Assembly: GCA_965229935.1 (NCBI GenBank)
Contig: CBDDKB010000002.1
Span: 322,178 to 386,177 of the forward strand
Direction: 5' to 3'
Length of the DNA stretch: 64,000 bases
Source of the DNA: Alphaproteobacteria bacterium
GTDB taxonomy: Bacteria; Pseudomonadota; Alphaproteobacteria; SPJN01
Position 1 is the stretch's first letter; each line of letters opens with the position of its first letter. The notes under the pieces were generated by a model. It made no database searches. It had not been told where the DNA came from and saw nothing but the letters and a program-made list of their open reading frames with translations. Below are positions 1 to 64,000 of the stretch, one piece after another. The position numbers were made by a program, and so were the translations under genes.

Positions 1-2
1 GC

Positions 3-161
3 AATCTGTTGTTGGTAGCGATTGACGAAGACAAGTTGGGCGAGGACCTAAAGTGGGAGGTCAGTCGCGGTGGCGCGCTGTTCCCGCACTATTATGGGAC
101 GTTCAGCCCGGCCATTGCCGAATCTGTCACTCTGATCAAAGATATGACCCATGTTATCTAG
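3..161 (+). CDS. 3'-end (partial, runs off window start) of a DUF952-like protein; C-terminal ...LLVAIDEDKLGEDLKWEVSRGGALFPHYYGTFSPAIAESVTLIKDMTHVI*
   Basis: Frame-3 translation open from base 3 to TAG at 159-161. The SRGGALFPHxYG motif is the hallmark I associate with DUF952. Overlaps the pyrD start by 11 nt. No start codon in window. Confidence 0.4.
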   Translation, partial: NLLLVAIDEDKLGEDLKWEVSRGGALFPHYYGTFSPAIAESVTLIKDMTHVI

Positions 162-1194
162 TGTCGGGACAAAATTGGTGCGGATGCTGTCGCCTGAGGC
201 AGCGCATAAGGCAACGTTGCGCGCGCTGTCACTGGGGCTTGCGGGCAGGAGTAAAACACCGTCCGACCCGATCCTGAAGACGAACGTTTTCGGCATTCCC
301 TTTATGAACCCGGTCGGACTAGCTGCCGGGTTTGACAAGGATGCGCTGGTCCCGGACGCCATGTTGCGACTTGGCCTTGGCTTTGTAGAGGTGGGGACAC
401 TGACCCCCCTTGCGCAGCCCGGCAATCCCAAGCCGCGTATTTTCCGCCTGCCCGAAGATGGCGCGGTGATCAATCGGCTGGGCTTTAATAATGGCGGTCA
501 CGCGTCTGCATTGAAGCGGTTGGAACGGCGCGCCGGACGGCTTGGCATTGTTGGTGTGAATATCGGCGCCAATAAGGACTCTGATGATCGCATCAACGAT
601 TATGTGCTGGGGGTGGAGCGGTTTAAGCATCTGGCCGATTTTTTCACCGTCAATATTTCCAGCCCCAATACGCCGGGCCTGCGTGGCTTGCAAGACAAGG
701 ATCAGCTTGCTGCCCTGCTCGCGCTGACCGCAGATGCGCGCGGTGATGAGGGCCCACCGCTTTTGTTGAAGGTTGCGCCTGATTTGGATGAACAGGCGGT
801 GGCTGATATTGCGGACCTGCTGAAGCAAAGTGCGTTTGACGGGCTGATCGTCTCCAACACCACAATTGCGCGCCCTGACAGTTTGCAAAGCGCAGCAAGA
901 GCGGAGACGGGTGGTCTTTCGGGCAAGCCCTTGTTTGAGCCCAGCACACAAATGCTGCGCAACTTTTATCAGGCGCTTGATGGCGCCATGCCATTGGTTG
1001 GCGTTGGTGGCATCGCATCTGGCCAAGATGCCTATACCAAGATTAAGGCGGGCGCGTCGTTGGTGGAGCTTTATTCCGCTTTGACTTATGGCGGCCCGCC
1101 CCTGATTGACGAGATTATTGCCGACCTTGCCGCACTGTTGAAGGCCGATGGCTTTGCCAGCGTTTCAGATGCGGTCGGCGCCGATTTTAAATAG
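151..1194 (+). CDS. pyrD: dihydroorotate dehydrogenase (quinone), class 2
   Basis: 347 aa. N-terminal PEAAH helix, GFNNGG, NISSPNTPGLR and VSNTT motifs typical of membrane-associated PyrD. Confidence 0.9.
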   Translation: MLSSVGTKLVRMLSPEAAHKATLRALSLGLAGRSKTPSDPILKTNVFGIPFMNPVGLAAGFDKDALVPDAMLRLGLGFVEVGTLTPLAQPGNPKPRIFRLPEDGAVINRLGFNNGGHASALKRLERRAGRLGIVGVNIGANKDSDDRINDYVLGVERFKHLADFFTVNISSPNTPGLRGLQDKDQLAALLALTADARGDEGPPLLLKVAPDLDEQAVADIADLLKQSAFDGLIVSNTTIARPDSLQSAARAETGGLSGKPLFEPSTQMLRNFYQALDGAMPLVGVGGIASGQDAYTKIKAGASLVELYSALTYGGPPLIDEIIADLAALLKADGFASVSDAVGADFK

Positions 1195-1203
1195 GAGCCT
1201 GAC

Positions 1204-1551
1204 ATGAGCGACGTTACAATTCTTCATAATCCCCGCTGTTCAAAATCACGCCAGACTTTGGCGCTGTTGGAAGAACAGGGGATCACGCCCACAGTCCGGC
1301 TTTATCTTGACGATGCATTATCTGTTGCTGAGCTCAAAACACTTCAGGGGCAGCTTGGCTTTGATGATGTGCGCAAGATGATGCGCACCAAAGAGGACGA
1401 ATATAAAGAACAGGGCTTGGCAGACGCGGATGATGCTGCGCTTTTGGGTGCGATTGCTGCGACGCCTAAACTATTGGAACGGCCCGTTGTGATTAAGAAT
1501 GGGCAGGCGCGTTTGGGTCGCCCGCCGGAACAGGTTTTAGAGATTCTGTAA
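1204..1551 (+). CDS. ArsC/Spx-family protein (arsenate reductase-like, YffB type)
   Basis: 115 aa. N-terminal ILHNPRCSKSRQTLALLEE with a single Cys in the CxxS/R position typical of the ArsC/Spx thioredoxin-like family. SD-like GGAGCC upstream. Confidence 0.7.
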   Translation: MSDVTILHNPRCSKSRQTLALLEEQGITPTVRLYLDDALSVAELKTLQGQLGFDDVRKMMRTKEDEYKEQGLADADDAALLGAIAATPKLLERPVVIKNGQARLGRPPEQVLEIL

Positions 1552-2869
1552 TCGTCCGCTTGAGCCATAAGCCAAGCGACATCGCGCGCAATCCAAAAAA
1601 GATTGTGAAGGCCGCCCACAGGCCCTGATTGCCGTAATGCGGATCAAGCAGGGCCCACAGGCCGATATATCCCGCAAAACAGATCACCATGGCGTTGCGC
1701 ATGATGCGCGTGCCGCCAAGGCCGATATAAATACCATCAAGTTGGAAGCACCACAGGGTGACCAGCGGCATGATCACGGCCCAGTGCCACAGATCGGTTG
1801 TGGCGGCCTGTACCTCATCAACATTGGTCATCAGTGACAGGAATAGGTCGCGTCCGATCAACCATAATATGGCGATGATAACGCCAGCGCCGATTGCCCA
1901 GATAAAAGTGCGCCGAATGGCAAGGCGCAGCTTGGCTTCGTCGCGCTTGCCAATGGCCTGACCGATCAGGCTTTCTGCGGCAATGGCAAAGCCGTCCTGT
2001 CCGTGGGCGCTGATGGTCAGGACGTGCAGCATCAGGGCGTTGGCAGCCAGTACAATGTCGCCTGCCTTGGCGCCCTGAATGGTGATCCAGACAAAGGCGG
2101 TGGTTAGGAACATGGCGCGAATGAACAGGTCGCTATTGACGATGCCAACCTCGCGCCATTTCGCGGCGTCCCAAAATCCTGTGATTGTATCGTGACGCGG
2201 CAGATGGGGGATGCGGCCCCTGATCAAGATCAGGCCAAGGCCCAGCGTTGTCCATTCGGCAACAGTGCTGGCAATGCCCACGCCCCACACGCCCCAATCA
2301 AGTCCCATGACAAACCAAAAATCGAGCAGCATGTTAAACCCGTTGAGGAACAGTTGCAGGCCCAGTACGGCGCGGGTGCGGCCCTGTCCCATGAACCAGC
2401 CCAGAATGGCAAAGTTTGCTAATTGCGCTGGGGTGCCCCAAAAACGGGCGGTGATATAATCTTGGGCGAGCGCTTTGACAGGCGCACTGGCATCAACCGC
2501 GCGGTCGGCTATCGCCCAAATCAAATCCTGTGCAAGAAATAGGATGACACCGATGGTGATGCCCAGCAGCATGGCGCGGCCCAATTGGGCGATAACTTCG
2601 CCGCCATCATCAGCGCCAAGGGCGCGGGCGCTTAACCCCGCAGTGCCGGAACGTAAAAAGCCCAAGGCCCATACAACATAGGTAAAAACCAGTGCGCCAA
2701 CCGCAACGGCACCAATAGGTTCTGCCGTGCCCAGATGCCCGACAACGGCGGTATCGACCGCGCCCAGCAAAGGCACCATGGCATTGGACAGCAGGATCGG
2801 GCCTGCAATCCCGGCTATATGGCGATGGCTGACGTCAAGCGTGTGTGTTGTTGCGCTGGCCGTAGCCAT
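1493..2869 (-). CDS. MATE family multidrug/oligosaccharidyl-lipid efflux transporter
   Basis: 458 aa, 12 predicted TM segments, NorM/DinF-like repeats of hydrophobic helices. Stop lies 58 bp inside the convergent arsC-like gene. Confidence 0.8.
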   Translation of the reverse strand: MATASATTHTLDVSHRHIAGIAGPILLSNAMVPLLGAVDTAVVGHLGTAEPIGAVAVGALVFTYVVWALGFLRSGTAGLSARALGADDGGEVIAQLGRAMLLGITIGVILFLAQDLIWAIADRAVDASAPVKALAQDYITARFWGTPAQLANFAILGWFMGQGRTRAVLGLQLFLNGFNMLLDFWFVMGLDWGVWGVGIASTVAEWTTLGLGLILIRGRIPHLPRHDTITGFWDAAKWREVGIVNSDLFIRAMFLTTAFVWITIQGAKAGDIVLAANALMLHVLTISAHGQDGFAIAAESLIGQAIGKRDEAKLRLAIRRTFIWAIGAGVIIAILWLIGRDLFLSLMTNVDEVQAATTDLWHWAVIMPLVTLWCFQLDGIYIGLGGTRIMRNAMVICFAGYIGLWALLDPHYGNQGLWAAFTIFFGLRAMSLGLWLKRTITESLKPVPAGDPNAPAHS

Positions 2870-2874
2870 GTCTG

Positions 2875-3339
2875 TCAGCCAGCTTGCTGCATGGTCAGGA
2901 AATTGCCGATGCCGACGGCTGTCAGCTTGTCAGGGTCAGACTGCCAACATTCAACACGTACATTGGACAGACGCCGCCCCAGCTTTGACACGATGGCCCG
3001 ACCATAAAGCGGCTCAGCCCGGCCAGACCGCATATAATCAACCGTGATATTGACGGTGCGCGGCATAAATTGCGCCTGACCGATCCAGATCAGTTGCACA
3101 ATGGCAGTAATCTCCAAAAAACTGCCGATCACGCCGCCATGAATGGCGGGCAGTTGGGCATTGCCCACCAGATGATCCTGAAAGGGCAGGGTGGTCAGGA
3201 CGGTGCCATCCGCTTGCGGGTTGGTCTCAATGCCCAGAAATTTCAGATAGGGTAGGCTTTCAATCAATGCCTTGCCCGATCCGTCTTGGGGTGCGCCGCG
3301 TTCAAAATAATCAATCAGGTCTTGATGAAGGCTGCTCAT
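2875..3339 (-). CDS. PaaI/hotdog-fold thioesterase
   Basis: 154 aa. HGGVIGSFLE hotdog motif. 5 bp upstream of the MATE start, so same operon. Confidence 0.75.
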   Translation of the reverse strand: MSSLHQDLIDYFERGAPQDGSGKALIESLPYLKFLGIETNPQADGTVLTTLPFQDHLVGNAQLPAIHGGVIGSFLEITAIVQLIWIGQAQFMPRTVNITVDYMRSGRAEPLYGRAIVSKLGRRLSNVRVECWQSDPDKLTAVGIGNFLTMQQAG

Positions 3340-3842
3340 GACGCGTCCCCATCTTTTTTATTCATCATGTCGCCGATCATGCTGGCTGTCGTGTTGGCCC
3401 CGATGGGGTCAGTGCGATTGGCGGCAAGCATGAAGCTGCCCGCGCAATGGGCAATCGGTTTATCGGGACTATCCGTATAGGCAACCCCGCGCACAAAGGC
3501 GACGGCGCTGGTCAGCCTGTAACATTCCGTCTCACAGAAAATATCCTTCCCCGCCTCAGCCGGGCGCATATAGTCAATCCGCAGATCAATGGTGGCAATG
3601 GCCATCGGTTCGGGCAAGGCAGATATAACGGACGAACCGCAAACATTATCCAGCATGGCAGTAATCACCCCGCCATGAACGATCCCGGTATCAGGGTCAC
3701 CCACTAAATGGTCGGTATAGGGAACCTTTGCCGTAACCTTGCCCTTTTCGGCGCTGATGATGTGAATGCCAAGGGCGTTGGCAAACGGCACGTGGGAGAT
3801 CAGTTGCCCGGCAGCCTCTTCAATGACGGGGGGTTCGCTCAT
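3336..3842 (-). CDS. PaaI/hotdog-fold thioesterase (second paralog)
   Basis: HGGVITAMLD motif. ORF track extends to 3947, but an MSEPP start at 3842 gives a 168-aa protein of typical size. Overlaps the downstream paralog by 4 nt. Confidence 0.7.
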   Translation of the reverse strand: MSEPPVIEEAAGQLISHVPFANALGIHIISAEKGKVTAKVPYTDHLVGDPDTGIVHGGVITAMLDNVCGSSVISALPEPMAIATIDLRIDYMRPAEAGKDIFCETECYRLTSAVAFVRGVAYTDSPDKPIAHCAGSFMLAANRTDPIGANTTASMIGDMMNKKDGDAS

Positions 3843-3868
3843 AATCTTACTATCAATCAGTCTGAATT

Positions 3869-3885
3869 GTTGACGGGGCGTCAAC
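3869..3885. promoter_or_regulatory. 17-bp palindrome GTTGACGgggCGTCAAC in the divergent intergenic region between the thioesterase-MATE operon and tetR; candidate TetR operator
   Basis: Perfect 7-bp inverted repeat with 3-bp spacer read directly in the sequence, about 35 bp upstream of the tetR ATG (3920) and about 27 bp upstream of the thioesterase start (3842). Confidence 0.4.
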
Positions 3886-3919
3886 TTTGGTCCACATCTT
3901 ACGTGATACTCTTTATAAC

Positions 3920-4582
3920 ATGAAAGAATCGAAAGTGGCTGAGCCAAAACGTCTTAAAAAAGAAGAGCTTACCTCTTCTGCGACACAACCGGGCAAGCGT
4001 GAGCGGACAAAACAGGCGAATCGGGAAGCAATATTGCTCGCCGCCGCCAAGGTGTTCGCCGAGCTTGGCTACGGTGCCACAACTGTGCGCGACATTATCC
4101 GTCAAACGGATCTCGCCGCGGGAACATTCTATAATTACTTCAAAAGCAAGGAGGAGGTGTTCGAGGCACTGTCCGACCAATCCGCCTTGCGTGTGCGTCC
4201 CCGTTTGCGTGATGAACGTGTGAAGGCGCAAAATTTTGAAGATTTCATCATCGGTAGCTTCCGTACATTCTTTGAATATGCCGAAAGTGACCGCGACTAT
4301 TTCAATGTCATGCGTCGCAACACAGGTGCCTTGCGGGTGCGTATGGATACGCCAGAGATCGTTGCCGGATTTGATGAGCTGGAGCAGGATATTCGCGATG
4401 GTATCGCACAGGGGCTGTTGCCTGATGTTGATCCCAGCTATTTGACCGGGGCGATGATCGGCGTGGCGTTTGAAGTGTGTGACCGCATGCTGCAACGCAA
4501 CCCTATTGATGTGGACAATGCTGCCAAATTTGCCTCTGACCTATTTCTGGGCGGCTTGCGCAGCATGACGGGCAATTCCTAA
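3920..4582 (+). CDS. TetR/AcrR family transcriptional regulator
   Basis: N-terminal HTH TTVRDIIRQTDLAAGTFYNYFKSKEEVF. Start chosen at MKESKV (ATG 3920); the ORF track begins at 3887. Confidence 0.85.
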   Translation: MKESKVAEPKRLKKEELTSSATQPGKRERTKQANREAILLAAAKVFAELGYGATTVRDIIRQTDLAAGTFYNYFKSKEEVFEALSDQSALRVRPRLRDERVKAQNFEDFIIGSFRTFFEYAESDRDYFNVMRRNTGALRVRMDTPEIVAGFDELEQDIRDGIAQGLLPDVDPSYLTGAMIGVAFEVCDRMLQRNPIDVDNAAKFASDLFLGGLRSMTGNS

Positions 4583-4621
4583 ATCTTGAATAATCTAATT
4601 GTGGGGGAGGGCTGATCAATC

Positions 4622-5647
4622 ATGGCCTTTGTTACAAAACTTATTTTAATGTTGCCGGGCTTCATCCTGAATTGGTTCGCCGGTGGCAAGACTGTTATCC
4701 GTGACCGCGTGCTTGATCCGCGCATGAACTTCTTGTCATCAATGGCAAAGAAGATGGCAGCAAACGGACCCGCAAACCCAAGCGTGCAAGAACGGCGGGA
4801 GGCAGCCAATCAGGGCCTTGCCATGCTGGAAGGCAAACCCCGCAAGATGAAGGCGATTGAACATCGCACCATCCCCGGCCCTTTCGGGGAAACACCTATT
4901 CGCATTTATACACCCAATGGCGGGTCCGGCCCCTTGCCCCTGATGGTCTATTATCATCAGGGCGGTTGCGTTATCGGCAATCCGCAATGGTGCGAAACCT
5001 TCTGCACCTATATTGCTGATGAGGCAAAGGCCGTTGTCGTGTCGGTTGATTATCAAAAGGCACCGGAACATGTTTTCCCCGCCTCGTTCGAAGATGCGCT
5101 CAACGCCTATGACTGGGCCTATAACAATGCAGAAAGCCTTGGCGCAGATCAAACCCGCATGGGCATTGGCGGGGACAGCGCAGGGGGTAATCTGTCAGCA
5201 GCCATTACGCATGAGTTGAAGAAGCAAAATCGCGCCCAGCCATTGGTGCAATTGTTGGTCTATCCGTGGACCACAACCGTGCAGGAGCCGCCGTCACGTG
5301 AAGAGTTTGGTGCCTGCTATCCGCTCGACAAGCCGACAATGGATTTCTTTAAGGAACAATATTTGCCGGATGCTGAAACGATGGTGATGGATCACCGCTG
5401 CTCTCCCCTTGATGAGGATGATTGTTCAGGCCTTGCCCCCGCTGTGATTGCCACGGCAGGCTTTGACCCGATCAGTGATGAGGGCGAGCTATATGCTGAT
5501 AAGCTGAAGGCAGCAGGCGTGCCTGTTGAGTTCAAATGCTATACCAGCCTGTCTCACTCCTTCACCGCTATGTCCGGCGTGTTGCCCGCCGCAAAGCAGG
5601 CGATCACAGTGCTTGCCCAGCAGACTGCGGCGCGGCTGAATCAATGA
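4622..5647 (+). CDS. alpha/beta-hydrolase fold esterase/lipase (HSL/arylesterase family)
   Basis: HGGG-box equivalent YYHQGGCVIG and nucleophile elbow GDSAGGNL. Confidence 0.8.
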   Translation: MAFVTKLILMLPGFILNWFAGGKTVIRDRVLDPRMNFLSSMAKKMAANGPANPSVQERREAANQGLAMLEGKPRKMKAIEHRTIPGPFGETPIRIYTPNGGSGPLPLMVYYHQGGCVIGNPQWCETFCTYIADEAKAVVVSVDYQKAPEHVFPASFEDALNAYDWAYNNAESLGADQTRMGIGGDSAGGNLSAAITHELKKQNRAQPLVQLLVYPWTTTVQEPPSREEFGACYPLDKPTMDFFKEQYLPDAETMVMDHRCSPLDEDDCSGLAPAVIATAGFDPISDEGELYADKLKAAGVPVEFKCYTSLSHSFTAMSGVLPAAKQAITVLAQQTAARLNQ

Positions 5648-6639
5648 CCGACCCGATGATTCGCGCCGCCCAAGTTGCGGCGTTGAGTGAGGATTTCTCT
5701 ACCGTTCACATTGTCGATTTGCCGCTGGAAAATCCGGCAGCGGGCGACGTGCGCGTGACCATGAAGGCGGTGGCAATCAACTATCCTGATGTGTTGATGG
5801 TCAAGGGCGGTTATCAGTTCAAACCGCCATTGCCCTACATTGTTGGCATGGAAGGCAGCGGCATCATCAATGCAGTTGGCGCCGATGTTTCAGGCTGGCA
5901 AGTCGGGGATGAAGTGATTGTCGGTGGCCGCGCCGGTTTGATGGCGGAACAGCTTTGCGTGCCTGCGGCGGGCTTGCGAAAGAAGCCATCTGCCCTGAGT
6001 TTTGAGGAAGCTGCGGGCTATACCACCGTTGCCCTAACCGCCTATGTCGCGCTTGTGCCCCGTGGCCATTTGGAGGCGGGGGAGACCTTGCTGGTTCATG
6101 GTGCAGCAGGCGGCGTCGGGATTGCAGCGGTAGAGCTTGGCAAACATTTGGGTGCAACTGTGATCGCAACAGCATCATCAGAAGAAAAACGCGCCCTGTG
6201 CCTATCTAAAGGCGCAGACCATGTGCTTGACCCCGCTGTCGGGTTTCGTGATCAGGTGAAGGACTTGACCGATGGACGTGGCGCGGACGTGATCTATGAC
6301 CCCGTCGGCGGCGATGTGTTTGATGAATCGGTTCGCTGTATCAATTGGGGTGGCCGCCTGTTGGTGATCGGTTTTGCCGGGGGGCGTATCCCGTCAGTGT
6401 CAGCCAATATGCCCTTGATCAAGGGGTTTTCGGTTGTCGGTGTGCGGGCCGGGGAATATGGCCGCCGCAATCCTGAAAAGGGTGCTGCTGCCATGCAGGC
6501 CATTATGCAGTTGGCAGAACAGGGCGTGATCAGGCCGCCCGTCGGCGCCAGCTTTCCGCTTGATGACGCGGTTGGGGCATTGCGTAATCTTGATCAACGC
6601 CAAGCGTTGGGCAAAACGGTGGTAACGCTGAACGGTTAA
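5644..6639 (+). CDS. NADPH:quinone oxidoreductase / zinc-type MDR alcohol dehydrogenase family
   Basis: Start re-called at MTDPMIRAAQ (ATG 5644, overlapping the esterase stop as ATGA). GAAGGVG Rossmann motif. Paralogous to the 45422 gene. Confidence 0.8.
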   Translation: MTDPMIRAAQVAALSEDFSTVHIVDLPLENPAAGDVRVTMKAVAINYPDVLMVKGGYQFKPPLPYIVGMEGSGIINAVGADVSGWQVGDEVIVGGRAGLMAEQLCVPAAGLRKKPSALSFEEAAGYTTVALTAYVALVPRGHLEAGETLLVHGAAGGVGIAAVELGKHLGATVIATASSEEKRALCLSKGADHVLDPAVGFRDQVKDLTDGRGADVIYDPVGGDVFDESVRCINWGGRLLVIGFAGGRIPSVSANMPLIKGFSVVGVRAGEYGRRNPEKGAAAMQAIMQLAEQGVIRPPVGASFPLDDAVGALRNLDQRQALGKTVVTLNG

Positions 6640-7583
6640 AGCCAGCGCAGCCATTTCAGCAAAGTCAGGAACACAAAGATCAGTCCCGGCACCATCGCCA
6701 GAATGACCCAAAAGCCGTAATTGCTGTCCACCATCGGCATGCCGCCGACATTGATGCCGAACAGGCCTGTCAGAAGTGACGGGGGCAGCAACAGGATCGA
6801 CACCAGCGCCAGCATATACATGGTGCGATTCATCCGCTCATTCACATCTGCGATTAGGTCATCATGAATGACGGTTGTGCGTTCCTTCAACTCCTCCAAC
6901 ACCTCGACAATGCGGACAGTGTTTTGCGCCTGTTCGCGAATATGATCGCGGTGGGCATCGTCTAACCAATCGACCTTTAGTGCCGCAAGCTCAAACAGGG
7001 CATCGCGCTGTGGTGCCATATAACGGCGCAGCCCCGCAATGACATGACGGGTGGAGACGACCTGCTCGCGCAAATTGGATGGGCCGCCATCTTCGGCCTG
7101 TTCTTCAAGACCGTCGACCTTCACCTCCAACTCATCCACCAACTCACGCAGACGTTCGGTGAGGCCAGAGACAGTGTGGACAAGAAAGTCAGCGGCGGTT
7201 TGCGGACCCTTCCCCTCACTCAAATCCTGCCTTATGCCGTTGATGGTGCGCACGGGTCGCAATCGAACGGTAACAAGGGAGTCTTCTGTCAGCCAAAGGC
7301 GCAATCCAATCAAATCATGGGGGGCGTCGCCTTCATTGGTGTTGGCACCGCGCAATACAATCAAAGCATGACCGTCAACCAGATCGGCACGGGGGCGGGC
7401 GGCATCCTCGACCATTACAGGCACATAAAGTGGCGGCAGCTCAGCCTCGTCCTTCAGCCAGCTGCGCAGATTGTCGTGTCCCCGTTCAAGATGAACCCAA
7501 TGGGGGCCGCTATTATTCAGCGGGCCTGCATAGATCAAACCATGATCCTCAGGGGGTAGGGGGGTTGACGATGTAATTGCCAT
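6636..7583 (-). CDS. CorA-family divalent cation transporter (ZntB-like)
   Basis: 315 aa. Long acidic cytoplasmic domain followed by 2 C-terminal TM helices with GINVGGMP (GMN-like) loop and C-terminal KWLRWL. Confidence 0.6.
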   Translation of the reverse strand: MAITSSTPLPPEDHGLIYAGPLNNSGPHWVHLERGHDNLRSWLKDEAELPPLYVPVMVEDAARPRADLVDGHALIVLRGANTNEGDAPHDLIGLRLWLTEDSLVTVRLRPVRTINGIRQDLSEGKGPQTAADFLVHTVSGLTERLRELVDELEVKVDGLEEQAEDGGPSNLREQVVSTRHVIAGLRRYMAPQRDALFELAALKVDWLDDAHRDHIREQAQNTVRIVEVLEELKERTTVIHDDLIADVNERMNRTMYMLALVSILLLPPSLLTGLFGINVGGMPMVDSNYGFWVILAMVPGLIFVFLTLLKWLRWL

Positions 7584-7646
7584 GCCTGTTTCCTTTTGGG
7601 CGCTTCCGGTTTGTGCGGATTTTTCGGTGCGCCGACGCGCAGCCTC

Positions 7647-10217
7647 ATGCTAGAACAGGGTATGAACAAAAGGGAAGCCCCAACAGCACCGGAAATCGCC
7701 TTACCGTCTGTTATCCATAATTGGTTTATGGGGCGGGGTTGGGCGCCGCGTGCCCACCAGATGGACATGCTGGTCCATGGGCAGGCGGGCAATTCGGCCC
7801 TGTTGATTGCACCCACAGGGGCGGGCAAAACCCTGGCTGGATTTTTGCCCAGCCTGACGGACCTTGTTGAAACAGTGTCCGTCGCGCGGGGGTTAAAGGA
7901 ACGGCCCCACAAACTGCACACGATTTATATTTCGCCCCTAAAGGCCTTGGCGGTTGATGTGCGCCGTAACCTGATTGACCCCGTAACTGAAATGGGCCTC
8001 GACCTCAGGATCGAAACCCGCACGGGTGACACGCCGCAATCGCGCCGCCAACGGCAAAGGCGCTATCCACCCGATATATTGCTGACAACGCCGGAACAAT
8101 TGGCGTTGCTTTTGTCTTACCCGGATGCTGACCGTTTCTTTGGCGATCTTAAATGCATTGTGCTGGATGAATTGCACGCGATTGAGAACACAAAACGCGG
8201 TGATTTGTTGGCGCTGGACCTTGCGCGGCTAACGCATTTTTCCCCCAGTGCAAGACGGGTCGGCCTGTCAGCAACTGTGGCGGAGCCTGATCGGTTGCGC
8301 CGTTATCTTGTGCCGCAAAGTGCAGGAAAGGATCGGCTTGCCGAACTGGTGCGCGGGCAGGCGGGCGCGGTCCCCGAAGTGACTATCCTGAAATCTGCAA
8401 ATGACTTGCCATGGGCGGGCCATTCGTCGGTCTATGCGGTTGAAGACATTCTCGACATGATTGACAGCGCCACGGTTGCGTTGGTTTTCGTCAATACGCG
8501 TAGTCAGGCCGAACGCATGTTTCAGGAATTATGGTCTGCAAATACAAACAATCTGCCGATTGCGCTTCATCACGGTTCGCTATCTGTTGAACAACGGCGC
8601 AAGGTCGAACAGGCAATGATCAATGGCAGCTTGCGCGGCGTCGTTTGTACATCGACGCTTGATCTGGGGATCGACTGGGGCGCGGTTGATCTTGTCATTC
8701 AGGTCGGCGCCCCCAAGGGTGCCAGCCGTATGATGCAACGCATTGGGCGCGCCAATCACCGCCTTGATGAGCCTAGCCAGGCTGTCTTCATCCCCTCAAA
8801 CAGGTTTGAGGCGTTGGAATGTCAGGCCGCAGTCTCTGCGATTGAGGCTGGGCGTCTTGACGGTGCCGCAGAAAAAACAGGCGCGCTTGATGTGTTGGCC
8901 CAGCATGTGATGGGCGTGGCCGTACATGGGCCGTTCAGCCCTGATGCCCTTTATCAGGAGGTGATCAGCGCCGCACCCTATCGCGGTCTGGCGCGGGACA
9001 AGTTTGACAGGATCATCGATTTTGTGGCAACGGGCGGCTATGCGCTGCGTGCCTATGATCGCTATAAACGCCTGACGCCCATCGGCAAGGAAGGCTGGCT
9101 GCGCCTGTCACATCCCAATCATGCGCAAAGTTACCGACAGAATTTGGGAACGATCATCGAAGCGCCTATGTTAAAGGTGCGGCTTGTAAAACAGGCGAGT
9201 AACACGGCACGTCGCGGCCAAGGTAGGGGACGCGGGCGTTATTTGGGCGAGATCGAAGAAATGTTTATCGAACAAATGGCGGCGGGCGACACTTTTTTGT
9301 TCGCAGGCCATGTCCTGCAATATGAGGGGATGTTTGAAACCGATGTGATCGTCACAAAGGGGCAAACGAACGAACCGCGTATCCCATCCTATTATGGGGG
9401 TAAGTTTCCCCTGTCGACCTTTTTGGCCGAAGGGGTTCGCAGCCTGCTGGCCACGCCATCGCGATGGCCCCAATTGCAGGGGCAGGTGCGTGATTGGTTG
9501 ACGCAACAACAATGGCGATCCGTCTTACCGCGCGTTGATCAAATGCTGATCGAAACATTTCCGCGCGGCAATCGGCACTACATGGTGTGCTATCCGTTTG
9601 AGGGGCGATTGGCACATCAAACTTTGGGTATGTTATTGACCCGGCGGCTAGAACGGATGCGATATCGTCCGCTTGGCTTTGTGGCGTCAGACTATGCCAT
9701 TGCTGTATGGGCCTTGCGCGATATGGAGGATGTGGATTTCGCAGCCTTGTTTGACGAAGACATGTTGGGGGATGATCTGGAAAGCTGGCTGGCAGAATCC
9801 TATTTGATGAAGCGTACCTTCAGGGATTGCGCCATCATCGCCGGATTGATTGAACGCAAGCGCGCGGGACAGGAAAAGACCGGGCGTCAAATGACGGTCT
9901 CGTCCGATTTGATCTATGACGTCCTGCAGGCTGAGGAGCCTGAGCATATTTTGCTGGAGGCAACATGGGCCACAGCAGGCAGTGGCTTGATTGATCTGGA
10001 ACGGTTGGCGGACCTGTTGCGCCGCCTTAACGCCGACAATCGGATTTTGCATCGCAGCCTGTCGCGTGTTTCCCCCCTTGCTGTGCCCGTATTGCTCGAC
10101 ATCGGGAAAGAACCTGTGTTCGGTGAGGCGACAGACGATTTGTTGGGGGAGGCGGCTGACGCCCTGATTGAAGAAGCGATGGGCACAGATCTTGAAACAG
10201 GTGTGCTGCCCCTATGA
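7647..10217 (+). CDS. ligase-associated DNA-damage-response DEXH-box helicase (Lhr-core type)
   Basis: Walker A APTGAGKT, DEAH-box LDELH, helicase C motifs (VNTRSQAE, QRIGRANHR). Large C-terminal domain. Start ambiguous: the ORF track starts at 7596, and MLEQ at 7647 or MNKRE at 7662 are more likely. Confidence 0.8.
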   Translation: MLEQGMNKREAPTAPEIALPSVIHNWFMGRGWAPRAHQMDMLVHGQAGNSALLIAPTGAGKTLAGFLPSLTDLVETVSVARGLKERPHKLHTIYISPLKALAVDVRRNLIDPVTEMGLDLRIETRTGDTPQSRRQRQRRYPPDILLTTPEQLALLLSYPDADRFFGDLKCIVLDELHAIENTKRGDLLALDLARLTHFSPSARRVGLSATVAEPDRLRRYLVPQSAGKDRLAELVRGQAGAVPEVTILKSANDLPWAGHSSVYAVEDILDMIDSATVALVFVNTRSQAERMFQELWSANTNNLPIALHHGSLSVEQRRKVEQAMINGSLRGVVCTSTLDLGIDWGAVDLVIQVGAPKGASRMMQRIGRANHRLDEPSQAVFIPSNRFEALECQAAVSAIEAGRLDGAAEKTGALDVLAQHVMGVAVHGPFSPDALYQEVISAAPYRGLARDKFDRIIDFVATGGYALRAYDRYKRLTPIGKEGWLRLSHPNHAQSYRQNLGTIIEAPMLKVRLVKQASNTARRGQGRGRGRYLGEIEEMFIEQMAAGDTFLFAGHVLQYEGMFETDVIVTKGQTNEPRIPSYYGGKFPLSTFLAEGVRSLLATPSRWPQLQGQVRDWLTQQQWRSVLPRVDQMLIETFPRGNRHYMVCYPFEGRLAHQTLGMLLTRRLERMRYRPLGFVASDYAIAVWALRDMEDVDFAALFDEDMLGDDLESWLAESYLMKRTFRDCAIIAGLIERKRAGQEKTGRQMTVSSDLIYDVLQAEEPEHILLEATWATAGSGLIDLERLADLLRRLNADNRILHRSLSRVSPLAVPVLLDIGKEPVFGEATDDLLGEAADALIEEAMGTDLETGVLPL

Positions 10218-10903
10218 CCGCGCCAGCCTACACAATCTCAGTCGCCGGGACGCGCCTAACGCTTGACCGTTTGGGCGCAATTTGGTGGCCTGACAAGAAG
10301 ACGCTTGTTGCAGGCGATCTTCATTTTGAAAAGGCCAGCAGCTTTGCCCAACGCCGGGGGCAGCTATTGCCGCCCTATGATACGGCGCGGACCTTGGGCC
10401 ACATAACACGGTTGATTAATCACTATCAGCCAGATCGGTTCATTGCGCTTGGTGACAGTTTTCATGATGCTGCGGCAGCGGATCGGCTGGCGGACAAGGA
10501 TCGTGACGCCATCAAATCGTTGGCGGAGCGGGTTGAGCTTGTGTGGATTGAGGGGAATCATGACCCCCATCCGCCGCAAGACCTTGGTGGCCAAGTCATG
10601 AGCGAGCTGCGTGACGGGCCGCTGACCTTTCGCCATGAACCGCAGGCAGGCCCCCAAGCGGGCGAGGTGGCGGGCCATCTGCACCCTGTGGGGATGGTGC
10701 GGGTGCGGGGACGGGCGTTGCGGCGGCGGGCCTTTGCCTCAGACGGGCAGCGTTTGATTCTGCCAGCCTTTGGTGCCTTTACAGGCGGGTTGGAGGTAAC
10801 GGATCAGGCCTTTGCGCCCCTGTTCGGCGGGCCGTTTCACGCCCACATGATTGGGCGGGACAGGATTGTGCCAGTTAAATCGACACGCCTGTTAAAGCGT
10901 TAG
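10214..10903 (+). CDS. pdeM: ligase-associated DNA-damage-response metallophosphoesterase PdeM
   Basis: Calcineurin-like motifs GDLHFEK, GDSFHD, EGNHD. 4-nt overlap with the helicase stop, the classic Lhr-PdeM pairing. Confidence 0.75.
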   Translation: MTAPAYTISVAGTRLTLDRLGAIWWPDKKTLVAGDLHFEKASSFAQRRGQLLPPYDTARTLGHITRLINHYQPDRFIALGDSFHDAAAADRLADKDRDAIKSLAERVELVWIEGNHDPHPPQDLGGQVMSELRDGPLTFRHEPQAGPQAGEVAGHLHPVGMVRVRGRALRRRAFASDGQRLILPAFGAFTGGLEVTDQAFAPLFGGPFHAHMIGRDRIVPVKSTRLLKR

Positions 10904-11643
10904 CCGAGTTCGGCCAGTGCAGGGAAATACTCAATCAACCAAAATGACAGGGTTTGGAGTGTGCCGAAGCTGATCAAAACACCTGTCAGCACCAACAAGC
11001 CGCCTGTGATTTTTTCCAGCGTGCCGGTATGGCCACGAAACCGTTTTGCGAAACCCATGAAATGGCGCATGCCATAGGCAGACAATAAAAATGGCAGGCC
11101 AAGCCCGGCGGAATAGACGCTTAGCAACAGCACCCCTTCACTTACGGAATTGTGGCCTGCTGCAATCGCCAAGATCGCGGCTAAAATCGGGCCGATACAG
11201 GGGGTCCAACCAAAGCCGAAGGCAAGCCCAACTACATAGCCGCCAATAAGGCTGGCCGGGCGGGACTGCGTTTGAACGCGTGCCTCACGATCCAGAAAGG
11301 GAATGCGGATTATGTGCATATAATGCAGCCCAAACAGGGCAATCAGCACGCCTGCAATGGGCGACAGGATATGCAGATTAGGCGCAATCAAGGCATTCAG
11401 GGCAGAGGCGCTGGCCCCCAAGGCGATAAAGACCGTCGAAAAACCAAGCACAAAGAATAGCGCCGCCATCATCACCCGGTTGCGAACCATATTGCCGCTA
11501 TCGGCATTGTCCTCCGTCAGCTCATCAAGGCTGGTGCCGCCGACAAAGCATAAATAGCCCGGCACCAACGGCAGCACGCAAGGGGATAAAAAGCTGATCA
11601 GCCCGCCCAGAAAGGCAGCGGTATAGGAAAGTTCAGATGTCAT
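10900..11643 (-). CDS. ccdA: cytochrome c-type biogenesis protein CcdA (DsbD-like thiol-disulfide transporter)
   Basis: 6 TM helices, conserved Cys pair region FLSPCVLPLVPGYL. Confidence 0.8.
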   Translation of the reverse strand: MTSELSYTAAFLGGLISFLSPCVLPLVPGYLCFVGGTSLDELTEDNADSGNMVRNRVMMAALFFVLGFSTVFIALGASASALNALIAPNLHILSPIAGVLIALFGLHYMHIIRIPFLDREARVQTQSRPASLIGGYVVGLAFGFGWTPCIGPILAAILAIAAGHNSVSEGVLLLSVYSAGLGLPFLLSAYGMRHFMGFAKRFRGHTGTLEKITGGLLVLTGVLISFGTLQTLSFWLIEYFPALAELG

Positions 11644-11718
11644 GTTTGGTTTATGCCCTGTCAGGGGCTGTGTGCCAAGACGCGTTCTGTCACGATCGTG
11701 TGACCCGCATGATTTGAG

Positions 11719-12492
11719 CTAGCGTTCCCTGAACAGAACGGCAGTGCCCCACCCGGCAGCAACGGCCAGCAACACCGCCATCAGCCCATAAAGCCATGGC
11801 AGATTATGGGCAAGCCGATAGATCTGAAGCTCAACCCCCACCTTATCGACGAATAGGGGTGAAAATTGCGCCCCGGCGACCTGACCATCACGGATCAGGA
11901 ATGCCTGTACCTTATAGGTGCCGACAGGCACGTTGGCGGGCAATGAGATGCGGGCGCGAAACAGCTTGCCCCCAACAAAGCGAAAGCCCTGATGATCCTC
12001 AAGAAACAAACCATCTTTTGTGCGTGTGCGGACAAGGGCGCTGCGGAAGTCTTGATGGGCCTCGTCAATTTTGATGCTGCCCAATACACGATCTATCCCC
12101 AGTTCATGCCGCCGCAACAATGCGGTGGGGGCGATCTGGTCAAGCGGACGCGTTGATAAAAGCGCATAGAAACCGGGGATGTTTTTAAAATCCACCGCCT
12201 CAGTATTCACCCAAATCGGGCCGACGCGGCTTTTCTTGCGGACGGTCACGTCACTTTGTGGGCCGCGCACAACAATGACGACATCACCACGTTCATCGGC
12301 GGACAGGCTTTTGCCCGGTGCCGCTTCGATCGCGCCAAACAACAACAACTCAGTCCCTGTGAAGGTGGATCGGATGGCGATTTGATGTTGATCAAGGTCA
12401 GCCACCAATGGCTGCTGTGTTTGGGCATACGCGCCTGTTACAAAGCCCATCATTAACAGGCAAAGCCATATGGGAAGGGTGGGGCGCATCAT
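11719..12492 (-). CDS. conserved alphaproteobacterial exported/membrane protein (TIGR02186 / Alph_Pro_TM-like)
   Basis: Signal peptide, C-terminal TM helix. Overlaps the upstream TauE gene by 4 nt, as in the conserved TauE-TIGR02186 pair. Confidence 0.5.
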   Translation of the reverse strand: MMRPTLPIWLCLLMMGFVTGAYAQTQQPLVADLDQHQIAIRSTFTGTELLLFGAIEAAPGKSLSADERGDVVIVVRGPQSDVTVRKKSRVGPIWVNTEAVDFKNIPGFYALLSTRPLDQIAPTALLRRHELGIDRVLGSIKIDEAHQDFRSALVRTRTKDGLFLEDHQGFRFVGGKLFRARISLPANVPVGTYKVQAFLIRDGQVAGAQFSPLFVDKVGVELQIYRLAHNLPWLYGLMAVLLAVAAGWGTAVLFRER

Positions 12493-13403
12493 TTTCCGAC
12501 CGCCAGTGAATAAAGGTCGGCAGGGGTAAGAACAAGATCAAGCCCAAGCTTAAAGCAGACCACAACCACCAAAAGCGCAAGCAGGGCGCGCAGCTGTTCA
12601 GCCTTCATCCGAAGGCCGACCCGCGTGCCGAATTGCGCGCCGATGACCGCGCCCACCACCAGCAATAGGGCAAGTACCACATCAACTGTTTGGTTTGTGC
12701 CTGCATGCAACAGGCCCGCAATGGCGGCAACAAAGATGATTTGAAATAGCGAGGTGCCGATCACCACATTGGTGGGCATCCCCAGAATATAGATCATGGC
12801 AGGGACCATGATAAAACCGCCGCCCACCCCCATAATGGCTGACAGGATGCCAACCGCAAGGCCCAACAGGACGGGCGGAATGGCAGAGATATAAAGCCGG
12901 GATTTGCGGAACCGCATTTTCAGCGGCCATGTGTGAACCCAGTCACGCCGACGCCTGTTCACTTTGGGGGGTGTGCCCGCGCGTGATTTGCGCAGCGTGT
13001 TGAAACTTTCGACCAGCATCAAGCCGCCAACAACGCCAAGAAAGATGACATAGGAAAGCGAGATCAACAGATCAACCTGCCCAAGCGAGCGTAACCATTT
13101 AAAGACAAAGACACCGATAAAGGCACCTGCCGCACCGCCGCCCAGCAGCAGAAACCCCATCTTGAAATCAACGGTACCGCGCCGCCAATGGGCCATGACC
13201 CCGGTTACGGATGAGGCAATGATCTGATTGGATTGTGTGCCGACCGCGACGGCAGGGGGCACACCCGCAAAGATCAAAAGCGGCGTCATCAAAAAGCCGC
13301 CGCCAACCCCGAACATGCCGGATAAGAAGCCAACGCCCGCACCCATGCCCAGCAGCAAAAAAATGCTGACGGACATTTCGGCAATGGGCAGATAGATTTG
13401 CAT
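12489..13403 (-). CDS. sulfite exporter TauE/SafE family permease
   Basis: 304 aa. Two 4-TM repeats with Gly-rich GGGFL motifs. Confidence 0.85.
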   Translation of the reverse strand: MQIYLPIAEMSVSIFLLLGMGAGVGFLSGMFGVGGGFLMTPLLIFAGVPPAVAVGTQSNQIIASSVTGVMAHWRRGTVDFKMGFLLLGGGAAGAFIGVFVFKWLRSLGQVDLLISLSYVIFLGVVGGLMLVESFNTLRKSRAGTPPKVNRRRRDWVHTWPLKMRFRKSRLYISAIPPVLLGLAVGILSAIMGVGGGFIMVPAMIYILGMPTNVVIGTSLFQIIFVAAIAGLLHAGTNQTVDVVLALLLVVGAVIGAQFGTRVGLRMKAEQLRALLALLVVVVCFKLGLDLVLTPADLYSLAVGK

Positions 13404-13486
13404 ATAATCCGAACTTGAATGTAGCGAGTCAGCGCGATTGTGCGCCTGCCGCCTTTTATATGCAAGTCAGCAGAATGGCTTTCCCC

Positions 13487-15841
13487 TTACCCGCACTTGC
13501 TGTGACCGCAGGACAGGCACTTGTCACATCCTTCGCTGCGGATCAGGCTGGGTGCGCCGCATTTGGGGCAGCTTTGCATCCCGGTGACCGGGGCCTGATC
13601 ATCGTTCACCGCACGGGGCAATTCCTGCTGTTCGCTTTCGCGGTCCAGCAGGGGCGCGTCTTCGTCCTTGATAAAGCCGATATCGACCATGTGGCGGCCT
13701 ATGACATCACCGATTGCAGCCAGCAATGAGGGAACATATTTCCCCTTCATCCATGTGCCGCCACGGGGGTCAAAGACCTCCTTCAACTCATCGACGACAA
13801 AGCTGACATCGCCGCCACGACGGAACACGGCAGAGATCATGCGTGTCAGCGCAACGATCCATGCAAAGTGGTCAACATTTTTGGTATTGATGAAAATTTC
13901 AAACGGGCGGCGGCGACCATCCTTAATGATGTCGTTCACGGTGATATACATGGCATGTTCTGAATCTGGCCAGCGGATCTTATAGGTCGTGCCGGGCAAC
14001 ACACCGGGGCGATCCAATGGTTGGGTCATATAGACAACCGCGCCGCCATCCAGTTCGTCTTCGGGTCGTGTTTCAGGTTCATCCAAAGGCAGGCTTGACT
14101 GGTCATCATTTGCAGCCTCAGCCTTTTTCTTGTCCTCGTCCGTTGACAGAACCGATCCTGTGATGTCGTTGGGCCGATAGGTGGTGCAGCCCTTGCAGCC
14201 TGTTTCATAGGCCATCTCATACACTTTTTCGAAGGCTTCAAAGCTGATGTCTTCGGGGCAATTAATGGTCTTAGAGATTGAGCTGTCGACATGCGCCTGC
14301 ACAGCGGCCTGCATCTTGACGTGGTCTGTCGGGGTCAATGTCATAGCATTGACGAAATAGGCGGGCAGTTCGGCCTGCTCCCCATATTTTTTGCGGAACA
14401 GCCGATAGGCATAGTCGCTGACCCGTTCTTCCTGATGGGTCCCATCGGGCAGCAACACTTTGCGCGTATAGCTATAGGCGAACACAGGTTCCAGCCCGCT
14501 GGACACATTATCGGCAAAGAGCGAGATTGTCCCGGTCGGCGCGATAGAGGTTAGAAGCGCATTGCGGACGCCTTTTTCCGCAATGGCGGCGCGCACATCA
14601 TCATCCAGCCCCTCAATATGAAGGCCAGCTAAATAGGCCTGTTTATCAAACAGGGGAAAGGCGCCCTTTTCCGCAGCCAAATCGGCTGAGGCTAGATAGG
14701 CCGCCCGCTCAATCACTTTCAACCAACGCTTGGCCAATGCGGCAGCCTGATCGGAGCCATAGCGGGACCGGCACATGATCAACGCATCACCAAGGCCAGT
14801 GACGCCAAGGCCGATCCGGCGTTTCGCCTGTGCCTCATGCGCCTGTTCTTCAAGTGGAAAGCCTGAGACATCAACCACATTGTCAAGCATGCGCACAGCG
14901 GTCCGCGTCAGTGCTGACAGGGCCGCCTCGTCAATTGTGGCGCTTTCCTCAAAAGGATCGGTCACAAGCCGCGCCAGATTGATGGACCCCAAAAGGCACG
15001 CCCCATAGGGCGGCAATGGTTGTTCACCGCAAGGGTTCGTCGCCGAGATTGATTCACAATAATAGAGATTGTTCTGCTGGTTGATCCGGTCGATGAAAAT
15101 CACGCCCGGTTCTGCATAGGCGAATGTTGACCGCATGATGCTGGCCCACAGGTCACGCGCCTGAACGGTTTTATAGACCGTGCCTTCAAAGGTCAGGTCC
15201 CAAGGCTCATCCGCCTTGACCGCTGCCATAAACGCGTCTGTGACCAGCACAGACAGGTTGAACATGCGCAGCCGCCCCGGCTCACGCTTAACAGTGATAA
15301 ATTCTTCAATGTCCGGGTGGTCACAACGCATGGTCGCCATCATGGCGCCACGGCGGGACCCTGCGGACATAATGGTACGGCACATGCTGTCCCACACATC
15401 CATAAAGGTCAGCGGGCCTGAGGCATCGGCCCCCACGCCCTTAACCGGGGCCCCCTTGGGCCGCAATGTGGAAAAGTCATAACCGATGCCGCCACCCTGC
15501 TGCATGGTCAGGGCCGCTTCTTTCAAATGATCGAAAATGCCGCCCATGTCGTCCGGCACCGTGCCCATGACGAAACAGTTAAACAGGGTGACTTTGCGCT
15601 TTGTCCCCGCGCCAGAAAGAATGCGGCCCGCGGGCAGAAACTTGAAATCATCAAGCGCGTTGAAAAATTCTTCTTCATACGCGGCACGCTTGTCCTCAGG
15701 TTCCGCTGCGGCCAATGCCGCCGCCACGCGGCGCCACGACTCTTCAATGCCCTGATCGATCGGGGTGCCGTCAGGGGCCTTGAAACGGTATTTCATGTCC
15801 CAGATTTGGCGGGAAATCGGGGCAATCGCAGCGCTGGTCAT
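13487..15841 (-). CDS. nrdJ: ribonucleoside-diphosphate reductase class II (adenosylcobalamin-dependent), with C-terminal Cys4 zinc ribbon
   Basis: Active-site region NPCGEQPLPPYGACLLGSINL. C-terminal CPKCG...CDKCLSCG. Start re-called at MTSAAIAPIS (15841); the ORF track begins at 15904. Confidence 0.9.
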   Translation of the reverse strand: MTSAAIAPISRQIWDMKYRFKAPDGTPIDQGIEESWRRVAAALAAAEPEDKRAAYEEEFFNALDDFKFLPAGRILSGAGTKRKVTLFNCFVMGTVPDDMGGIFDHLKEAALTMQQGGGIGYDFSTLRPKGAPVKGVGADASGPLTFMDVWDSMCRTIMSAGSRRGAMMATMRCDHPDIEEFITVKREPGRLRMFNLSVLVTDAFMAAVKADEPWDLTFEGTVYKTVQARDLWASIMRSTFAYAEPGVIFIDRINQQNNLYYCESISATNPCGEQPLPPYGACLLGSINLARLVTDPFEESATIDEAALSALTRTAVRMLDNVVDVSGFPLEEQAHEAQAKRRIGLGVTGLGDALIMCRSRYGSDQAAALAKRWLKVIERAAYLASADLAAEKGAFPLFDKQAYLAGLHIEGLDDDVRAAIAEKGVRNALLTSIAPTGTISLFADNVSSGLEPVFAYSYTRKVLLPDGTHQEERVSDYAYRLFRKKYGEQAELPAYFVNAMTLTPTDHVKMQAAVQAHVDSSISKTINCPEDISFEAFEKVYEMAYETGCKGCTTYRPNDITGSVLSTDEDKKKAEAANDDQSSLPLDEPETRPEDELDGGAVVYMTQPLDRPGVLPGTTYKIRWPDSEHAMYITVNDIIKDGRRRPFEIFINTKNVDHFAWIVALTRMISAVFRRGGDVSFVVDELKEVFDPRGGTWMKGKYVPSLLAAIGDVIGRHMVDIGFIKDEDAPLLDRESEQQELPRAVNDDQAPVTGMQSCPKCGAPSLIRSEGCDKCLSCGHSKCG

Positions 15842-15941
15842 AAATCGGGTCCGCTTGTTCAGGTCTAAATCAGAGGGCAGCCAGTGTAACAGAAAGGCGC
15901 CCAAATTGAAGTAAAAGTTCTTATTATGTACTCATAGCTTA

Positions 15942-15959
15942 TGTGCAGATCAGTGCACA
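15942..15959. promoter_or_regulatory. inverted repeat TGTGCAgatcagTGCACA in the nrdJ 5' region
   Basis: 6-bp perfect arms with 6-bp spacer, about 100 bp upstream of the nrdJ start. Does not match the NrdR-box consensus I know. Confidence 0.2.
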
Positions 15960-16027
15960 ATGATCCAGATCATAAGTCACGAAAATGACAGGAAAATTTA
16001 ACTTATCCCCATTTTGCACAGGGGGGG

Positions 16028-16777
16028 TCAGCGATTGGCCTTTGCCTCTGCGACCAAAATTTCTGTCGCTGACTCAATCTCATCCACAAGCCGCTTCATA
16101 AAGGCCTTGCGTTTTAGGCCCGGTTCGATGGGCGGCAAAACCTCAACCACAATCGTGCCGGTATATTTGGTGAAGCTGCGGCGTCCCCAATAAAGGCCTG
16201 AATTCAGGGCAACGGGTACACAATCAACATCAAGCTTTTTGTATAGCGCTGCGATGCCCGGCTTGTAGTCTGGTGCCTCACCCGGTTCTGCCCGCGTGCC
16301 TTCGGGGAAGATGGCGATGGGCTGGCCCCGATCGATCCTGTCTTTGGCCTGCCGCACCATTTTTTTAAGGGCCGATGCCCCCGAATCGCGATCAACGGCA
16401 ATCATCCCGGTGCGGATGGCAATCCAGCCATAGACCGGAATGGCGGCAAGCTCCTTTTTCAGGACGATGGCAGGGTCTTTGAGCAGCAGGTGCAGGATGA
16501 TCGTATCCCACATGGATTGATGCTTAAGCGCGATCAGTGCAGGCCCGTCAGGCAGATTTTCCCGCCCCCTGATTTCATAGCGAATGCCCGAAACATAGCG
16601 CAGCAGGACCATGACGCCTGCGGCCCAAATTTCCATGGCCCGCACTAATGTGGCGCGCGGGGCAACCATAAATGGCAGGGCCAAAATCGCCGCTGTGGCG
16701 GTCCAAAGCCACATCAGCCCATTGAAGGTGAGGGATCGTAGGATGCGCAGGATCAGCATGATGGCACCGCCATACAA
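16028..16777 (-). CDS. 1-acyl-sn-glycerol-3-phosphate (lysophospholipid) acyltransferase, PlsC family, paralog 1
   Basis: HxxxxD motif KHQSMWD and FPEGTR motif. Confidence 0.8.
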   Translation of the reverse strand: MYGGAIMLILRILRSLTFNGLMWLWTATAAILALPFMVAPRATLVRAMEIWAAGVMVLLRYVSGIRYEIRGRENLPDGPALIALKHQSMWDTIILHLLLKDPAIVLKKELAAIPVYGWIAIRTGMIAVDRDSGASALKKMVRQAKDRIDRGQPIAIFPEGTRAEPGEAPDYKPGIAALYKKLDVDCVPVALNSGLYWGRRSFTKYTGTIVVEVLPPIEPGLKRKAFMKRLVDEIESATEILVAEAKANR

Positions 16778-16918
16778 GCAGCAGGGCCGGGCCGAGATTC
16801 AGATTTGCACATATTGTTCTTTCCCAGCCAACCAATCACCAATCCATTAGATAGACTGTGAGCGGGGCTTTGCCAACCTTAGCGCTTTGTCACATCTGCA
16901 AAAAGCGTAGGCTTGGCG

Positions 16919-17659
16919 CTATGCAGTCTTCGAAAGGCCCAATGCTTCTTCGGCCTCGGCCCGCAGGATGAGGGAGCGTGTTTCGATCCTGTCTTGCAGC
17001 ACCGCCATAAACTCATCCTTCTCAAGGCCCGGTTCGATAATGGGCAGAATCTCAACCTTGATCGTGCCGGGGTTCTTGATGAAGCTGCGGCGCGCCCAAT
17101 ACATGCCGGAGTTCAGGGCGATAGGCACGCAAGGCACGTTCAAATTGGCATACATTTCCCCGATGCCGATTTTATAGTGCGGCTCGTCATAGGGGTCCTT
17201 GCGGGTGCCTTCAGGAAAGATCGCCAAGGAATAATCATTGTCCAAACGGTCCTGCGCATCATCCAGCATTTTTTGCATGGTCTCGCGCCCCTTGCCGCGT
17301 TTCACCGCGATGGACCCAACGCGCATCACCAGCCAGCCAAAGCCGGGGATAAGTGACAATTCATGCTTTAGGATGATGGCCGGGTGTTTTGTGACAAGGC
17401 ACAACAGCATCGTCTCCCACATGGATTGATGCTTAAAGGCATAGATCGCCGGGCCATCGGGCAGGTTTTCCTGACCCGTCACCTCATACTTGATGCCGAC
17501 CAGAATCTTCAGCCAGAAATAATTTACGTGCCCCCAGATGCGGGCAATCAAAAATATATTTTTTCGCGGGCCAAGCATGACCGGCAATCCAAGAATGATC
17601 AGAACAATCGTGGTTGTCCAAAGTGCGATGTTAAACAGGAATGAGCGTACTGCCTGCAT
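16919..17659 (-). CDS. lysophospholipid acyltransferase, PlsC family, paralog 2
   Basis: KHQSMWE and FPEGTR motifs. Roughly 45 % identical to the downstream paralog over its full length. Confidence 0.8.
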   Translation of the reverse strand: MQAVRSFLFNIALWTTTIVLIILGLPVMLGPRKNIFLIARIWGHVNYFWLKILVGIKYEVTGQENLPDGPAIYAFKHQSMWETMLLCLVTKHPAIILKHELSLIPGFGWLVMRVGSIAVKRGKGRETMQKMLDDAQDRLDNDYSLAIFPEGTRKDPYDEPHYKIGIGEMYANLNVPCVPIALNSGMYWARRSFIKNPGTIKVEILPIIEPGLEKDEFMAVLQDRIETRSLILRAEAEEALGLSKTA

Positions 17660-17663
17660 GGCT

Positions 17664-18326
17664 TCAATCCCCCAAAATGAGTCGTTGTTGAATATCTAAC
17701 CACGTTATCAGCGTTTTGGCGAATTCGCGGCCAAGAAACAATGTAGTCCTTGGGTGTAGCCACCATTCATGGGCGGGGACAGCACCAACTGCAACGGGAT
17801 CGCCGATAAAGTCGGTTTCGGGCATTTTTGCCCGGAAAATCAATAGCGTGCGCGGCAATTGATGGGCCGTGGTGACCAGTATGACCCGGTTAAATTCATG
17901 CTGCGTCAGCCACAAACGGGCCGCTTCGGCATGGCCTTCAAGGTCATGAGCCTCCCGATCGACATCGACGCAGCAATTGAAACGGTCAACCGCCGCGTCT
18001 GTACCCTCGCCGCCCATGATGTGGCGAATGCCTTCCTTTGTAATGCAGACGCCAACACCACTGACCAAAAGCCGTCCGGCCTTGTCATGCAGCAACAGAT
18101 CAAAGCTGCGCTCAACAATCTGTTGACCGTCTGCCATCACAATAATGCCATCGGCCTGCGCCATGGCGCTGCGTTCAATCGCGGGGCTGCCAACCTTGTT
18201 CGCAAATAGGATAAAGCCGGCAAGGGCGCTGCCGATCACAACAAGACAAAGGCCAGAGAATAGCCAGAGCCATACGGGGCGGATGACGCTTTTTGTGCCG
18301 ACAATTAGATCATCATCGTCAAGCAT
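17664..18326 (-). CDS. YdcF/ElyC-family protein (DUF218), paralog 1
   Basis: MLDDDDLIVGTK N-terminus, TM helix, VTTAHQLPRT (DUF218 SxYHMxR-like) motif. Confidence 0.7.
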   Translation of the reverse strand: MLDDDDLIVGTKSVIRPVWLWLFSGLCLVVIGSALAGFILFANKVGSPAIERSAMAQADGIIVMADGQQIVERSFDLLLHDKAGRLLVSGVGVCITKEGIRHIMGGEGTDAAVDRFNCCVDVDREAHDLEGHAEAARLWLTQHEFNRVILVTTAHQLPRTLLIFRAKMPETDFIGDPVAVGAVPAHEWWLHPRTTLFLGREFAKTLITWLDIQQRLILGD

Positions 18327-18329
18327 AGG

Positions 18330-18995
18330 TCACTGACCGATAAGGTCTTGCCATTGAAGCTTGGCCCAAACCGCGATGGTCTTGACATATTCGCCACCGA
18401 TCAACAAAGCGGTGCGGGGCTTTTTATACCAGTCCTGCGTCGGGACAGATGGGCTAATCACCGGATGGGGGTGAAGGGCAACAGATGGCATCTCATGGCG
18501 CGCGAGCAACATTGTGCGCGGCATATGATAGGCAGAGGTGACGATGATGACGTCGGTATAGTTATTGGCCGCCACCCATTTTGCCATCGCAGCGGCATTG
18601 CCGATTGTGTCCTGCGCCTCTTTTTCAATATCAACGCAACAGGTAAAGCGTTTCATGCTAGCCTGATCAGTGTCGGCAATGCCCAGATAATCAATCAGGT
18701 TTTCGGGGGTCAGCTCGGCGTCCGCACCAGTAACAAGCAGGCGTTGCGCCCTGTCCGCAAGCAACAGGTCAAACGCGGTAGCCAGGCGGCTTTGCCCGCC
18801 TGTAGGGGCAACAATGCCATCGGCTTTAGAGACCTGCGCAATCGCAATTGTCTGTGTTGCAATTGATTGCGCAAACCAGACATAGCCGCCCAAAAAGCTG
18901 CCGAGCCCTAGTAAAATGAGCGCAAGCGCCAACCGCCGCCAAAAGGGGCGAACAACGGTCTTGGTGCCGACTATCAGGTCATCATCATCAAGCAT
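18330..18995 (-). CDS. YdcF/ElyC-family protein (DUF218), paralog 2
   Basis: Start re-called at MLDDDDLIVGTK (18995), an N-terminus identical to paralog 1. VTSAYHMPRT motif. The ORF track extends to 19118. Confidence 0.7.
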   Translation of the reverse strand: MLDDDDLIVGTKTVVRPFWRRLALALILLGLGSFLGGYVWFAQSIATQTIAIAQVSKADGIVAPTGGQSRLATAFDLLLADRAQRLLVTGADAELTPENLIDYLGIADTDQASMKRFTCCVDIEKEAQDTIGNAAAMAKWVAANNYTDVIIVTSAYHMPRTMLLARHEMPSVALHPHPVISPSVPTQDWYKKPRTALLIGGEYVKTIAVWAKLQWQDLIGQ

Positions 18996-19062
18996 GTGGG
19001 TATCGTGTCTGGTTCCGGTTTGTGTCGAATGTTTTAGGCGGGCAAATGGTTCAAAACAAGGG

Positions 19063-19953
19063 TTAAACCATGTCGGCCAGTTGGTGTTTAACCTCCCTGC
19101 GCGCCATGAAAAGCGCAAGCCCCGCCATAATCAGCGGCGTTGCCACCACAAGCCATAGACCAGATGCGCCAAGCCCCGCCCAAAGACTGTCGACACCCAG
19201 CGATGTGTTGCGCGCTAACACAACGGCAACCAGCGCAGCGATGCCCATGCCGAACGTACCGCCGGATAATGTTTGGATGACAAAATGCGTGCCGAACATG
19301 CGGATGATCCGCCGATCAGATGTACCCATTAGATGCACCAAATTAACGGTCGGACGATGGGCGACAAAGCTTGTGCGGGTGGCAAAGCTGATGATCATCG
19401 CCGTTGCAAACCCGACCAGCCCAATCAGGCCCAGCGCCAGCCATGACAGGCTGCGCGCCAGTCTGACTTGTTTTGCGATCATGGCCTGATAATCATCGGC
19501 GCGAATTTCAGGGTGAAGTTTGCCAAGGTCCGCATTCAATGCAGCTATATCAAGCCTGTCAGGGTGGGCAAGTTTCACATCTATCAGTTGCGGCAGGGGC
19601 AGGGCTGTCACCGTGTCGGCATCGGGGAACCATGGCGCAAGCAGGGCGGCCATCGCCTCATCCGTTAGGGGGGTGGCGGCGCCGATTGCGGGATGATCCT
19701 CCAACAAGGCGACGACGACCGGGGTCAGCGGCTGATTATGTTCGGCTTGATAGGCATCCAAAGCCTCCGCCGTGATTTCAACGGTTAGCGTCCCTTCAAG
19801 GCCGCGCGCCCAATCGCGCGCCATTGTGTTCAGCGCCAGCCCGCCGATCAGGGCCAAGGTGGCAAGAAACCCCATCACCGCCATGACAAGCGGCAGGGCG
19901 GTTGCCTGCTCGTGAATAAAAAACAAGGTCGGGGCGTGTGGCTTGGTACTCAT
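19063..19953 (-). CDS. ftsX: cell-division ABC transporter permease FtsX
   Basis: 296 aa. 4 TM segments with large periplasmic loop, directly downstream of ftsE. Confidence 0.85.
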   Translation of the reverse strand: MSTKPHAPTLFFIHEQATALPLVMAVMGFLATLALIGGLALNTMARDWARGLEGTLTVEITAEALDAYQAEHNQPLTPVVVALLEDHPAIGAATPLTDEAMAALLAPWFPDADTVTALPLPQLIDVKLAHPDRLDIAALNADLGKLHPEIRADDYQAMIAKQVRLARSLSWLALGLIGLVGFATAMIISFATRTSFVAHRPTVNLVHLMGTSDRRIIRMFGTHFVIQTLSGGTFGMGIAALVAVVLARNTSLGVDSLWAGLGASGLWLVVATPLIMAGLALFMARREVKHQLADMV

Positions 19954-20723
19954 GAAGGATGGTCATCCTCATGCACGTCAAGCGGCAGGCTAAAAGGCTC
20001 AGGCCCATCATTGGTGGAGGGCGTCGCGGCGGCTGGTTCCGGGTCCGGTTTCCTGTCAGGCGATGTTTTTTCAAGCCTCATGCGCCCATTATCGAGCGCG
20101 ATGATTTGTTCGCCAAACGTATGCGCCAGATGTTCGTCATGGGTGGCGATGACCACAGTGGTGCCGATTTTGTTCATGGCCTCGAACAGGGAAAAAATGT
20201 CATGGCCCATTTTGGCGTCAACATTCCCCGTCGGTTCGTCAGCGATCAACAATTTGGGGCGAGTGACGACAGCGCGGGCGATGGCGACACGCTGCTGCTC
20301 ACCACCTGATAGAACAGGGGGCAGGGCATGGGCCCGGCTTTTTAAGCCGATCCAGTCCAGCATTTCCATCACATCATCTTGATAGTGTTTCGGCTGCTTG
20401 CCCTTCATGTAAAGCGGCAGGGCGATATTGTCGAACAGGCTAAGGTGATTGAGCAGGCGGAAATCCTGAAACACGATGCCGATCTGTTGCCGCAGGGCAG
20501 GCAGATCCTCGCGCGACAGGGTGGCAATGTCCCTGTCCATAAGCGTAACAAGCCCTCGAGACGCCCGCTCTGCCAAATATATCAGCTTTAGCAGGGATGT
20601 TTTGCCCGCACCTGACGGTCCGGTCAGGGCCGTAAAGCTCCCCGCCGCCAGATTGAATGACAGGTCAGACAGGCATTCTGCCCCCGCCCCATATCGTAGG
20701 CCAACATTTTCAAAGCGAATCAT
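19950..20723 (-). CDS. ftsE: cell-division ATP-binding protein FtsE, with roughly 40-aa Pro/acidic C-terminal tail
   Basis: Walker A GPSGAGKTS, signature [14 protein letters not shown], Walker B LLIADEPTGNVD. Start at MIRFENVGL (20723); the ORF-track start at 20771 is TTG. Confidence 0.9.
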   Translation of the reverse strand: MIRFENVGLRYGAGAECLSDLSFNLAAGSFTALTGPSGAGKTSLLKLIYLAERASRGLVTLMDRDIATLSREDLPALRQQIGIVFQDFRLLNHLSLFDNIALPLYMKGKQPKHYQDDVMEMLDWIGLKSRAHALPPVLSGGEQQRVAIARAVVTRPKLLIADEPTGNVDAKMGHDIFSLFEAMNKIGTTVVIATHDEHLAHTFGEQIIALDNGRMRLEKTSPDRKPDPEPAAATPSTNDGPEPFSLPLDVHEDDHPS

Positions 20724-20832
20724 GGGCGCAGCATAGTCAAAATTCGCGTGGCGCGCAGGGGATAATTGCAAAAAGCCCCTTTTCAGGGTAAGCCCCTAAG
20801 GACTATTTGCAGCCGCCAATCGGACCGCCCCT

Positions 20833-21618
20833 ATGATTATCACCTGCCCTGACTGCGAAACCCAGTTTCTGGTCAATAATGCGGATATTGCCCCTGATGG
20901 GCGCGATGTGCGGTGCAGCCGCTGTGACTATCAATGGTATGTTGCCCCTGATCCAAATGAAGATGTGGCACCTGAGGCCCCAGATGAAACAGAGGCCGCC
21001 GAAGAGGCGCCGAAGGAAGATGAGCAGCCCGCCGTGCCCCCGGTAGGGGAGGCCGCCATTGAAGAATCGGTTTCGGCTGCGGCACCCGCACAAACAGTGC
21101 GCGATATGGTGCCTGATGCCAGCGCAGCAATAACGCCGGATGATGATTATCAAAGCCGCTTGCCTGTGCCTGTGTCAGTCCGTGGGCCGGGCTGGCGATT
21201 GCTTGTCTCACTGATTCTGTTGTTGGCAGTCGCTGCAGTCAGTGGCGGGCTTTTTATGGAACGGGCGCGCGTGATCGACGCTTGGCCCCCTGCGCGTGCG
21301 GTGTATGAAAAACTGAACTTGATTGATCCGCTGCCCCAACAATCAGCGCAACCCAACGCGCCAGCGGTTCAACTGCGCGATGTGCGCCTGTCAGGGTCAG
21401 AAGACGCGCTTATGCTGACAGGGTTGATCATCGGTCAGCCTGATTACGTGCTGACTGCACAGCTTTCCCTTCGGGTCGAAGATGCCGAAGGCAATGGCCT
21501 TTATCAGGCAGTAGTGGGCAGGTCTGATTTGGTTGATGACCCGCAAGGCATGCGGTTTTCTGTTCAGCTACCCGCATTGCCAGCAACGGCCCACGGGCTA
21601 GTCGTTTCACTAGACTAA
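20833..21618 (+). CDS. MJ0042-type zinc-ribbon protein with DUF3426-like C-terminal domain
   Basis: N-terminal CPDC...CSRC zinc ribbon, acidic linker, single TM, then a beta-rich domain. Divergent from ftsE as in many alphaproteobacteria. Confidence 0.6.
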   Translation: MIITCPDCETQFLVNNADIAPDGRDVRCSRCDYQWYVAPDPNEDVAPEAPDETEAAEEAPKEDEQPAVPPVGEAAIEESVSAAAPAQTVRDMVPDASAAITPDDDYQSRLPVPVSVRGPGWRLLVSLILLLAVAAVSGGLFMERARVIDAWPPARAVYEKLNLIDPLPQQSAQPNAPAVQLRDVRLSGSEDALMLTGLIIGQPDYVLTAQLSLRVEDAEGNGLYQAVVGRSDLVDDPQGMRFSVQLPALPATAHGLVVSLD

Positions 21619-21629
21619 GTAAGCCAAGC

Positions 21630-23714
21630 CTATTGCTGCTGCGGCGGCAGGGCTTGGTTTTGCGCCATCGGTGACGATGATTGCGGCAGAATATCTGTGT
21701 AGTTCATCGCTTGGGTAAATTGCGCGCCGATCGCGGCGTGGTCTTCGTTTGCGGCGCCTTGTGCGGTGGCGGTGAAGTCGCGATGGGCTGACAATAATGA
21801 CAAGAACCGATCATAATCATCTGCGTTCAAGGCGCGGCCCTGCCGAACTGCGACGGGGGTGGGGGGCAGGTTGGTTGCCTGTGCAAGCATGCTGTTGATC
21901 GCAGATTGTGTCAGCGCCGCCATATGTTTTCCGGCCTGCCCCAAATAGGAAATGGCGTTGCTTGTCCTGCCTTTTGCGAAAGCAGATTGCGCCTGATCAA
22001 GCGCATGGCGCGCCTGAATGTGCGCGCCCTTGTCATTTTCGGCCATAATGGGCAATAGCGCGCTGATACGGGCGTCTGACAGGCGGCGATTGGCGCGGTA
22101 ATACAGTGCCTCGGCCCGTGCAATGGCAGATGTTTTCGTCAATGGCTTGAACGGCAGCACGGTCACGGCATCTGAATTTTTGTTTGCAGACCGATTGGCA
22201 AGGCGTGAGACATCGCCCATCGCCTCTTTCTGAAGCTGTTTTGTCTGTGCCAGCAGAGCACCTGTTTCTGCGATCAAGCCCAACAAGTCAGACCGTTCAA
22301 CTGTGATTGTGCCTGCCTGGGCATTGTGGATGATGTCGCGAATAACTGCCTGCCGTGCGCGGGCGCGTTGCCAATCACTTTGGGCAATATCCTGCCCGAT
22401 TTCCTTTGCAAGCCTATCAATGGCGATCATTGCCTGTTTCGGGTTAGACCCCAAAGGCGCAGGCAGGAAAGCCCGGTGCTGGCCCAGACTTGTCAGCAAC
22501 AAGGATGGTAAGTGGCGTGACAGGGCATAGCGATATTGCCACAGCGCAACTTCCTGATCCTCAGGCGCTGCATCTGGGCCAAGCTTGTCTTGCAGTCCCC
22601 TGTCAGCCGTCATGAACAGGGGGTCGGTTTCGGCAAGCTTGCCATCCTCAATCTCGGTGGCGAGTGCCATGATCAGCGGGCTTGCCTCGTCAATCTGTTG
22701 TTTGCTGGCTGGGATCATGGGCGGGCGGAACGCGCGATCAGTTAAAAGCGGCAGTCCCGTCAGCCGCTTATAGGCGACTGCAAAGCCAAGGAATTGGCCT
22801 GCATCAATATTGTCATCTTCCATATGACGTGACGCGATGGTGTGCAGGATGGTTGCAACCTCTGCCGTTTTGCCGGGATTAGTGCGCAGCTTGCCCGGTT
22901 GGGAGGCTAAAATGCGCGCCTCCGCCATGCTGTAGCGCCGCTCTGGCAGGCGCATAAACAATGGCTCAGACAGGCTTTTTTGTCCGCGACGGTCTGTGGC
23001 GGTCAGCCAAACCCGCGCCATGTCACCCGCCAAGGGGTGATCGCGCAAATCCGTATAAACCGTGTCGCGGAATGGCCCGTTTAGGTCGGCGGGGGACAGG
23101 GCAATGCTGATCGGTTCAATATCGCCTAAATCAGTGTCGGAGGCAGGGGCAATTGTCAGCTCTAACCCGGCGAGGCCGAAATCATCCTCTGCCGCGATAT
23201 CAAAGCGCAGCATTTGCCGCGCAGTGACAAAGGGTTTGCCGACAAAGCCTGCGCGTGGGGGATCATCAGGGGTGAGGGAGACGAGCCAGTCATGGCCCAC
23301 CCCATTGCCTTGGCGTAATGACAGCACACCCGGATCATCAATCGTCAGTGTCAGCCAATAGGTGCCGTCTTCGGCGTGGCTGAATTTTTGGTCAGTGTCG
23401 CGCCAGACAAGTTGCGGTGCGTCGGGCGCATTTTTGATGCGTAGCATCAGGCGGGCACCCGGTTCCAGCGTCAGAATTCTGGGTGGGTCAGCGGGTAGAT
23501 TGCCTGCCTGTGTCAGCGGGAACAGGGCCCCATTTGTGTATAGCGGCGGGGCGATCAGGGCATCAATCTCAAGCGGTTCTGTCGGCCCTTGGTTCATAGA
23601 GAACCAGCCGACAATCCCTGCAAGCACCGCACCGACAAGGCCGAACTTCACCATCCGGCCGCTACGTGCGGACGCTTCTTTTCTGTCCAATGGATGTAGT
23701 GCCTGTTGCGGCAT
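21630..23714 (-). CDS. large conserved membrane-anchored protein of unknown function (DUF4175 / TIGR02302-like)
   Basis: 694 aa. N-terminal TM helix, Ala/Gln-rich low-complexity C-terminus. Confidence 0.45.
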   Translation of the reverse strand: MPQQALHPLDRKEASARSGRMVKFGLVGAVLAGIVGWFSMNQGPTEPLEIDALIAPPLYTNGALFPLTQAGNLPADPPRILTLEPGARLMLRIKNAPDAPQLVWRDTDQKFSHAEDGTYWLTLTIDDPGVLSLRQGNGVGHDWLVSLTPDDPPRAGFVGKPFVTARQMLRFDIAAEDDFGLAGLELTIAPASDTDLGDIEPISIALSPADLNGPFRDTVYTDLRDHPLAGDMARVWLTATDRRGQKSLSEPLFMRLPERRYSMAEARILASQPGKLRTNPGKTAEVATILHTIASRHMEDDNIDAGQFLGFAVAYKRLTGLPLLTDRAFRPPMIPASKQQIDEASPLIMALATEIEDGKLAETDPLFMTADRGLQDKLGPDAAPEDQEVALWQYRYALSRHLPSLLLTSLGQHRAFLPAPLGSNPKQAMIAIDRLAKEIGQDIAQSDWQRARARQAVIRDIIHNAQAGTITVERSDLLGLIAETGALLAQTKQLQKEAMGDVSRLANRSANKNSDAVTVLPFKPLTKTSAIARAEALYYRANRRLSDARISALLPIMAENDKGAHIQARHALDQAQSAFAKGRTSNAISYLGQAGKHMAALTQSAINSMLAQATNLPPTPVAVRQGRALNADDYDRFLSLLSAHRDFTATAQGAANEDHAAIGAQFTQAMNYTDILPQSSSPMAQNQALPPQQQ

Positions 23715-23754
23715 AACATCTTGCCCCTTACCGTTCGGGCAAGCGCATGTTGGG

Positions 23755-25032
23755 TCAGTCTTTCAACCAATCCGGGATGCGATCAAGCCCGATCAAATCC
23801 TCGATAGCCGGGCGTGGGCGGATCACAGCATACTGATCACCATTAACCAAAACCTCGGGTATCAATGGACGAGCATTATAGGTCGAAGACATAACCGCGC
23901 CATAGGCCCCCGCTGACAAAAAGGCGACCAAGTCACCTTCTTGCAACACTGGCATTTTGCGGCTTTTGGCAAAGGTGTCACCTGTTTCGCAGACCGGGCC
24001 AACCAGGTCGTAGGTCTCATAAGCCGTTGAACTATCAGGCGCTTTTACCGGAATGATGCCGTGGTGGGCGTCATAAAGCGATGGGCGGATCAAATCATTC
24101 ATCGCCGCGTCAAGAATGACGAAACGACGATTTTCGCCCTGTTTCACATATATCACATCGGACACTAGGATCCCGGCGTTTCCGGCGATCATCCGGCCCG
24201 GTTCAAAAATCAATTGGCAACCAAGGTTACCGACGACTTGGGCAACCATATGGGCATAATCATCCGGGTGGGGCGGGGTCAGCTCGTCATAGGGAATGCC
24301 AAGTCCGCCACCAAGATCCAGCCTGTCGATTGTGTGCCCGTCATCGCGCAGGGTTTGCACCAGTTCAGCAACCCGGCGGAATGCAGCGGCAAAAGGATCA
24401 AGGCTGGTCAGTTGGCTGCCGATATGCACATCGACGCCGACAATCTGGATGTTTTCCATCTTGCCTGCGCGCGCATAGACATCGCGGGCCCAGCCCCAAG
24501 ATATGCCGAACTTGTTTTCAGCCTTCCCCGTCGCGATTTTTTCATGGGTTTGGGCGTCCACATCCGGGTTCACGCGGATGGTGATCGGGGCCTTTACATT
24601 CATTGACCCCGCAACCTCGTTCAATGCTTCAAGCTCAGGCTCGCTTTCGACATTGAACTGGTAAATGCCTGCTTCAAGGGCGGCACGCATTTCCGCACGT
24701 GTCTTACCGACACCTGAAAAGACGATGCGTTCCCCCGGCACACCTGCGGCCAGCGCACGGGCAAGCTCACCCCCCGATACGACGTCAATGCCTGCGCCTT
24801 CGCGCGCAAGGGTGGTCAGGACCGCCTGGTTGCCATTGGCCTTGGCCGAAAAACATACCAGCGGCTTGTCCTGTGCAGCATGATTCTCAAACGCACCTGC
24901 AAAGACATTATAGTGCCGGACAAGTGTGGCGGTGGAATAGCAATAAAACGGCGTGCCAACCTCTGCCGCGATTTTGCTCAAAGGCACATCTTCGGCATAA
25001 AGCTCGCCATTTTGATATTCAAAATGATGCAT
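23755..25032 (-). CDS. lysA: diaminopimelate decarboxylase
   Basis: 425 aa. PLP fold-III decarboxylase motifs (FSAKAN, GGGLGIPY, EPGRMIAGNAG). Confidence 0.9.
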   Translation of the reverse strand: MHHFEYQNGELYAEDVPLSKIAAEVGTPFYCYSTATLVRHYNVFAGAFENHAAQDKPLVCFSAKANGNQAVLTTLAREGAGIDVVSGGELARALAAGVPGERIVFSGVGKTRAEMRAALEAGIYQFNVESEPELEALNEVAGSMNVKAPITIRVNPDVDAQTHEKIATGKAENKFGISWGWARDVYARAGKMENIQIVGVDVHIGSQLTSLDPFAAAFRRVAELVQTLRDDGHTIDRLDLGGGLGIPYDELTPPHPDDYAHMVAQVVGNLGCQLIFEPGRMIAGNAGILVSDVIYVKQGENRRFVILDAAMNDLIRPSLYDAHHGIIPVKAPDSSTAYETYDLVGPVCETGDTFAKSRKMPVLQEGDLVAFLSAGAYGAVMSSTYNARPLIPEVLVNGDQYAVIRPRPAIEDLIGLDRIPDWLKD

Positions 25033-25163
25033 TACTGCGCCCCGCCATCAAATTGCGAAAAGGCAAGGCCCGGACGGTCCAACTTACCTTTCTTGCCGCA
25101 AGCAGATAGGGGGGCAAGCATAGTGACAGTCACAAAGGTTAGAATGACAAAGCGGGTCATCAT
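25032..25163 (-). CDS. small lipoprotein (43 aa; LptM/YifL-like): [43 protein letters not shown]
   Basis: Not in the ORF track (shorter than 60 aa). Lipobox LSAC followed by GKKGKL, resembling the CGLKGPLY region of LptM. ATGATGA overlap with the argH stop and TAATG overlap with the lysA start. Confidence 0.5.
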
Positions 25164-26611
25164 TGCGGCAATTCCTTTTCCACAGCATCAAGGGCGGCCT
25201 TGGCCTGTTCTGCAACGCGCAGCGGCGATGCCCCGCCATAGCTTTGTCTGCTCATGGCGCTGGCTTCAACCGTTAAGATGTCAAAGACGCTTTCGGTGAT
25301 GGCGCTGTTGACGGCCTGCATTTCGGCAAGCGACAGATCAGCAAGATCACAGCCCTTGTCCTCTGCCAGTTTCACAAGCGTCCCTGTAACGTGATGGGCA
25401 TCGCGGAAGGGCAAGTTGGCTTCCCGTACCAGCCAGTCAGCCAGGTCTGTTGCGGTGGTAAAGCCTGCGCCAGCAGCGTCCCGCAACCGTTCCTTTACGG
25501 GGACCATATCGTCGATCATGCCCGTCATGGTCTGGATCACAATCAGCAAGGTTTCAGCGGCGTCAAACACAGGTTCCTTGTCTTCCTGCATATCCTTTGA
25601 ATAGGCCAGCGGCAGCCCCTTCATGACGGTCAGCAGCCCGACGAGCGAACCAATGACCCGCCCCGCCTTGGCGCGGGAAAGTTCGGCGGCGTCCGGGTTT
25701 TTCTTTTGCGGCATGATAGAGCTGCCGGTGGTGAACTGGTCTGACAATTGCACGAAGTTAAATTGCGCGGATGACCAGATCACAATTTCTTCAGCCAGCC
25801 TTGTCAGGTGGGTGGCGCAGATGGCGGCGGCGCTTAAAAACTCAAGCGCGAAATCCCGCGAAGACACGGCGTCGATACTGTTCGCCATTGGCCGATCAAA
25901 GCCCAATGCTTCGGCAGTCATGTGCCGGTCAATGGGAAAGCCTGTACCCGCCAACGCCGCCGCGCCTAACGGGCTTTCGTTTAACCGCTTCCGGCTGTCG
26001 ATAAAGCGTGACCGATCCCGGCCTGCCATTTCAAAATAGGCAAGCATGTGATGGCCGAATGTGACGGGTTGCGCGGCCTGCAAATGGGTAAAGCCGGGCA
26101 TGACCGTATCGGCATTCGCTGCTGCCTGCCGGGCAAGCGCGCCCCGCAGCCGGGCCAGCGCGTCAATAATCTCGTCCGTTTCGGCCCGCACCCACAGGCG
26201 GAAATCTGTGGCGACCTGATCATTCCGGCTCCGCGCCGTGTGCAGCCGCCCGGCAGCATCGCCTGCGATTTCCCGCAAACGGCTTTCCACATTCATATGG
26301 ATATCTTCAAGGGCGGCAGAAAAAGTAAAGCTGCCCCCTTCAATTTCCTGTTCAACCTGATCAAGCCCCTGCAGGATCGCATCCTTGTCACCATCTGTGA
26401 TGATCCCGGTTGCGGCCAGCATGGTGGCATGGGCGCGCGATCCGGCAATATCCTGCTTGTACAGTTTCTTGTCGAAACTGATTGACGCATTGATCGCTTC
26501 CATCAAGGCTGAAGGACCGGCGGCAAAACGGCCACCCCAGATCGTGCTGGTTTGATTGGCCTTTTCATCCTGATTGCCGCTATTATCCGCGCTGCTCATA
26601 TCCTGTCTCAT
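25160..26611 (-). CDS. argH: argininosuccinate lyase
   Basis: 483 aa. Fumarase/aspartase family signature [12 protein letters not shown]. Confidence 0.9.
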
Positions 26612-26640
26612 TCTTCAATAGTGTCGGAGACCCAAGACCA

Positions 26641-27255
26641 ATGCGCAAAGCCGCACCTTTATTGATCCTGTTTCTGGCCCTAAGTGCTGGTCTATACGCC
26701 ATATTTGACGTTGATGGCAATAATGGCGACCGTGAAGCCAGCGCGACCAATGGCGCTTCGCAAGATGTGATTGGGTTGTCAGCGCGCTATTCGGTTGATG
26801 ATATGATCGGCTTTGTCTTTGCAGACAGGCTTGACCCCGCGCCTAATAGCACCTTTCAGGGGCCAGATGGGCGGACCTATGGGGTGGAATCATTTCAGGG
26901 CAAGGTCGTGCTGCTGAACTTTTGGGCCACATGGTGCGCCCCCTGCAGACATGAAATGCCCAGCCTGAATGCGCTGCAATTGGCGCAGGCGGGCGAGGGG
27001 GTCGAGATTGTGACCATCAATGTTGACCGCGATGGGGGCACACGGGCCGATGGCTTTATGCAGGAGGTCGGCGCAACCGCGCTGACCGTCTATCGGGAGC
27101 CGACGAACCGCATGGCTGGGGCCTATCGCGTGATTGCCATGCCGACGACTGTTCTGCTCGACCGTAAGGGCCGAGAGGTCGGTCGCCTGTTGGGCGCCAC
27201 CGATTGGAACAGCGACGCCGCGCATAAATTGCTTGAGTGGGCAAAGGCGAATTAG
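26641..27255 (+). CDS. tlpA: thiol:disulfide interchange protein TlpA (periplasmic thioredoxin-like)
   Basis: Signal anchor plus WATWCAPCRHEMP redox motif. Divergent from argH, the classic alphaproteobacterial argH-tlpA arrangement. Confidence 0.8.
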   Translation: MRKAAPLLILFLALSAGLYAIFDVDGNNGDREASATNGASQDVIGLSARYSVDDMIGFVFADRLDPAPNSTFQGPDGRTYGVESFQGKVVLLNFWATWCAPCRHEMPSLNALQLAQAGEGVEIVTINVDRDGGTRADGFMQEVGATALTVYREPTNRMAGAYRVIAMPTTVLLDRKGREVGRLLGATDWNSDAAHKLLEWAKAN

Positions 27256-28130
27256 CGTGTCGGCACAGGCGCATCGCCTGAATAGTCATAAAAGCCGCGT
27301 CCGGCTTTGCGGCCCAGCCACCCGGCCTCGACATATTTGACCAAAAGCGGGCAGGGGCGGTATTTGCTGTCAGCAAAGCCATCATACAACACCTGCATGA
27401 TGGCAAGACAGGTATCAAGCCCGATGAAGTCTGCCAGCTCAAGCGGGCCCATCGGGTGATTGGCACCCAGTTTCAGGCTCATATCAATTGCTTCAACGCC
27501 GCCGACACCTTCATAAAGCGTGTAAATCGCCTCGTTGATCATGGGGACCAAAATACGGTTGACGATAAAGGCGGGGAAATCCTGTGCGAAAGTCGCTGTC
27601 TTGTTCAGCTGTTTGACCATTTGGGTCACCGCATCAAACGTTTCGTCTGACGTTGCGATGCCGCGGATCAGTTCAACCAACTGCATAACCGGGACCGGGT
27701 TCATGAAGTGCATCCCGACAAAGCGGTCCTGCCGATCCGTTGCCGCACCAAGCCGCGTGACAGAGATAGAGCTTGTGTTGGTCGCGATGATCGCCTCAGG
27801 CTTTAGGTGGGGGTAAAGCGATTTGAAGATAGCGGTCTTGATCTCTTCATTTTCAATTGCAGCTTCAATGACAATATCGGCATCGGCAAAGCCCGCATAA
27901 TCGCTTGTGGTGTTGATGCGTCCCAAAAGGGCGTCCCGGCCAGCTTCATCAAGCTTGCCCTTGGCGATCATCCGGTCCAGGCCTTTTGAGATTGTGGCTG
28001 AAACAGAATTCAGCACATCTTCGTTTACGTCAGAGACGATGACCTGATAGCCCGCATCTGCGCAAACCTGCACAATGCCGCGTCCCATCTGCCCCGCGCC
28101 GATAACACCAACTGTTCCGATATTTGTCAT
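27252..28130 (-). CDS. hbd: 3-hydroxybutyryl-CoA / 3-hydroxyacyl-CoA dehydrogenase
   Basis: N-terminal GVIGAGQMGRGIVQV Rossmann fold and C-terminal 3HCDH domain. Confidence 0.85.
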   Translation of the reverse strand: MTNIGTVGVIGAGQMGRGIVQVCADAGYQVIVSDVNEDVLNSVSATISKGLDRMIAKGKLDEAGRDALLGRINTTSDYAGFADADIVIEAAIENEEIKTAIFKSLYPHLKPEAIIATNTSSISVTRLGAATDRQDRFVGMHFMNPVPVMQLVELIRGIATSDETFDAVTQMVKQLNKTATFAQDFPAFIVNRILVPMINEAIYTLYEGVGGVEAIDMSLKLGANHPMGPLELADFIGLDTCLAIMQVLYDGFADSKYRPCPLLVKYVEAGWLGRKAGRGFYDYSGDAPVPTR

Positions 28131-28185
28131 CTTACTGCTCCTGAATTTGCTGCGTTATAGACCGCCTGATCAGGGCTGCCAAGGT

Positions 28186-29247
28186 TCAAGCTGGTGTGGT
28201 GTCCATGCCTAATGACGCATCATAAAGGTCGATTGAATCAACAACAGCGTCAGAATCGTCAAATCCGGCGATGTGAAACAGTGCATCCCCATTATTGACA
28301 AGCGGCAGCAAGCTTTGTCCGATTATGATGCCGCTGGTATTGGCCAGCACGGTCATCTTGTTGGACCCGAACGGATCAGATATCACCGCCAATCGGTCGC
28401 CTTTTTTGACGGCGGCGCCAATGGCCTTATAGCTGCGGAGACAGCCGCTTTGGGGCGCGCGTACCCATTTTGACGATCGGGCGATATGTGTGTCATGTTC
28501 CTTGTGTCGTCCTTTAGTGGGCGTGGGGCGTAACATGTTGATCTTTTCCATAACGGTAAAGATCCCGGCAAGCCCGGTGCGGACAACCTTGTCTTCAAAC
28601 CGATGGGCTTGTCCCCCTTCAAATACCAGCATTGGGATGCCCTGTTCCATCGCAACCGCGCGTAAGGAGCCATCGCGTAACGTCGAATTGATCATGACAG
28701 GAACATTGAAAGCATGCGCAAGGTCGGCTGTTGCTGCATCATCCAGACAGGCGCGAATTTGTGGCAAATTGGTGCGATGGTTAGCGCCTGTGTGAAGGTC
28801 AATGCCATGCGTTGCCTTATTCACAATTTCGGTAGTGAGTATATGCGCGAACTGACCTGCGAGTGACCCGGTGGCTGAGCCGGGGAAACAGCGGTTCAAA
28901 TCACGACGGTCCGGCAGATAGCGTGATTGCCTATTGAAACCGAATACATTGACGACGGGCACAGCAATCAGTGTGCCGCAAAGTTGCTTGGGATTGATCC
29001 GGCGGCTGACCAAAAGGCGACGAATAATCTCTACCCCATTAATCTCATCGCCGTGGATTGCGGCGGTAACGAACAAGGTAGGGCCGGGGTTTTTACCATG
29101 CACCACTTCGACCGGCATAGTGACATCCATATGGTCATAGGTCTTAGCGACCGGGATTTCCAATTGCCGTCGCCTGCCCGGTGGGATGCGGGTGTTGTAG
29201 ATATGAAAATCAGCCTGATCAGCAGGGGCGGGTGATTGCGTGGTCAT
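28186..29247 (-). CDS. succinylglutamate desuccinylase/aspartoacylase (AstE/AspA) family zinc hydrolase
   Basis: AIHGDEINGVE zinc-binding motif, M14-like fold. Confidence 0.75.
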   Translation of the reverse strand: MTTQSPAPADQADFHIYNTRIPPGRRRQLEIPVAKTYDHMDVTMPVEVVHGKNPGPTLFVTAAIHGDEINGVEIIRRLLVSRRINPKQLCGTLIAVPVVNVFGFNRQSRYLPDRRDLNRCFPGSATGSLAGQFAHILTTEIVNKATHGIDLHTGANHRTNLPQIRACLDDAATADLAHAFNVPVMINSTLRDGSLRAVAMEQGIPMLVFEGGQAHRFEDKVVRTGLAGIFTVMEKINMLRPTPTKGRHKEHDTHIARSSKWVRAPQSGCLRSYKAIGAAVKKGDRLAVISDPFGSNKMTVLANTSGIIIGQSLLPLVNNGDALFHIAGFDDSDAVVDSIDLYDASLGMDTTPA

Positions 29248-29265
29248 CTTGGTCTGTCATCCAGA

Positions 29266-29302
29266 ACATAAAAAACGCCGCCGCAAAATTTGCGACGGCG
29301 TT
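29266..29302 (-). terminator. rho-independent terminator downstream of etfA (minus strand)
   Basis: Hairpin AACGCCGCCGC/GCGACGGCGTT (1 mismatch) followed on the minus strand by a TTTTTAT run. Confidence 0.5.
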
Positions 29303-29327
29303 AATCTTTATCGCTGTTTTGAATTAG

Positions 29328-30269
29328 TTAAAGAACTTTTTTCAGCTCTTCTTCCAGTTCCGGAACAGCATTGAACAGGTCAGCGACCAGGCCATAATCA
29401 GCGACAGAGAAGATCGGTGCTTCTTCGTCCTTATTGATGGCGACGATGACCTTTGAGTCCTTCATACCGGCCAGATGCTGGATCGCGCCGGAAATACCGA
29501 CAGCGATGTAAAGCTCGGGCGCAACAACCTTACCGGTCTGACCGACCTGATAGTCATTGGGCACAAAGCCTGCATCAACAGCGGCGCGTGAGGCACCAAC
29601 GCCTGCGCCCAGCAGGTCAGCAACTTTTTCCAGCATGGGGAAGTTGTCGCCTGACTGCATGCCGCGACCGCCTGAAACGACGATCTTGGCTGAGGTCAGC
29701 TCAGGACGTTCGGACTTGCTCAACTCTTCACCAATGAAGGTTGAAAGGCCGGGGTCGCCAGCAGCAGCAACAGCTTCAACAGCGGCAGAGCCACCTTCGG
29801 CAGCAGTTGCGCCAAAGGCTGTTGTGCGGACTGTGATGACCTTTTTAGCGTCAGATGACTGCACCTTGGCCATAGCGTTACCGGCATAAATCGGACGCAC
29901 GAATGTATCTGCGCTTTCAACGGCAGTGATTTCAGAAATCTGCATCACGTCCAAAAGGGCAGCAACACGCGGCATCACGTTTTTGCCTGATGTTGTGGCG
30001 GGTGCCACGATGGCGTCATAGTCGCCAGCCAGTGAAACAACCAGGTCAGCTTTAGGTTCTGCCAGACGGTTTGCATAGATCGCATCGTCAGCCAGAAGAA
30101 CCTTGCCGCAACCGTCGATTTTTGCAGCGGCATCTGCTGCGCCCTGGCAGCCAGAGCCGGTGACCAGCACATGCACGTCACCGCCCAGTGCTTTCGCAGC
30201 GGTGAAGGCTTTCAGCGTGGAATCGTTTAGACCATCGCCATGATGATCGGCAATCAATAGGGTCGTCAT
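29328..30269 (-). CDS. etfA: electron transfer flavoprotein alpha subunit
   Basis: 313 aa. FAD-binding C-terminal domain, [14 protein letters not shown] motif. Confidence 0.9.
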
Positions 30270-31018
30270 CCGATCACTCCTGCTTCATTTTTCAGTTTGT
30301 CGACCAGTTCGGCGACGGTTTCAACCTTGATACCGGCTTCGCGTGCGGGCGGTTCTGTCACTTCCAGAACGCTCAAACGCGGGGCAACATCAACGCCAAG
30401 CTCTTCAACGGTTTTTTCGTCGATGGGCTTTTTCTTGGCCTTCATGATGTTGGGCAGTGAGGCATAGCGCGGCTCGTTCAGGCGCAGGTCGGTGGTGACG
30501 ACTGCGGGCATTGCGACTTCAATCGTCTGCAAACCGCCGTCGATTTCACGGGTGACTTTTGCCTTGCCGTCTGCGATTTCAAGCTCAGAGGCAAATGTAG
30601 CCTGGCTCCACCCCAAAAGGGCGGCCAGCATCTGACCTGTCTGGTTTGAATCATCGTCAATGGCCTGCTTGCCAACGATCACAAGATCGGGGCTTTCAGC
30701 AGCAACGAGTTCTTTCAGGATTTTCGCAACGCCGAGAGGTTCAACCTCTGCATCGGTCTTGACCAGAATGCCGCGATCGGCACCCATGGCAAGGGCGGTA
30801 CGAATGGTTTCTTGCGCCTGCTGCGGGCCGACGGAAACGGCGATAACTTCAGTTGCGACACCGGCTTCTTTAAGGCGGACTGCCTCTTCAACCGAGATTT
30901 CGTCAAACGGATTCATCGACATTTTTACATTGGCAAGATCAACGCCAGTCTTGTCAGACTTGACGCGAATTTTGACATTGTAGTCAACGACCCGCTTCAC
31001 AGGGACCAGTACTTTCAT
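30266..31018 (-). CDS. etfB: electron transfer flavoprotein beta subunit
   Basis: 250 aa, [20 protein letters not shown]-terminus. 4-nt overlap with etfA. Confidence 0.9.
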
Positions 31019-31175
31019 GGACTGTCGTCTCCGTAATTGTGGGGTGAACTTTTTAGACGGGGCGGAGACTACTTGCCGTGCGCGTAAGGGTCAATGTGCC
31101 CGTTCACTGAATCTGTGCGGCACCCTGTCTCTTTTTCGGACGGAATGTCGCAGATTGCACCGATTCAGACCTGAA

Positions 31176-31757
31176 TCAGCCCTGATTGCCGCCGGGCACC
31201 CATTTTACGTCACCTGCACCACTTTTCAGATTGACCCAGCGGGAAGCGACAAACAACAGGTCAGACAATCGGTTCAGGTAGCGAATCGCCGCCTGATTGA
31301 CGTCTTCAGGTGCCTGTTCGGCAAGCAAAGTAGCCTGCCGTTCGGCCCGCCTGACCACGGTGCGCGCCTGATGCAGATAGGCGGCGGCGGGATGACCGCC
31401 GGGCAGCACAAAACTATCAAGGGGGGCAAGTTCCCCATTCAGGCGATCAATATCGCTTTCCAGGCGGTCAACTTGCGCATCTGTCGTGCGCAAGGGTGTC
31501 CAGCCAAGGTCAGGGCTGTCAGGGGTGGCAAGGTCTGCGCCCAGATCGAACAGATCGTTCTGGATCATGCCCATCATCTCGTCCAATGGGGGCCAATCAG
31601 TCAGGTGAAGCCGTACAATACCCAATATGGCGTTGGCTTCATCACATGTGCCATAGGCATCAATGCGCGGGTCATGCTTTGCCACCCGGTCGCCTGTGGC
31701 AAGGGCGGTTGTGCCCTTATCCCCGGTCTTAGTGTAGATTTTCGTCAGCTTGACCAT
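31176..31757 (-). CDS. PduO-type ATP:cob(I)alamin adenosyltransferase
   Basis: N-terminal KIYTKTGDKGTT and DEANA motifs. Start taken at MVKLTK (31757). Confidence 0.8.
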   Translation of the reverse strand: MVKLTKIYTKTGDKGTTALATGDRVAKHDPRIDAYGTCDEANAILGIVRLHLTDWPPLDEMMGMIQNDLFDLGADLATPDSPDLGWTPLRTTDAQVDRLESDIDRLNGELAPLDSFVLPGGHPAAAYLHQARTVVRRAERQATLLAEQAPEDVNQAAIRYLNRLSDLLFVASRWVNLKSGAGDVKWVPGGNQG

Positions 31758-31780
31758 ATGTCCCCGCAAAAAGCCTTGCT

Positions 31781-31978
31781 CTAAACACCCTTGATATAAA
31801 GCAGTGTCATCAACAGGACGACTGCAACAAACTGGGCGATGATGCGTAACCGCATCAACTTGTTGGAACGTGTCCGTGCCTCTGCATTATTGTTGAACAT
31901 ATTCAACACGCCAATACCCAACACAATCAATGTGATGGCCATAGCAACGGGGATCAGATAATTAAGGGCGGTTTCCAT
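31781..31978 (-). CDS. twin-transmembrane-helix small protein (HIG1-like)
   Basis: 65 aa, two hydrophobic helices separated by an NNNAEARTRSNK loop. Confidence 0.5.
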   Translation of the reverse strand: METALNYLIPVAMAITLIVLGIGVLNMFNNNAEARTRSNKLMRLRIIAQFVAVVLLMTLLYIKGV

Positions 31979-33610
31979 CTAGTTATTACCTTCCAGAACA
32001 CGGCGCGCAATGACTTGCGCCTGAATTTCAGCGGCCCCCTCGAATATATTCAGAATACGCGCGTCGGCGAGCAAGCGCGATGCGGCAAATTCCATGGAAA
32101 AGCCATTGCCGCCATGAATTTGCAGCGCATTGTCAGCATTGGCCCAGGCGATGCGCGCGCCCAAAAGCTTTGCCATGCCAGCCTCAAGATCACAGCGCTT
32201 GCCTTCATCCTTGGCGCGGGCCGCGAAATAGGTCAACTGACGGGCGATCATGGTTTCAACCGCCATCATGCACAGCTTATGCGCCACGCGGGGGAAGCCG
32301 AAAATCGCCTTGCCAAACTGTTTACGGTCCAGCGCATAGGCAAGACCGTTTTCCATCGCCGCTTGGGCAACGCCAACGGCGCGGGCTGCGGTTTGAATGC
32401 GGGCGCTTTCAAACGTCCGCATCAATTGTTTGAAGCCTTGGCCCTGCTCACCGCCTAGCAGACCTGAGTCAGGCACAAAAAAGCCTTCAAAGCGCAGATC
32501 ATATTCCTTCATGCCGCGATAGCCGATGACGCCGATTTCGCCGCCCTCCATGCCATCAGCGGGAAAGTCATTATCGTCGGTGCCGCGCGGCTTTTCACCC
32601 AACAACATGCTTAGGCCTTTATAGCCCGGTGCATCCGGATTGGTGCGAACCAGCATGGTCATCATATTGGCGCGGGCGGCATGGGTGATCCATGTCTTGT
32701 TGCCGGTCACTGACCAGCCGCCTTCGACCTTGTTGGCGCGGGTTTTCAAATTGGCAAGGTCGGACCCGGTGTCAGGTTCAGTAAAGACGGCGGTGGGCAA
32801 AATCTCACCGCTAGCGATCTTGGGCAGGTAATGTGCCTTTTGGTCGTCAGTGCCGCCGCCCAAAATCAGCTCTGCCGCAATTTCTGAGCGTGTGCCAAGC
32901 GAGCCTACGCCGATATAGCCGCGGCTGAGTTCTTCGGACACAACGCACATGGCCATTTTGCCAAGGCCTGCGCCGCCAAACTGTTCCGGGATGGTTAGGC
33001 CAAAGACGCCAAGGGCGCACATATCGTCAACCACGTCCATGGGGATCAACTCGTCCCGCAAGTGCCAGCCATGGGCATAAGGCGCGACCTTATCGTCGGC
33101 AAAGCGGCGGAATTGCTGCTGCACCATGCCCATCGTGTCATCAAGGGCGAGGGAGCCGAAATCGTGCCGCTCCAACGCGGGCGCAAGGTTGATCACCTTG
33201 TCAGGATATGTGCCTTCTGCAATCAGCCGTTCAATCGCGCCTGTTTTAAAGGCGGCCAGGTCATCCTCTGTCAGGCCCAATTGATGGGGGCGGATCACCT
33301 CGTTCTGGCTCATCATCACGCCGTGGGCGAATTGATTGAGATACTCGCCAAAGCCGATCTCGAGCAGCAGCGCATCTGTTTCATTCAGGCTGGGCAGTCC
33401 TGTGGCCCAGTTATGAAGCTGGCGCAGACTTTCGGCATAGGTCGCAACCCAGGCAAAGCCGTGAATGGTGAATTGATTGGCGTCGATTGTTTTCGCACTT
33501 ATGGTTCCTTCATCACCAAAGCGCGCAATCAGGGCCGCCCGCGCACGGGCCACATAGTCATCAACGGCGTTGAGCGCCGCTGCACAATCCTGCAAAAGCT
33601 GTGCGGTCAT
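31979..33610 (-). CDS. acyl-CoA dehydrogenase family protein (long form with N-terminal extension)
   Basis: 543 aa. ACAD middle and C-terminal domains (GSDLANLKT, IFEGAAEIQ). Confidence 0.85.
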   Translation of the reverse strand: MTAQLLQDCAAALNAVDDYVARARAALIARFGDEGTISAKTIDANQFTIHGFAWVATYAESLRQLHNWATGLPSLNETDALLLEIGFGEYLNQFAHGVMMSQNEVIRPHQLGLTEDDLAAFKTGAIERLIAEGTYPDKVINLAPALERHDFGSLALDDTMGMVQQQFRRFADDKVAPYAHGWHLRDELIPMDVVDDMCALGVFGLTIPEQFGGAGLGKMAMCVVSEELSRGYIGVGSLGTRSEIAAELILGGGTDDQKAHYLPKIASGEILPTAVFTEPDTGSDLANLKTRANKVEGGWSVTGNKTWITHAARANMMTMLVRTNPDAPGYKGLSMLLGEKPRGTDDNDFPADGMEGGEIGVIGYRGMKEYDLRFEGFFVPDSGLLGGEQGQGFKQLMRTFESARIQTAARAVGVAQAAMENGLAYALDRKQFGKAIFGFPRVAHKLCMMAVETMIARQLTYFAARAKDEGKRCDLEAGMAKLLGARIAWANADNALQIHGGNGFSMEFAASRLLADARILNIFEGAAEIQAQVIARRVLEGNN

Positions 33611-33613
33611 TTG

Positions 33614-34819
33614 TTAGACCCGCTCCAACACCATGGCGATACCTTGACCGACACCGATGCACATTGTGGTCAGTGCATATTTGCCGCCATTATGTTGCAG
33701 CTCACGCGCCGCAGTCATGACAAGCCGTGTGCCTGATGCGCCAAGCGGATGGCCCAACGCAATGGCGCCGCCATTAGGATTGATGCGCGGGTCATCATCC
33801 GCAACACCAAGTGAGCGGGTAACGGCCAGCGCTTGGGCGGCAAATGCCTCGTTCAACTCAAGCACATCCATATCATCCATGGTCAGGCCAAGCCGACCGA
33901 GCAGACGATCGGTTGCGGGGGCAGGGCCGATGCCCATGACGCGCGGCAACACACCGATTGAGGTCATGGCCACAATGCGGGCAATGGGGGTGAGTGAGTG
34001 TTCTTTGATGGCGGCTTCAGATGCCACCAACGCGGCGGCGGCCCCATCATTCACGCCTGATGCGTTGCCAGCCGTGACCGTGCCGCCCTCGCGGAAGGGT
34101 GTCGGCAGCTTGGCTAGCTGTTCGAGTGTGGTTTCGGGCCGGGGGTGTTCGTCCCGGTCCACAATGATCGGATCTTTTTTCCGCTGCGGGATGGTGACGG
34201 GGACAATCTCCTCAGCCAGACGTCCGCTTTCCATTGCGCGGCCAGCCTTTTGCTGAGACCAATGGGCGAACTTGTCCTGATCGTCGCGGGACACCTGATA
34301 ATCCTCTGCCACGTTCTCGGCAGTTTCGGGCATAGCCTCGGTGCCGAATTGTTTGTGCATGACGGGGTTGGGGAAACGCCAGCCAATCGTCGTGTCATAC
34401 ATTTTCACATTGCGGTCAAAGGCATTGTTTGCCTTGGCCATCACATAGGGCGCGCGCGACATGCTTTCGACGCCGCCAGCCAAAATAAAGTCAGCCTCGT
34501 CCGCCTTAATCGCGCGGGCGGCCAAGCCAACAGATTCCATGCCTGAACCGCACAGCCGGTTCACGGTTGCACCCGGCACGTCGGGCGAAATGCCGGCAAG
34601 CAGCGCGCCCATGCGGGCGACATTGCGATTGTCTTCGCCTGCCTGATTGGTATTGCCATAGATCACATCATCAAGGCGGCTGAAGTCAGCGCCCTTGTTG
34701 CGTTCCATCAATGCCTTCATCGGCACGGCGGCAAGATCGTCCGCGCGTACCGCAGACAAAGACCCGCCAAAGCGGCCAATGGCCGTCCGCGCGGTATCAC
34801 AGATAAATGCGTCAGCCAT
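33614..34819 (-). CDS. acetyl-CoA C-acyltransferase / 3-ketoacyl-CoA thiolase (PcaF/PaaJ-like)
   Basis: Thiolase active-site motifs: NRLCGSG (Cys), NEAFAAQ, and GHPLGASG near the C-terminus. Confidence 0.9.
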   Translation of the reverse strand: MADAFICDTARTAIGRFGGSLSAVRADDLAAVPMKALMERNKGADFSRLDDVIYGNTNQAGEDNRNVARMGALLAGISPDVPGATVNRLCGSGMESVGLAARAIKADEADFILAGGVESMSRAPYVMAKANNAFDRNVKMYDTTIGWRFPNPVMHKQFGTEAMPETAENVAEDYQVSRDDQDKFAHWSQQKAGRAMESGRLAEEIVPVTIPQRKKDPIIVDRDEHPRPETTLEQLAKLPTPFREGGTVTAGNASGVNDGAAAALVASEAAIKEHSLTPIARIVAMTSIGVLPRVMGIGPAPATDRLLGRLGLTMDDMDVLELNEAFAAQALAVTRSLGVADDDPRINPNGGAIALGHPLGASGTRLVMTAARELQHNGGKYALTTMCIGVGQGIAMVLERV

Positions 34820-34847
34820 TGGCTTTCTCCTTTAAATCGTAAAAGCG

Positions 34848-35867
<1,020 letters not shown>

Positions 35868-36746
35868 TTATGAGGATTTGGCGAGCCTGTTCAAGGCTTC
35901 TTCCATGATCTTGTTCCGGTCCCAACCAGATTGACGGAGGGTCAGCAAAGCCACGTCATCTGCCCGTTTGGCAAGACGGCGGCCCTGATCGTCCACAATC
36001 AACCCGTGATGGGCATATTTAGGGGCCGGTAGATCAAGTAATGCCTGTAACAGGCGGTGCAGGCCCGTTGCCTCGAAAATATCCTGTCCACGTGTGACGA
36101 GCGTGATTCCATCTGCGGCGTCATCCACAACAACCGCCAAATTATAGGACGTGCCGATATCCTTGCGCGCCAGCACAACATCGTCGATCGCACCATAATC
36201 CACTTGGTATGTGGCAGGTCTATAGGCCAATTCTTCAAATTGCAGAGGGCCCGCCATATCAGCAGCTTCTTTGGTGTTGAGGCGCAGGGCATAGGGCTCT
36301 GCCGCCATGCGGGCTTGGCGCTCATCCTCTGACAGGTGCCTGCATGTGCCGGGGTAGAAATTGCCATCAGGGCCGTGTGGCGCAGTGACGGAACGGGCAA
36401 TATCCTTCCGCGTACAAAAACAGGGATAGAGCAAGCCCCGGTCCTGCAATTGCCTGAGCGCCGCCTGATAGGCTGGCATGCGTGTCGATTGGGCCGGGGT
36501 TTCGCGGTCTGGTGTTAGCTCAAGGAAAGCCAGATCTTCGCGGATCGCGTCATAAAATTCCGGGCGGCAGCGCGTATGGTCGGTATCTTCGATCCTGAGC
36601 AGATAGGTGCCATCCGTGGCGTGGGCGCATTGCTGCACAAATAAGGCCGAATAGGCATGGCCCAGATGTAATCGCCCGGTGGGAGAGGGGGCAAAGCGCG
36701 TGACTTGCGGCGGCAGGTCCAGAATTGATTTTGGCAGGCTCATCAT
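35868..36746 (-). CDS. gluQ: tRNA glutamyl-Q(34) synthetase
   Basis: Truncated GluRS catalytic domain with HLGH-type signature RFAPSPTGRLHLGHA, no anticodon-binding domain. Start re-called at about 36746. Confidence 0.8.
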   Translation of the reverse strand: MMSLPKSILDLPPQVTRFAPSPTGRLHLGHAYSALFVQQCAHATDGTYLLRIEDTDHTRCRPEFYDAIREDLAFLELTPDRETPAQSTRMPAYQAALRQLQDRGLLYPCFCTRKDIARSVTAPHGPDGNFYPGTCRHLSEDERQARMAAEPYALRLNTKEAADMAGPLQFEELAYRPATYQVDYGAIDDVVLARKDIGTSYNLAVVVDDAADGITLVTRGQDIFEATGLHRLLQALLDLPAPKYAHHGLIVDDQGRRLAKRADDVALLTLRQSGWDRNKIMEEALNRLAKSS

Positions 36747-36796
36747 TGTGGGGGGCAGCAAAACACCATAATGTCCATTTTTACAAGGGGGATGAG

Positions 36797-37453
36797 ATGC
36801 CACAAATACCTGAGCCGCCACGACGCTTTAAAACAGACGCAGATTTGAAGCCGGGCCTTGTTTGGCTTTCGGGGCAGCATACAATGTTTGATAAGGCGCT
36901 GCAGGAGACGGGCGGCGTGCAATTGCGCCTGCGTCCGGGCGGCTTTTCCGCCCTTGTGGGGATGATTGTCCACCAGCAAGTGTCACTGGCTGCTGCGGCC
37001 TCCATCCTTAAAAAAGTCAGGGCAGGGGTGCGCCCCATGACACCTGAACGGGTGCTTGAGCTGACTGAGGATGAGTTGCGGGCCTGCGGACTTAGCCGGC
37101 CCAAAATCAAAAGCCTGCGCGGCATGTCTGCTATGCTGGTCAGGGGGGAGGTACGGCTGGGTGGACTTCAGCGTAAGTCGGATGATGATGCGCGCGCGGC
37201 GCTTGTGTCCCTGCCCGGGATTGGCCCCTGGACGGCTGAGGTTTATTTGCTGTCCTGTTTGGGGCGGCCTGATGCCTTCCCCGACAATGATGTGGGCCTG
37301 CAGGAATCGGTACGCCTGTTGACGGGGGACCGTCCCTCCACCAAGGAACTGGCCGCAATGGCAGAAGACTGGCGACCTTGGCGCGGCGTCGCGGCGCGGG
37401 TGTTATGGACCTATATCAATCATGTCCGCTCCAAGGACTATCAGTCAGCCTAA
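36797..37453 (+). CDS. DNA-3-methyladenine glycosylase II-like (HhH-GPD superfamily, AlkA-type)
   Basis: HhH-GPD motif LPGIGPWTAEVYLLSCLGRPDAFPDNDVGL with catalytic Asp. Start at MPQIPEPP (36797) with GGGGGA SD. Confidence 0.75.
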   Translation: MPQIPEPPRRFKTDADLKPGLVWLSGQHTMFDKALQETGGVQLRLRPGGFSALVGMIVHQQVSLAAAASILKKVRAGVRPMTPERVLELTEDELRACGLSRPKIKSLRGMSAMLVRGEVRLGGLQRKSDDDARAALVSLPGIGPWTAEVYLLSCLGRPDAFPDNDVGLQESVRLLTGDRPSTKELAAMAEDWRPWRGVAARVLWTYINHVRSKDYQSA

Positions 37454-37483
37454 AACCACGCCCTACCAGATGATGCGGTCAGG

Positions 37484-37516
37484 CCACAAAAAAATGCATC
37501 ATCTTGTGGACTTTTT
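37484..37516 (+). terminator. weak terminator-like hairpin after the glycosylase gene
   Basis: CCACAA/TTGTGG stem with 14-nt loop followed by ACTTTTTCT. Confidence 0.3.
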
Positions 37517-37600
37517 CTGAAGATTGACTAAATTCGGTAACATGTTCGGGTTAGAGCTTACCTCGTTACCGCTCTAACACACTGCCAAAGGGAGACCCCG

Positions 37601-38161
37601 ATGGACGTCGCGTTACCGCGTCTGGAACAATGTCACGCCTTAGTGCTCAATGCCGATTACAAGCCATTGAGCTATTATCCCTTGTCCTTGTGGCCCTGGC
37701 AGGAAGCTGTCAAATCGGTCTTTTTGGACAGGGTGAATGTTCTTGCCGAATATGAAAAGACGGTCGCAAGCCCCAGCTTTGAAATGAGGCTGCCTTCCGT
37801 CATCTCTCTGAAATCTTATGTAAAGCCGGCCCGTGTGCCGGCTTTTACGCGTTTTAACCTGTTTTTGCGCGATCGGTTCCAATGCCAGTATTGCGGCAGC
37901 GGGCAGGATTTAACCTTTGATCATGTCATTCCACGCTCAAAAGGCGGGGTCACAAGCTGGGAAAATATCACAACCGCCTGCGCGCCGTGCAATTTGAAAA
38001 AGGGCGGGCGCATGCCGCAAGAGGCACAGATGATCCCGCGTCAAAAGCCCTATCGTCCGGGCATGATGCAGCTGCATAATAATGGGCGCAAATTCCCGCC
38101 CAACTATCTGCATGAAAGCTGGTACGACTTCCTTTACTGGGATATCGAGCTGGAGAAATAA
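37601..38161 (+). CDS. HNH endonuclease family protein
   Basis: CQYCG...DHVIPRSKGG...WENITTACAPCNLKKG HNH/zinc-finger motif. 5' UTR contains the hairpin GTTAGAGC-N13-GCTCTAAC at 37550-37578. Confidence 0.75.
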   Translation: MDVALPRLEQCHALVLNADYKPLSYYPLSLWPWQEAVKSVFLDRVNVLAEYEKTVASPSFEMRLPSVISLKSYVKPARVPAFTRFNLFLRDRFQCQYCGSGQDLTFDHVIPRSKGGVTSWENITTACAPCNLKKGGRMPQEAQMIPRQKPYRPGMMQLHNNGRKFPPNYLHESWYDFLYWDIELEK

Positions 38162-39055
38162 TTACCCAGCAGGCCAGACAAGCCCAACCTGTTGATCGGT
38201 CATGGCGATAGACAGCGGCAGCGTGCCTGCATCATCGCCATCCACCTGCACCGGGTCGGCATGGTCGCTGTCAATCTCAACCCGGTTGGCCTTGCGGATC
38301 ACAATAGGCGGCTGATGATCAAGGCGGCTTGTCAGGATGCCCCACGCATATTGCAAGAGCGCGATCAGGCCGCCCTTCATAAACATCACGACATAAAGCC
38401 CGTCTTGTTCAAGCCCCGCATCGGGCGCGATGGTGAAGGGGCCGCCATATTTACGGGCGCGTGTGACGATGACGGTGACGGGCTCAAAAACCTCAGCCCC
38501 GCTATCAAGGCGCACGCGATATTTTAACTTGCCCGAAAAATAAAGGTTCAGCGCCTTTGCCCCGCTGACAATATAGGCGAGGGGGCCGATCTTGTCCTTC
38601 ACCTTGCTGTCAACACCCGCAACCGCATAGGCATCAAGCCCGACACTGGCCATCAACATAAAGGCGCGATTATTGGCGCGCGCCAGCCGGACAGGGCGGA
38701 CCTTTCCGGTTAGAATAGCCTTGGCACGGGCCTTGAACCCCTTGGGGTAGGCTAGTTCATGCGCCAGCACATTGGCGGTGCCAAAGGGGGCAAAACCGAT
38801 GGGGGGGCTGTCTTCGGTCAGCCCATTCAACACCTCGTTCACGGTGCCATCGCCGCCTGCCACAATCAGCCGATGGGCCGCGTCTGCGGCGTCCGACCCG
38901 GCAAGGTCAGTGGCGTGGCCTGCCTGTTCGGTCTTGGCCAAGGTGACGGTGAAATCATGATCCTGCGCAAGGTCTACCAGCGCATCAAGCTTGTCGCGAT
39001 GCCGCCCGCCTGCCTTGGGGTTATAGATCAGGTAAAGCGACTTCGGATGAGACAT
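38162..39055 (-). CDS. diacylglycerol kinase catalytic domain lipid kinase (YegS/BmrU family)
   Basis: GGDGTVNEV motif. 297 aa. Confidence 0.75.
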   Translation of the reverse strand: MSHPKSLYLIYNPKAGGRHRDKLDALVDLAQDHDFTVTLAKTEQAGHATDLAGSDAADAAHRLIVAGGDGTVNEVLNGLTEDSPPIGFAPFGTANVLAHELAYPKGFKARAKAILTGKVRPVRLARANNRAFMLMASVGLDAYAVAGVDSKVKDKIGPLAYIVSGAKALNLYFSGKLKYRVRLDSGAEVFEPVTVIVTRARKYGGPFTIAPDAGLEQDGLYVVMFMKGGLIALLQYAWGILTSRLDHQPPIVIRKANRVEIDSDHADPVQVDGDDAGTLPLSIAMTDQQVGLVWPAG

Positions 39056-39064
39056 GGGAGTAGC

Positions 39065-39364
39065 CTAGTCTGTTTGCGCGAGGCGTAGAACCACAAGCCC
39101 CTTGATCGGGGCATGGGGATCTACGGGTTGTCCCTTCCGCAATATCTCAATCGCCCCGGTGCGGGCAAGGAATTTCGCCTGCTGACGGACCGCCATCATG
39201 TAGCGGCGCCACAAATCGGGCGGGTCTTTTTTGGTGCGACGGGCATCAGCCAAAAATTCAGCGACCGCCTTGGGCTGCGCCTTATTGTCGGGCGCAGCTT
39301 CAAGGACAGTCAAAATAGCCTCTGCCACCGGGTCAAGCTGGTCTTGTGTGTCGTCGCTCATCAC
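39065..39364 (-). CDS. DUF3253-like small protein
   Basis: 99 aa. [37 protein letters not shown] resembles the DUF3253 core. 4-nt overlap with argG. Confidence 0.45.
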
Positions 39365-40590
39365 CCGATCCGCCGATTGCGCGTGCCCAGCAGGCGCAGC
39401 CGCAGGGCATTCAGCTTGATAAAGCCTTCTGCGTCCTGCTGGTCATAAACCGTGTCTTCTTCAAACGTCACATGTTCTTCGGAATAAAGGCTGTTGGGGC
39501 TGGACCGTCCGATCAGATGCACGCCGCCTTTATAAAGCTTGAGCGTCACCGAACCTGTCACATGTTCCTGCGACTTGTCGATCATGGCTTGCAGCATCTC
39601 ACGCTCAGGACTGAACCAGAAGCCGTTATAAATCAGCTCTGCATAGCGGGGCATAAACTCATCCTTCAGATGGGCTGCACCCCGATCAAGTGTCAGGCTT
39701 TCAATGCCGCGATGGGCGGTCAGCAAAATTGTGCCGCCAGGGGTTTCGTAAATCCCGCGGCTTTTCATGCCGACGTAACGGTTTTCAACCAGATCAAGCC
39801 GCCCGATGCCATTGTCGCGGCCAAGCTCATTCAACCGTGTCAGGATGCTGGCAGGGGACATGGCCACGCCATTGATCGAAACCGCATCACCCTTTTCAAA
39901 GCCGATTTCGATGATGGTCGGTGTGTCCGGCGCATCTTCGGGTGAAACGGTCCGTTGATGCACAAATTCGGGTGCTTCAACGGCGGGGTCTTCCAGCAGC
40001 TTGCCTTCCGACGATGTGTGCAGCAGGTTCGCATCACAGCTAAAGGGGGCTTCGCCGCGCTTGTCTTTTGCAATCGGGATCTGATGCTTTTCAGCAAAGT
40101 CGATCAGCTTGGTCCGGCTGTCCAAATCCCATTCCCGCCACGGGGCAATCACTTTGATTTCAGGATTGCAGGCATAATAGCCAAGCTCGAACCTGATTTG
40201 GTCATTGCCCTTGCCGGTTGCGCCATGGCTGACTGCATCGGCGCCCGTTTCGGCGGCAATCTCAATCTGCCGTTTGGCGATCAAGGGCCGGGCGATAGAC
40301 GTGCCGAGCAGGTAAACGCCCTCATACAAGGCATTGGCGCGGAACATGGGGAACACATAATCGCGGACAAATTCTTCGCGCAGATCTTCGATATAGATTT
40401 CCTTGATGCCAGCCATTTCGGCTTTTTGCCGGGCAGGCTCCAACTCCTCACCCTGACCAAGGTCAGCGGTGAAGGTGACGACTTCTGCCTGATATTCTTC
40501 CTGCAGCCATTTCAAAATGATGGAGGTATCAAGCCCGCCTGAATAGGCAAGCACCACCTTTTTGACAGAGGATTTATCGATCTGGGCCAT
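39361..40590 (-). CDS. argG: argininosuccinate synthase
   Basis: PP-loop AYSGGLDTS, 409 aa. Confidence 0.9.
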
Positions 40591-40761
40591 GTTGGCACCC
40601 TTTCTGCGGTCAGATTTTTGAAAAACTGCCGCACTATAGGGGGGTTAGGGCAAGATTCAAGCGGTCTGACAGTCGCATCTTTTGAAATTGGTGATAAACT
40701 TCATAAGAATGTGGGCGACAATATCAGTGGTTAGGGGATTTGCATCGGCAGGCAATCGCCG

Positions 40762-43053
40762 ATGGCCCCGTTTTGGGAGGGGCTTATGGCCGACGATCTG
40801 AAAAGCATGGCTTTGGACTATCACCGTTTTCCGCAACCGGGGAAATTGGAGATTACGCCAACCAAAAAGATGGCGAACCAGCGTGACTTGGCGCTGGCCT
40901 ATTCGCCGGGTGTTGCCGATGCTTGTACCTTGATTGCGGATGATCCAAGCGAAGCTGCCAATATGACAGCGCGCGGCAATCTGGTTGCTGTGATTTCAAA
41001 CGGCACCGCCGTTCTGGGGCTTGGCAATATCGGCGCGCTTGCCTCCAAACCTGTGATGGAAGGCAAGGCGGTTTTGTTCAAAAAATTCGCCGGTGTTGAT
41101 GTCTTTGATATTGAGGTTGATGAAACAGACCCTGACAAAATGGTCGACATTGTCCGTGCGTTAGAGCCGACCTTTGGCGGCGTGAATCTTGAGGATATCA
41201 AGGCCCCTGAATGTTTTATTATTGAGGCCAAGTGCCGCGAGATTATGAATATCCCGGTCTTCCATGATGACCAGCACGGCACAGCCATCTGTGTGGCAGC
41301 GGCGATTTATAACGCTTTGCGTCTGGTTGAAAAAAAGATTGAGGATGTGAAGGTTGTGATATCTGGCGCAGGTGCCGCGGCACAGGCCTGCACCATGCAA
41401 ATCCTGTCACTGGGGGCAAAGCCTGAAAATATCCGCATGTGTGACCGAAAAGGCGTGATCTATCAGGGCCGGGATGGGGTGGACCAGTTCAAGTCCCGCT
41501 TTGCCGTAGAAACCGATGAACGCACACTTGATGATGCGGTTGCGGACGCCGACGTCTTTTTGGGTGTGTCGGGGCCAGGCACCATGACGGGCGATATGGT
41601 CAAGAAAATGGCCAAGGACCCGATTGTGCTGGCGCTTGCCAATCCTGTGCCCGAAATTCTGCCCGAAGAAGCAAAAGCCGCCCGCGATGACGTGATCATG
41701 GCAACCGGGCGGTCAGACTACCCCAATCAGGTAAACAATGTTCTGTGCTTCCCTTTCATTTTCCGTGGCGCGCTTGATTGCGGAGCCAGCACCATTAATG
41801 AAGAGATGAAGATCGCAACAGTGAAGGCGATTGCCGACCTTGCACTGGCAGAACCATCAGAGGTGGTCGCCAGTGCCTATCAGGGTGAAAAGCTGACCTA
41901 TGGGCGGGACTATTTGATCCCCAAACCGTTTGACCCGCGCCTGATCGTTCATATTGCGCCCGCAGTGGCGCAAGCGGCGATGGATACAGGCGTTGCCACC
42001 CGTCCGATTGAGGATATGGACGCCTATATCAAAAAGCTTGAGCAGTTCATCTATGAAAGCGGTCAGGCCATGCGCCCGATCTTTGAACGTGCCAAGGAAA
42101 GCCCCAAGCGGGTTATCTATGCAGAGGGTGAAGACCCCCGCGTGCTGCGCGCTGCCCAGATCGTGGTAGAGGACGGCTATGCCGAACCTGTGCTGATCGG
42201 CAATGTCGAGACCATCTATGTGCTGATACAAGAGCTGGGCCTGACCGGACTGGAAGATAAGATCGGGATTGTTGATCCCGGCCTGCTCAAGGAAACCGAC
42301 CTCGATTATTTTGTTGAGGCTTTGCACCACAAGCTGGGCCGCAAGGGCGTGTCGCCATCGACCGCGCGGAACATGTTGAAGCAAAACGGAACTGTGCTTG
42401 CGTCTGTGCTTGTCTCTATCGGTCATGCCGATGCCATGTTGTGTGGCACGGTGGGCAGCTTCTCCGACCATTTGCGCAATGTGTTTGACGTTGTTGGGCT
42501 TGATGACGGGGCGGACCGCTACAGCGCCGTGCAAATGGTGCTGACACAGCATGACACGATTTTCATTACCGATAGCCACGCTAATCTCGATCCAAGCGCA
42601 GACCAGCTTGCGACCATCGTTCCGCAGGCTGCCAAGGTTGTTGAACGGTTCGGCCTGACGCCCAAAATTGCCATGTGCAGCCACGCTAATTTCGGGACAG
42701 AGAATGATGCCAGCGCCCGCAAGATGCGGCAGGCAACAGCCTTGATTAAGGCGGCGGCCCCTGATCTTGAAATTGATGGCGAGATGCAGGTTGATGCGGC
42801 GCTGAATGAAAATATCCGCAGGCGGTTAATGCCTGCCTCGTCCCTTGAAGGGCGCGCCAATCTGTTGGTGATGCCGGATATTGATGCCGCCAATATCAGC
42901 TTTAACCTTGTGAAGCAGGTCACCCAAGGCCTGTCCGTCGGGCCGATCCTGACGGGCCTCGCCAAGCCTGCCCATGTGGTTGCCACCGCAATCTCAACCC
43001 GTGGGCTGGTGAACATGACAGCAATGGCTGTCGTGGATGCGCAAGATCGGTAG
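40762..43053 (+). CDS. maeB: NADP-dependent malic enzyme (malic enzyme domain plus phosphotransacetylase-like domain)
   Basis: 763 aa. N-terminal malic enzyme NAD-binding motifs, C-terminal PTA-like domain. Confidence 0.9.
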
Positions 43054-43182
43054 AGGATAGGTAACTGCTACCCCGTCACCCCGGACTTGGAGCGACAAGC
43101 AGGAAAAGTTGCAGACTTTTCCGTCCGCTTGCGCGACCAAAAATGATCCGGGGTCCATACGGACGATCAACCGCTACAATGG

Positions 43183-43220
43183 ATCCCGGATAAGGCTGAC
43201 GCCTTTCCGGGATGACTTTT
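43183..43220 (+). terminator. stem-loop ATCCCGGATAAGG-ctgacg-CCTTTCCGGGAT followed by GACTTTT; candidate terminator between convergent maeB and rlmN
   Basis: 12/13-bp stem read in sequence. Shares the GGATCCCGGAT arm with a second hairpin (43145-43191). Confidence 0.35.
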
Positions 43221-43234
43221 AAGGGGAGTTCGGC

Positions 43235-44461
43235 TTATTCCCCGGCTTGTTCCCCAACGGGATTATGTAATTCCCTTGACCGCATTTCGGCGAGAATTTC
43301 AGACTTGCGCTTTTTCTGGCTTTCGGACTTTAGCTGCCCACAGGCGGCCATAATATCGCGTCCGCGCGGGGTGCGGATCGGGCTGGCATAGCCTGCGCGG
43401 TTCACATAGGCGCCGAACTTTTCAATCCGGTCCCAATCAGAACATTCATAAGGTGCGCCGGGCCATGGGTTAAACGGGATCAGATTGATCTTGGCCGGAA
43501 TGCCCTTCAGCAATTGCACCAATCGCTTGGCATCTTCGTCCGTGTCATTCACGCCCTTCAACATCACATATTCAAAGGTGATGCGCCGCGCATTGGACAG
43601 GCCGGGATAGCGGCGGCAGGCGGATAGCAATTCATCAAGATTATATTTCTTGTTGATCGGCACAAGTCTGTCGCGAATATCGTCGCGCACCGCGTGGAGA
43701 GAGATGGCGAGGTTCACCCCAATTTCGTCCCCGCAACGATCCATCATCGGCACAATGCCTGAGGTAGACAGCGTGATGCGGCGGCGTGACAGGCTGATAC
43801 CTTCTTCGTCCGCCATGATCTTCATCGCCGCTTTGACATTATCGAAATTATACAGCGGCTCACCCATGCCCATCAGCACGATGTTGGTCAGCTTGCGACC
43901 CTGTGCTGGCGTGGGCCATTCGCCCAGCCGATCACGAGCGACCATCATTTGGCCGACAATCTCACCCGGCGTCAGATTGCGCACCAGCTTTTGCGTGCCT
44001 GTATGACAGAAAGTGCAGTTGAGCGTGCAGCCAACCTGCGAAGAAACGCACAGCGTGCCGCGATCTGTTTCGGGGATATAGACGGTTTCAGCTTCCTGCC
44101 CGTCGGCAAAGCGCAGCAACCATTTGATCGTGCCATCCTCAGATATTTCTTCGGTGACGATTTCAGGGCGGCCCACAATAAAGTTTTCGGCCAATGCGGC
44201 ACGCAGTGCCTTTGACAGGTTCGTCATGTCGGCAAATTCGGTGGCACCTTGGTGATACAGCCAATGCCAAACCTGCTGCACACGCATTTTGATGCTTTTG
44301 GGTCCAGCCTCAATCTGGCTAAGCGCTTCGGCCAGTTCTTCCCGGCTCATCCCTACAAGCTGTGGGCGCGTGTCGGCACCGACCTTACCGGGGGTAAAAT
44401 CGTCCAGACCGGGCGCGTCATCGGCCAGCCAATCTTTTACATTGGGGTTGGGCTTTGTCAT
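43235..44461 (-). CDS. rlmN: 23S rRNA m2A2503 / tRNA m2A37 methyltransferase, radical SAM
   Basis: CxxxCxxC radical-SAM cluster [11 protein letters not shown], 408 aa. Confidence 0.9.
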
Positions 44462-44474
44462 GCCCGGACATGTA

Positions 44475-45017
44475 TTACAACTTGCAGGCTTTGGAAATAG
44501 CGTTATACGCCGCAGTAAAACCGCTTAGGGAATAGACATCTGTGGTGTTAGTGCCCCGACGGCTTTTCCCTTTTACTGTCATTTTTGAGCCCTTTTTCAT
44601 CGCCTTGACCAAGGCGGCAACCTTGTTTGAGGGGGCCCAGCCATCCTGATGCTGGGTGGTAAAGCCGACATCGGTACTGCCGATCCGCGCAGAAAGGGAG
44701 GAGCCTGAGGCCTTTTCCGCCAAGGGATAGCCCATTTGCACATTGATTTCGGTCTGTTTTGAACTTGGTACTTTTGAGACAAAGAAATTGATCGCGCCGC
44801 GACGCACGCCCTTGGGGTTCGTGTCCTTGGGGGCAGAAATCATATAGCAATAGGTTTGGCCATTTTCGGTAACCTTTACCGCGGTCCAATCCTTATGCGT
44901 GCCCAAATCTGTTTCTGTCGCTGATGCGCCCATTGTCAGGCCCGGCAGCAACAAAGCGGCCAGGGCGAGGGCTTTTAACGGGGTGATGGCTTGCAAGGTC
45001 CGGGTCATGGCTCTCAT
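44475..45017 (-). CDS. ialB: invasion-associated locus B (IalB) family periplasmic protein
   Basis: Signal peptide, WTAVKV...CYMIS core typical of IalB. 13 bp upstream of rlmN. Confidence 0.75.
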
Positions 45018-45220
45018 TTAAGTCTAACGGTTGCGCCAGCGCTGAATCATTGGGGTACAGATTGCCTTTCTGGCGGTCAAAGTAAACAGGCAAGCGGTAC
45101 TTTCATCTATCAAAACCAATGTTTTGCTGTTTAAAGCTTGCTTGGGCCGATCATGGGGCGGAAATTTGTCGGTAATTTGACCGGACACCATCTGTCCGCC
45201 AACCGGGGCGCTGACCGATC

Positions 45221-45263
45221 TTGTGATTGTCATGTTATGACAATATAAGTGTCAATATATTGA
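45221..45263 (+). promoter_or_regulatory. promoter-like TTGTGA-N17-TATAAG overlapping the 19-bp palindrome ATTGTCATgttATGACAAT (45226-45244), followed by the 12-bp palindrome TCAATATATTGA (45252-45263)
   Basis: Read directly in the sequence. Lies in a 404-bp intergenic region about 160-200 bp upstream of the 45422 oxidoreductase gene. Confidence 0.35.
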
Positions 45264-45421
45264 GTGGAGTGGGGGGTGTCGCGCGCGGGGGGTAATGTAC
45301 CCTCAATCAATCAGGCTGAAAGCCGGCATGAAATCCAGATGATATATTGTGTTGGGCACCAAGGCTGCTATCATCGCGCTACGAAATTTCCCATTTATCG
45401 TTACGTTAAGGAGAGAAGTCG

Positions 45422-46399
45422 ATGAAAGCTGTCGTGTGTCGCGAATATGGTCCCCCTGAAAGCCTGAAGGTTGAAGAACTGCCGGATCCTGAGCCCAAGG
45501 AAGGTCAGGTCATCATTGATGTGGCGGCATGTGGGGTGAACTTTCCCGATACGCTGATCATTCAGGGCAAGTATCAGTTCCAACCGCCTTTCCCGTTTTC
45601 GCCCGGTGGCGAAGTATCCGGCACGGTGTCAAAGGTCGGCGAAGGCGTGACCAACCTAAAGGTCGGGGACCAGATCGTCTCCGGCACAGGCTGGGGCGGC
45701 ATGGCTGAAAAGATTGCTGTGAATGCAGCAACCGCCATCCGCGTGCCCAAGGGGCTTGATCTTGTGCAGGCGGCAGGCTCCATGATGACTTATGGCACCT
45801 CGCACCATGCGCTGAAGGACCGTGCCAAATTGCAGGCCGGTGAAACCGTGCTTGTCATGGGCGCAGCAGGCGGCGTTGGTATTGCTGCCGTTGATCTGGC
45901 AAAGGCTGCGGGCGCAAAGGTGATCGCTGCGGCCTCATCCGATGAAAAGCTGGCAGTCTGTAAGGATTATGGCGCGGACGAGCTGATCAATTATGAAACC
46001 GAAGATTTGAAAGAACGGATCAAGGAAATCACAGGCGGCAAGGGTGTCGATGTGGTCTATGACCCGGTTGGTGATCGCTTTGCCGAACCTGCCGTGCGGT
46101 CGATGGCGTGGAACGGGCGATATTTGATCGTCGGTTTCGCCGCCGGTGACATTCCGAAAATTCCGTTGAACCTTGCCTTGCTTAAGGGCTGTTCGCTCAT
46201 GGGTGTGTTCTGGGGCCGCTTTAATGGCGAAGAACCTGCCGCAAGTGCTGAAAATCTGGCAGAGCTGCAGGCCATGTTTGAAGACGGCACCTTGAAGCCG
46301 CTGGTGTCAAAAACCTATCCGTTTGAAGACGCCCCGCAGGCGATCCGTGATTTGATGGAACGGCGTGCCAAGGGCAAAATCTGCCTCGTAACAGGGTAA
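45422..46399 (+). CDS. NADPH:quinone oxidoreductase / MDR family
   Basis: 325 aa, GAAGGVG Rossmann motif, strong SD AAGGAGAG. Paralog of the 5644 gene. Confidence 0.8.
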   Translation: MKAVVCREYGPPESLKVEELPDPEPKEGQVIIDVAACGVNFPDTLIIQGKYQFQPPFPFSPGGEVSGTVSKVGEGVTNLKVGDQIVSGTGWGGMAEKIAVNAATAIRVPKGLDLVQAAGSMMTYGTSHHALKDRAKLQAGETVLVMGAAGGVGIAAVDLAKAAGAKVIAAASSDEKLAVCKDYGADELINYETEDLKERIKEITGGKGVDVVYDPVGDRFAEPAVRSMAWNGRYLIVGFAAGDIPKIPLNLALLKGCSLMGVFWGRFNGEEPAASAENLAELQAMFEDGTLKPLVSKTYPFEDAPQAIRDLMERRAKGKICLVTG

Positions 46400-46446
46400 G
46401 TCGATCAGGTCCTAACAGACCATTTTGCGAAACAGGGGAGCGTCGC

Positions 46447-47511
46447 ATGAAAAAGCTATTGGGTATTATTGTCGGTCTTTTGTTGGTCATTGTGGCCATC
46501 GGTGTGGCGATGCGGGAAACGATTGTTGAACGCATGATGCCCAATATCATTGCGCAGAATATGACGCGCGATGTGGTCGGCGATTTGCCTGATGGCTTGC
46601 ATGTATTTGTGTGCGGCGCAGGCTCCCCAATGCCGAACCCGAATGCGGGCGGTCCCTGCCTTGTTGTGATCGCTGGGCAGGATATTTACGTCGTTGATTC
46701 AGGCACGGGCGGGTCCCGCACCATGACATTGGGCGGCGTTAATCCCGGCGCTGTGAAAGGGCTGTTCCTGACGCATTTCCACTCAGACCATATTGATGGT
46801 TTGGGTGAGATGATGTTGCAGCGTTGGGTTGGCGGTTCCCACACTGCGCCCTTGCCTGTTTATGGCCCCGTGGGGGTTGAGGCAATTGTGGCAGGCTTCA
46901 ACATGGCCTACACACAGGACTTTACCTATCGCGTTGCCCATCATGGCGAAGGGGTCGTGCCCCGGTCTGGCGCAGGTGGCAAGCCTATAGCCTTCGGCAT
47001 TCCCCGCGCGGGGGAGGCTGTGCCGGTTCTTGAAGAAGATGACCTAACCGTCATCGCCTTTGCCGTTGATCACAGCCCGGTCAGCCCCGCTGTCGGCTAT
47101 CGTTTTGATTATAAGGGCCGTTCCGTCACCATTTCGGGCGATACCTCAAAATCTGAAAATCTGGAAAAATTTGCCAAGGGCACTGACCTGTTGATGCATG
47201 AAGGTCTGGCCGCCCATATGGTGAAAATCATGGGTGAAACGGCCAAACAGGTTGGTCGCGATAATATCGCGACGATTATGCATGACATTCAGGATTATCA
47301 CGCCACCCCGGTTGAGGCTGCGCAGTCAGCACAAACCGCAGGAGCCAAAATGCTGGGCTTTTATCATATTGTCCCGCCGCTTTTGGTTGCCCCTATGGAG
47401 GGGATTTTCCTGCGCGGCGTGGACGAGGCCTATAGCGGCCCGGTTGTCGTGTCAAAAGACGGCACCTTTTATCATATTCCGGTTGGCACAGATGACGTCT
47501 ATGTCGACTAA
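46447..47511 (+). CDS. membrane-anchored MBL-fold metallo-hydrolase
   Basis: N-terminal TM helix, HFHSDH zinc motif. Confidence 0.7.
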   Translation: MKKLLGIIVGLLLVIVAIGVAMRETIVERMMPNIIAQNMTRDVVGDLPDGLHVFVCGAGSPMPNPNAGGPCLVVIAGQDIYVVDSGTGGSRTMTLGGVNPGAVKGLFLTHFHSDHIDGLGEMMLQRWVGGSHTAPLPVYGPVGVEAIVAGFNMAYTQDFTYRVAHHGEGVVPRSGAGGKPIAFGIPRAGEAVPVLEEDDLTVIAFAVDHSPVSPAVGYRFDYKGRSVTISGDTSKSENLEKFAKGTDLLMHEGLAAHMVKIMGETAKQVGRDNIATIMHDIQDYHATPVEAAQSAQTAGAKMLGFYHIVPPLLVAPMEGIFLRGVDEAYSGPVVVSKDGTFYHIPVGTDDVYVD

Positions 47512-47580
47512 ACCGAATTATTAACTAACGGGGCCGCCTTTGCATCTGTGAAGGTGGCCTCTTTCATAGTGGGAAGGAAC

Positions 47581-49383
47581 ATGTCGATGGGCATCCTTAG
47601 GGAAGTAAAATATCTGCGCGATATGGGTCGCGCTGTGCTGTCGATTTCAAAATTCGACGTCAACAAGGAAGAAACGGTTGCAGACCATTTTGAACAGATT
47701 GTTGATCGGCGCAAAGGCGCGACACTGTTTTTTTACGAGGATGAAACCTATACCTATCAACAGATGGATGATTGGGCCAATCAGTTTGCTCACTATCTGA
47801 CGTCGCAAAATATTGGCAAGGGCGACGTGATTGCCATCAATATGGAAAACCGTCCTGCCTATGTCGCGGCGTGGGTTGGCGCGGCGAAAGTTGGCGCAAC
47901 CTCAGCATTGATCAACACAAATTTGGGTGGCGCGCAGCTTGCCCATTGCCTGAATGTGGCCAAGGCAAAGTTGCTGGTTTTGGGGGGCGAACTTTCAGAC
48001 CAGTTTGAAAGCGCACGCGATGCGCTTGACCCCATGCCGACCGTGTTGGTTGATGGTGATGGGGCGGTAGCGGGCAGCTATCCCAATTTGGCGGATGCGA
48101 TTGCTGATCAGCCGACCAGCCGCCCTGATCGGTCAGGCCGCGCGGGCATGACATTGGGCAATAGTGATCTGTTTTACATCTATACCTCAGGCACCACAGG
48201 GCTGCCTAAGGCTGCGCATTTTTCCCATTTGCGTTTCATGATGACCGCGACAGGCGCAGGCACTGCGTTGAAGCTGGGCCCGCGTGATCGGCAATATATT
48301 TGTCTGCCGCTATATCACACAGCAGGCGGCGTGATGGCGCTTGGTGCTGCGCTGACAATGGGCGCGGCTGCCGTGTTGGTGCCGAAATTTTCTGCCAGCC
48401 GCTTCTTTAAAGATGCGGTGAAATACGACGTTACCAGCTTCCAATATATTGGGGAGCTGTTGCGATACCTTGTAAACAGCCCTGAGGTGCCGGAGGAAAA
48501 GCAACACAAGATCACGCGCTGCATCGGTAATGGCCTGCGTCCTGAGATTTGGGAAACGGTCGAAACCCGCTTTGGCATCAACAAAGTGATTGAGTTTTAC
48601 GGCGCAACTGAAGGCAATGTGGCCCTGATGAACCTTGAAGGCAAACGCGGCACGGTTGGTCGTTTGCCCGGCTATTTGCGCAAGGCAACGGGTGTGACTT
48701 GCATCAAGTATGATGTTGAAAATGACGAAGTGGTGCGCGGCCCCGACGGGCTTTGCATCGAATGCAAACCGGGCGAACCGGGCGAGGCAGTGGGTCGTTT
48801 GCCCACATCATCAGATGCCAAGACCGGACGGTTCGAAGGCTATTCAGATGAATCGGCAACCAAAAAGAAAATCCTGAATGACGTGTTTGAAAAGGGCGAT
48901 GCCTTTTTCCGCACAGGTGACCTGCTGCGCTTTGACAAGGACGGCTATTGGTATTTCGTTGACCGCATCGGTGACACGTTCCGCTGGAAGGGCGAGAATG
49001 TGGCAACATCCGAAGTGGCAGAGGTTATCGCCGTTATGGATCACGTCGAAGAAGTGAATATTTACGGCGTGCAAATTCCCGGCGCTGATGGGCGTGCGGG
49101 CATGGCATCCATCGTTGCCGGTTCCGGCTTTGACATGGCTGCTTTCTATGCACAAACCGAAAAGGATCTGGCAGCCTATGCCCGGCCGTTATTTGTGCGG
49201 ATGCAGCCTGAAATCGAAATCACAGGTACATTCAAACACCGTAAGGTGGAGCTTGTGAAAGATGGCTTTGACCCCGACAATATTGACGAGCCATTGTTCT
49301 TCCGCGACAGCGAAACCAAATCATATGTACCGCTTGATAAGGCGCTTTATGAAAAAATCATAAGTGGTGGTGTGCGCATCTAG
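47581..49383 (+). CDS. long-chain/very-long-chain acyl-CoA synthetase (FATP-like AMP-binding enzyme)
   Basis: AMP-binding motif YTSGTTGLPKA, FRTGDLLRFDKDGYWYFVDRIGDTFRWKGENV. Start at MSMGIL (47581) with GGAAGG SD. Confidence 0.85.
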   Translation: MSMGILREVKYLRDMGRAVLSISKFDVNKEETVADHFEQIVDRRKGATLFFYEDETYTYQQMDDWANQFAHYLTSQNIGKGDVIAINMENRPAYVAAWVGAAKVGATSALINTNLGGAQLAHCLNVAKAKLLVLGGELSDQFESARDALDPMPTVLVDGDGAVAGSYPNLADAIADQPTSRPDRSGRAGMTLGNSDLFYIYTSGTTGLPKAAHFSHLRFMMTATGAGTALKLGPRDRQYICLPLYHTAGGVMALGAALTMGAAAVLVPKFSASRFFKDAVKYDVTSFQYIGELLRYLVNSPEVPEEKQHKITRCIGNGLRPEIWETVETRFGINKVIEFYGATEGNVALMNLEGKRGTVGRLPGYLRKATGVTCIKYDVENDEVVRGPDGLCIECKPGEPGEAVGRLPTSSDAKTGRFEGYSDESATKKKILNDVFEKGDAFFRTGDLLRFDKDGYWYFVDRIGDTFRWKGENVATSEVAEVIAVMDHVEEVNIYGVQIPGADGRAGMASIVAGSGFDMAAFYAQTEKDLAAYARPLFVRMQPEIEITGTFKHRKVELVKDGFDPDNIDEPLFFRDSETKSYVPLDKALYEKIISGGVRI

Positions 49384-49413
49384 CGACGGTCACCATTTCA
49401 CTATTAAGGCAAA

Positions 49414-49446
49414 GAAAAAGCCGCCCTCAAAACTATTGGGGGCGGC
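49414..49446. repeat. 33-bp direct repeat copy 1 (GAAAAAGCCGCCCTCAAAACTATTGGGGGCGGC); hairpin GCCGCCC/GGGCGGC that serves as terminator for the islet ORF (minus strand, TTTTTC tail)
   Basis: Near-identical (31/33) to copy 2 at 50340-50373. Similarity continues imperfectly for about 15 bp beyond it. Confidence 0.6.
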
Positions 49447-49469
49447 AACCGTGTCTCGTTCGTTGTGCT

Positions 49470-50270
49470 CTATTCGTACGGTGGCAGGTTGGCTGCAGCG
49501 CGCTCGATGTTAGCGGGGATGCTTTCATCGCTTTTTATCGCTAACTCGGGACAATGCTTAGTAGTAAATTCATTGATGCAAGTTGTCAGAGTGCTTGCTG
49601 CGGTTCGCGCCCATTTCAACTGATCTTGAATTTCAGCTTGGCTTCGCTGAGCGCCTTTTTGGTGCAGGTAGTGATGCCCAGATATGCTGCGCCGTAAATT
49701 AGATAGTCGCAGCTTTAGTGCCATATAGGAAGCTAGTATATCATCGTTCTGCGGCTCAAGTGAGTAAACGGTTTTCTCTGCAACATCTAGCGTTTCCAAT
49801 ACATTGCCGATTCGAACGGCAATTTCCATTATGCGACTTGCTCGCTCGGCACGGATTGGAATCAATGTGTCTTTGATGTCGTTTTCGATCTGCACTAACT
49901 GATATGCAAGACTTGTTACAAATTGGCTTGAGGCAATAATTGCTTTTTTATTTCTATCCTTTTTGTCGCGAAGTTGATCCTCAAAACGATATTGTTCGTT
50001 AATTGTAAGCGAAAGAAAAATTGCAAAGAAACCTATGATTCCGGCGACGTAGCTTCCATACTCCTCGAAATAGACCTCATATTCAGTCCCTTTGGCCACA
50101 CGCGGCAGTGCAAGTAAGGCTGCGACCACTATCAGTGATATAAAGTAAGTAAGTCTGGATCGCATATTATTCCAGTTGAAACTCGACTTTTTTCCGTTTG
50201 CCAAGGTCAAAGTGGCCATAAATCCAATTATCCCAAAATAAGCGCCAAGTCCGAATAGCAGGAAGTGCAT
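49470..50270 (-). CDS. orphan membrane protein: 3 N-terminal TM helices plus a roughly 170-aa helical C-terminal domain, no recognisable family; encoded on an AT-rich islet
   Basis: 266 aa from ATG 50270 (the ORF track starts at a TTG at 50273). Codon usage rich in AAA/AAT/ATT/TTT, unlike its neighbours. Perfect TTGACA about 60 bp upstream on the minus strand. Confidence 0.5.
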   Translation of the reverse strand: MHFLLFGLGAYFGIIGFMATLTLANGKKSSFNWNNMRSRLTYFISLIVVAALLALPRVAKGTEYEVYFEEYGSYVAGIIGFFAIFLSLTINEQYRFEDQLRDKKDRNKKAIIASSQFVTSLAYQLVQIENDIKDTLIPIRAERASRIMEIAVRIGNVLETLDVAEKTVYSLEPQNDDILASYMALKLRLSNLRRSISGHHYLHQKGAQRSQAEIQDQLKWARTAASTLTTCINEFTTKHCPELAIKSDESIPANIERAAANLPPYE

Positions 50271-50339
50271 CAAATAAGATCTCTATGCAAAAAATAACAA
50301 CTTATGAGAGTGTTAAGCCGACTTGTATGACTGTCAACA

Positions 50340-50373
50340 GAAAAAGCCGCCCTCAAAACGAATTGGGGGCGGC
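50340..50373 (-). terminator. 34-bp direct repeat copy 2; rho-independent terminator of the hydrolase gene (GCCGCCCCC-loop-GGGCGGC followed by TTTTTC on the minus strand)
   Basis: Hairpin plus U-tract read in sequence, 27 bp downstream of the stop at 50400. Also followed on the plus strand by a TTGATTTTGTTT tail, so possibly bidirectional. Confidence 0.6.
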
Positions 50374-50399
50374 TTGATTTTGTTTCGTTGAAGGGGCGC

Positions 50400-51308
50400 T
50401 TATTCAGCGGCGATCAAGAACCCTTCAGGAGCTTCATCTTTTGAGTTTGCCTCGGCATCCCATTTTTCGATGTACTCGCGATTGTCAAAGTCCCAAGGAT
50501 GGAAACCATCTTTGAAGAAGGCTTTAAACTCAGGCCACATTTTGCGGAAAATGCCGGGCTTGCCCCATGCATATTTTACTGTGGACCAATGGGCCTTGAA
50601 GTTGAACAGGTTGCCTGACGCATACATCAAACGGGTGTAGTAGATGAATGTGCGTGCCATGAAGGGGATAGACACCATACGCAGGGCGCGCTTGCGGGCC
50701 TTTTCAAATTCTTTCTCGTCCTCGATGGCAACACGCATCAGGTCAAAGCAAACAGCCTTATGTTCGCTTTCTTCAACCGCGTGCCACAGCCATACGTTAC
50801 GCATAGCAGGATGCGCGCCATCCAAAGCGCCGGGGTTGGACAGAAGACCATTTGCCAAAACGGCGGTCCAATGTTCCAGCGCAACGGTAACGCCAAGCTG
50901 CTGATATTTGTTCAGCACTTTTTGGCCCATGCCAAGATCGCGCCAGACTTCCTGTTCGATCTTTTTGGCGGGCAGGCCATCACGTTCCAGCATTTCGTTA
51001 TAGGCTTCATGTTCGCGGGTATGAATGGCTTCCTGCGTCATGAAGTTTTTGATCTCTTTCTTCAGCTTCGGATCCGTCACGTCCTTAATGAACGGGCGGG
51101 TTGAATCGATGAAGAAAGTTTCCCCTGCCGGGAACAGCAATGACATGGCGTTCAGCAGGTTGGATTTACCCGGGCAGCCATCAAGCCAATCGTAATGCAC
51201 GGTTTCGTCAAAGCCGAAATCGATATTGCGCGGGATAATGTCCTTCGCGGAATGGCTTTGGCTTGAGGTTGCTTCTTCAGGAGCGGTGGTTTGTGTCATC
51301 TCAGACAT
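50400..51308 (-). CDS. predicted metal-dependent hydrolase (PF10118-like)
   Basis: His/Glu-rich helical motifs HTREHEAY, EHWTAVLA, WHAVEESEHKAV. Confidence 0.5.
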   Translation of the reverse strand: MSEMTQTTAPEEATSSQSHSAKDIIPRNIDFGFDETVHYDWLDGCPGKSNLLNAMSLLFPAGETFFIDSTRPFIKDVTDPKLKKEIKNFMTQEAIHTREHEAYNEMLERDGLPAKKIEQEVWRDLGMGQKVLNKYQQLGVTVALEHWTAVLANGLLSNPGALDGAHPAMRNVWLWHAVEESEHKAVCFDLMRVAIEDEKEFEKARKRALRMVSIPFMARTFIYYTRLMYASGNLFNFKAHWSTVKYAWGKPGIFRKMWPEFKAFFKDGFHPWDFDNREYIEKWDAEANSKDEAPEGFLIAAE

Positions 51309-51431
51309 TTCGTTTCCACATAATCATTAAGGGCAGGAATCGCTGCCCAGTCACGATCCTTATATGGCCTTATTGACATGATTGTCAAGTACTGCTGACA
51401 GATTTGTCAAAATAACGCAATATTAGGTTTT

Positions 51432-51812
51432 TTATGAAGTTGTTTCAGTGGGTTGGCTTTGCTCATCATCGCCGATCGGTGTGCGGGTGAGCGCTTTTTT
51501 GGCGCGATCCTTATGGGCCGGGGTCATGGCACCCCTGACAGAGGATAAAGCCAGCATCAGGACAGAGGCATCATCCACATAGCCAAGCCCGACCAGAAAA
51601 TCAGGGATCAGGTCGGTCGGCAGGATGAAATAGGCAAGTGCGCCAAACAAAGTGCCCTTGACCGACAGGGGGGTCGCCTTGTCTGTCGCGCAGTAATAGG
51701 CGGCAACGGCATCTTCGGCAAAGGGCACGCGAGAGACAGCGCCGCGCATTTTGGGCCAGAATCCCTTGCGCACATTCGCTTCTTTTTCATTGATGGTTTG
51801 CTGCTCGCTCAT
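51432..51812 (-). CDS. YkvA/DUF1232 family membrane protein
   Basis: ILPTDLIPDFLVGLGYVDD motif. Start at MSEQQT. Confidence 0.6.
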   Translation of the reverse strand: MSEQQTINEKEANVRKGFWPKMRGAVSRVPFAEDAVAAYYCATDKATPLSVKGTLFGALAYFILPTDLIPDFLVGLGYVDDASVLMLALSSVRGAMTPAHKDRAKKALTRTPIGDDEQSQPTETTS

Positions 51813-51976
51813 CGAAGTCTCACCTTTTATCCTGCTTGACGTTACGACATCTGCCGTTTGCATCAAATTGTTCTTTTCATATGGGATTTTTACAAAAAAT
51901 CACAAGACGTGCCCGAAACGCTTTGATAGGGTGCCGCCGTTTCGAATTTCAGTTGAACCATAAAGGGAGCAATCTC

Positions 51977-52744
51977 ATGGAAATTACCAAAGATACAGCC
52001 GCCATCGTCACCGGCGGTGCCTCAGGCCTTGGTGAAGCCACCGTTCGCGCGCTGGTTGCCAAGGGCGCAAAAGTTGCCGTCTTTGACATGAACGAAGACC
52101 GCGGTAACGCCATTGCTGAAGAGCTGGGCGTGACGTTCTGCAATGTAAACGTGACAGACGAAGACTCTGTCGTGGCCGGTTTTGAAAAGGCCCGCGCTGC
52201 CAACGGTCAGGAACGGATCGTTGTGAACTGCGCCGGTACAGGTGCTGCCATGAAAACCCAGTCAAAGGGTGTGCCGCACGACATCAAAATCTTTGACCTG
52301 ATTTGCCAGATCAATCTGGTTGGTTCATTCCGCGTGCTGTCAAAGGCTGCTGCCGAAATTTCAAAGCTTGAGCCTGTGAATGAGTCAGGTGAGCGCGGCG
52401 TGATCATCAACACCGCATCTGTTGCTGCCTTTGATGGCCAGATCGGTCAGGCATCCTACTCAGCCTCAAAGGGCGGTGTTGTCGGCATGACATTGCCGAT
52501 CGCCCGTGACTTGTCACGTGATGGTATCCGCTGCTGCACCATTGCGCCGGGTATCTTTGAAACCCCGCTATTGGCCGGTGCACCTGACAATGTGAAACAG
52601 GCACTTGAAGCATCTGTGCCGTTCCCGTCACGTCTTGGTAAGCCTGACGAATATGCCTCATTGGCTGTTCAGATCATGGAAAACACCATGTTGAACGGTG
52701 AAACCATCCGTCTTGATGGCGCCATCCGTATGGCACCTCGTTGA
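51977..52744 (+). CDS. SDR-family 3-hydroxyacyl-CoA dehydrogenase (HSD17B10-like)
   Basis: TGGASGLG Rossmann motif, catalytic YSASK. Start at MEITKD (51977) with AAAGGGAG SD. Confidence 0.8.
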   Translation: MEITKDTAAIVTGGASGLGEATVRALVAKGAKVAVFDMNEDRGNAIAEELGVTFCNVNVTDEDSVVAGFEKARAANGQERIVVNCAGTGAAMKTQSKGVPHDIKIFDLICQINLVGSFRVLSKAAAEISKLEPVNESGERGVIINTASVAAFDGQIGQASYSASKGGVVGMTLPIARDLSRDGIRCCTIAPGIFETPLLAGAPDNVKQALEASVPFPSRLGKPDEYASLAVQIMENTMLNGETIRLDGAIRMAPR

Positions 52745-52780
52745 TTCTGGGTTGATTCTGGGTTGATCTTGGGTTGATCC
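52741..52780. repeat. 11-bp tandem repeat (TTGATTCTGGG x2, TTGATCTTGGG, TTGATCC), 3.6 copies, beginning inside the SDR stop codon
   Basis: Read directly in the sequence. Confidence 0.7.
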
Positions 52781-52809
52781 CAAGAACTGCGAAAATCAAA
52801 CGATCGAAG

Positions 52810-52841
52810 CCCGATCCGCAGCCAATGCGGGTCGGGTTTTT
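52810..52841 (+). terminator. rho-independent terminator of the SDR gene
   Basis: CCCGATCCGCA-gccaa-TGCGGGTCGGG hairpin followed by TTTTTGTC. Confidence 0.6.
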
Positions 52842-52966
52842 GTCAAAAATGGGGCAGGTTTGCACGATTTTGTGAGGGCAGCGGCCCTTGTTTCGCCGCG
52901 ATCCCCGGATTACATTATAGGTACAAGTAAAATTGAACGGGGCGTAGGCGGGGGTCTACACAAGGA

Positions 52967-53551
52967 GTGACAGCCATGTCACCGGATCGCCCCAAAAAGG
53001 GGATAAGGATGAGAAGCACAATCGGTGCCGCCCTTGGCACCTTGATGATGGCATCTTACACGTTCGCGGATTTTATCATTCCGCCGGATGATCTTGTGAT
53101 TTGCAAGATCAACGCCTATTCAGTTTATCAGGTGGCCCGTAAACAGGGCTATACCTTCCGTTGCCTGTCGGAAACCGGCAATGGCACCGCAATGTTTGTC
53201 ACAGAAAAATCAATGCGCCGCATCGGTTGCGAAGGGCAGGTTCGCCAAACTTTTGGGCAACCGCGCGTGACCCACAGGGTTAACAGCCTGATACTGGGCC
53301 GCGCCAATAATCTTGAGCCGCAGCTTTATAATGGGTGGAGCTTGACGAGCTATAGCGTCGATGGCGGCCATTACAACGCCCATCTGAAGTCAGAAAAGGC
53401 ATTGATTGACTACAGCTTTGAAATGACGGGCGAAGATGCCAGCGGCCGCCGGCTGTTGGAATTTATCCGCATCGAAAAACCGGGCGGTGATTGCAACGAG
53501 GCTTTGAGCCAGGCCTTTACCCGCCGCACGCTATCCACCGCCTCTCTTTAG
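52967..53551 (+). CDS. hypothetical secreted protein (signal peptide, 4 Cys), no family recognised
   Basis: N-terminal hydrophobic stretch ending ASYTFADF. Alternative start at MRSTIG at 53009 with AAGGGGATAAGG SD. Lower GC than its neighbours. Confidence 0.4.
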   Translation: MTAMSPDRPKKGIRMRSTIGAALGTLMMASYTFADFIIPPDDLVICKINAYSVYQVARKQGYTFRCLSETGNGTAMFVTEKSMRRIGCEGQVRQTFGQPRVTHRVNSLILGRANNLEPQLYNGWSLTSYSVDGGHYNAHLKSEKALIDYSFEMTGEDASGRRLLEFIRIEKPGGDCNEALSQAFTRRTLSTASL

Positions 53552-53577
53552 GTCTCGGTGGTTAGAGGGCTTGGTGG

Positions 53578-53868
53578 TTAGCCTGCCAATTCGTTCATCT
53601 TGGTTGCCATTTTCACGTCAAGTTCTGACACACCGTCGGCATCATGGGTCGTCAGGGTCACTTCCACGCGATTATAGACATTGAACCATTCAGGGTGATG
53701 GTCCATCTGTTCCGCAATAAGCGCAATGCGCGCCATAAAACCGAATGCCTCGTTAAAGTCGGCAAACTGAAACTTTTTGAAGATGGCGTCTTTGCCCTCA
53801 ACCTCTGACCAGCCATCAAGTCCGGCAATTGTGTCAGCGCGTGTTGCGGGATCAAGTTTTTGCGGCAT
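53578..53868 (-). CDS. phhB: 4a-hydroxytetrahydrobiopterin dehydratase (pterin-4-alpha-carbinolamine dehydratase)
   Basis: 96 aa, conserved [24 protein letters not shown] core. Confidence 0.85.
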
Positions 53869-53879
53869 GGTCTTTTCCT

Positions 53880-54614
53880 TTAGTCGTCAAACGCGGGCAT
53901 GGCTGCCCCGGTCAATAGATGTTTCACATAGGCTGGCACAACCGCACTTGCAAGGCCGTAATGCCCTTCAAGGAACATGGTGGCGCCGTCTGATGGTTCC
54001 AAATTCAGCTCAACAGTATGCGCGCCATTGCGGCGTGCCTCCATCACAAAGCCTGCAGCAGGGTAGACATTCCCCGATGTGCCGATGGAGATAAAGAGAT
54101 CACATCGCGCCAACGCCTCGTATATTTGGTCCATATAAAGCGGCATTTCCCCAAACCAGACCACATGGGGGCGCAGACCGCCATCTTGACCGCAATGACC
54201 GCACGCCATGTCGATGTGAAGCGCGTCCCAATGATCCTGCACATGGCCGCAATGATTACATTGAATTTTGCCGACCTCACCATGCATGTGCAGCACGTCT
54301 GTTGCGCCGCCCTTTTCATGCAGATGATCAATGTTCTGCGTGACCAGTGTCAGGCTGCCTGCAAAATTCTGTTGCAAGGTGCCCAAAGCCTCATGCGCGG
54401 GATTGGGTTGTGCATTGCGCACTCCATCGCGGCGGTCATTATAAAAGTTCAGCACCGTTACAGGATCGCGCGCGAACCCTTCGGGGGTGGCGACATCCTC
54501 GATCGGGATGTCCTCCCATAACCCCTCCGGCCCGCGAAACGTGCCAAGCCCGGATTCCTGACTGATGCCCGCGCCTGTCAAAATGACGATGTTCTTGAAT
54601 GCAGTTTGTGTCAT
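53880..54614 (-). CDS. cobB: NAD-dependent protein deacylase, Sir2 family
   Basis: [15 protein letters not shown] and Zn ribbon CNHCG...CGHCG. Start re-called at [16 protein letters not shown] (54614). Confidence 0.8.
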
Positions 54615-54626
54615 GATGGCCATGCT

Positions 54627-55085
54627 ATGAAAGTTCTGTTCGTTTGTCTTGGAAATATCTGCCGCTCCCCCAGTGCTGAGGGGGTGGCCCGTGCCCGTGC
54701 CATCAAGGATGGGGTGATTGACCGCTTTACCTTTGATTCTGCAGGCACGGGCGATTGGCATGTGGGCAAGTCCCCAGACACGCGCGCGCAGGCCGCTGCC
54801 AAGGCGCGGGGCTATGACATTGCTTATCTAAGGGCGCGCCAAGTCACGGTCAGCGATTTTTACGAGTTTGATTTGATCCTGGCGATGGACAAAGACAATC
54901 TGGCTGATTTGCAATCTATTGCGCCCCATGATGGCCGTTCAGAATTGCGCCTGATGCTGGATTATGCGCCGCAATTTGATGTGCGCGAGGTGCCTGATCC
55001 CTATTATGGCGGCGATCGGGGCTTTGATCAGGTGTTGGACATGCTGGAGGAGGCGGTTGACGGGCTGTTGTCCACTGCCAAGTAG
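54627..55085 (+). CDS. low-molecular-weight protein-tyrosine phosphatase
   Basis: P-loop VCLGNICRSP and DPYYG motif. Start at MKVLFVC. Confidence 0.85.
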   Translation: MKVLFVCLGNICRSPSAEGVARARAIKDGVIDRFTFDSAGTGDWHVGKSPDTRAQAAAKARGYDIAYLRARQVTVSDFYEFDLILAMDKDNLADLQSIAPHDGRSELRLMLDYAPQFDVREVPDPYYGGDRGFDQVLDMLEEAVDGLLSTAK

Positions 55086-55669
55086 GGTCCCGTTTTAAAG
55101 TGGTGGTCCGCCGCCACGACGCCATTGGCAATATCATTCTCACCACCAAATTCGCAGACTGGATCATAGACAGCGCCTGTGTGCGCCAGATGGCTTTCAA
55201 ACAGGGTATAGCCGCGAATTTTGATAGGCGGTAGGTCAAGCGGGCTCATCGCTTCGACATAGCGGGCGACCGAAAGCGGATCAGTTGTTTTAAGCCGCGC
55301 GAGTGTGACGTGGGGCACGAAACGGCGTGCCTCAATCTCAAAGCCCACCTGCCGCATGGCGTGGCTGATGGATCGTTGCAGGACCTTCAGCTCCTCCGTC
55401 ATGGTCAGGCGGATATGCAGGTTGCGCAGTTTCTTGTCGCCGAACGTGTTGAAGCCTTCAAAGTTCAACACCATCTCAGGGCATTTTATGGGGGCAAGGG
55501 CGGCGACCACATCGCTAAGCTGCGGCGGCGGTGCGTCGCCCAAAAAACACAATGTCATGTGATGGCTGCTGGGGCTGACCCATTTTGCACCGGGTAACCC
55601 GCTGGCAATCATGTCCAGCCGATGTTTGATAAGTGGGGGCAAATCGCAAGCGATAAACAGTCGAGCCAT
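55028..55669 (-). CDS. thpR: RNA 2',3'-cyclic phosphodiesterase (2H family, ThpR/LigT)
   Basis: Two HxT/S motifs (HMTLCFLG, HVTLARL). About 35-aa C-terminal extension overlapping the convergent PTP gene by 58 bp. Confidence 0.8.
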   Translation of the reverse strand: MARLFIACDLPPLIKHRLDMIASGLPGAKWVSPSSHHMTLCFLGDAPPPQLSDVVAALAPIKCPEMVLNFEGFNTFGDKKLRNLHIRLTMTEELKVLQRSISHAMRQVGFEIEARRFVPHVTLARLKTTDPLSVARYVEAMSPLDLPPIKIRGYTLFESHLAHTGAVYDPVCEFGGENDIANGVVAADHHFKTGPYLAVDNSPSTASSSMSNT

Positions 55670-55842
55670 AATAAAGCCTCCCGAATCAATGATGTTATGA
55701 ATCTAACCCGGAATTATGACAATTGGAATCTCTGATTGTTTGCTGGCGTGAAGCCGCTGATTTGGCTCAGCAAAATCTATGCCGTCATGCCGTACCCGAA
55801 GATGCAGGATAGTCCTGCGGAAATCCGGCACGACGACAGTGA

Positions 55843-56889
55843 TTAATTTGACGGGTTCGGATTTTGGATATGAACGGCATTCACCGCCTTGTTCATTTCG
55901 TCGGTCCATTCAAGGTCAAAGGCGTCGATGTCTTCTTTCAACTGCTCCATCGTCGTTGCGCCGATGATGGTGGAATCGACAAAATCCTTGGAGTCGCAGA
56001 ACTTGATGGCAAGCTTGGCCAGCGTCGTATCAAACTCACGGGCAACGGCTAAATACTGGTCAATCACACCTTCCATCGCATCAGCTTCATAGCGTTGCAG
56101 GCGATTGAACAGCGCCTTGCGCGACCCTTCGGGCAGTGCGCCGCGCTGATACTTGCCTGTCAGATAGCCCTGCCCAAGGGGGGAATAGGCAAGCAGGCCA
56201 ACCCCTTCGCGCAGGTAAACTTCAGCCAGCCCCATTTCGTCCGACCGATTCACCAAATTATAGGCATTCTGAACGGTTTCAACGCGCGGCAAGTTCTTGG
56301 ATTCTGAATGGTGCAGGAACTTCATCGTGCCCCACGGGGTTTCGTTCGACAGGCCGATATGGCGGACCTTGCCCGATGTCACCAAATTTTCCATGGCGCG
56401 CAATGTTTCATCAATCGGCACAATCTCGCCACCCATATCCTTATAGGTGTTGGGGATCGCCCCAAACAGCGCGATGGGCCGATCAGGCCAATGCATTTGG
56501 TAAAGGTCGATATAGTCGGTCTGCAGCCGCTTTAAGCTTTGTTCAACCGCATATTCGATATTTTGGGCGTCAAGCGCCGTGGTGCCATCCCACGGGCGCA
56601 GCCAATCCATCGGCGCACGTCCCGCAACCTTGGTGGCAAGCACAATCTTGTCCCGGTTTTTGCGTTCCGCAAACCAAGTGCCGATGATGGTTTCTGTTGA
56701 CCCTTGGGTATCAGCCTTGGGCGGCACTGAATACATTTCGGCGGTGTCGAAAAAATTGATGCCACGGTCAAGGGCATAATCCATTTGTTCATGGCCTTCA
56801 GCTTCGGTGTTTTGCTGACCCCATGTCATGGTGCCAAGGCAGCAACGTGTCACCTGAATGCCGGTGCGGCCAAGTTCTGTCATCTGCAT
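55843..56889 (-). CDS. NADP(H)-dependent aldo/keto reductase (Tas-like)
   Basis: 348 aa AKR fold motifs (GINFFDTAEMY, IGLSNETPWG). Confidence 0.85.
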   Translation of the reverse strand: MQMTELGRTGIQVTRCCLGTMTWGQQNTEAEGHEQMDYALDRGINFFDTAEMYSVPPKADTQGSTETIIGTWFAERKNRDKIVLATKVAGRAPMDWLRPWDGTTALDAQNIEYAVEQSLKRLQTDYIDLYQMHWPDRPIALFGAIPNTYKDMGGEIVPIDETLRAMENLVTSGKVRHIGLSNETPWGTMKFLHHSESKNLPRVETVQNAYNLVNRSDEMGLAEVYLREGVGLLAYSPLGQGYLTGKYQRGALPEGSRKALFNRLQRYEADAMEGVIDQYLAVAREFDTTLAKLAIKFCDSKDFVDSTIIGATTMEQLKEDIDAFDLEWTDEMNKAVNAVHIQNPNPSN

Positions 56890-56942
56890 GGAAATGCCCC
56901 CTTAATAGAAATGCAGTGAAATCGAATAGGTTTTATTGATTT

Positions 56943-57587
56943 TTATGGGATTGATGCCGATTGGGCAAGCGCGCCTTTCACAAAGGGTAGGATCTTGCCA
57001 ATGATAATCGCAACACCTTGTTTGTTTGGGTGGATGCCATCAGGCTGGTTAAGCGCTGGGTCGGCGGCCACACCGTCCAAAAAAAACGGATAGAGCGCGA
57101 CGTTAAAATCATCGGCCAATTGTTGATAAAGCGGATTGAACTCATCCGCATAATCCTCGCCCAAATTAGGGGGGGCCATCATGCCTGTCAGCAAAATGGG
57201 CAAATCGGGCAATTGGTCCCGCGCCTGCGTGATAATGGCGGCAAGGTTCTTATAGGTCTGCTCAGGCGGCAGGGCGCGCAGCACATCATTGCCGCCCAAG
57301 GTGATAATCATCAGGTCAATCTGGTCGTCCAAGACCCAGCCCAGCCGTGCAAGGCCGCCTGCGGATGTGTCGCCCGACACCCCGGCATTGATGATCGAGA
57401 CGGCCACGCCATCGGCGAGCAAGGCGTCTTCAAGCTGGTCGGTAAAGCCATCCCCCGGCGGCAGGCCATAGCCCGCCACCAGCGAATCCCCCAGCGCGAG
57501 GATGGTGGTTTGTTGATCTGTTTGCGCCTCGCTCGCGTAAGAAGCAAAACTGATCAATCCGAAAAGCACTAAAATCAGGTGTTTCAT
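56943..57587 (-). CDS. SGNH/GDSL arylesterase (TesA-like acyl-CoA thioesterase I / lysophospholipase L1)
   Basis: Signal peptide, ILALGDSLVAGYG block I, GGNDV block III. Divergent from the ABC ATPase as in the E. coli tesA-ybbA arrangement. Start at MKHLILV (57587). Confidence 0.8.
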   Translation of the reverse strand: MKHLILVLFGLISFASYASEAQTDQQTTILALGDSLVAGYGLPPGDGFTDQLEDALLADGVAVSIINAGVSGDTSAGGLARLGWVLDDQIDLMIITLGGNDVLRALPPEQTYKNLAAIITQARDQLPDLPILLTGMMAPPNLGEDYADEFNPLYQQLADDFNVALYPFFLDGVAADPALNQPDGIHPNKQGVAIIIGKILPFVKGALAQSASIP

Positions 57588-57677
57588 GCAGGTCCTGCAC
57601 TGGTTATTGGGCCGTTCCCTCCCTATATAAGAGGCTATTGATGAATTGCAAAACATTGCGGCGAAATTTGGGGGCAT

Positions 57678-58358
57678 TTGATGATTGAGCTTTCGGGCGT
57701 AACCCTGACCCTTCCGTCTGAGGCGGGGCCGGTGGATATTCTGCGCGGCGTTGACCTTTCCGTTGGCGCGGGCGAACAGGTGGCGGTTATCGGCCCATCA
57801 GGGTCGGGGAAATCCACATTGTTGATGGTGATGGCCGGGCTTGAGCTGCCGACAGGGGGCCGCGTCAGCCTTTCGGGGACTGATATCGGCGCGCTTGATG
57901 AAGATGGCCGTGCTCGCTTCCGCCGCGATCATGTCGGCATTATTTTTCAAAGCTTTCACCTGATCCCAACCATGACGGCGCTTGAAAACATCGCTATCCC
58001 GCTTGAACTCGCCGGGGCGACCGATGCCCATGACAAAGCACAGGCTGAGCTTGAGGCTGTGGGTCTCGCCCATCGGGGCAGCCATTATCCTTCGCAACTA
58101 TCAGGCGGTGAACAGCAGCGCGTGGCAATTGCCCGTGCGCTGGTTTCAGATCCGGCGATCCTGTTGGCGGATGAACCGACCGGGAACCTTGACGGCAAAA
58201 CGGGGGAGGCGATTGTTGATTTGATGATGGGCCTTCATGAAAGCCGCAACACGACCATGATCCTGATCACCCATGATGAGGGGTTGGCACGATCTTGCGA
58301 ACGTATGGTGTCGATCCGCGATGGATTGATCGCCCATGATCAACGCAATGTTGCGTAA
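57678..58358 (+). CDS. ABC transporter ATP-binding protein (YbbA/LolD-like)
   Basis: Walker [10 protein letters not shown], signature [14 protein letters not shown], Walker [12 protein letters not shown]. Confidence 0.85.
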
Positions 58359-58378
58359 TGGTGCGGGTGGTCTGATTA

Positions 58379-60916
58379 ATGAGTAGTTGGCGACTTGCCC
58401 TGAATTATGCGCTGCGTGATTTGCGTCACGGGCTGCGTGGGTTTCGTATATTTCTTGCCGCTTTATTGTTGGGCGTTGCCGCCATTGCGGGCGTCGGCTC
58501 ATTATCCGCTGCTTTGCTTGCGGGGATCAGCGAACAGGGGCAGGCCATTTTGGGCGGAGAGCTTGAGGCACGGTTAAGCTATCGCACCATCAGCGATGAT
58601 GAGCTTACCTTCCTGAAACAGGATGCTGACCGTTTCGGGGTCATCGCCACCATGCGGGCAATGGGCAAGTCCCCGCGCACTGACAAGCGCACACCGATTG
58701 AATTGAAGGCAGTTGATAATGCCTATCCGCTTTATGGCGAGATGCTGCTTGAGGATGGCGGCGCGGCCACGCTGGATGAGGCGATGGGCGTAGATGGTAA
58801 TTGGGGCGCAGTAGTTGACGAGTCGCTGATGATCAGGCTGGGCCTGGAACTTGGTGATATTGTGGCGGTGAACCGCCTGCAGGTTCCTGTCCGCGCTGTC
58901 ATTAAGTTTGAACCCGACCGCGCCGCAGAAGGCTTTTCCGTCGGCCCGCGTGTGATGATCCCGATGGCGGCGCTTGCTGAAACCGGGCTCGTACAGCTTG
59001 GGTCAATGGTGCGCTATCATTACCGTGTTGATTTGGCAGAAGGTGTGAACCCGGATGACAAGGCAGCCCTGGCCCTTGAACAGTTTCCTGAGGCGGGGTG
59101 GCGCATCCAGACCAGCAGCAATGCGGCCCCGGGGCTGAAAGTCTTTGTCCTGCGCACGGCGACCTTTCTGACATTAGTCGGTTTGACGGCATTGATCATT
59201 GGCGGTGTCGGTGTGTCGAACGCGGTGCGCAGTTGGCTTGACCGCCAGCGCGATACGATTGCCACCATGAAATGTATGGGCGCGTCCGGCGGTTTTATCT
59301 TCGCGGTTTATTTGTCTGAGATTTTTGTGATTGCCGGTATCGGTATTGCGGGCGGGCTGGCGTTGGGGGCGCTTGTGCCCATCGGTGCGGGTGCGGCGCT
59401 TGAAGGTGTGTTGCCTGTCCCGGCCAAAATAGGGCTTTATCCGCTGCCATTGATTGCAGCGGCGCTGTACGGATTTCTGATCGCCTTTTTGTTTGCCATT
59501 TGGCCCTTGGCCAAGGCGCGGGATATTCCCGCCGCGCGCCTGTTCCGTGCGCTTGTCTCGCCTGACCGGACATGGCCGCGTTTGCGTTATCAACTGTTGG
59601 CGGCGCTTGCCTTCGCTGCGCTGTTGGCGCTGGCGCTCTTTACGGCTGAGAATATGTTGTTCGCTGCGATGTTTGCGGGCGGTGTGCTTGCCGCCTTTGT
59701 TATCCTGCGCTTGGCAGGGCAGGGGATCACATGGTTGGCACAACGCGCGCCGCGATCAAACAATGTGATCATGCGCTTGGCGGTCAGCAATCTCTATCGG
59801 CCCGGCGCTCCAACGGCGAGCATTGTGCTGTCTATGGGCTTGGGGCTGACATTGTTAAGCACCGTTGCGCTGCTTGAAGGGAATATCAACAGCCAGATCG
59901 CCAATGAAGTGCCTGATACCGCACCATCATTCTTCTTTATTGATATTCAGGCCGGGCAGGTCGATGCGTTTGATGCGTTGGTTGCCGGGGTGCCCGGGAC
60001 CGCTGATCTGACGCGCGTCCCGTCGCTGCGGGGTAAGATTGTGTCGATCAAGGGTGTGCCCGCCGAAGACGCCCCTGTCGCGGCAGAGGCACAGTGGGCC
60101 CTGCGTGGTGATCGTGGCCTGACCTATGCGGCGACGCCGCCTGCAAATTCATCAATCGTGCAGGGTGAGTGGTGGGATGAGGACTGGGAAAGCTATGACG
60201 GCCCGCCCCTTGTGTCTTTTGACGAGGAACTCGCGCTCGGCATGGGTATGCAGATCGGGGACGAGATTACCTTCAATGTGCTGGGACGGAACGTGACCGC
60301 ACAGCTTGCCAATATGCGCCGCATTAACTGGAGCGGTATGGGCATCAATTTTTCTACTGTGTTCCATCCCAAGGTTCTTGTCCGTGCGCCGCACACACAC
60401 CTTGCCACTGTCAGAGCAACTGACGAGGCTGAGGAGGTTTTGTATCGCGAGATGACCGACCGGTTCCCCAATATCACCACCGTCAGGGTGAAGGAGGCGA
60501 TAGCCGCCGCCAACGACCTGCTGCAAAGCCTGTCGATTGCAGTGCGCGCAACCGGGCTGGTCACATTGCTGGCTGGTGTGTTGGTGCTGGGTGGCGCGGT
60601 TGCGGCGGGTCATCAGGCGCGGGTCTATGATGCGGTGATGCTGAAAGTGCTTGGTGCGTCGCGCCGGGATGTGATGGCGGCCTATCTGTTGGAATATGTT
60701 TTGCTGGGAACAGCCACCGCATTGGTTGCCGCTGCCTGCGGGACGATAGGGGCCTTTTTCATTGTGACAGAGGTGATGGATGCGCCATTCCGATTCTTGC
60801 CCGTCACCTTGTTGAGCACGATGGTAGGGGCGATTTTGTTCACCACCTTGTTCGGACTGGGCGCGACCTTGATGGCATTGCGTGTGCCCAGCGCAGGGGT
60901 GCTGCGAACCGCTTGA
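58379..60916 (+). CDS. FtsX-like ABC transporter permease, duplicated (YbbP-like, 845 aa)
   Basis: Two FtsX/MacB-type 4-TM modules, each with a large periplasmic domain. Confidence 0.8.
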   Translation: MSSWRLALNYALRDLRHGLRGFRIFLAALLLGVAAIAGVGSLSAALLAGISEQGQAILGGELEARLSYRTISDDELTFLKQDADRFGVIATMRAMGKSPRTDKRTPIELKAVDNAYPLYGEMLLEDGGAATLDEAMGVDGNWGAVVDESLMIRLGLELGDIVAVNRLQVPVRAVIKFEPDRAAEGFSVGPRVMIPMAALAETGLVQLGSMVRYHYRVDLAEGVNPDDKAALALEQFPEAGWRIQTSSNAAPGLKVFVLRTATFLTLVGLTALIIGGVGVSNAVRSWLDRQRDTIATMKCMGASGGFIFAVYLSEIFVIAGIGIAGGLALGALVPIGAGAALEGVLPVPAKIGLYPLPLIAAALYGFLIAFLFAIWPLAKARDIPAARLFRALVSPDRTWPRLRYQLLAALAFAALLALALFTAENMLFAAMFAGGVLAAFVILRLAGQGITWLAQRAPRSNNVIMRLAVSNLYRPGAPTASIVLSMGLGLTLLSTVALLEGNINSQIANEVPDTAPSFFFIDIQAGQVDAFDALVAGVPGTADLTRVPSLRGKIVSIKGVPAEDAPVAAEAQWALRGDRGLTYAATPPANSSIVQGEWWDEDWESYDGPPLVSFDEELALGMGMQIGDEITFNVLGRNVTAQLANMRRINWSGMGINFSTVFHPKVLVRAPHTHLATVRATDEAEEVLYREMTDRFPNITTVRVKEAIAAANDLLQSLSIAVRATGLVTLLAGVLVLGGAVAAGHQARVYDAVMLKVLGASRRDVMAAYLLEYVLLGTATALVAAACGTIGAFFIVTEVMDAPFRFLPVTLLSTMVGAILFTTLFGLGATLMALRVPSAGVLRTA

Positions 60917-61082
60917 TTTTGTTTCTAAAATTATATCTGCAACACCGGATGACAATTCTGTTATTCCGGCCCGGATTTGCTTGAAAAGCAGGGAAACTGC
61001 ACCCATATTAAGGCCAAGGATGGCCTTCCATGCGGGAGGGCCAACCCTTTGTGATGGATGACATGACCTTATGGAGGAATGA

Positions 61083-61817
61083 ATGTCTGATCTTGAGATG
61101 ATGCGTGCGCGCCAGCGGGCGATTGAGGCGGATGCCGTCGCTGCCCAAACAGGCGAGATGGACCAAGGTCTGCGCGCTTATATGCTCAACGTATATAATT
61201 ACATGACCATCGGCTTGGCGTTGACAGGTGCGGTGGCGTTTGGTGTTGCCCAATCACCCGCCTTGCTTGAGTTGATTTTTACAACGCCGCTGCAATGGGT
61301 GCTGATCTTTGGCACATTGGGCATGGTGTTCTTTTTTGCGGCCAAGGTTCACACGCTGAAACCGGCAACAGCACAGGCAATCTTCTGGGCCTATGCGGCG
61401 CTGAACGGCGTGACCCTATCGTCGCTGTTTGTGATCTATACCGGGGAAAGCCTGACGCGGGTCTTTTTGATCACCGCGATCATGTTCGGCTCGCTCAGCA
61501 TTTATGGCTATACGACCAAGCGTGACCTTAGCGGCTTTGGCAAATTCCTGTTCATGGGCCTGATCGGCCTTGTGGTTGCCATGGTGGTGAATATCTTCGT
61601 TGCCTCAACCATGTTGCAGTTGGGCGTGTCCATGATCGGTGTGCTGATCTTTGCCGGTTTGACGGTCTATGACACACAGATGATCAAGTCGGAATATTGG
61701 TATCATGCCAATGCCGAAGATGCACAGCGCGGCGCAATCCGTGGCGCCTTGCACCTTTACCTCGACTTCATCAACATGTTCTTGATGTTGGTCCAGCTGT
61801 TTGCTCAGCGCGATTAA
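61083..61817 (+). CDS. Bax inhibitor-1/YccA family membrane protein
   Basis: 7 TM, N-terminal LRAYMLNVYNYMTIGLALTG typical of the BI-1/YccA family. Confidence 0.8.
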   Translation: MSDLEMMRARQRAIEADAVAAQTGEMDQGLRAYMLNVYNYMTIGLALTGAVAFGVAQSPALLELIFTTPLQWVLIFGTLGMVFFFAAKVHTLKPATAQAIFWAYAALNGVTLSSLFVIYTGESLTRVFLITAIMFGSLSIYGYTTKRDLSGFGKFLFMGLIGLVVAMVVNIFVASTMLQLGVSMIGVLIFAGLTVYDTQMIKSEYWYHANAEDAQRGAIRGALHLYLDFINMFLMLVQLFAQRD

Positions 61818-61841
61818 AGTTTAGCTACAGACTAAAAAACG

Positions 61842-61875
61842 AACCCCGCTTCGGTTGAGGCGGGGTTTTGTTTTG
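61842..61875 (+). terminator. rho-independent terminator after the BI-1 gene
   Basis: AACCCCGC-ttcggttgag-GCGGGGTT followed by TTGTTTTG. Confidence 0.7.
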
Positions 61876-61903
61876 CCAATTCGCTACGCAGGTAGATTAA
61901 GAT

Positions 61904-62308
61904 TTACCCATCAATCAGCTTAAGCGCCTTGCGTTCCAGTACTTTCAAAGTTTGGGCAAGGTCATGACCTCGCCGCAACACTTGGCCTGATTGTCCCAGC
62001 ACAACATATTGCCCCTGTTTGCGGGCAAGCTTGGGGTGTTTTTCAATCCGATAGAGCGGCTGTTCGCTGGCGCGTTGATGAATGGCAAAGCAAGCCATAT
62101 CCGCATCATTGCCAATGGCATAATCGCGCCATTCCCCGGCAGCGACCATCACGCCATAAAGGCGCAATATGATGTCGAGTTCCTGCCGGGTGAAGAAGGT
62201 TTGCCGGGGCGTCCGGTCCTTATCCCGCAAATAGCCATTACCGACCTTGCGAATGGTGTGATCCGCCCCGCGCGAATCGCTGTTTGAAAGCGATACGATT
62301 TTGTTCAT
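61904..62308 (-). CDS. conserved alphaproteobacterial protein of unknown function (DUF2794-like)
   Basis: 134 aa with FTRQELDIILRLYGVMVAAGEWRDYAI core. The family assignment is from memory. Confidence 0.4.
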   Translation of the reverse strand: MNKIVSLSNSDSRGADHTIRKVGNGYLRDKDRTPRQTFFTRQELDIILRLYGVMVAAGEWRDYAIGNDADMACFAIHQRASEQPLYRIEKHPKLARKQGQYVVLGQSGQVLRRGHDLAQTLKVLERKALKLIDG

Positions 62309-62350
62309 AGCCGAATTGTGACCTTTCCGCCGCTTGAGCGCAAGTCCGCT

Positions 62351-62959
62351 CTATAGCCGTGCTGTGACGGGGTGGCTGGTGGTGCGGGCAGGGGGCGTTT
62401 CAACCCCTGAAAAACCGCAACTTTCCAACAGTTTGACGGTTTGGGCCTGCTCCGCCCCTGATTTGCTTATGGGGTTGGGCAGCCAATCTGGCGGGCGCTT
62501 GTCATGATCGCGCAATAACAAGGTAAGTGTGCCGCCGGGTTTCATTGCGCGCTTGATCTCGTTCAGGCAATGGGCGGGGTCTGCCCAAAACTGAAAGGAA
62601 TGAAGCGCCACCACATGGTCGAATGCGCCATCGGGCCAGTTGAGGTGATCGGCTGTCCCGATGCGTAGATCCGCATTTGCCAGCCCCTTCTGCGCCTTGG
62701 CCCGCGCTACCATGGTGTCTGCCGGATCAATCCCGGCAAGGGTCAGCGTCGGCTCATGCTCATTAAGAAGTGACAAAAGCTTTCCTGTGCCGAAACCGAT
62801 TTCCAGCACCGCCTGATGGGACTGCGGTGTCATTAGATCAATCGCGTGGTGATAGTCTGTCCGGTTCATGCGTTCCATGATGGACCCGAACAAACGCCCC
62901 ATCAGCCCTTGCGGGCGCATGGGTAAAGGTGCCTTTTTGGGCGTGTTGGAATTGGTCAC
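62351..62959 (-). CDS. class I SAM-dependent methyltransferase
   Basis: Motif I VLEIGFGTGKLLSLL. Confidence 0.75.
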   Translation of the reverse strand: MTNSNTPKKAPLPMRPQGLMGRLFGSIMERMNRTDYHHAIDLMTPQSHQAVLEIGFGTGKLLSLLNEHEPTLTLAGIDPADTMVARAKAQKGLANADLRIGTADHLNWPDGAFDHVVALHSFQFWADPAHCLNEIKRAMKPGGTLTLLLRDHDKRPPDWLPNPISKSGAEQAQTVKLLESCGFSGVETPPARTTSHPVTARL

Positions 62960-63159
62960 GTGATGTGCCCCCTATGCTTTACTGCCAGCCCCATTAGCAT
63001 CCGTTCCTTAAACTGATATGGGCGTGGAATAAGCGTTAACAAGAGGAGACAATAAAAAACGGCCTGCCGAATCATTCGGCAGGCCGCAAGTTTGATCTGT
63101 CTTGTTGGTGTGTGCCTATGTACGGGAGGGGCCCGACATAAAAACAGGCGGGAAACCTA

Positions 63160-63543
63160 TTAAAGGCAAAGCGCCATCATCAACAGACCGAAATGGCCGA
63201 CACCCCAGACCAGGGTGCGAAGTCCGATAATGCCTGATGCATAGGCGGGGACGTATAAGATGCGTGCAATCAAAAAGACCAGGGCGCCAGTCATAGCTTG
63301 ATCAGGAATGTCGCCATTCACCTGATGCAAAATGGCCAACGGCAGGAACAGCAATAGTGCTTCGATCATATTGTTTTTTGCCCGTTCTAGACGCGCATTG
63401 ATCGGGCTGCAGTCGGACAGGCTATCACGGCCACCCAAACCATCGGCGAAAGAACTGGTGCCCATGGGACCAAAGCGGGTCAGGGTGCCGGAAAATAGTT
63501 GGACAACGAACAATATCATTGCGGCGTAAATATAAGTGAGCAT
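63160..63543 (-). CDS. MAPEG family membrane protein
   Basis: About 127 aa and 3-4 TM from MLTYIYAAM (ATG 63543, SD GGGGAA). The ORF track extends through the intergenic region to 63666. Confidence 0.6.
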   Translation of the reverse strand: MLTYIYAAMILFVVQLFSGTLTRFGPMGTSSFADGLGGRDSLSDCSPINARLERAKNNMIEALLLFLPLAILHQVNGDIPDQAMTGALVFLIARILYVPAYASGIIGLRTLVWGVGHFGLLMMALCL

Positions 63544-63561
63544 GTGGTTGTTCCCCATTTG

Positions 63562-63579
63562 ACATACATTGATGTATGT
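63562..63579. promoter_or_regulatory. 18-bp palindrome ACATACATtgATGTATGT followed by (TGTA)3, in the 51-bp MAPEG/TetR divergent intergenic region; candidate TetR operator
   Basis: Perfect 8-bp inverted-repeat arms read in the sequence. Confidence 0.4.
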
Positions 63580-63594
63580 ATGTATATTGCCGCA

Positions 63595-64000
63595 ATGGAA
63601 AATTGTCAAGAACAAGAATTGCCTGCCCCGAAAACACAGGCACAGCGGACCGAGGCGATGAAACATCGCCTGATCGAAGCGGCGGTGTCGTCACTTGTTG
63701 ATCAGGGCTATGCGCGCACCACTGCGGTTGAGGTTTGTCGCCGCGCAGGGGTCACGCGGGGGGCGCTGCTTCATCATTATGACGGGGTGCCGGATTTGCT
63801 TGCAGATGCGTTGAGCGCGCAATTTGATGGCCTGTTTCAGGCCTTTGCGTCATTGCCAGAAAATGCCCGCCTGGCAGATTGGCTGCAGGCCTTTTGGGTG
63901 AGCATTCAGTCACCCAAATTCAAGGCAGTGCTGGAGATTTGGTTGGCCGCCCGCAATGACCCTGATGCAACGGCGCCATTGCAACATGTCATGGACCAGA
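63595..64000 (+). CDS. TetR family transcriptional regulator (5' partial, runs off window end)
   Basis: Not in the ORF track (no stop in window). Frame from ATG 63595 is open to the window end. HTH TTAVEVCRRAGVTRGALLHHY. Confidence 0.7.
   Translation, partial: MENCQEQELPAPKTQAQRTEAMKHRLIEAAVSSLVDQGYARTTAVEVCRRAGVTRGALLHHYDGVPDLLADALSAQFDGLFQAFASLPENARLADWLQAFWVSIQSPKFKAVLEIWLAARNDPDATAPLQHVMDQ

Follow-up and report, generated by a model that had tools for sequence, protein, structure and literature searches.

A stretch of 64,000 nt of alphaproteobacterial DNA (hereafter, the window) contains a short AT-rich segment with a single gene, positioned between two convergent genes and bracketed by two copies of a hairpin. 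This arrangement raises the questions of how the segment (i.e. the islet) came to lie at this junction and of what its product might do. The original prediction was that a synthetase gene on the plus strand and a hydrolase gene on the minus strand had once shared one bidirectional terminator, and that foreign DNA had been inserted there with duplication of the terminator.

Composition and signals of the islet

The two neighbours are an acyl-CoA synthetase-like gene of the AMP-binding type (47548–49383, plus strand; PF00501, E = 2e-59; likely start ATG at 47581, giving 600 aa) and a predicted metal-dependent hydrolase (50400–51308, minus strand, 302 aa; PF10118, E = 4e-76). The stop codon of the synthetase (49381–49383) lies 30 bp before the first hairpin copy and that of the hydrolase occupies positions 50400–50402. 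Only one ORF of at least 60 aa is present in the islet, namely the predicted 266-aa frame on the minus strand (P0001, 49470–50270; alternative TTG start at 50273). The stop-free run in this frame extends over 270 codons, whereas none of 5000 shuffles gave more than 226. The possibility of a small partner ORF forming a toxin-antitoxin pair was considered and rejected, none of the small islet ORFs being credible.

The GC content between the repeats was 43.6% as compared to 55.3% for the whole window. When GC was profiled in 800-bp intervals, the lowest value in all 64 kb (0.431) fell on the islet and all intervals clear of it were at least 0.49, such that the dip sought at 48–52 kb is the deepest trough of the window. 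The flanks had been put too high in the original prediction, as the adjoining genes have GC contents of 52.8% and 50.7% and not ~58%. Codon usage was also unusual, with a GC3 of 0.44 for the islet ORF versus 0.54–0.69 across the 55 other ORFs of the window and a codon-usage distance (0.484) at the top of the window. The clearest anomaly was ATA, which accounts for 33% of Ile codons in the islet ORF versus 4% in host genes. Hence, codon usage is atypical as had been claimed, but the stated dominance of AAA, AAT, ATT and TTT is borne out in part only, the most frequent codon being GCA. The inserted DNA is compositionally foreign.

The repeat reads AGAAAAAGCCGCCCTCAAAAC(TAT/GAAT)TGGGGGCGGC and was located in the 64-kb window at 49413–49446 (copy 1) and 50339–50373 (copy 2). 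The copies are 94.3% identical (33/35 aligned columns by BLAST), in keeping with the 33-bp element and 34-bp second copy described beforehand. Copy 1 comprises an A-tract and a GC hairpin, whilst the terminator region of copy 2 (50339–50388) comprises an A-tract, a 13-pair hairpin and a T-rich tail, GATTTTGTTTCGTT, and is bidirectional. The hairpin motif was written with a variable loop (i.e. GCCGCCCTCAAAAC-N3-4-TGGGGGCGGC). A 19-mer from the repeat, AAAAAGCCGCCCTCAAAAC, occurs exactly twice in the 64 kb versus 0.04 expected occurrences, with none of 100 shuffles reaching two, and the pattern AAGCCGCCC-N(3-14)-GGGCGGC matches these two hairpins only. A repeat scan of the whole window found no second gene bracketed by hairpins. 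Weaker similarity had also been reported beyond the repeat, and TGTCTCGTT (~49453–49461) and TGTTTCGTT (~50380–50388) do agree at 8/9 positions; with a roughly estimated p of ~0.01, this similarity is probable rather than certain. In the alignment, the spacer at the left junction (49447–49469) has AACCG in place of the ancestral T-tract followed by TGTCTCGTT, possibly the far end of what was duplicated.

Folding of the minus strand gave GC stems followed by UUUUUCU for both copies. Copy 1, in which the hairpin is followed by UUUUUCUUU on this strand, ends the islet gene 23 bp past its stop codon; copy 2 is the terminator of the hydrolase gene, from which it also insulates the islet gene. On the plus strand, the T-tract is kept by copy 2 only, where the terminator scan called a 13-pair terminator, and is missing from copy 1 after the synthetase gene. 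The two copies can thus both be read as terminators on the minus strand, as had been proposed, but on the plus strand this reading holds for copy 2 and not for copy 1.

Upstream of the islet ORF is an AT-rich leader of 68 bp (50271–50338, minus strand) with a weak Shine-Dalgarno-like AGAGA. A perfect −35 hexamer, TTGACA, is present next to copy 2 at 50337–50332 on the minus strand, one base away from the 50338–50333 first given. The associated −10 (AACACT, 50314–50309) matches at 3/6 positions with a spacing of 17 nt, and the promoter scan called no minus-strand promoter at the leader. With a perfect −35, a weak −10 and no call by the scan, the claim that the islet carries its own promoter is half shown.

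The junction in related genomes and the origin of the islet

Examination of orthologous synthetase-hydrolase loci identified four relatives with an empty site and a single bidirectional terminator at the junction, matching the expectation of the original prediction. Three of these (L001, L002 and L003) have the hairpin AAAAAAGCCGCCCTCAactgaaTGAGGACGGCTTTTT; the fourth (L029) was the one extra locus recovered by a metagenome scan with the hydrolase and is of the same empty type. The four contigs are collinear with the window over up to 20 kb at ~80–84% nucleotide identity, and the only large break in collinearity spans positions 49352–50341 of the window but just 60 bp of the related contigs. 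The resulting net insertion of ~930 bp fits the repeat spacing of 926 bp.

Other relatives have the junction occupied. In L027 and L030–L032 a gene for a 193-aa protein, whose family has >1,371 members and is found elsewhere in other genomic contexts, is inserted upstream of the hairpin, which is not duplicated. Another unrelated ORF is present in L028, and the synthetase is absent from L033. Four states of the junction were hence observed (i.e. empty, the 193-aa family member, the L028 ORF and the orphan gene of the window), with mutually unrelated occupants, and the presence of unrelated genes at the same junction in relatives marks it as a hotspot of gene content. The synthetase is orthologous and collinear in L001–L003, L027 and L030–L032, and the hydrolase orthologues of the relatives are 88–98% identical. 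No mobility or phage genes were detected within ±10 kb of the junction in the relatives. Pfam scans of 43 ORFs of the window showed all of them to be of housekeeping type or without a match, and none had a recombinase, integrase, transposase or phage domain, bearing out the stated lack of a recombinase. Rfam gave no matches in the islet or the window, and no tRNA genes were found, such that integration linked to a tRNA gene does not apply here.

The hairpins themselves provide evidence on the direction of change. In both window copies the loop reads AAAAC..ATT and the right arm is GGGGGCGGC, whereas all relatives have GAGGACGGC or GGGGACGGC. As these derived bases are common to both window hairpins and absent from the orthologous ones, the duplication arose in this lineage. 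By alignment, copy 2 corresponds to the single ancestral terminator plus its right flank. The closest relatives available have ~84% nucleotide identity, so the timing and direction assigned to the event depend on base composition and on the derived bases that the two hairpins have in common. Together with the empty sites, these features lend good support to the proposed history of a synthetase gene and a hydrolase gene sharing one bidirectional terminator, a foreign insertion and duplication of the terminator. The findings that had been named in advance as contrary to it (i.e. no GC dip, a host-like ORF in relatives or many copies of the motif) were not encountered, as far as 64 kb allows.

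As an explanation of the whole locus, insertion of an orphan-gene islet of ~0.9 kb at the shared terminator as a moron-like cassette is considered probable. A lineage-specific segment of ~0.87–0.93 kb (~49447–50338) entered the convergent junction between synthetase and hydrolase, at which a single bidirectional intrinsic terminator was present in the ancestor. In plus-strand orientation, the point of insertion lay immediately 3′ of the hairpin, and the event left a second A-tract and hairpin of 34 bp, possibly ~50 bp. The present layout is the synthetase, hairpin 1, the islet gene in reverse, its leader, hairpin 2 and the hydrolase in reverse, a layout in which each minus-strand transcript ends at its own hairpin and U-tract. 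The cassette would represent a self-contained unit of partial promoter, ORF and terminator, moron-like but chromosomal, whose source was probably a mobile element of lower GC content. The duplication most likely arose by duplicative illegitimate insertion at the hairpin or by single-crossover integration of a circular intermediate carrying the hairpin. Later spread between relatives could in principle have occurred through homologous recombination between their conserved flanking genes.

The opposite direction of change would require that the gene and both hairpins are ancestral and that, in the relatives, the direct repeats recombined with each other, deleting the gene and all but one hairpin. 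Repeats of ~34 bp are a plausible substrate for such a deletion, and the relatives compared are all diverged (~80–84% nucleotide identity). An old resident should, however, have drifted towards the host in composition, from which the GC3 of 0.44 and the ATA usage are far removed, and an ancestral gene should persist in some relative, but no homologue was found anywhere. The window hairpins are also closer to each other (94%) than to any orthologous hairpin and share derived bases, and the site has other, unrelated occupants in relatives. Ancestral presence followed by loss is thus regarded as very unlikely.

Two further readings concern the hairpins. That insertion occurred exactly at a hairpin, now duplicated on both sides, with the recombinase absent locally, might suggest a novel type of element with one gene each, for which terminator hairpins would be the targets and a recombinase encoded elsewhere the means of movement, as with integron cassettes at attC. 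Such a class appears highly improbable from a single instance, with no other hairpin-bracketed gene in the 64 kb and no GTTRRRY-type core in the hairpin. Furthermore, the occupants of L027 and L030–L032 sit upstream of an unduplicated hairpin. A scan of genome contigs found the 19-mer in 23 unrelated genomes, each with one copy and none with two; its single occurrence in these genomes implies that this type of sequence arises easily and is generically terminator-like. The same 23 genomes could be taken to mean that the hairpins belong to a genome-wide REP or terminator family, in which case their similarity would be uninformative on insertion. This last reading is very unlikely given two copies in 64 kb versus 0.04 expected, a lone orthologous hairpin at the corresponding place in the relatives and no representative genome with two copies. 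Insertion at the shared terminator remains the preferred origin of the islet.

The islet protein and its possible role

Sequence analysis predicted transmembrane segments at residues ~3–23, 40–60 and 72–91 of the islet protein, in agreement with the positive-inside rule. The predicted product would hence reside in the inner membrane, with three transmembrane helices, the N-terminus outside and the C-terminus inside. Its cytoplasmic domain of ~175 aa is predicted to form a four-helix bundle, according to a structure model of moderate to low confidence (pLDDT 66, single sequence). Fold matches of this model were to generic helical or four-helix bundles only.

Searches for relatives of the protein were extensive. 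A word-indexed search of 5.8 billion (5.8e9) clustered proteins returned the self-match only, and phmmer against 1.84 billion (1.84e9) representatives returned the protein itself and one tandem-repeat protein of 1516 aa. The latter was rejected as a homologue because its score was made up of twelve copies of one 30-residue chance match with 33% identity. No significant match to the 266-aa protein was obtained in Pfam, NCBIfam, PHROGs or PADLOC, with no family of the PADLOC-DB v2 defence HMMs appearing at E values up to 1, and a sequence search of the PDB gave nothing below E = 0.5. Searches of phage and plasmid records by tblastn and blastn yielded nothing or chance matches to wrbA; a scan of viral contigs found nothing for the islet gene and no paralogue or related DNA was present elsewhere in the 64-kb window. 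The protein is a true orphan with no detectable relatives. A HEPN ribonuclease was considered on the basis of RRSISGHH (residues 193–200), which fits Rx4-6H. This candidate was set aside as unsupported, as ~1 such match is expected by chance in a protein of 266 aa with 16 Arg and 5 His, and HEPN appeared neither in Pfam at E values up to 1 nor among the top fold matches.

The original prediction proposed an effector of abortive infection, phage defence, toxicity or membrane stress and viewed the locus as the best candidate in the window for an undescribed system. Positive evidence for the former was not obtained, there being no PADLOC, Pfam, NCBIfam or PHROG match, no homologues and only generic folds; the latter was too strong a description of one solitary orphan gene at an integration hotspot of an ordinary kind. 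HK97 gp15, a moron product, is said to act by superinfection exclusion, reportedly from the work of Cumby et al. in 2012. The islet protein could be a moron-type envelope protein directed against incoming phage or mobile DNA, through superinfection exclusion or in the manner of abortive infection. This role is a tentative and rather unlikely suggestion, and most of the probability lies with another accessory membrane function or with no selected function. A stronger form of the proposal would make the protein the sole component of a new membrane-anchored effector of phage exclusion or abortive infection, carried by a moron of the chromosome whose sites of insertion would be the hairpins of intrinsic terminators. 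The helices would anchor this effector in the inner membrane and the predicted four-helix bundle would sense or block incoming DNA in the cytoplasm. This form is improbable.

The insert could instead be inert debris of a mobile element, with an ORF that is intact through recency, neither expressed nor selected, and functionless in the host. In alphaproteobacteria, proteins of the MucR/Ros type often silence foreign DNA that is rich in AT. The weak −10 and weak Shine-Dalgarno sequence are consistent with inert DNA, as is the status of the gene as a singleton without a family, for which purifying selection cannot be demonstrated. Conversely, an 801-bp stop-free frame in DNA of 44% GC (0/5000 shuffles) is highly improbable without recent or continuing constraint. 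The predicted product also has a coherent design, in which three transmembrane helices obeying the positive-inside rule precede a helical bundle, and the cassette is compact, with a perfect −35 and a terminator 23 bp past the stop codon. Inert debris is accordingly judged to be rather unlikely.

The locus provides a small, clean example of a chromosome gaining a single foreign gene without visible mobile machinery. The insertion landed at a convergent terminator and duplicated it, so that no transcription unit has to share a stop signal with another, and the same junction has been reused repeatedly in related lineages. One well-delimited orphan membrane protein is added to the candidates for phage exclusion at the level of the envelope; as a protein without homologues or genomic partners, it opens no new question alone.

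Comparison with known systems

Morons are defined in PMC3594210, in which HK97 gp15 is given as an example with a product of benefit to the host cell and moron products are said often to be small inner-membrane proteins. The islet is similar in being one extra gene that is absent from otherwise collinear relatives (i.e. the empty loci L001–L003 and L029), in having a GC content unlike that of its neighbours (43.6% versus 55.3%) and in possessing a terminator for itself together with a promoter that is at least partial, as predicted from the −35. Unlike morons, it lies in the core chromosome, with no phage genes within at least ±10 kb or among the window ORFs scanned; it also has a copy of the duplicated host terminator on either side and an incomplete promoter.

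Integration hotspots of Escherichia coli mostly lack integrases and spread by recombination in their flanks (PMC2617782), and minimal mobile elements have been described in Neisseria (PMC3787668). Both share with the islet conserved flanks with unrelated content between them in related genomes, and an insert without mobility genes; spread by flank recombination is presumed, by analogy, for the islet too. The relatives compared here, however, are diverged taxa (~80–84%) and not strains of one species, and duplication of a terminator is part of neither definition.

Integron cassettes resemble the islet in having a single ORF, a hairpin-forming imperfect palindrome at the boundary and no internal recombinase. 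They differ in that the islet lacks attC architecture, having a simple near-perfect GC stem with no GTTRRRY on either hairpin strand; there is also no integrase or attI among the window ORFs scanned and no array, and the islet has its own −35. An insertion sequence or MITE is likewise a poor match, as the inverted repeats are the hairpin arms only, there is no transposase and the flanking duplication is 34–50 bp. REP and BIME palindromes typically occur in many dispersed copies; within the 64 kb covered here, two copies were found.

The best-fitting category is that of the ORFans (i.e. taxonomically restricted genes) of the bacterial accessory genome, from which the islet gene has no difference of substance: it has no homologue in very large databases, is of low GC content, is short and lies in a variable region. 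The segment is a strain-specific islet of an ordinary kind, moron-like and with an orphan gene, at a hotspot of the chromosome.

Insertion between the synthetase and hydrolase genes

The AT-rich islet (49447-50338) between the convergent synthetase (47548-49383, plus strand) and hydrolase (50400-51308, minus strand) genes is a foreign single-gene cassette that inserted beside an ancestral bidirectional terminator, duplicating the A-tract and hairpin. Comparison loci were contigs carrying members of the 90%-identity cluster of the window hydrolase. In three such contigs (i.e. L001 from GCA_006844605.1; L002 and L003 from GCA_039768095.1), the two genes converge on an 88-bp spacer with no gene inside and one bidirectional terminator (AAAAAAGCCGCCCTCA-actgaa-TGAGGACGGCTTTTT). 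The window was collinear with these contigs for up to 20 kb at ~80-84% identity. The sole large break in collinearity occurred at 49352-50341, as compared to ~60 bp in the relatives, a length gap that agrees with the 926-bp spacing between repeat copies obtained with a repeat finder.

Direct reading of 49200-50600 located terminator copy 1 at 49413-49446 (AGAAAAAGCCGCCCTCAAAAC-TAT-TGGGGGCGGC) and copy 2 at 50339-50373 (AGAAAAAGCCGCCCTCAAAAC-GAAT-TGGGGGCGGC), which exhibited 94.3% identity over 35 columns by BLAST. In a six-way hairpin alignment, the left arm AAAAAGCCGCCCTC was invariant and both window copies had the loop AAAAC..ATT and right arm GGGGGCGGC, whereas every relative had GAGGACGGC or GGGGACGGC. 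The shared loop and right arm indicate that the copies are each other's closest relatives, as predicted for duplication within the lineage of the window. The insertion and terminator duplication put forward in the original prediction are thus well supported by the empty site, the one hairpin in relatives and the shared derived bases.

Membership of a generic REP family, in which the two hairpins would be unremarkable, was argued against by the presence of just two copies in 64 kb and of one orthologous copy in relatives. The 19-mer AAAAAGCCGCCCTCAAAAC occurred exactly twice in the 64-kb window against an expectation of 0.04 (0/100 shuffles yielded two), a looser hairpin pattern returned the same two sites only and a scan of representative genomes produced 23 unrelated single matches. 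No other genes bracketed by hairpin repeats were detected in a repeat scan of the whole window, and the hairpin arms themselves are the only terminal inverted repeats of the islet. A 108-nt direct repeat (77% identity) in the same scan is explained by adjacent paralogous PF01553 acyltransferase genes (16028-16759 and 16919-17659, minus strand).

Copy 1 lies 30 nt from the synthetase stop as compared to 28 nt in relatives, preserving the ancestral spacing, and copy 2 retains both the T-rich tail and the ancestral distance to the hydrolase stop. Alongside copy 1 (49447-49461 versus 50374-50388 at copy 2), the plus-strand T-tract kept in copy 2 and all relatives is gone, with AACCG replacing TTGATT. 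The ensuing 9-mer agrees with copy 2 at 8/9 positions, so the duplicated block may span ~50 bp. Loss of the T-tract leaves the synthetase gene without a canonical intrinsic terminator, and synthetase transcription may run antisense into the islet gene through copy 1. Read on the minus strand, each copy forms a GC stem followed by UUUUUCU, so that copy 2 is predicted to terminate the hydrolase transcript and copy 1 that of the islet gene.

Composition and expression signals of the islet gene

The only long ORF in the islet lies at 49470-50270 on the minus strand (266 aa), and no other convincing ORF was seen. As this frame has 270 stop-free codons, against a maximum of 226 when the same DNA was shuffled 5000 times, it was treated as a real coding frame. 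GC content between the copies was 43.6% versus 55.3% window-wide, forming the deepest trough in the 64 kb, and the ORF had a GC3 of 0.44 as compared to 0.54-0.69 in all 55 other ORFs of at least 150 codons. Codon-usage distance was the highest in the window, with ATA supplying 33% of Ile codons versus 4% in host genes. Both the repeat pair and the compositional dip of the original prediction were confirmed; the flanking GC of ~58% was an overestimate (adjoining genes are at 51-53%) and the supposed dominance of AAA, AAT, ATT and TTT codons held only in part, GCA being the commonest. An ancestral islet gene lost from the relatives is disfavoured by this composition, by the derived hairpin bases common to both copies and by the failure to find any homologue.

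Following insertion, the islet gene would be insulated from its upstream neighbour and would require its own initiation signal, for which the only candidate is a perfect -35 TTGACA (50337-50332, minus strand) two bases from copy 2. This hexamer had been predicted, one base away, as part of a dedicated promoter. The -35 stands, whilst the best -10 at 17-nt spacing (AACACT) matches at 3/6 positions and a promoter scan made no minus-strand call at the islet leader.

The orphan protein P0001

The encoded 266-aa protein, P0001, matched only itself among 5.8 billion clusters, and in an exhaustive phmmer search over 1.84 billion representatives the sole non-self match was a chance one inflated by repeats. 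Nothing significant was found in Pfam, PADLOC, NCBIfam, PHROGs, PDB sequences, phage records, plasmid records or viral contigs. By sequence, P0001 is a singleton. An Rx4-6H motif (RRSISGHH, 193-200) is present, but was not taken as evidence of a HEPN domain, as ~1 such match is expected by chance and no HEPN profile matched.

Hydropathy indicated transmembrane segments at residues ~3-23, 40-60 and 72-91. Charges of +4/0 in loop 1 and +2/-4 in loop 2, with an Arg/Lys-rich stretch past the third helix, predict by the positive-inside rule an external N-terminus and 175 cytoplasmic C-terminal residues. A single-sequence AlphaFold model (mean pLDDT 66; 70-83 across residues ~150-240) had three transmembrane helices and then an up-and-down helical bundle. 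The intact frame and this coherent membrane-protein design count against the islet being inert debris, whereas the weak -10 and weak Shine-Dalgarno count in favour of it, leaving that reading unlikely but plausible. By analogy with moron-encoded inner-membrane proteins, P0001 might tentatively be assigned a role in envelope-level interference, itself a rather doubtful proposal.

A variable junction between core genes

Only housekeeping functions were found among 43 window ORFs (Pfam) and within +/-10 kb in the relatives (precomputed domains), with no integrase, transposase or phage structural genes in either set; the window had no tRNA genes or Rfam families. A stand-alone HNH endonuclease gene (186 aa, 37601-38161, plus strand) of somewhat low GC (51.5%) sits among the housekeeping genes. 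Just upstream of the synthetase gene is an MBL-fold gene (46447-47511, plus strand) whose orthologues match PF23023 (Anti-Pycsar Apyc1) and Lactamase_B; as it is kept in all collinear relatives, it appears to be a core-genome gene homologous to the phage cyclic-nucleotide phosphodiesterase. The mechanical synthetase ORF starts at GTG 47548 (611 aa), and orthologue lengths of 596-598 aa make ATG 47581 (600 aa) the likelier start. One hydrolase homologue (P0012, 54% identity), on a 394-kb contig labelled Symbiodinium microadriaticum, is probably from an associated or contaminating bacterium captured in the dinoflagellate assembly.

In other relatives, this junction is occupied by different genes. 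Four contigs (L027:2465-3046, L030:1230-1811, L031 and L032) carry a gene of host-like GC (52%) for a 193-aa multi-pass membrane protein, in the same orientation as the synthetase gene and upstream of a single hairpin. No Pfam model exists for the family of this protein, an uncharacterised alphaproteobacterial group in which >1,371 members were detected. A family profile had no match in the window, in any of L001-L003 or in L028, and the family occurs elsewhere in quite different neighbourhoods, indicating that its arrival at the junction was an independent event; neighbours include an Rrf2 regulator (L035) and a serine recombinase with a LexA-like repressor (L036). L028, whose hydrolase is nearest to that of the window (97.7% amino-acid identity), has yet another hydrophobic ORF, ending 8 nt before the hairpin. 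The more distant L033, with a hydrolase of 64% identity, lacks the synthetase. There (L033:4323-5876) the hydrolase and MBL-fold genes directly converge, and upstream of the hydrolase a DinB-family gene has been inserted, indicating that both sides of the hydrolase vary at greater evolutionary distance.

The cassette donor would probably be a lower-GC mobile element, and any onward spread would proceed by recombination in the conserved flanks. From this single instance, the duplication could equally have arisen by duplicative illegitimate joining at the hairpin or by Campbell-type integration of a circle bearing a hairpin copy. A terminator-targeting cassette mobilised in trans would also place a gene beside a hairpin, but only one instance was found and the other occupants of the junction left the hairpin unduplicated. 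The inserted islet unit would act like a phage moron, as defined in PMC3594210, that landed in a chromosomal hotspot.

The islet is not demonstrably a new system. It is a tidy case of a known phenomenon, in which an integration hotspot has gained an islet with an orphan gene; the terminator duplication is uncommon, although it can be explained. Integration hotspots lie between fixed core genes and the majority are without integrases (PMC2617782); the junction agrees in having conserved flanking genes and varied content between them, and also matches the concept of the 'minimal mobile elements' described in Neisseria (PMC3787668).
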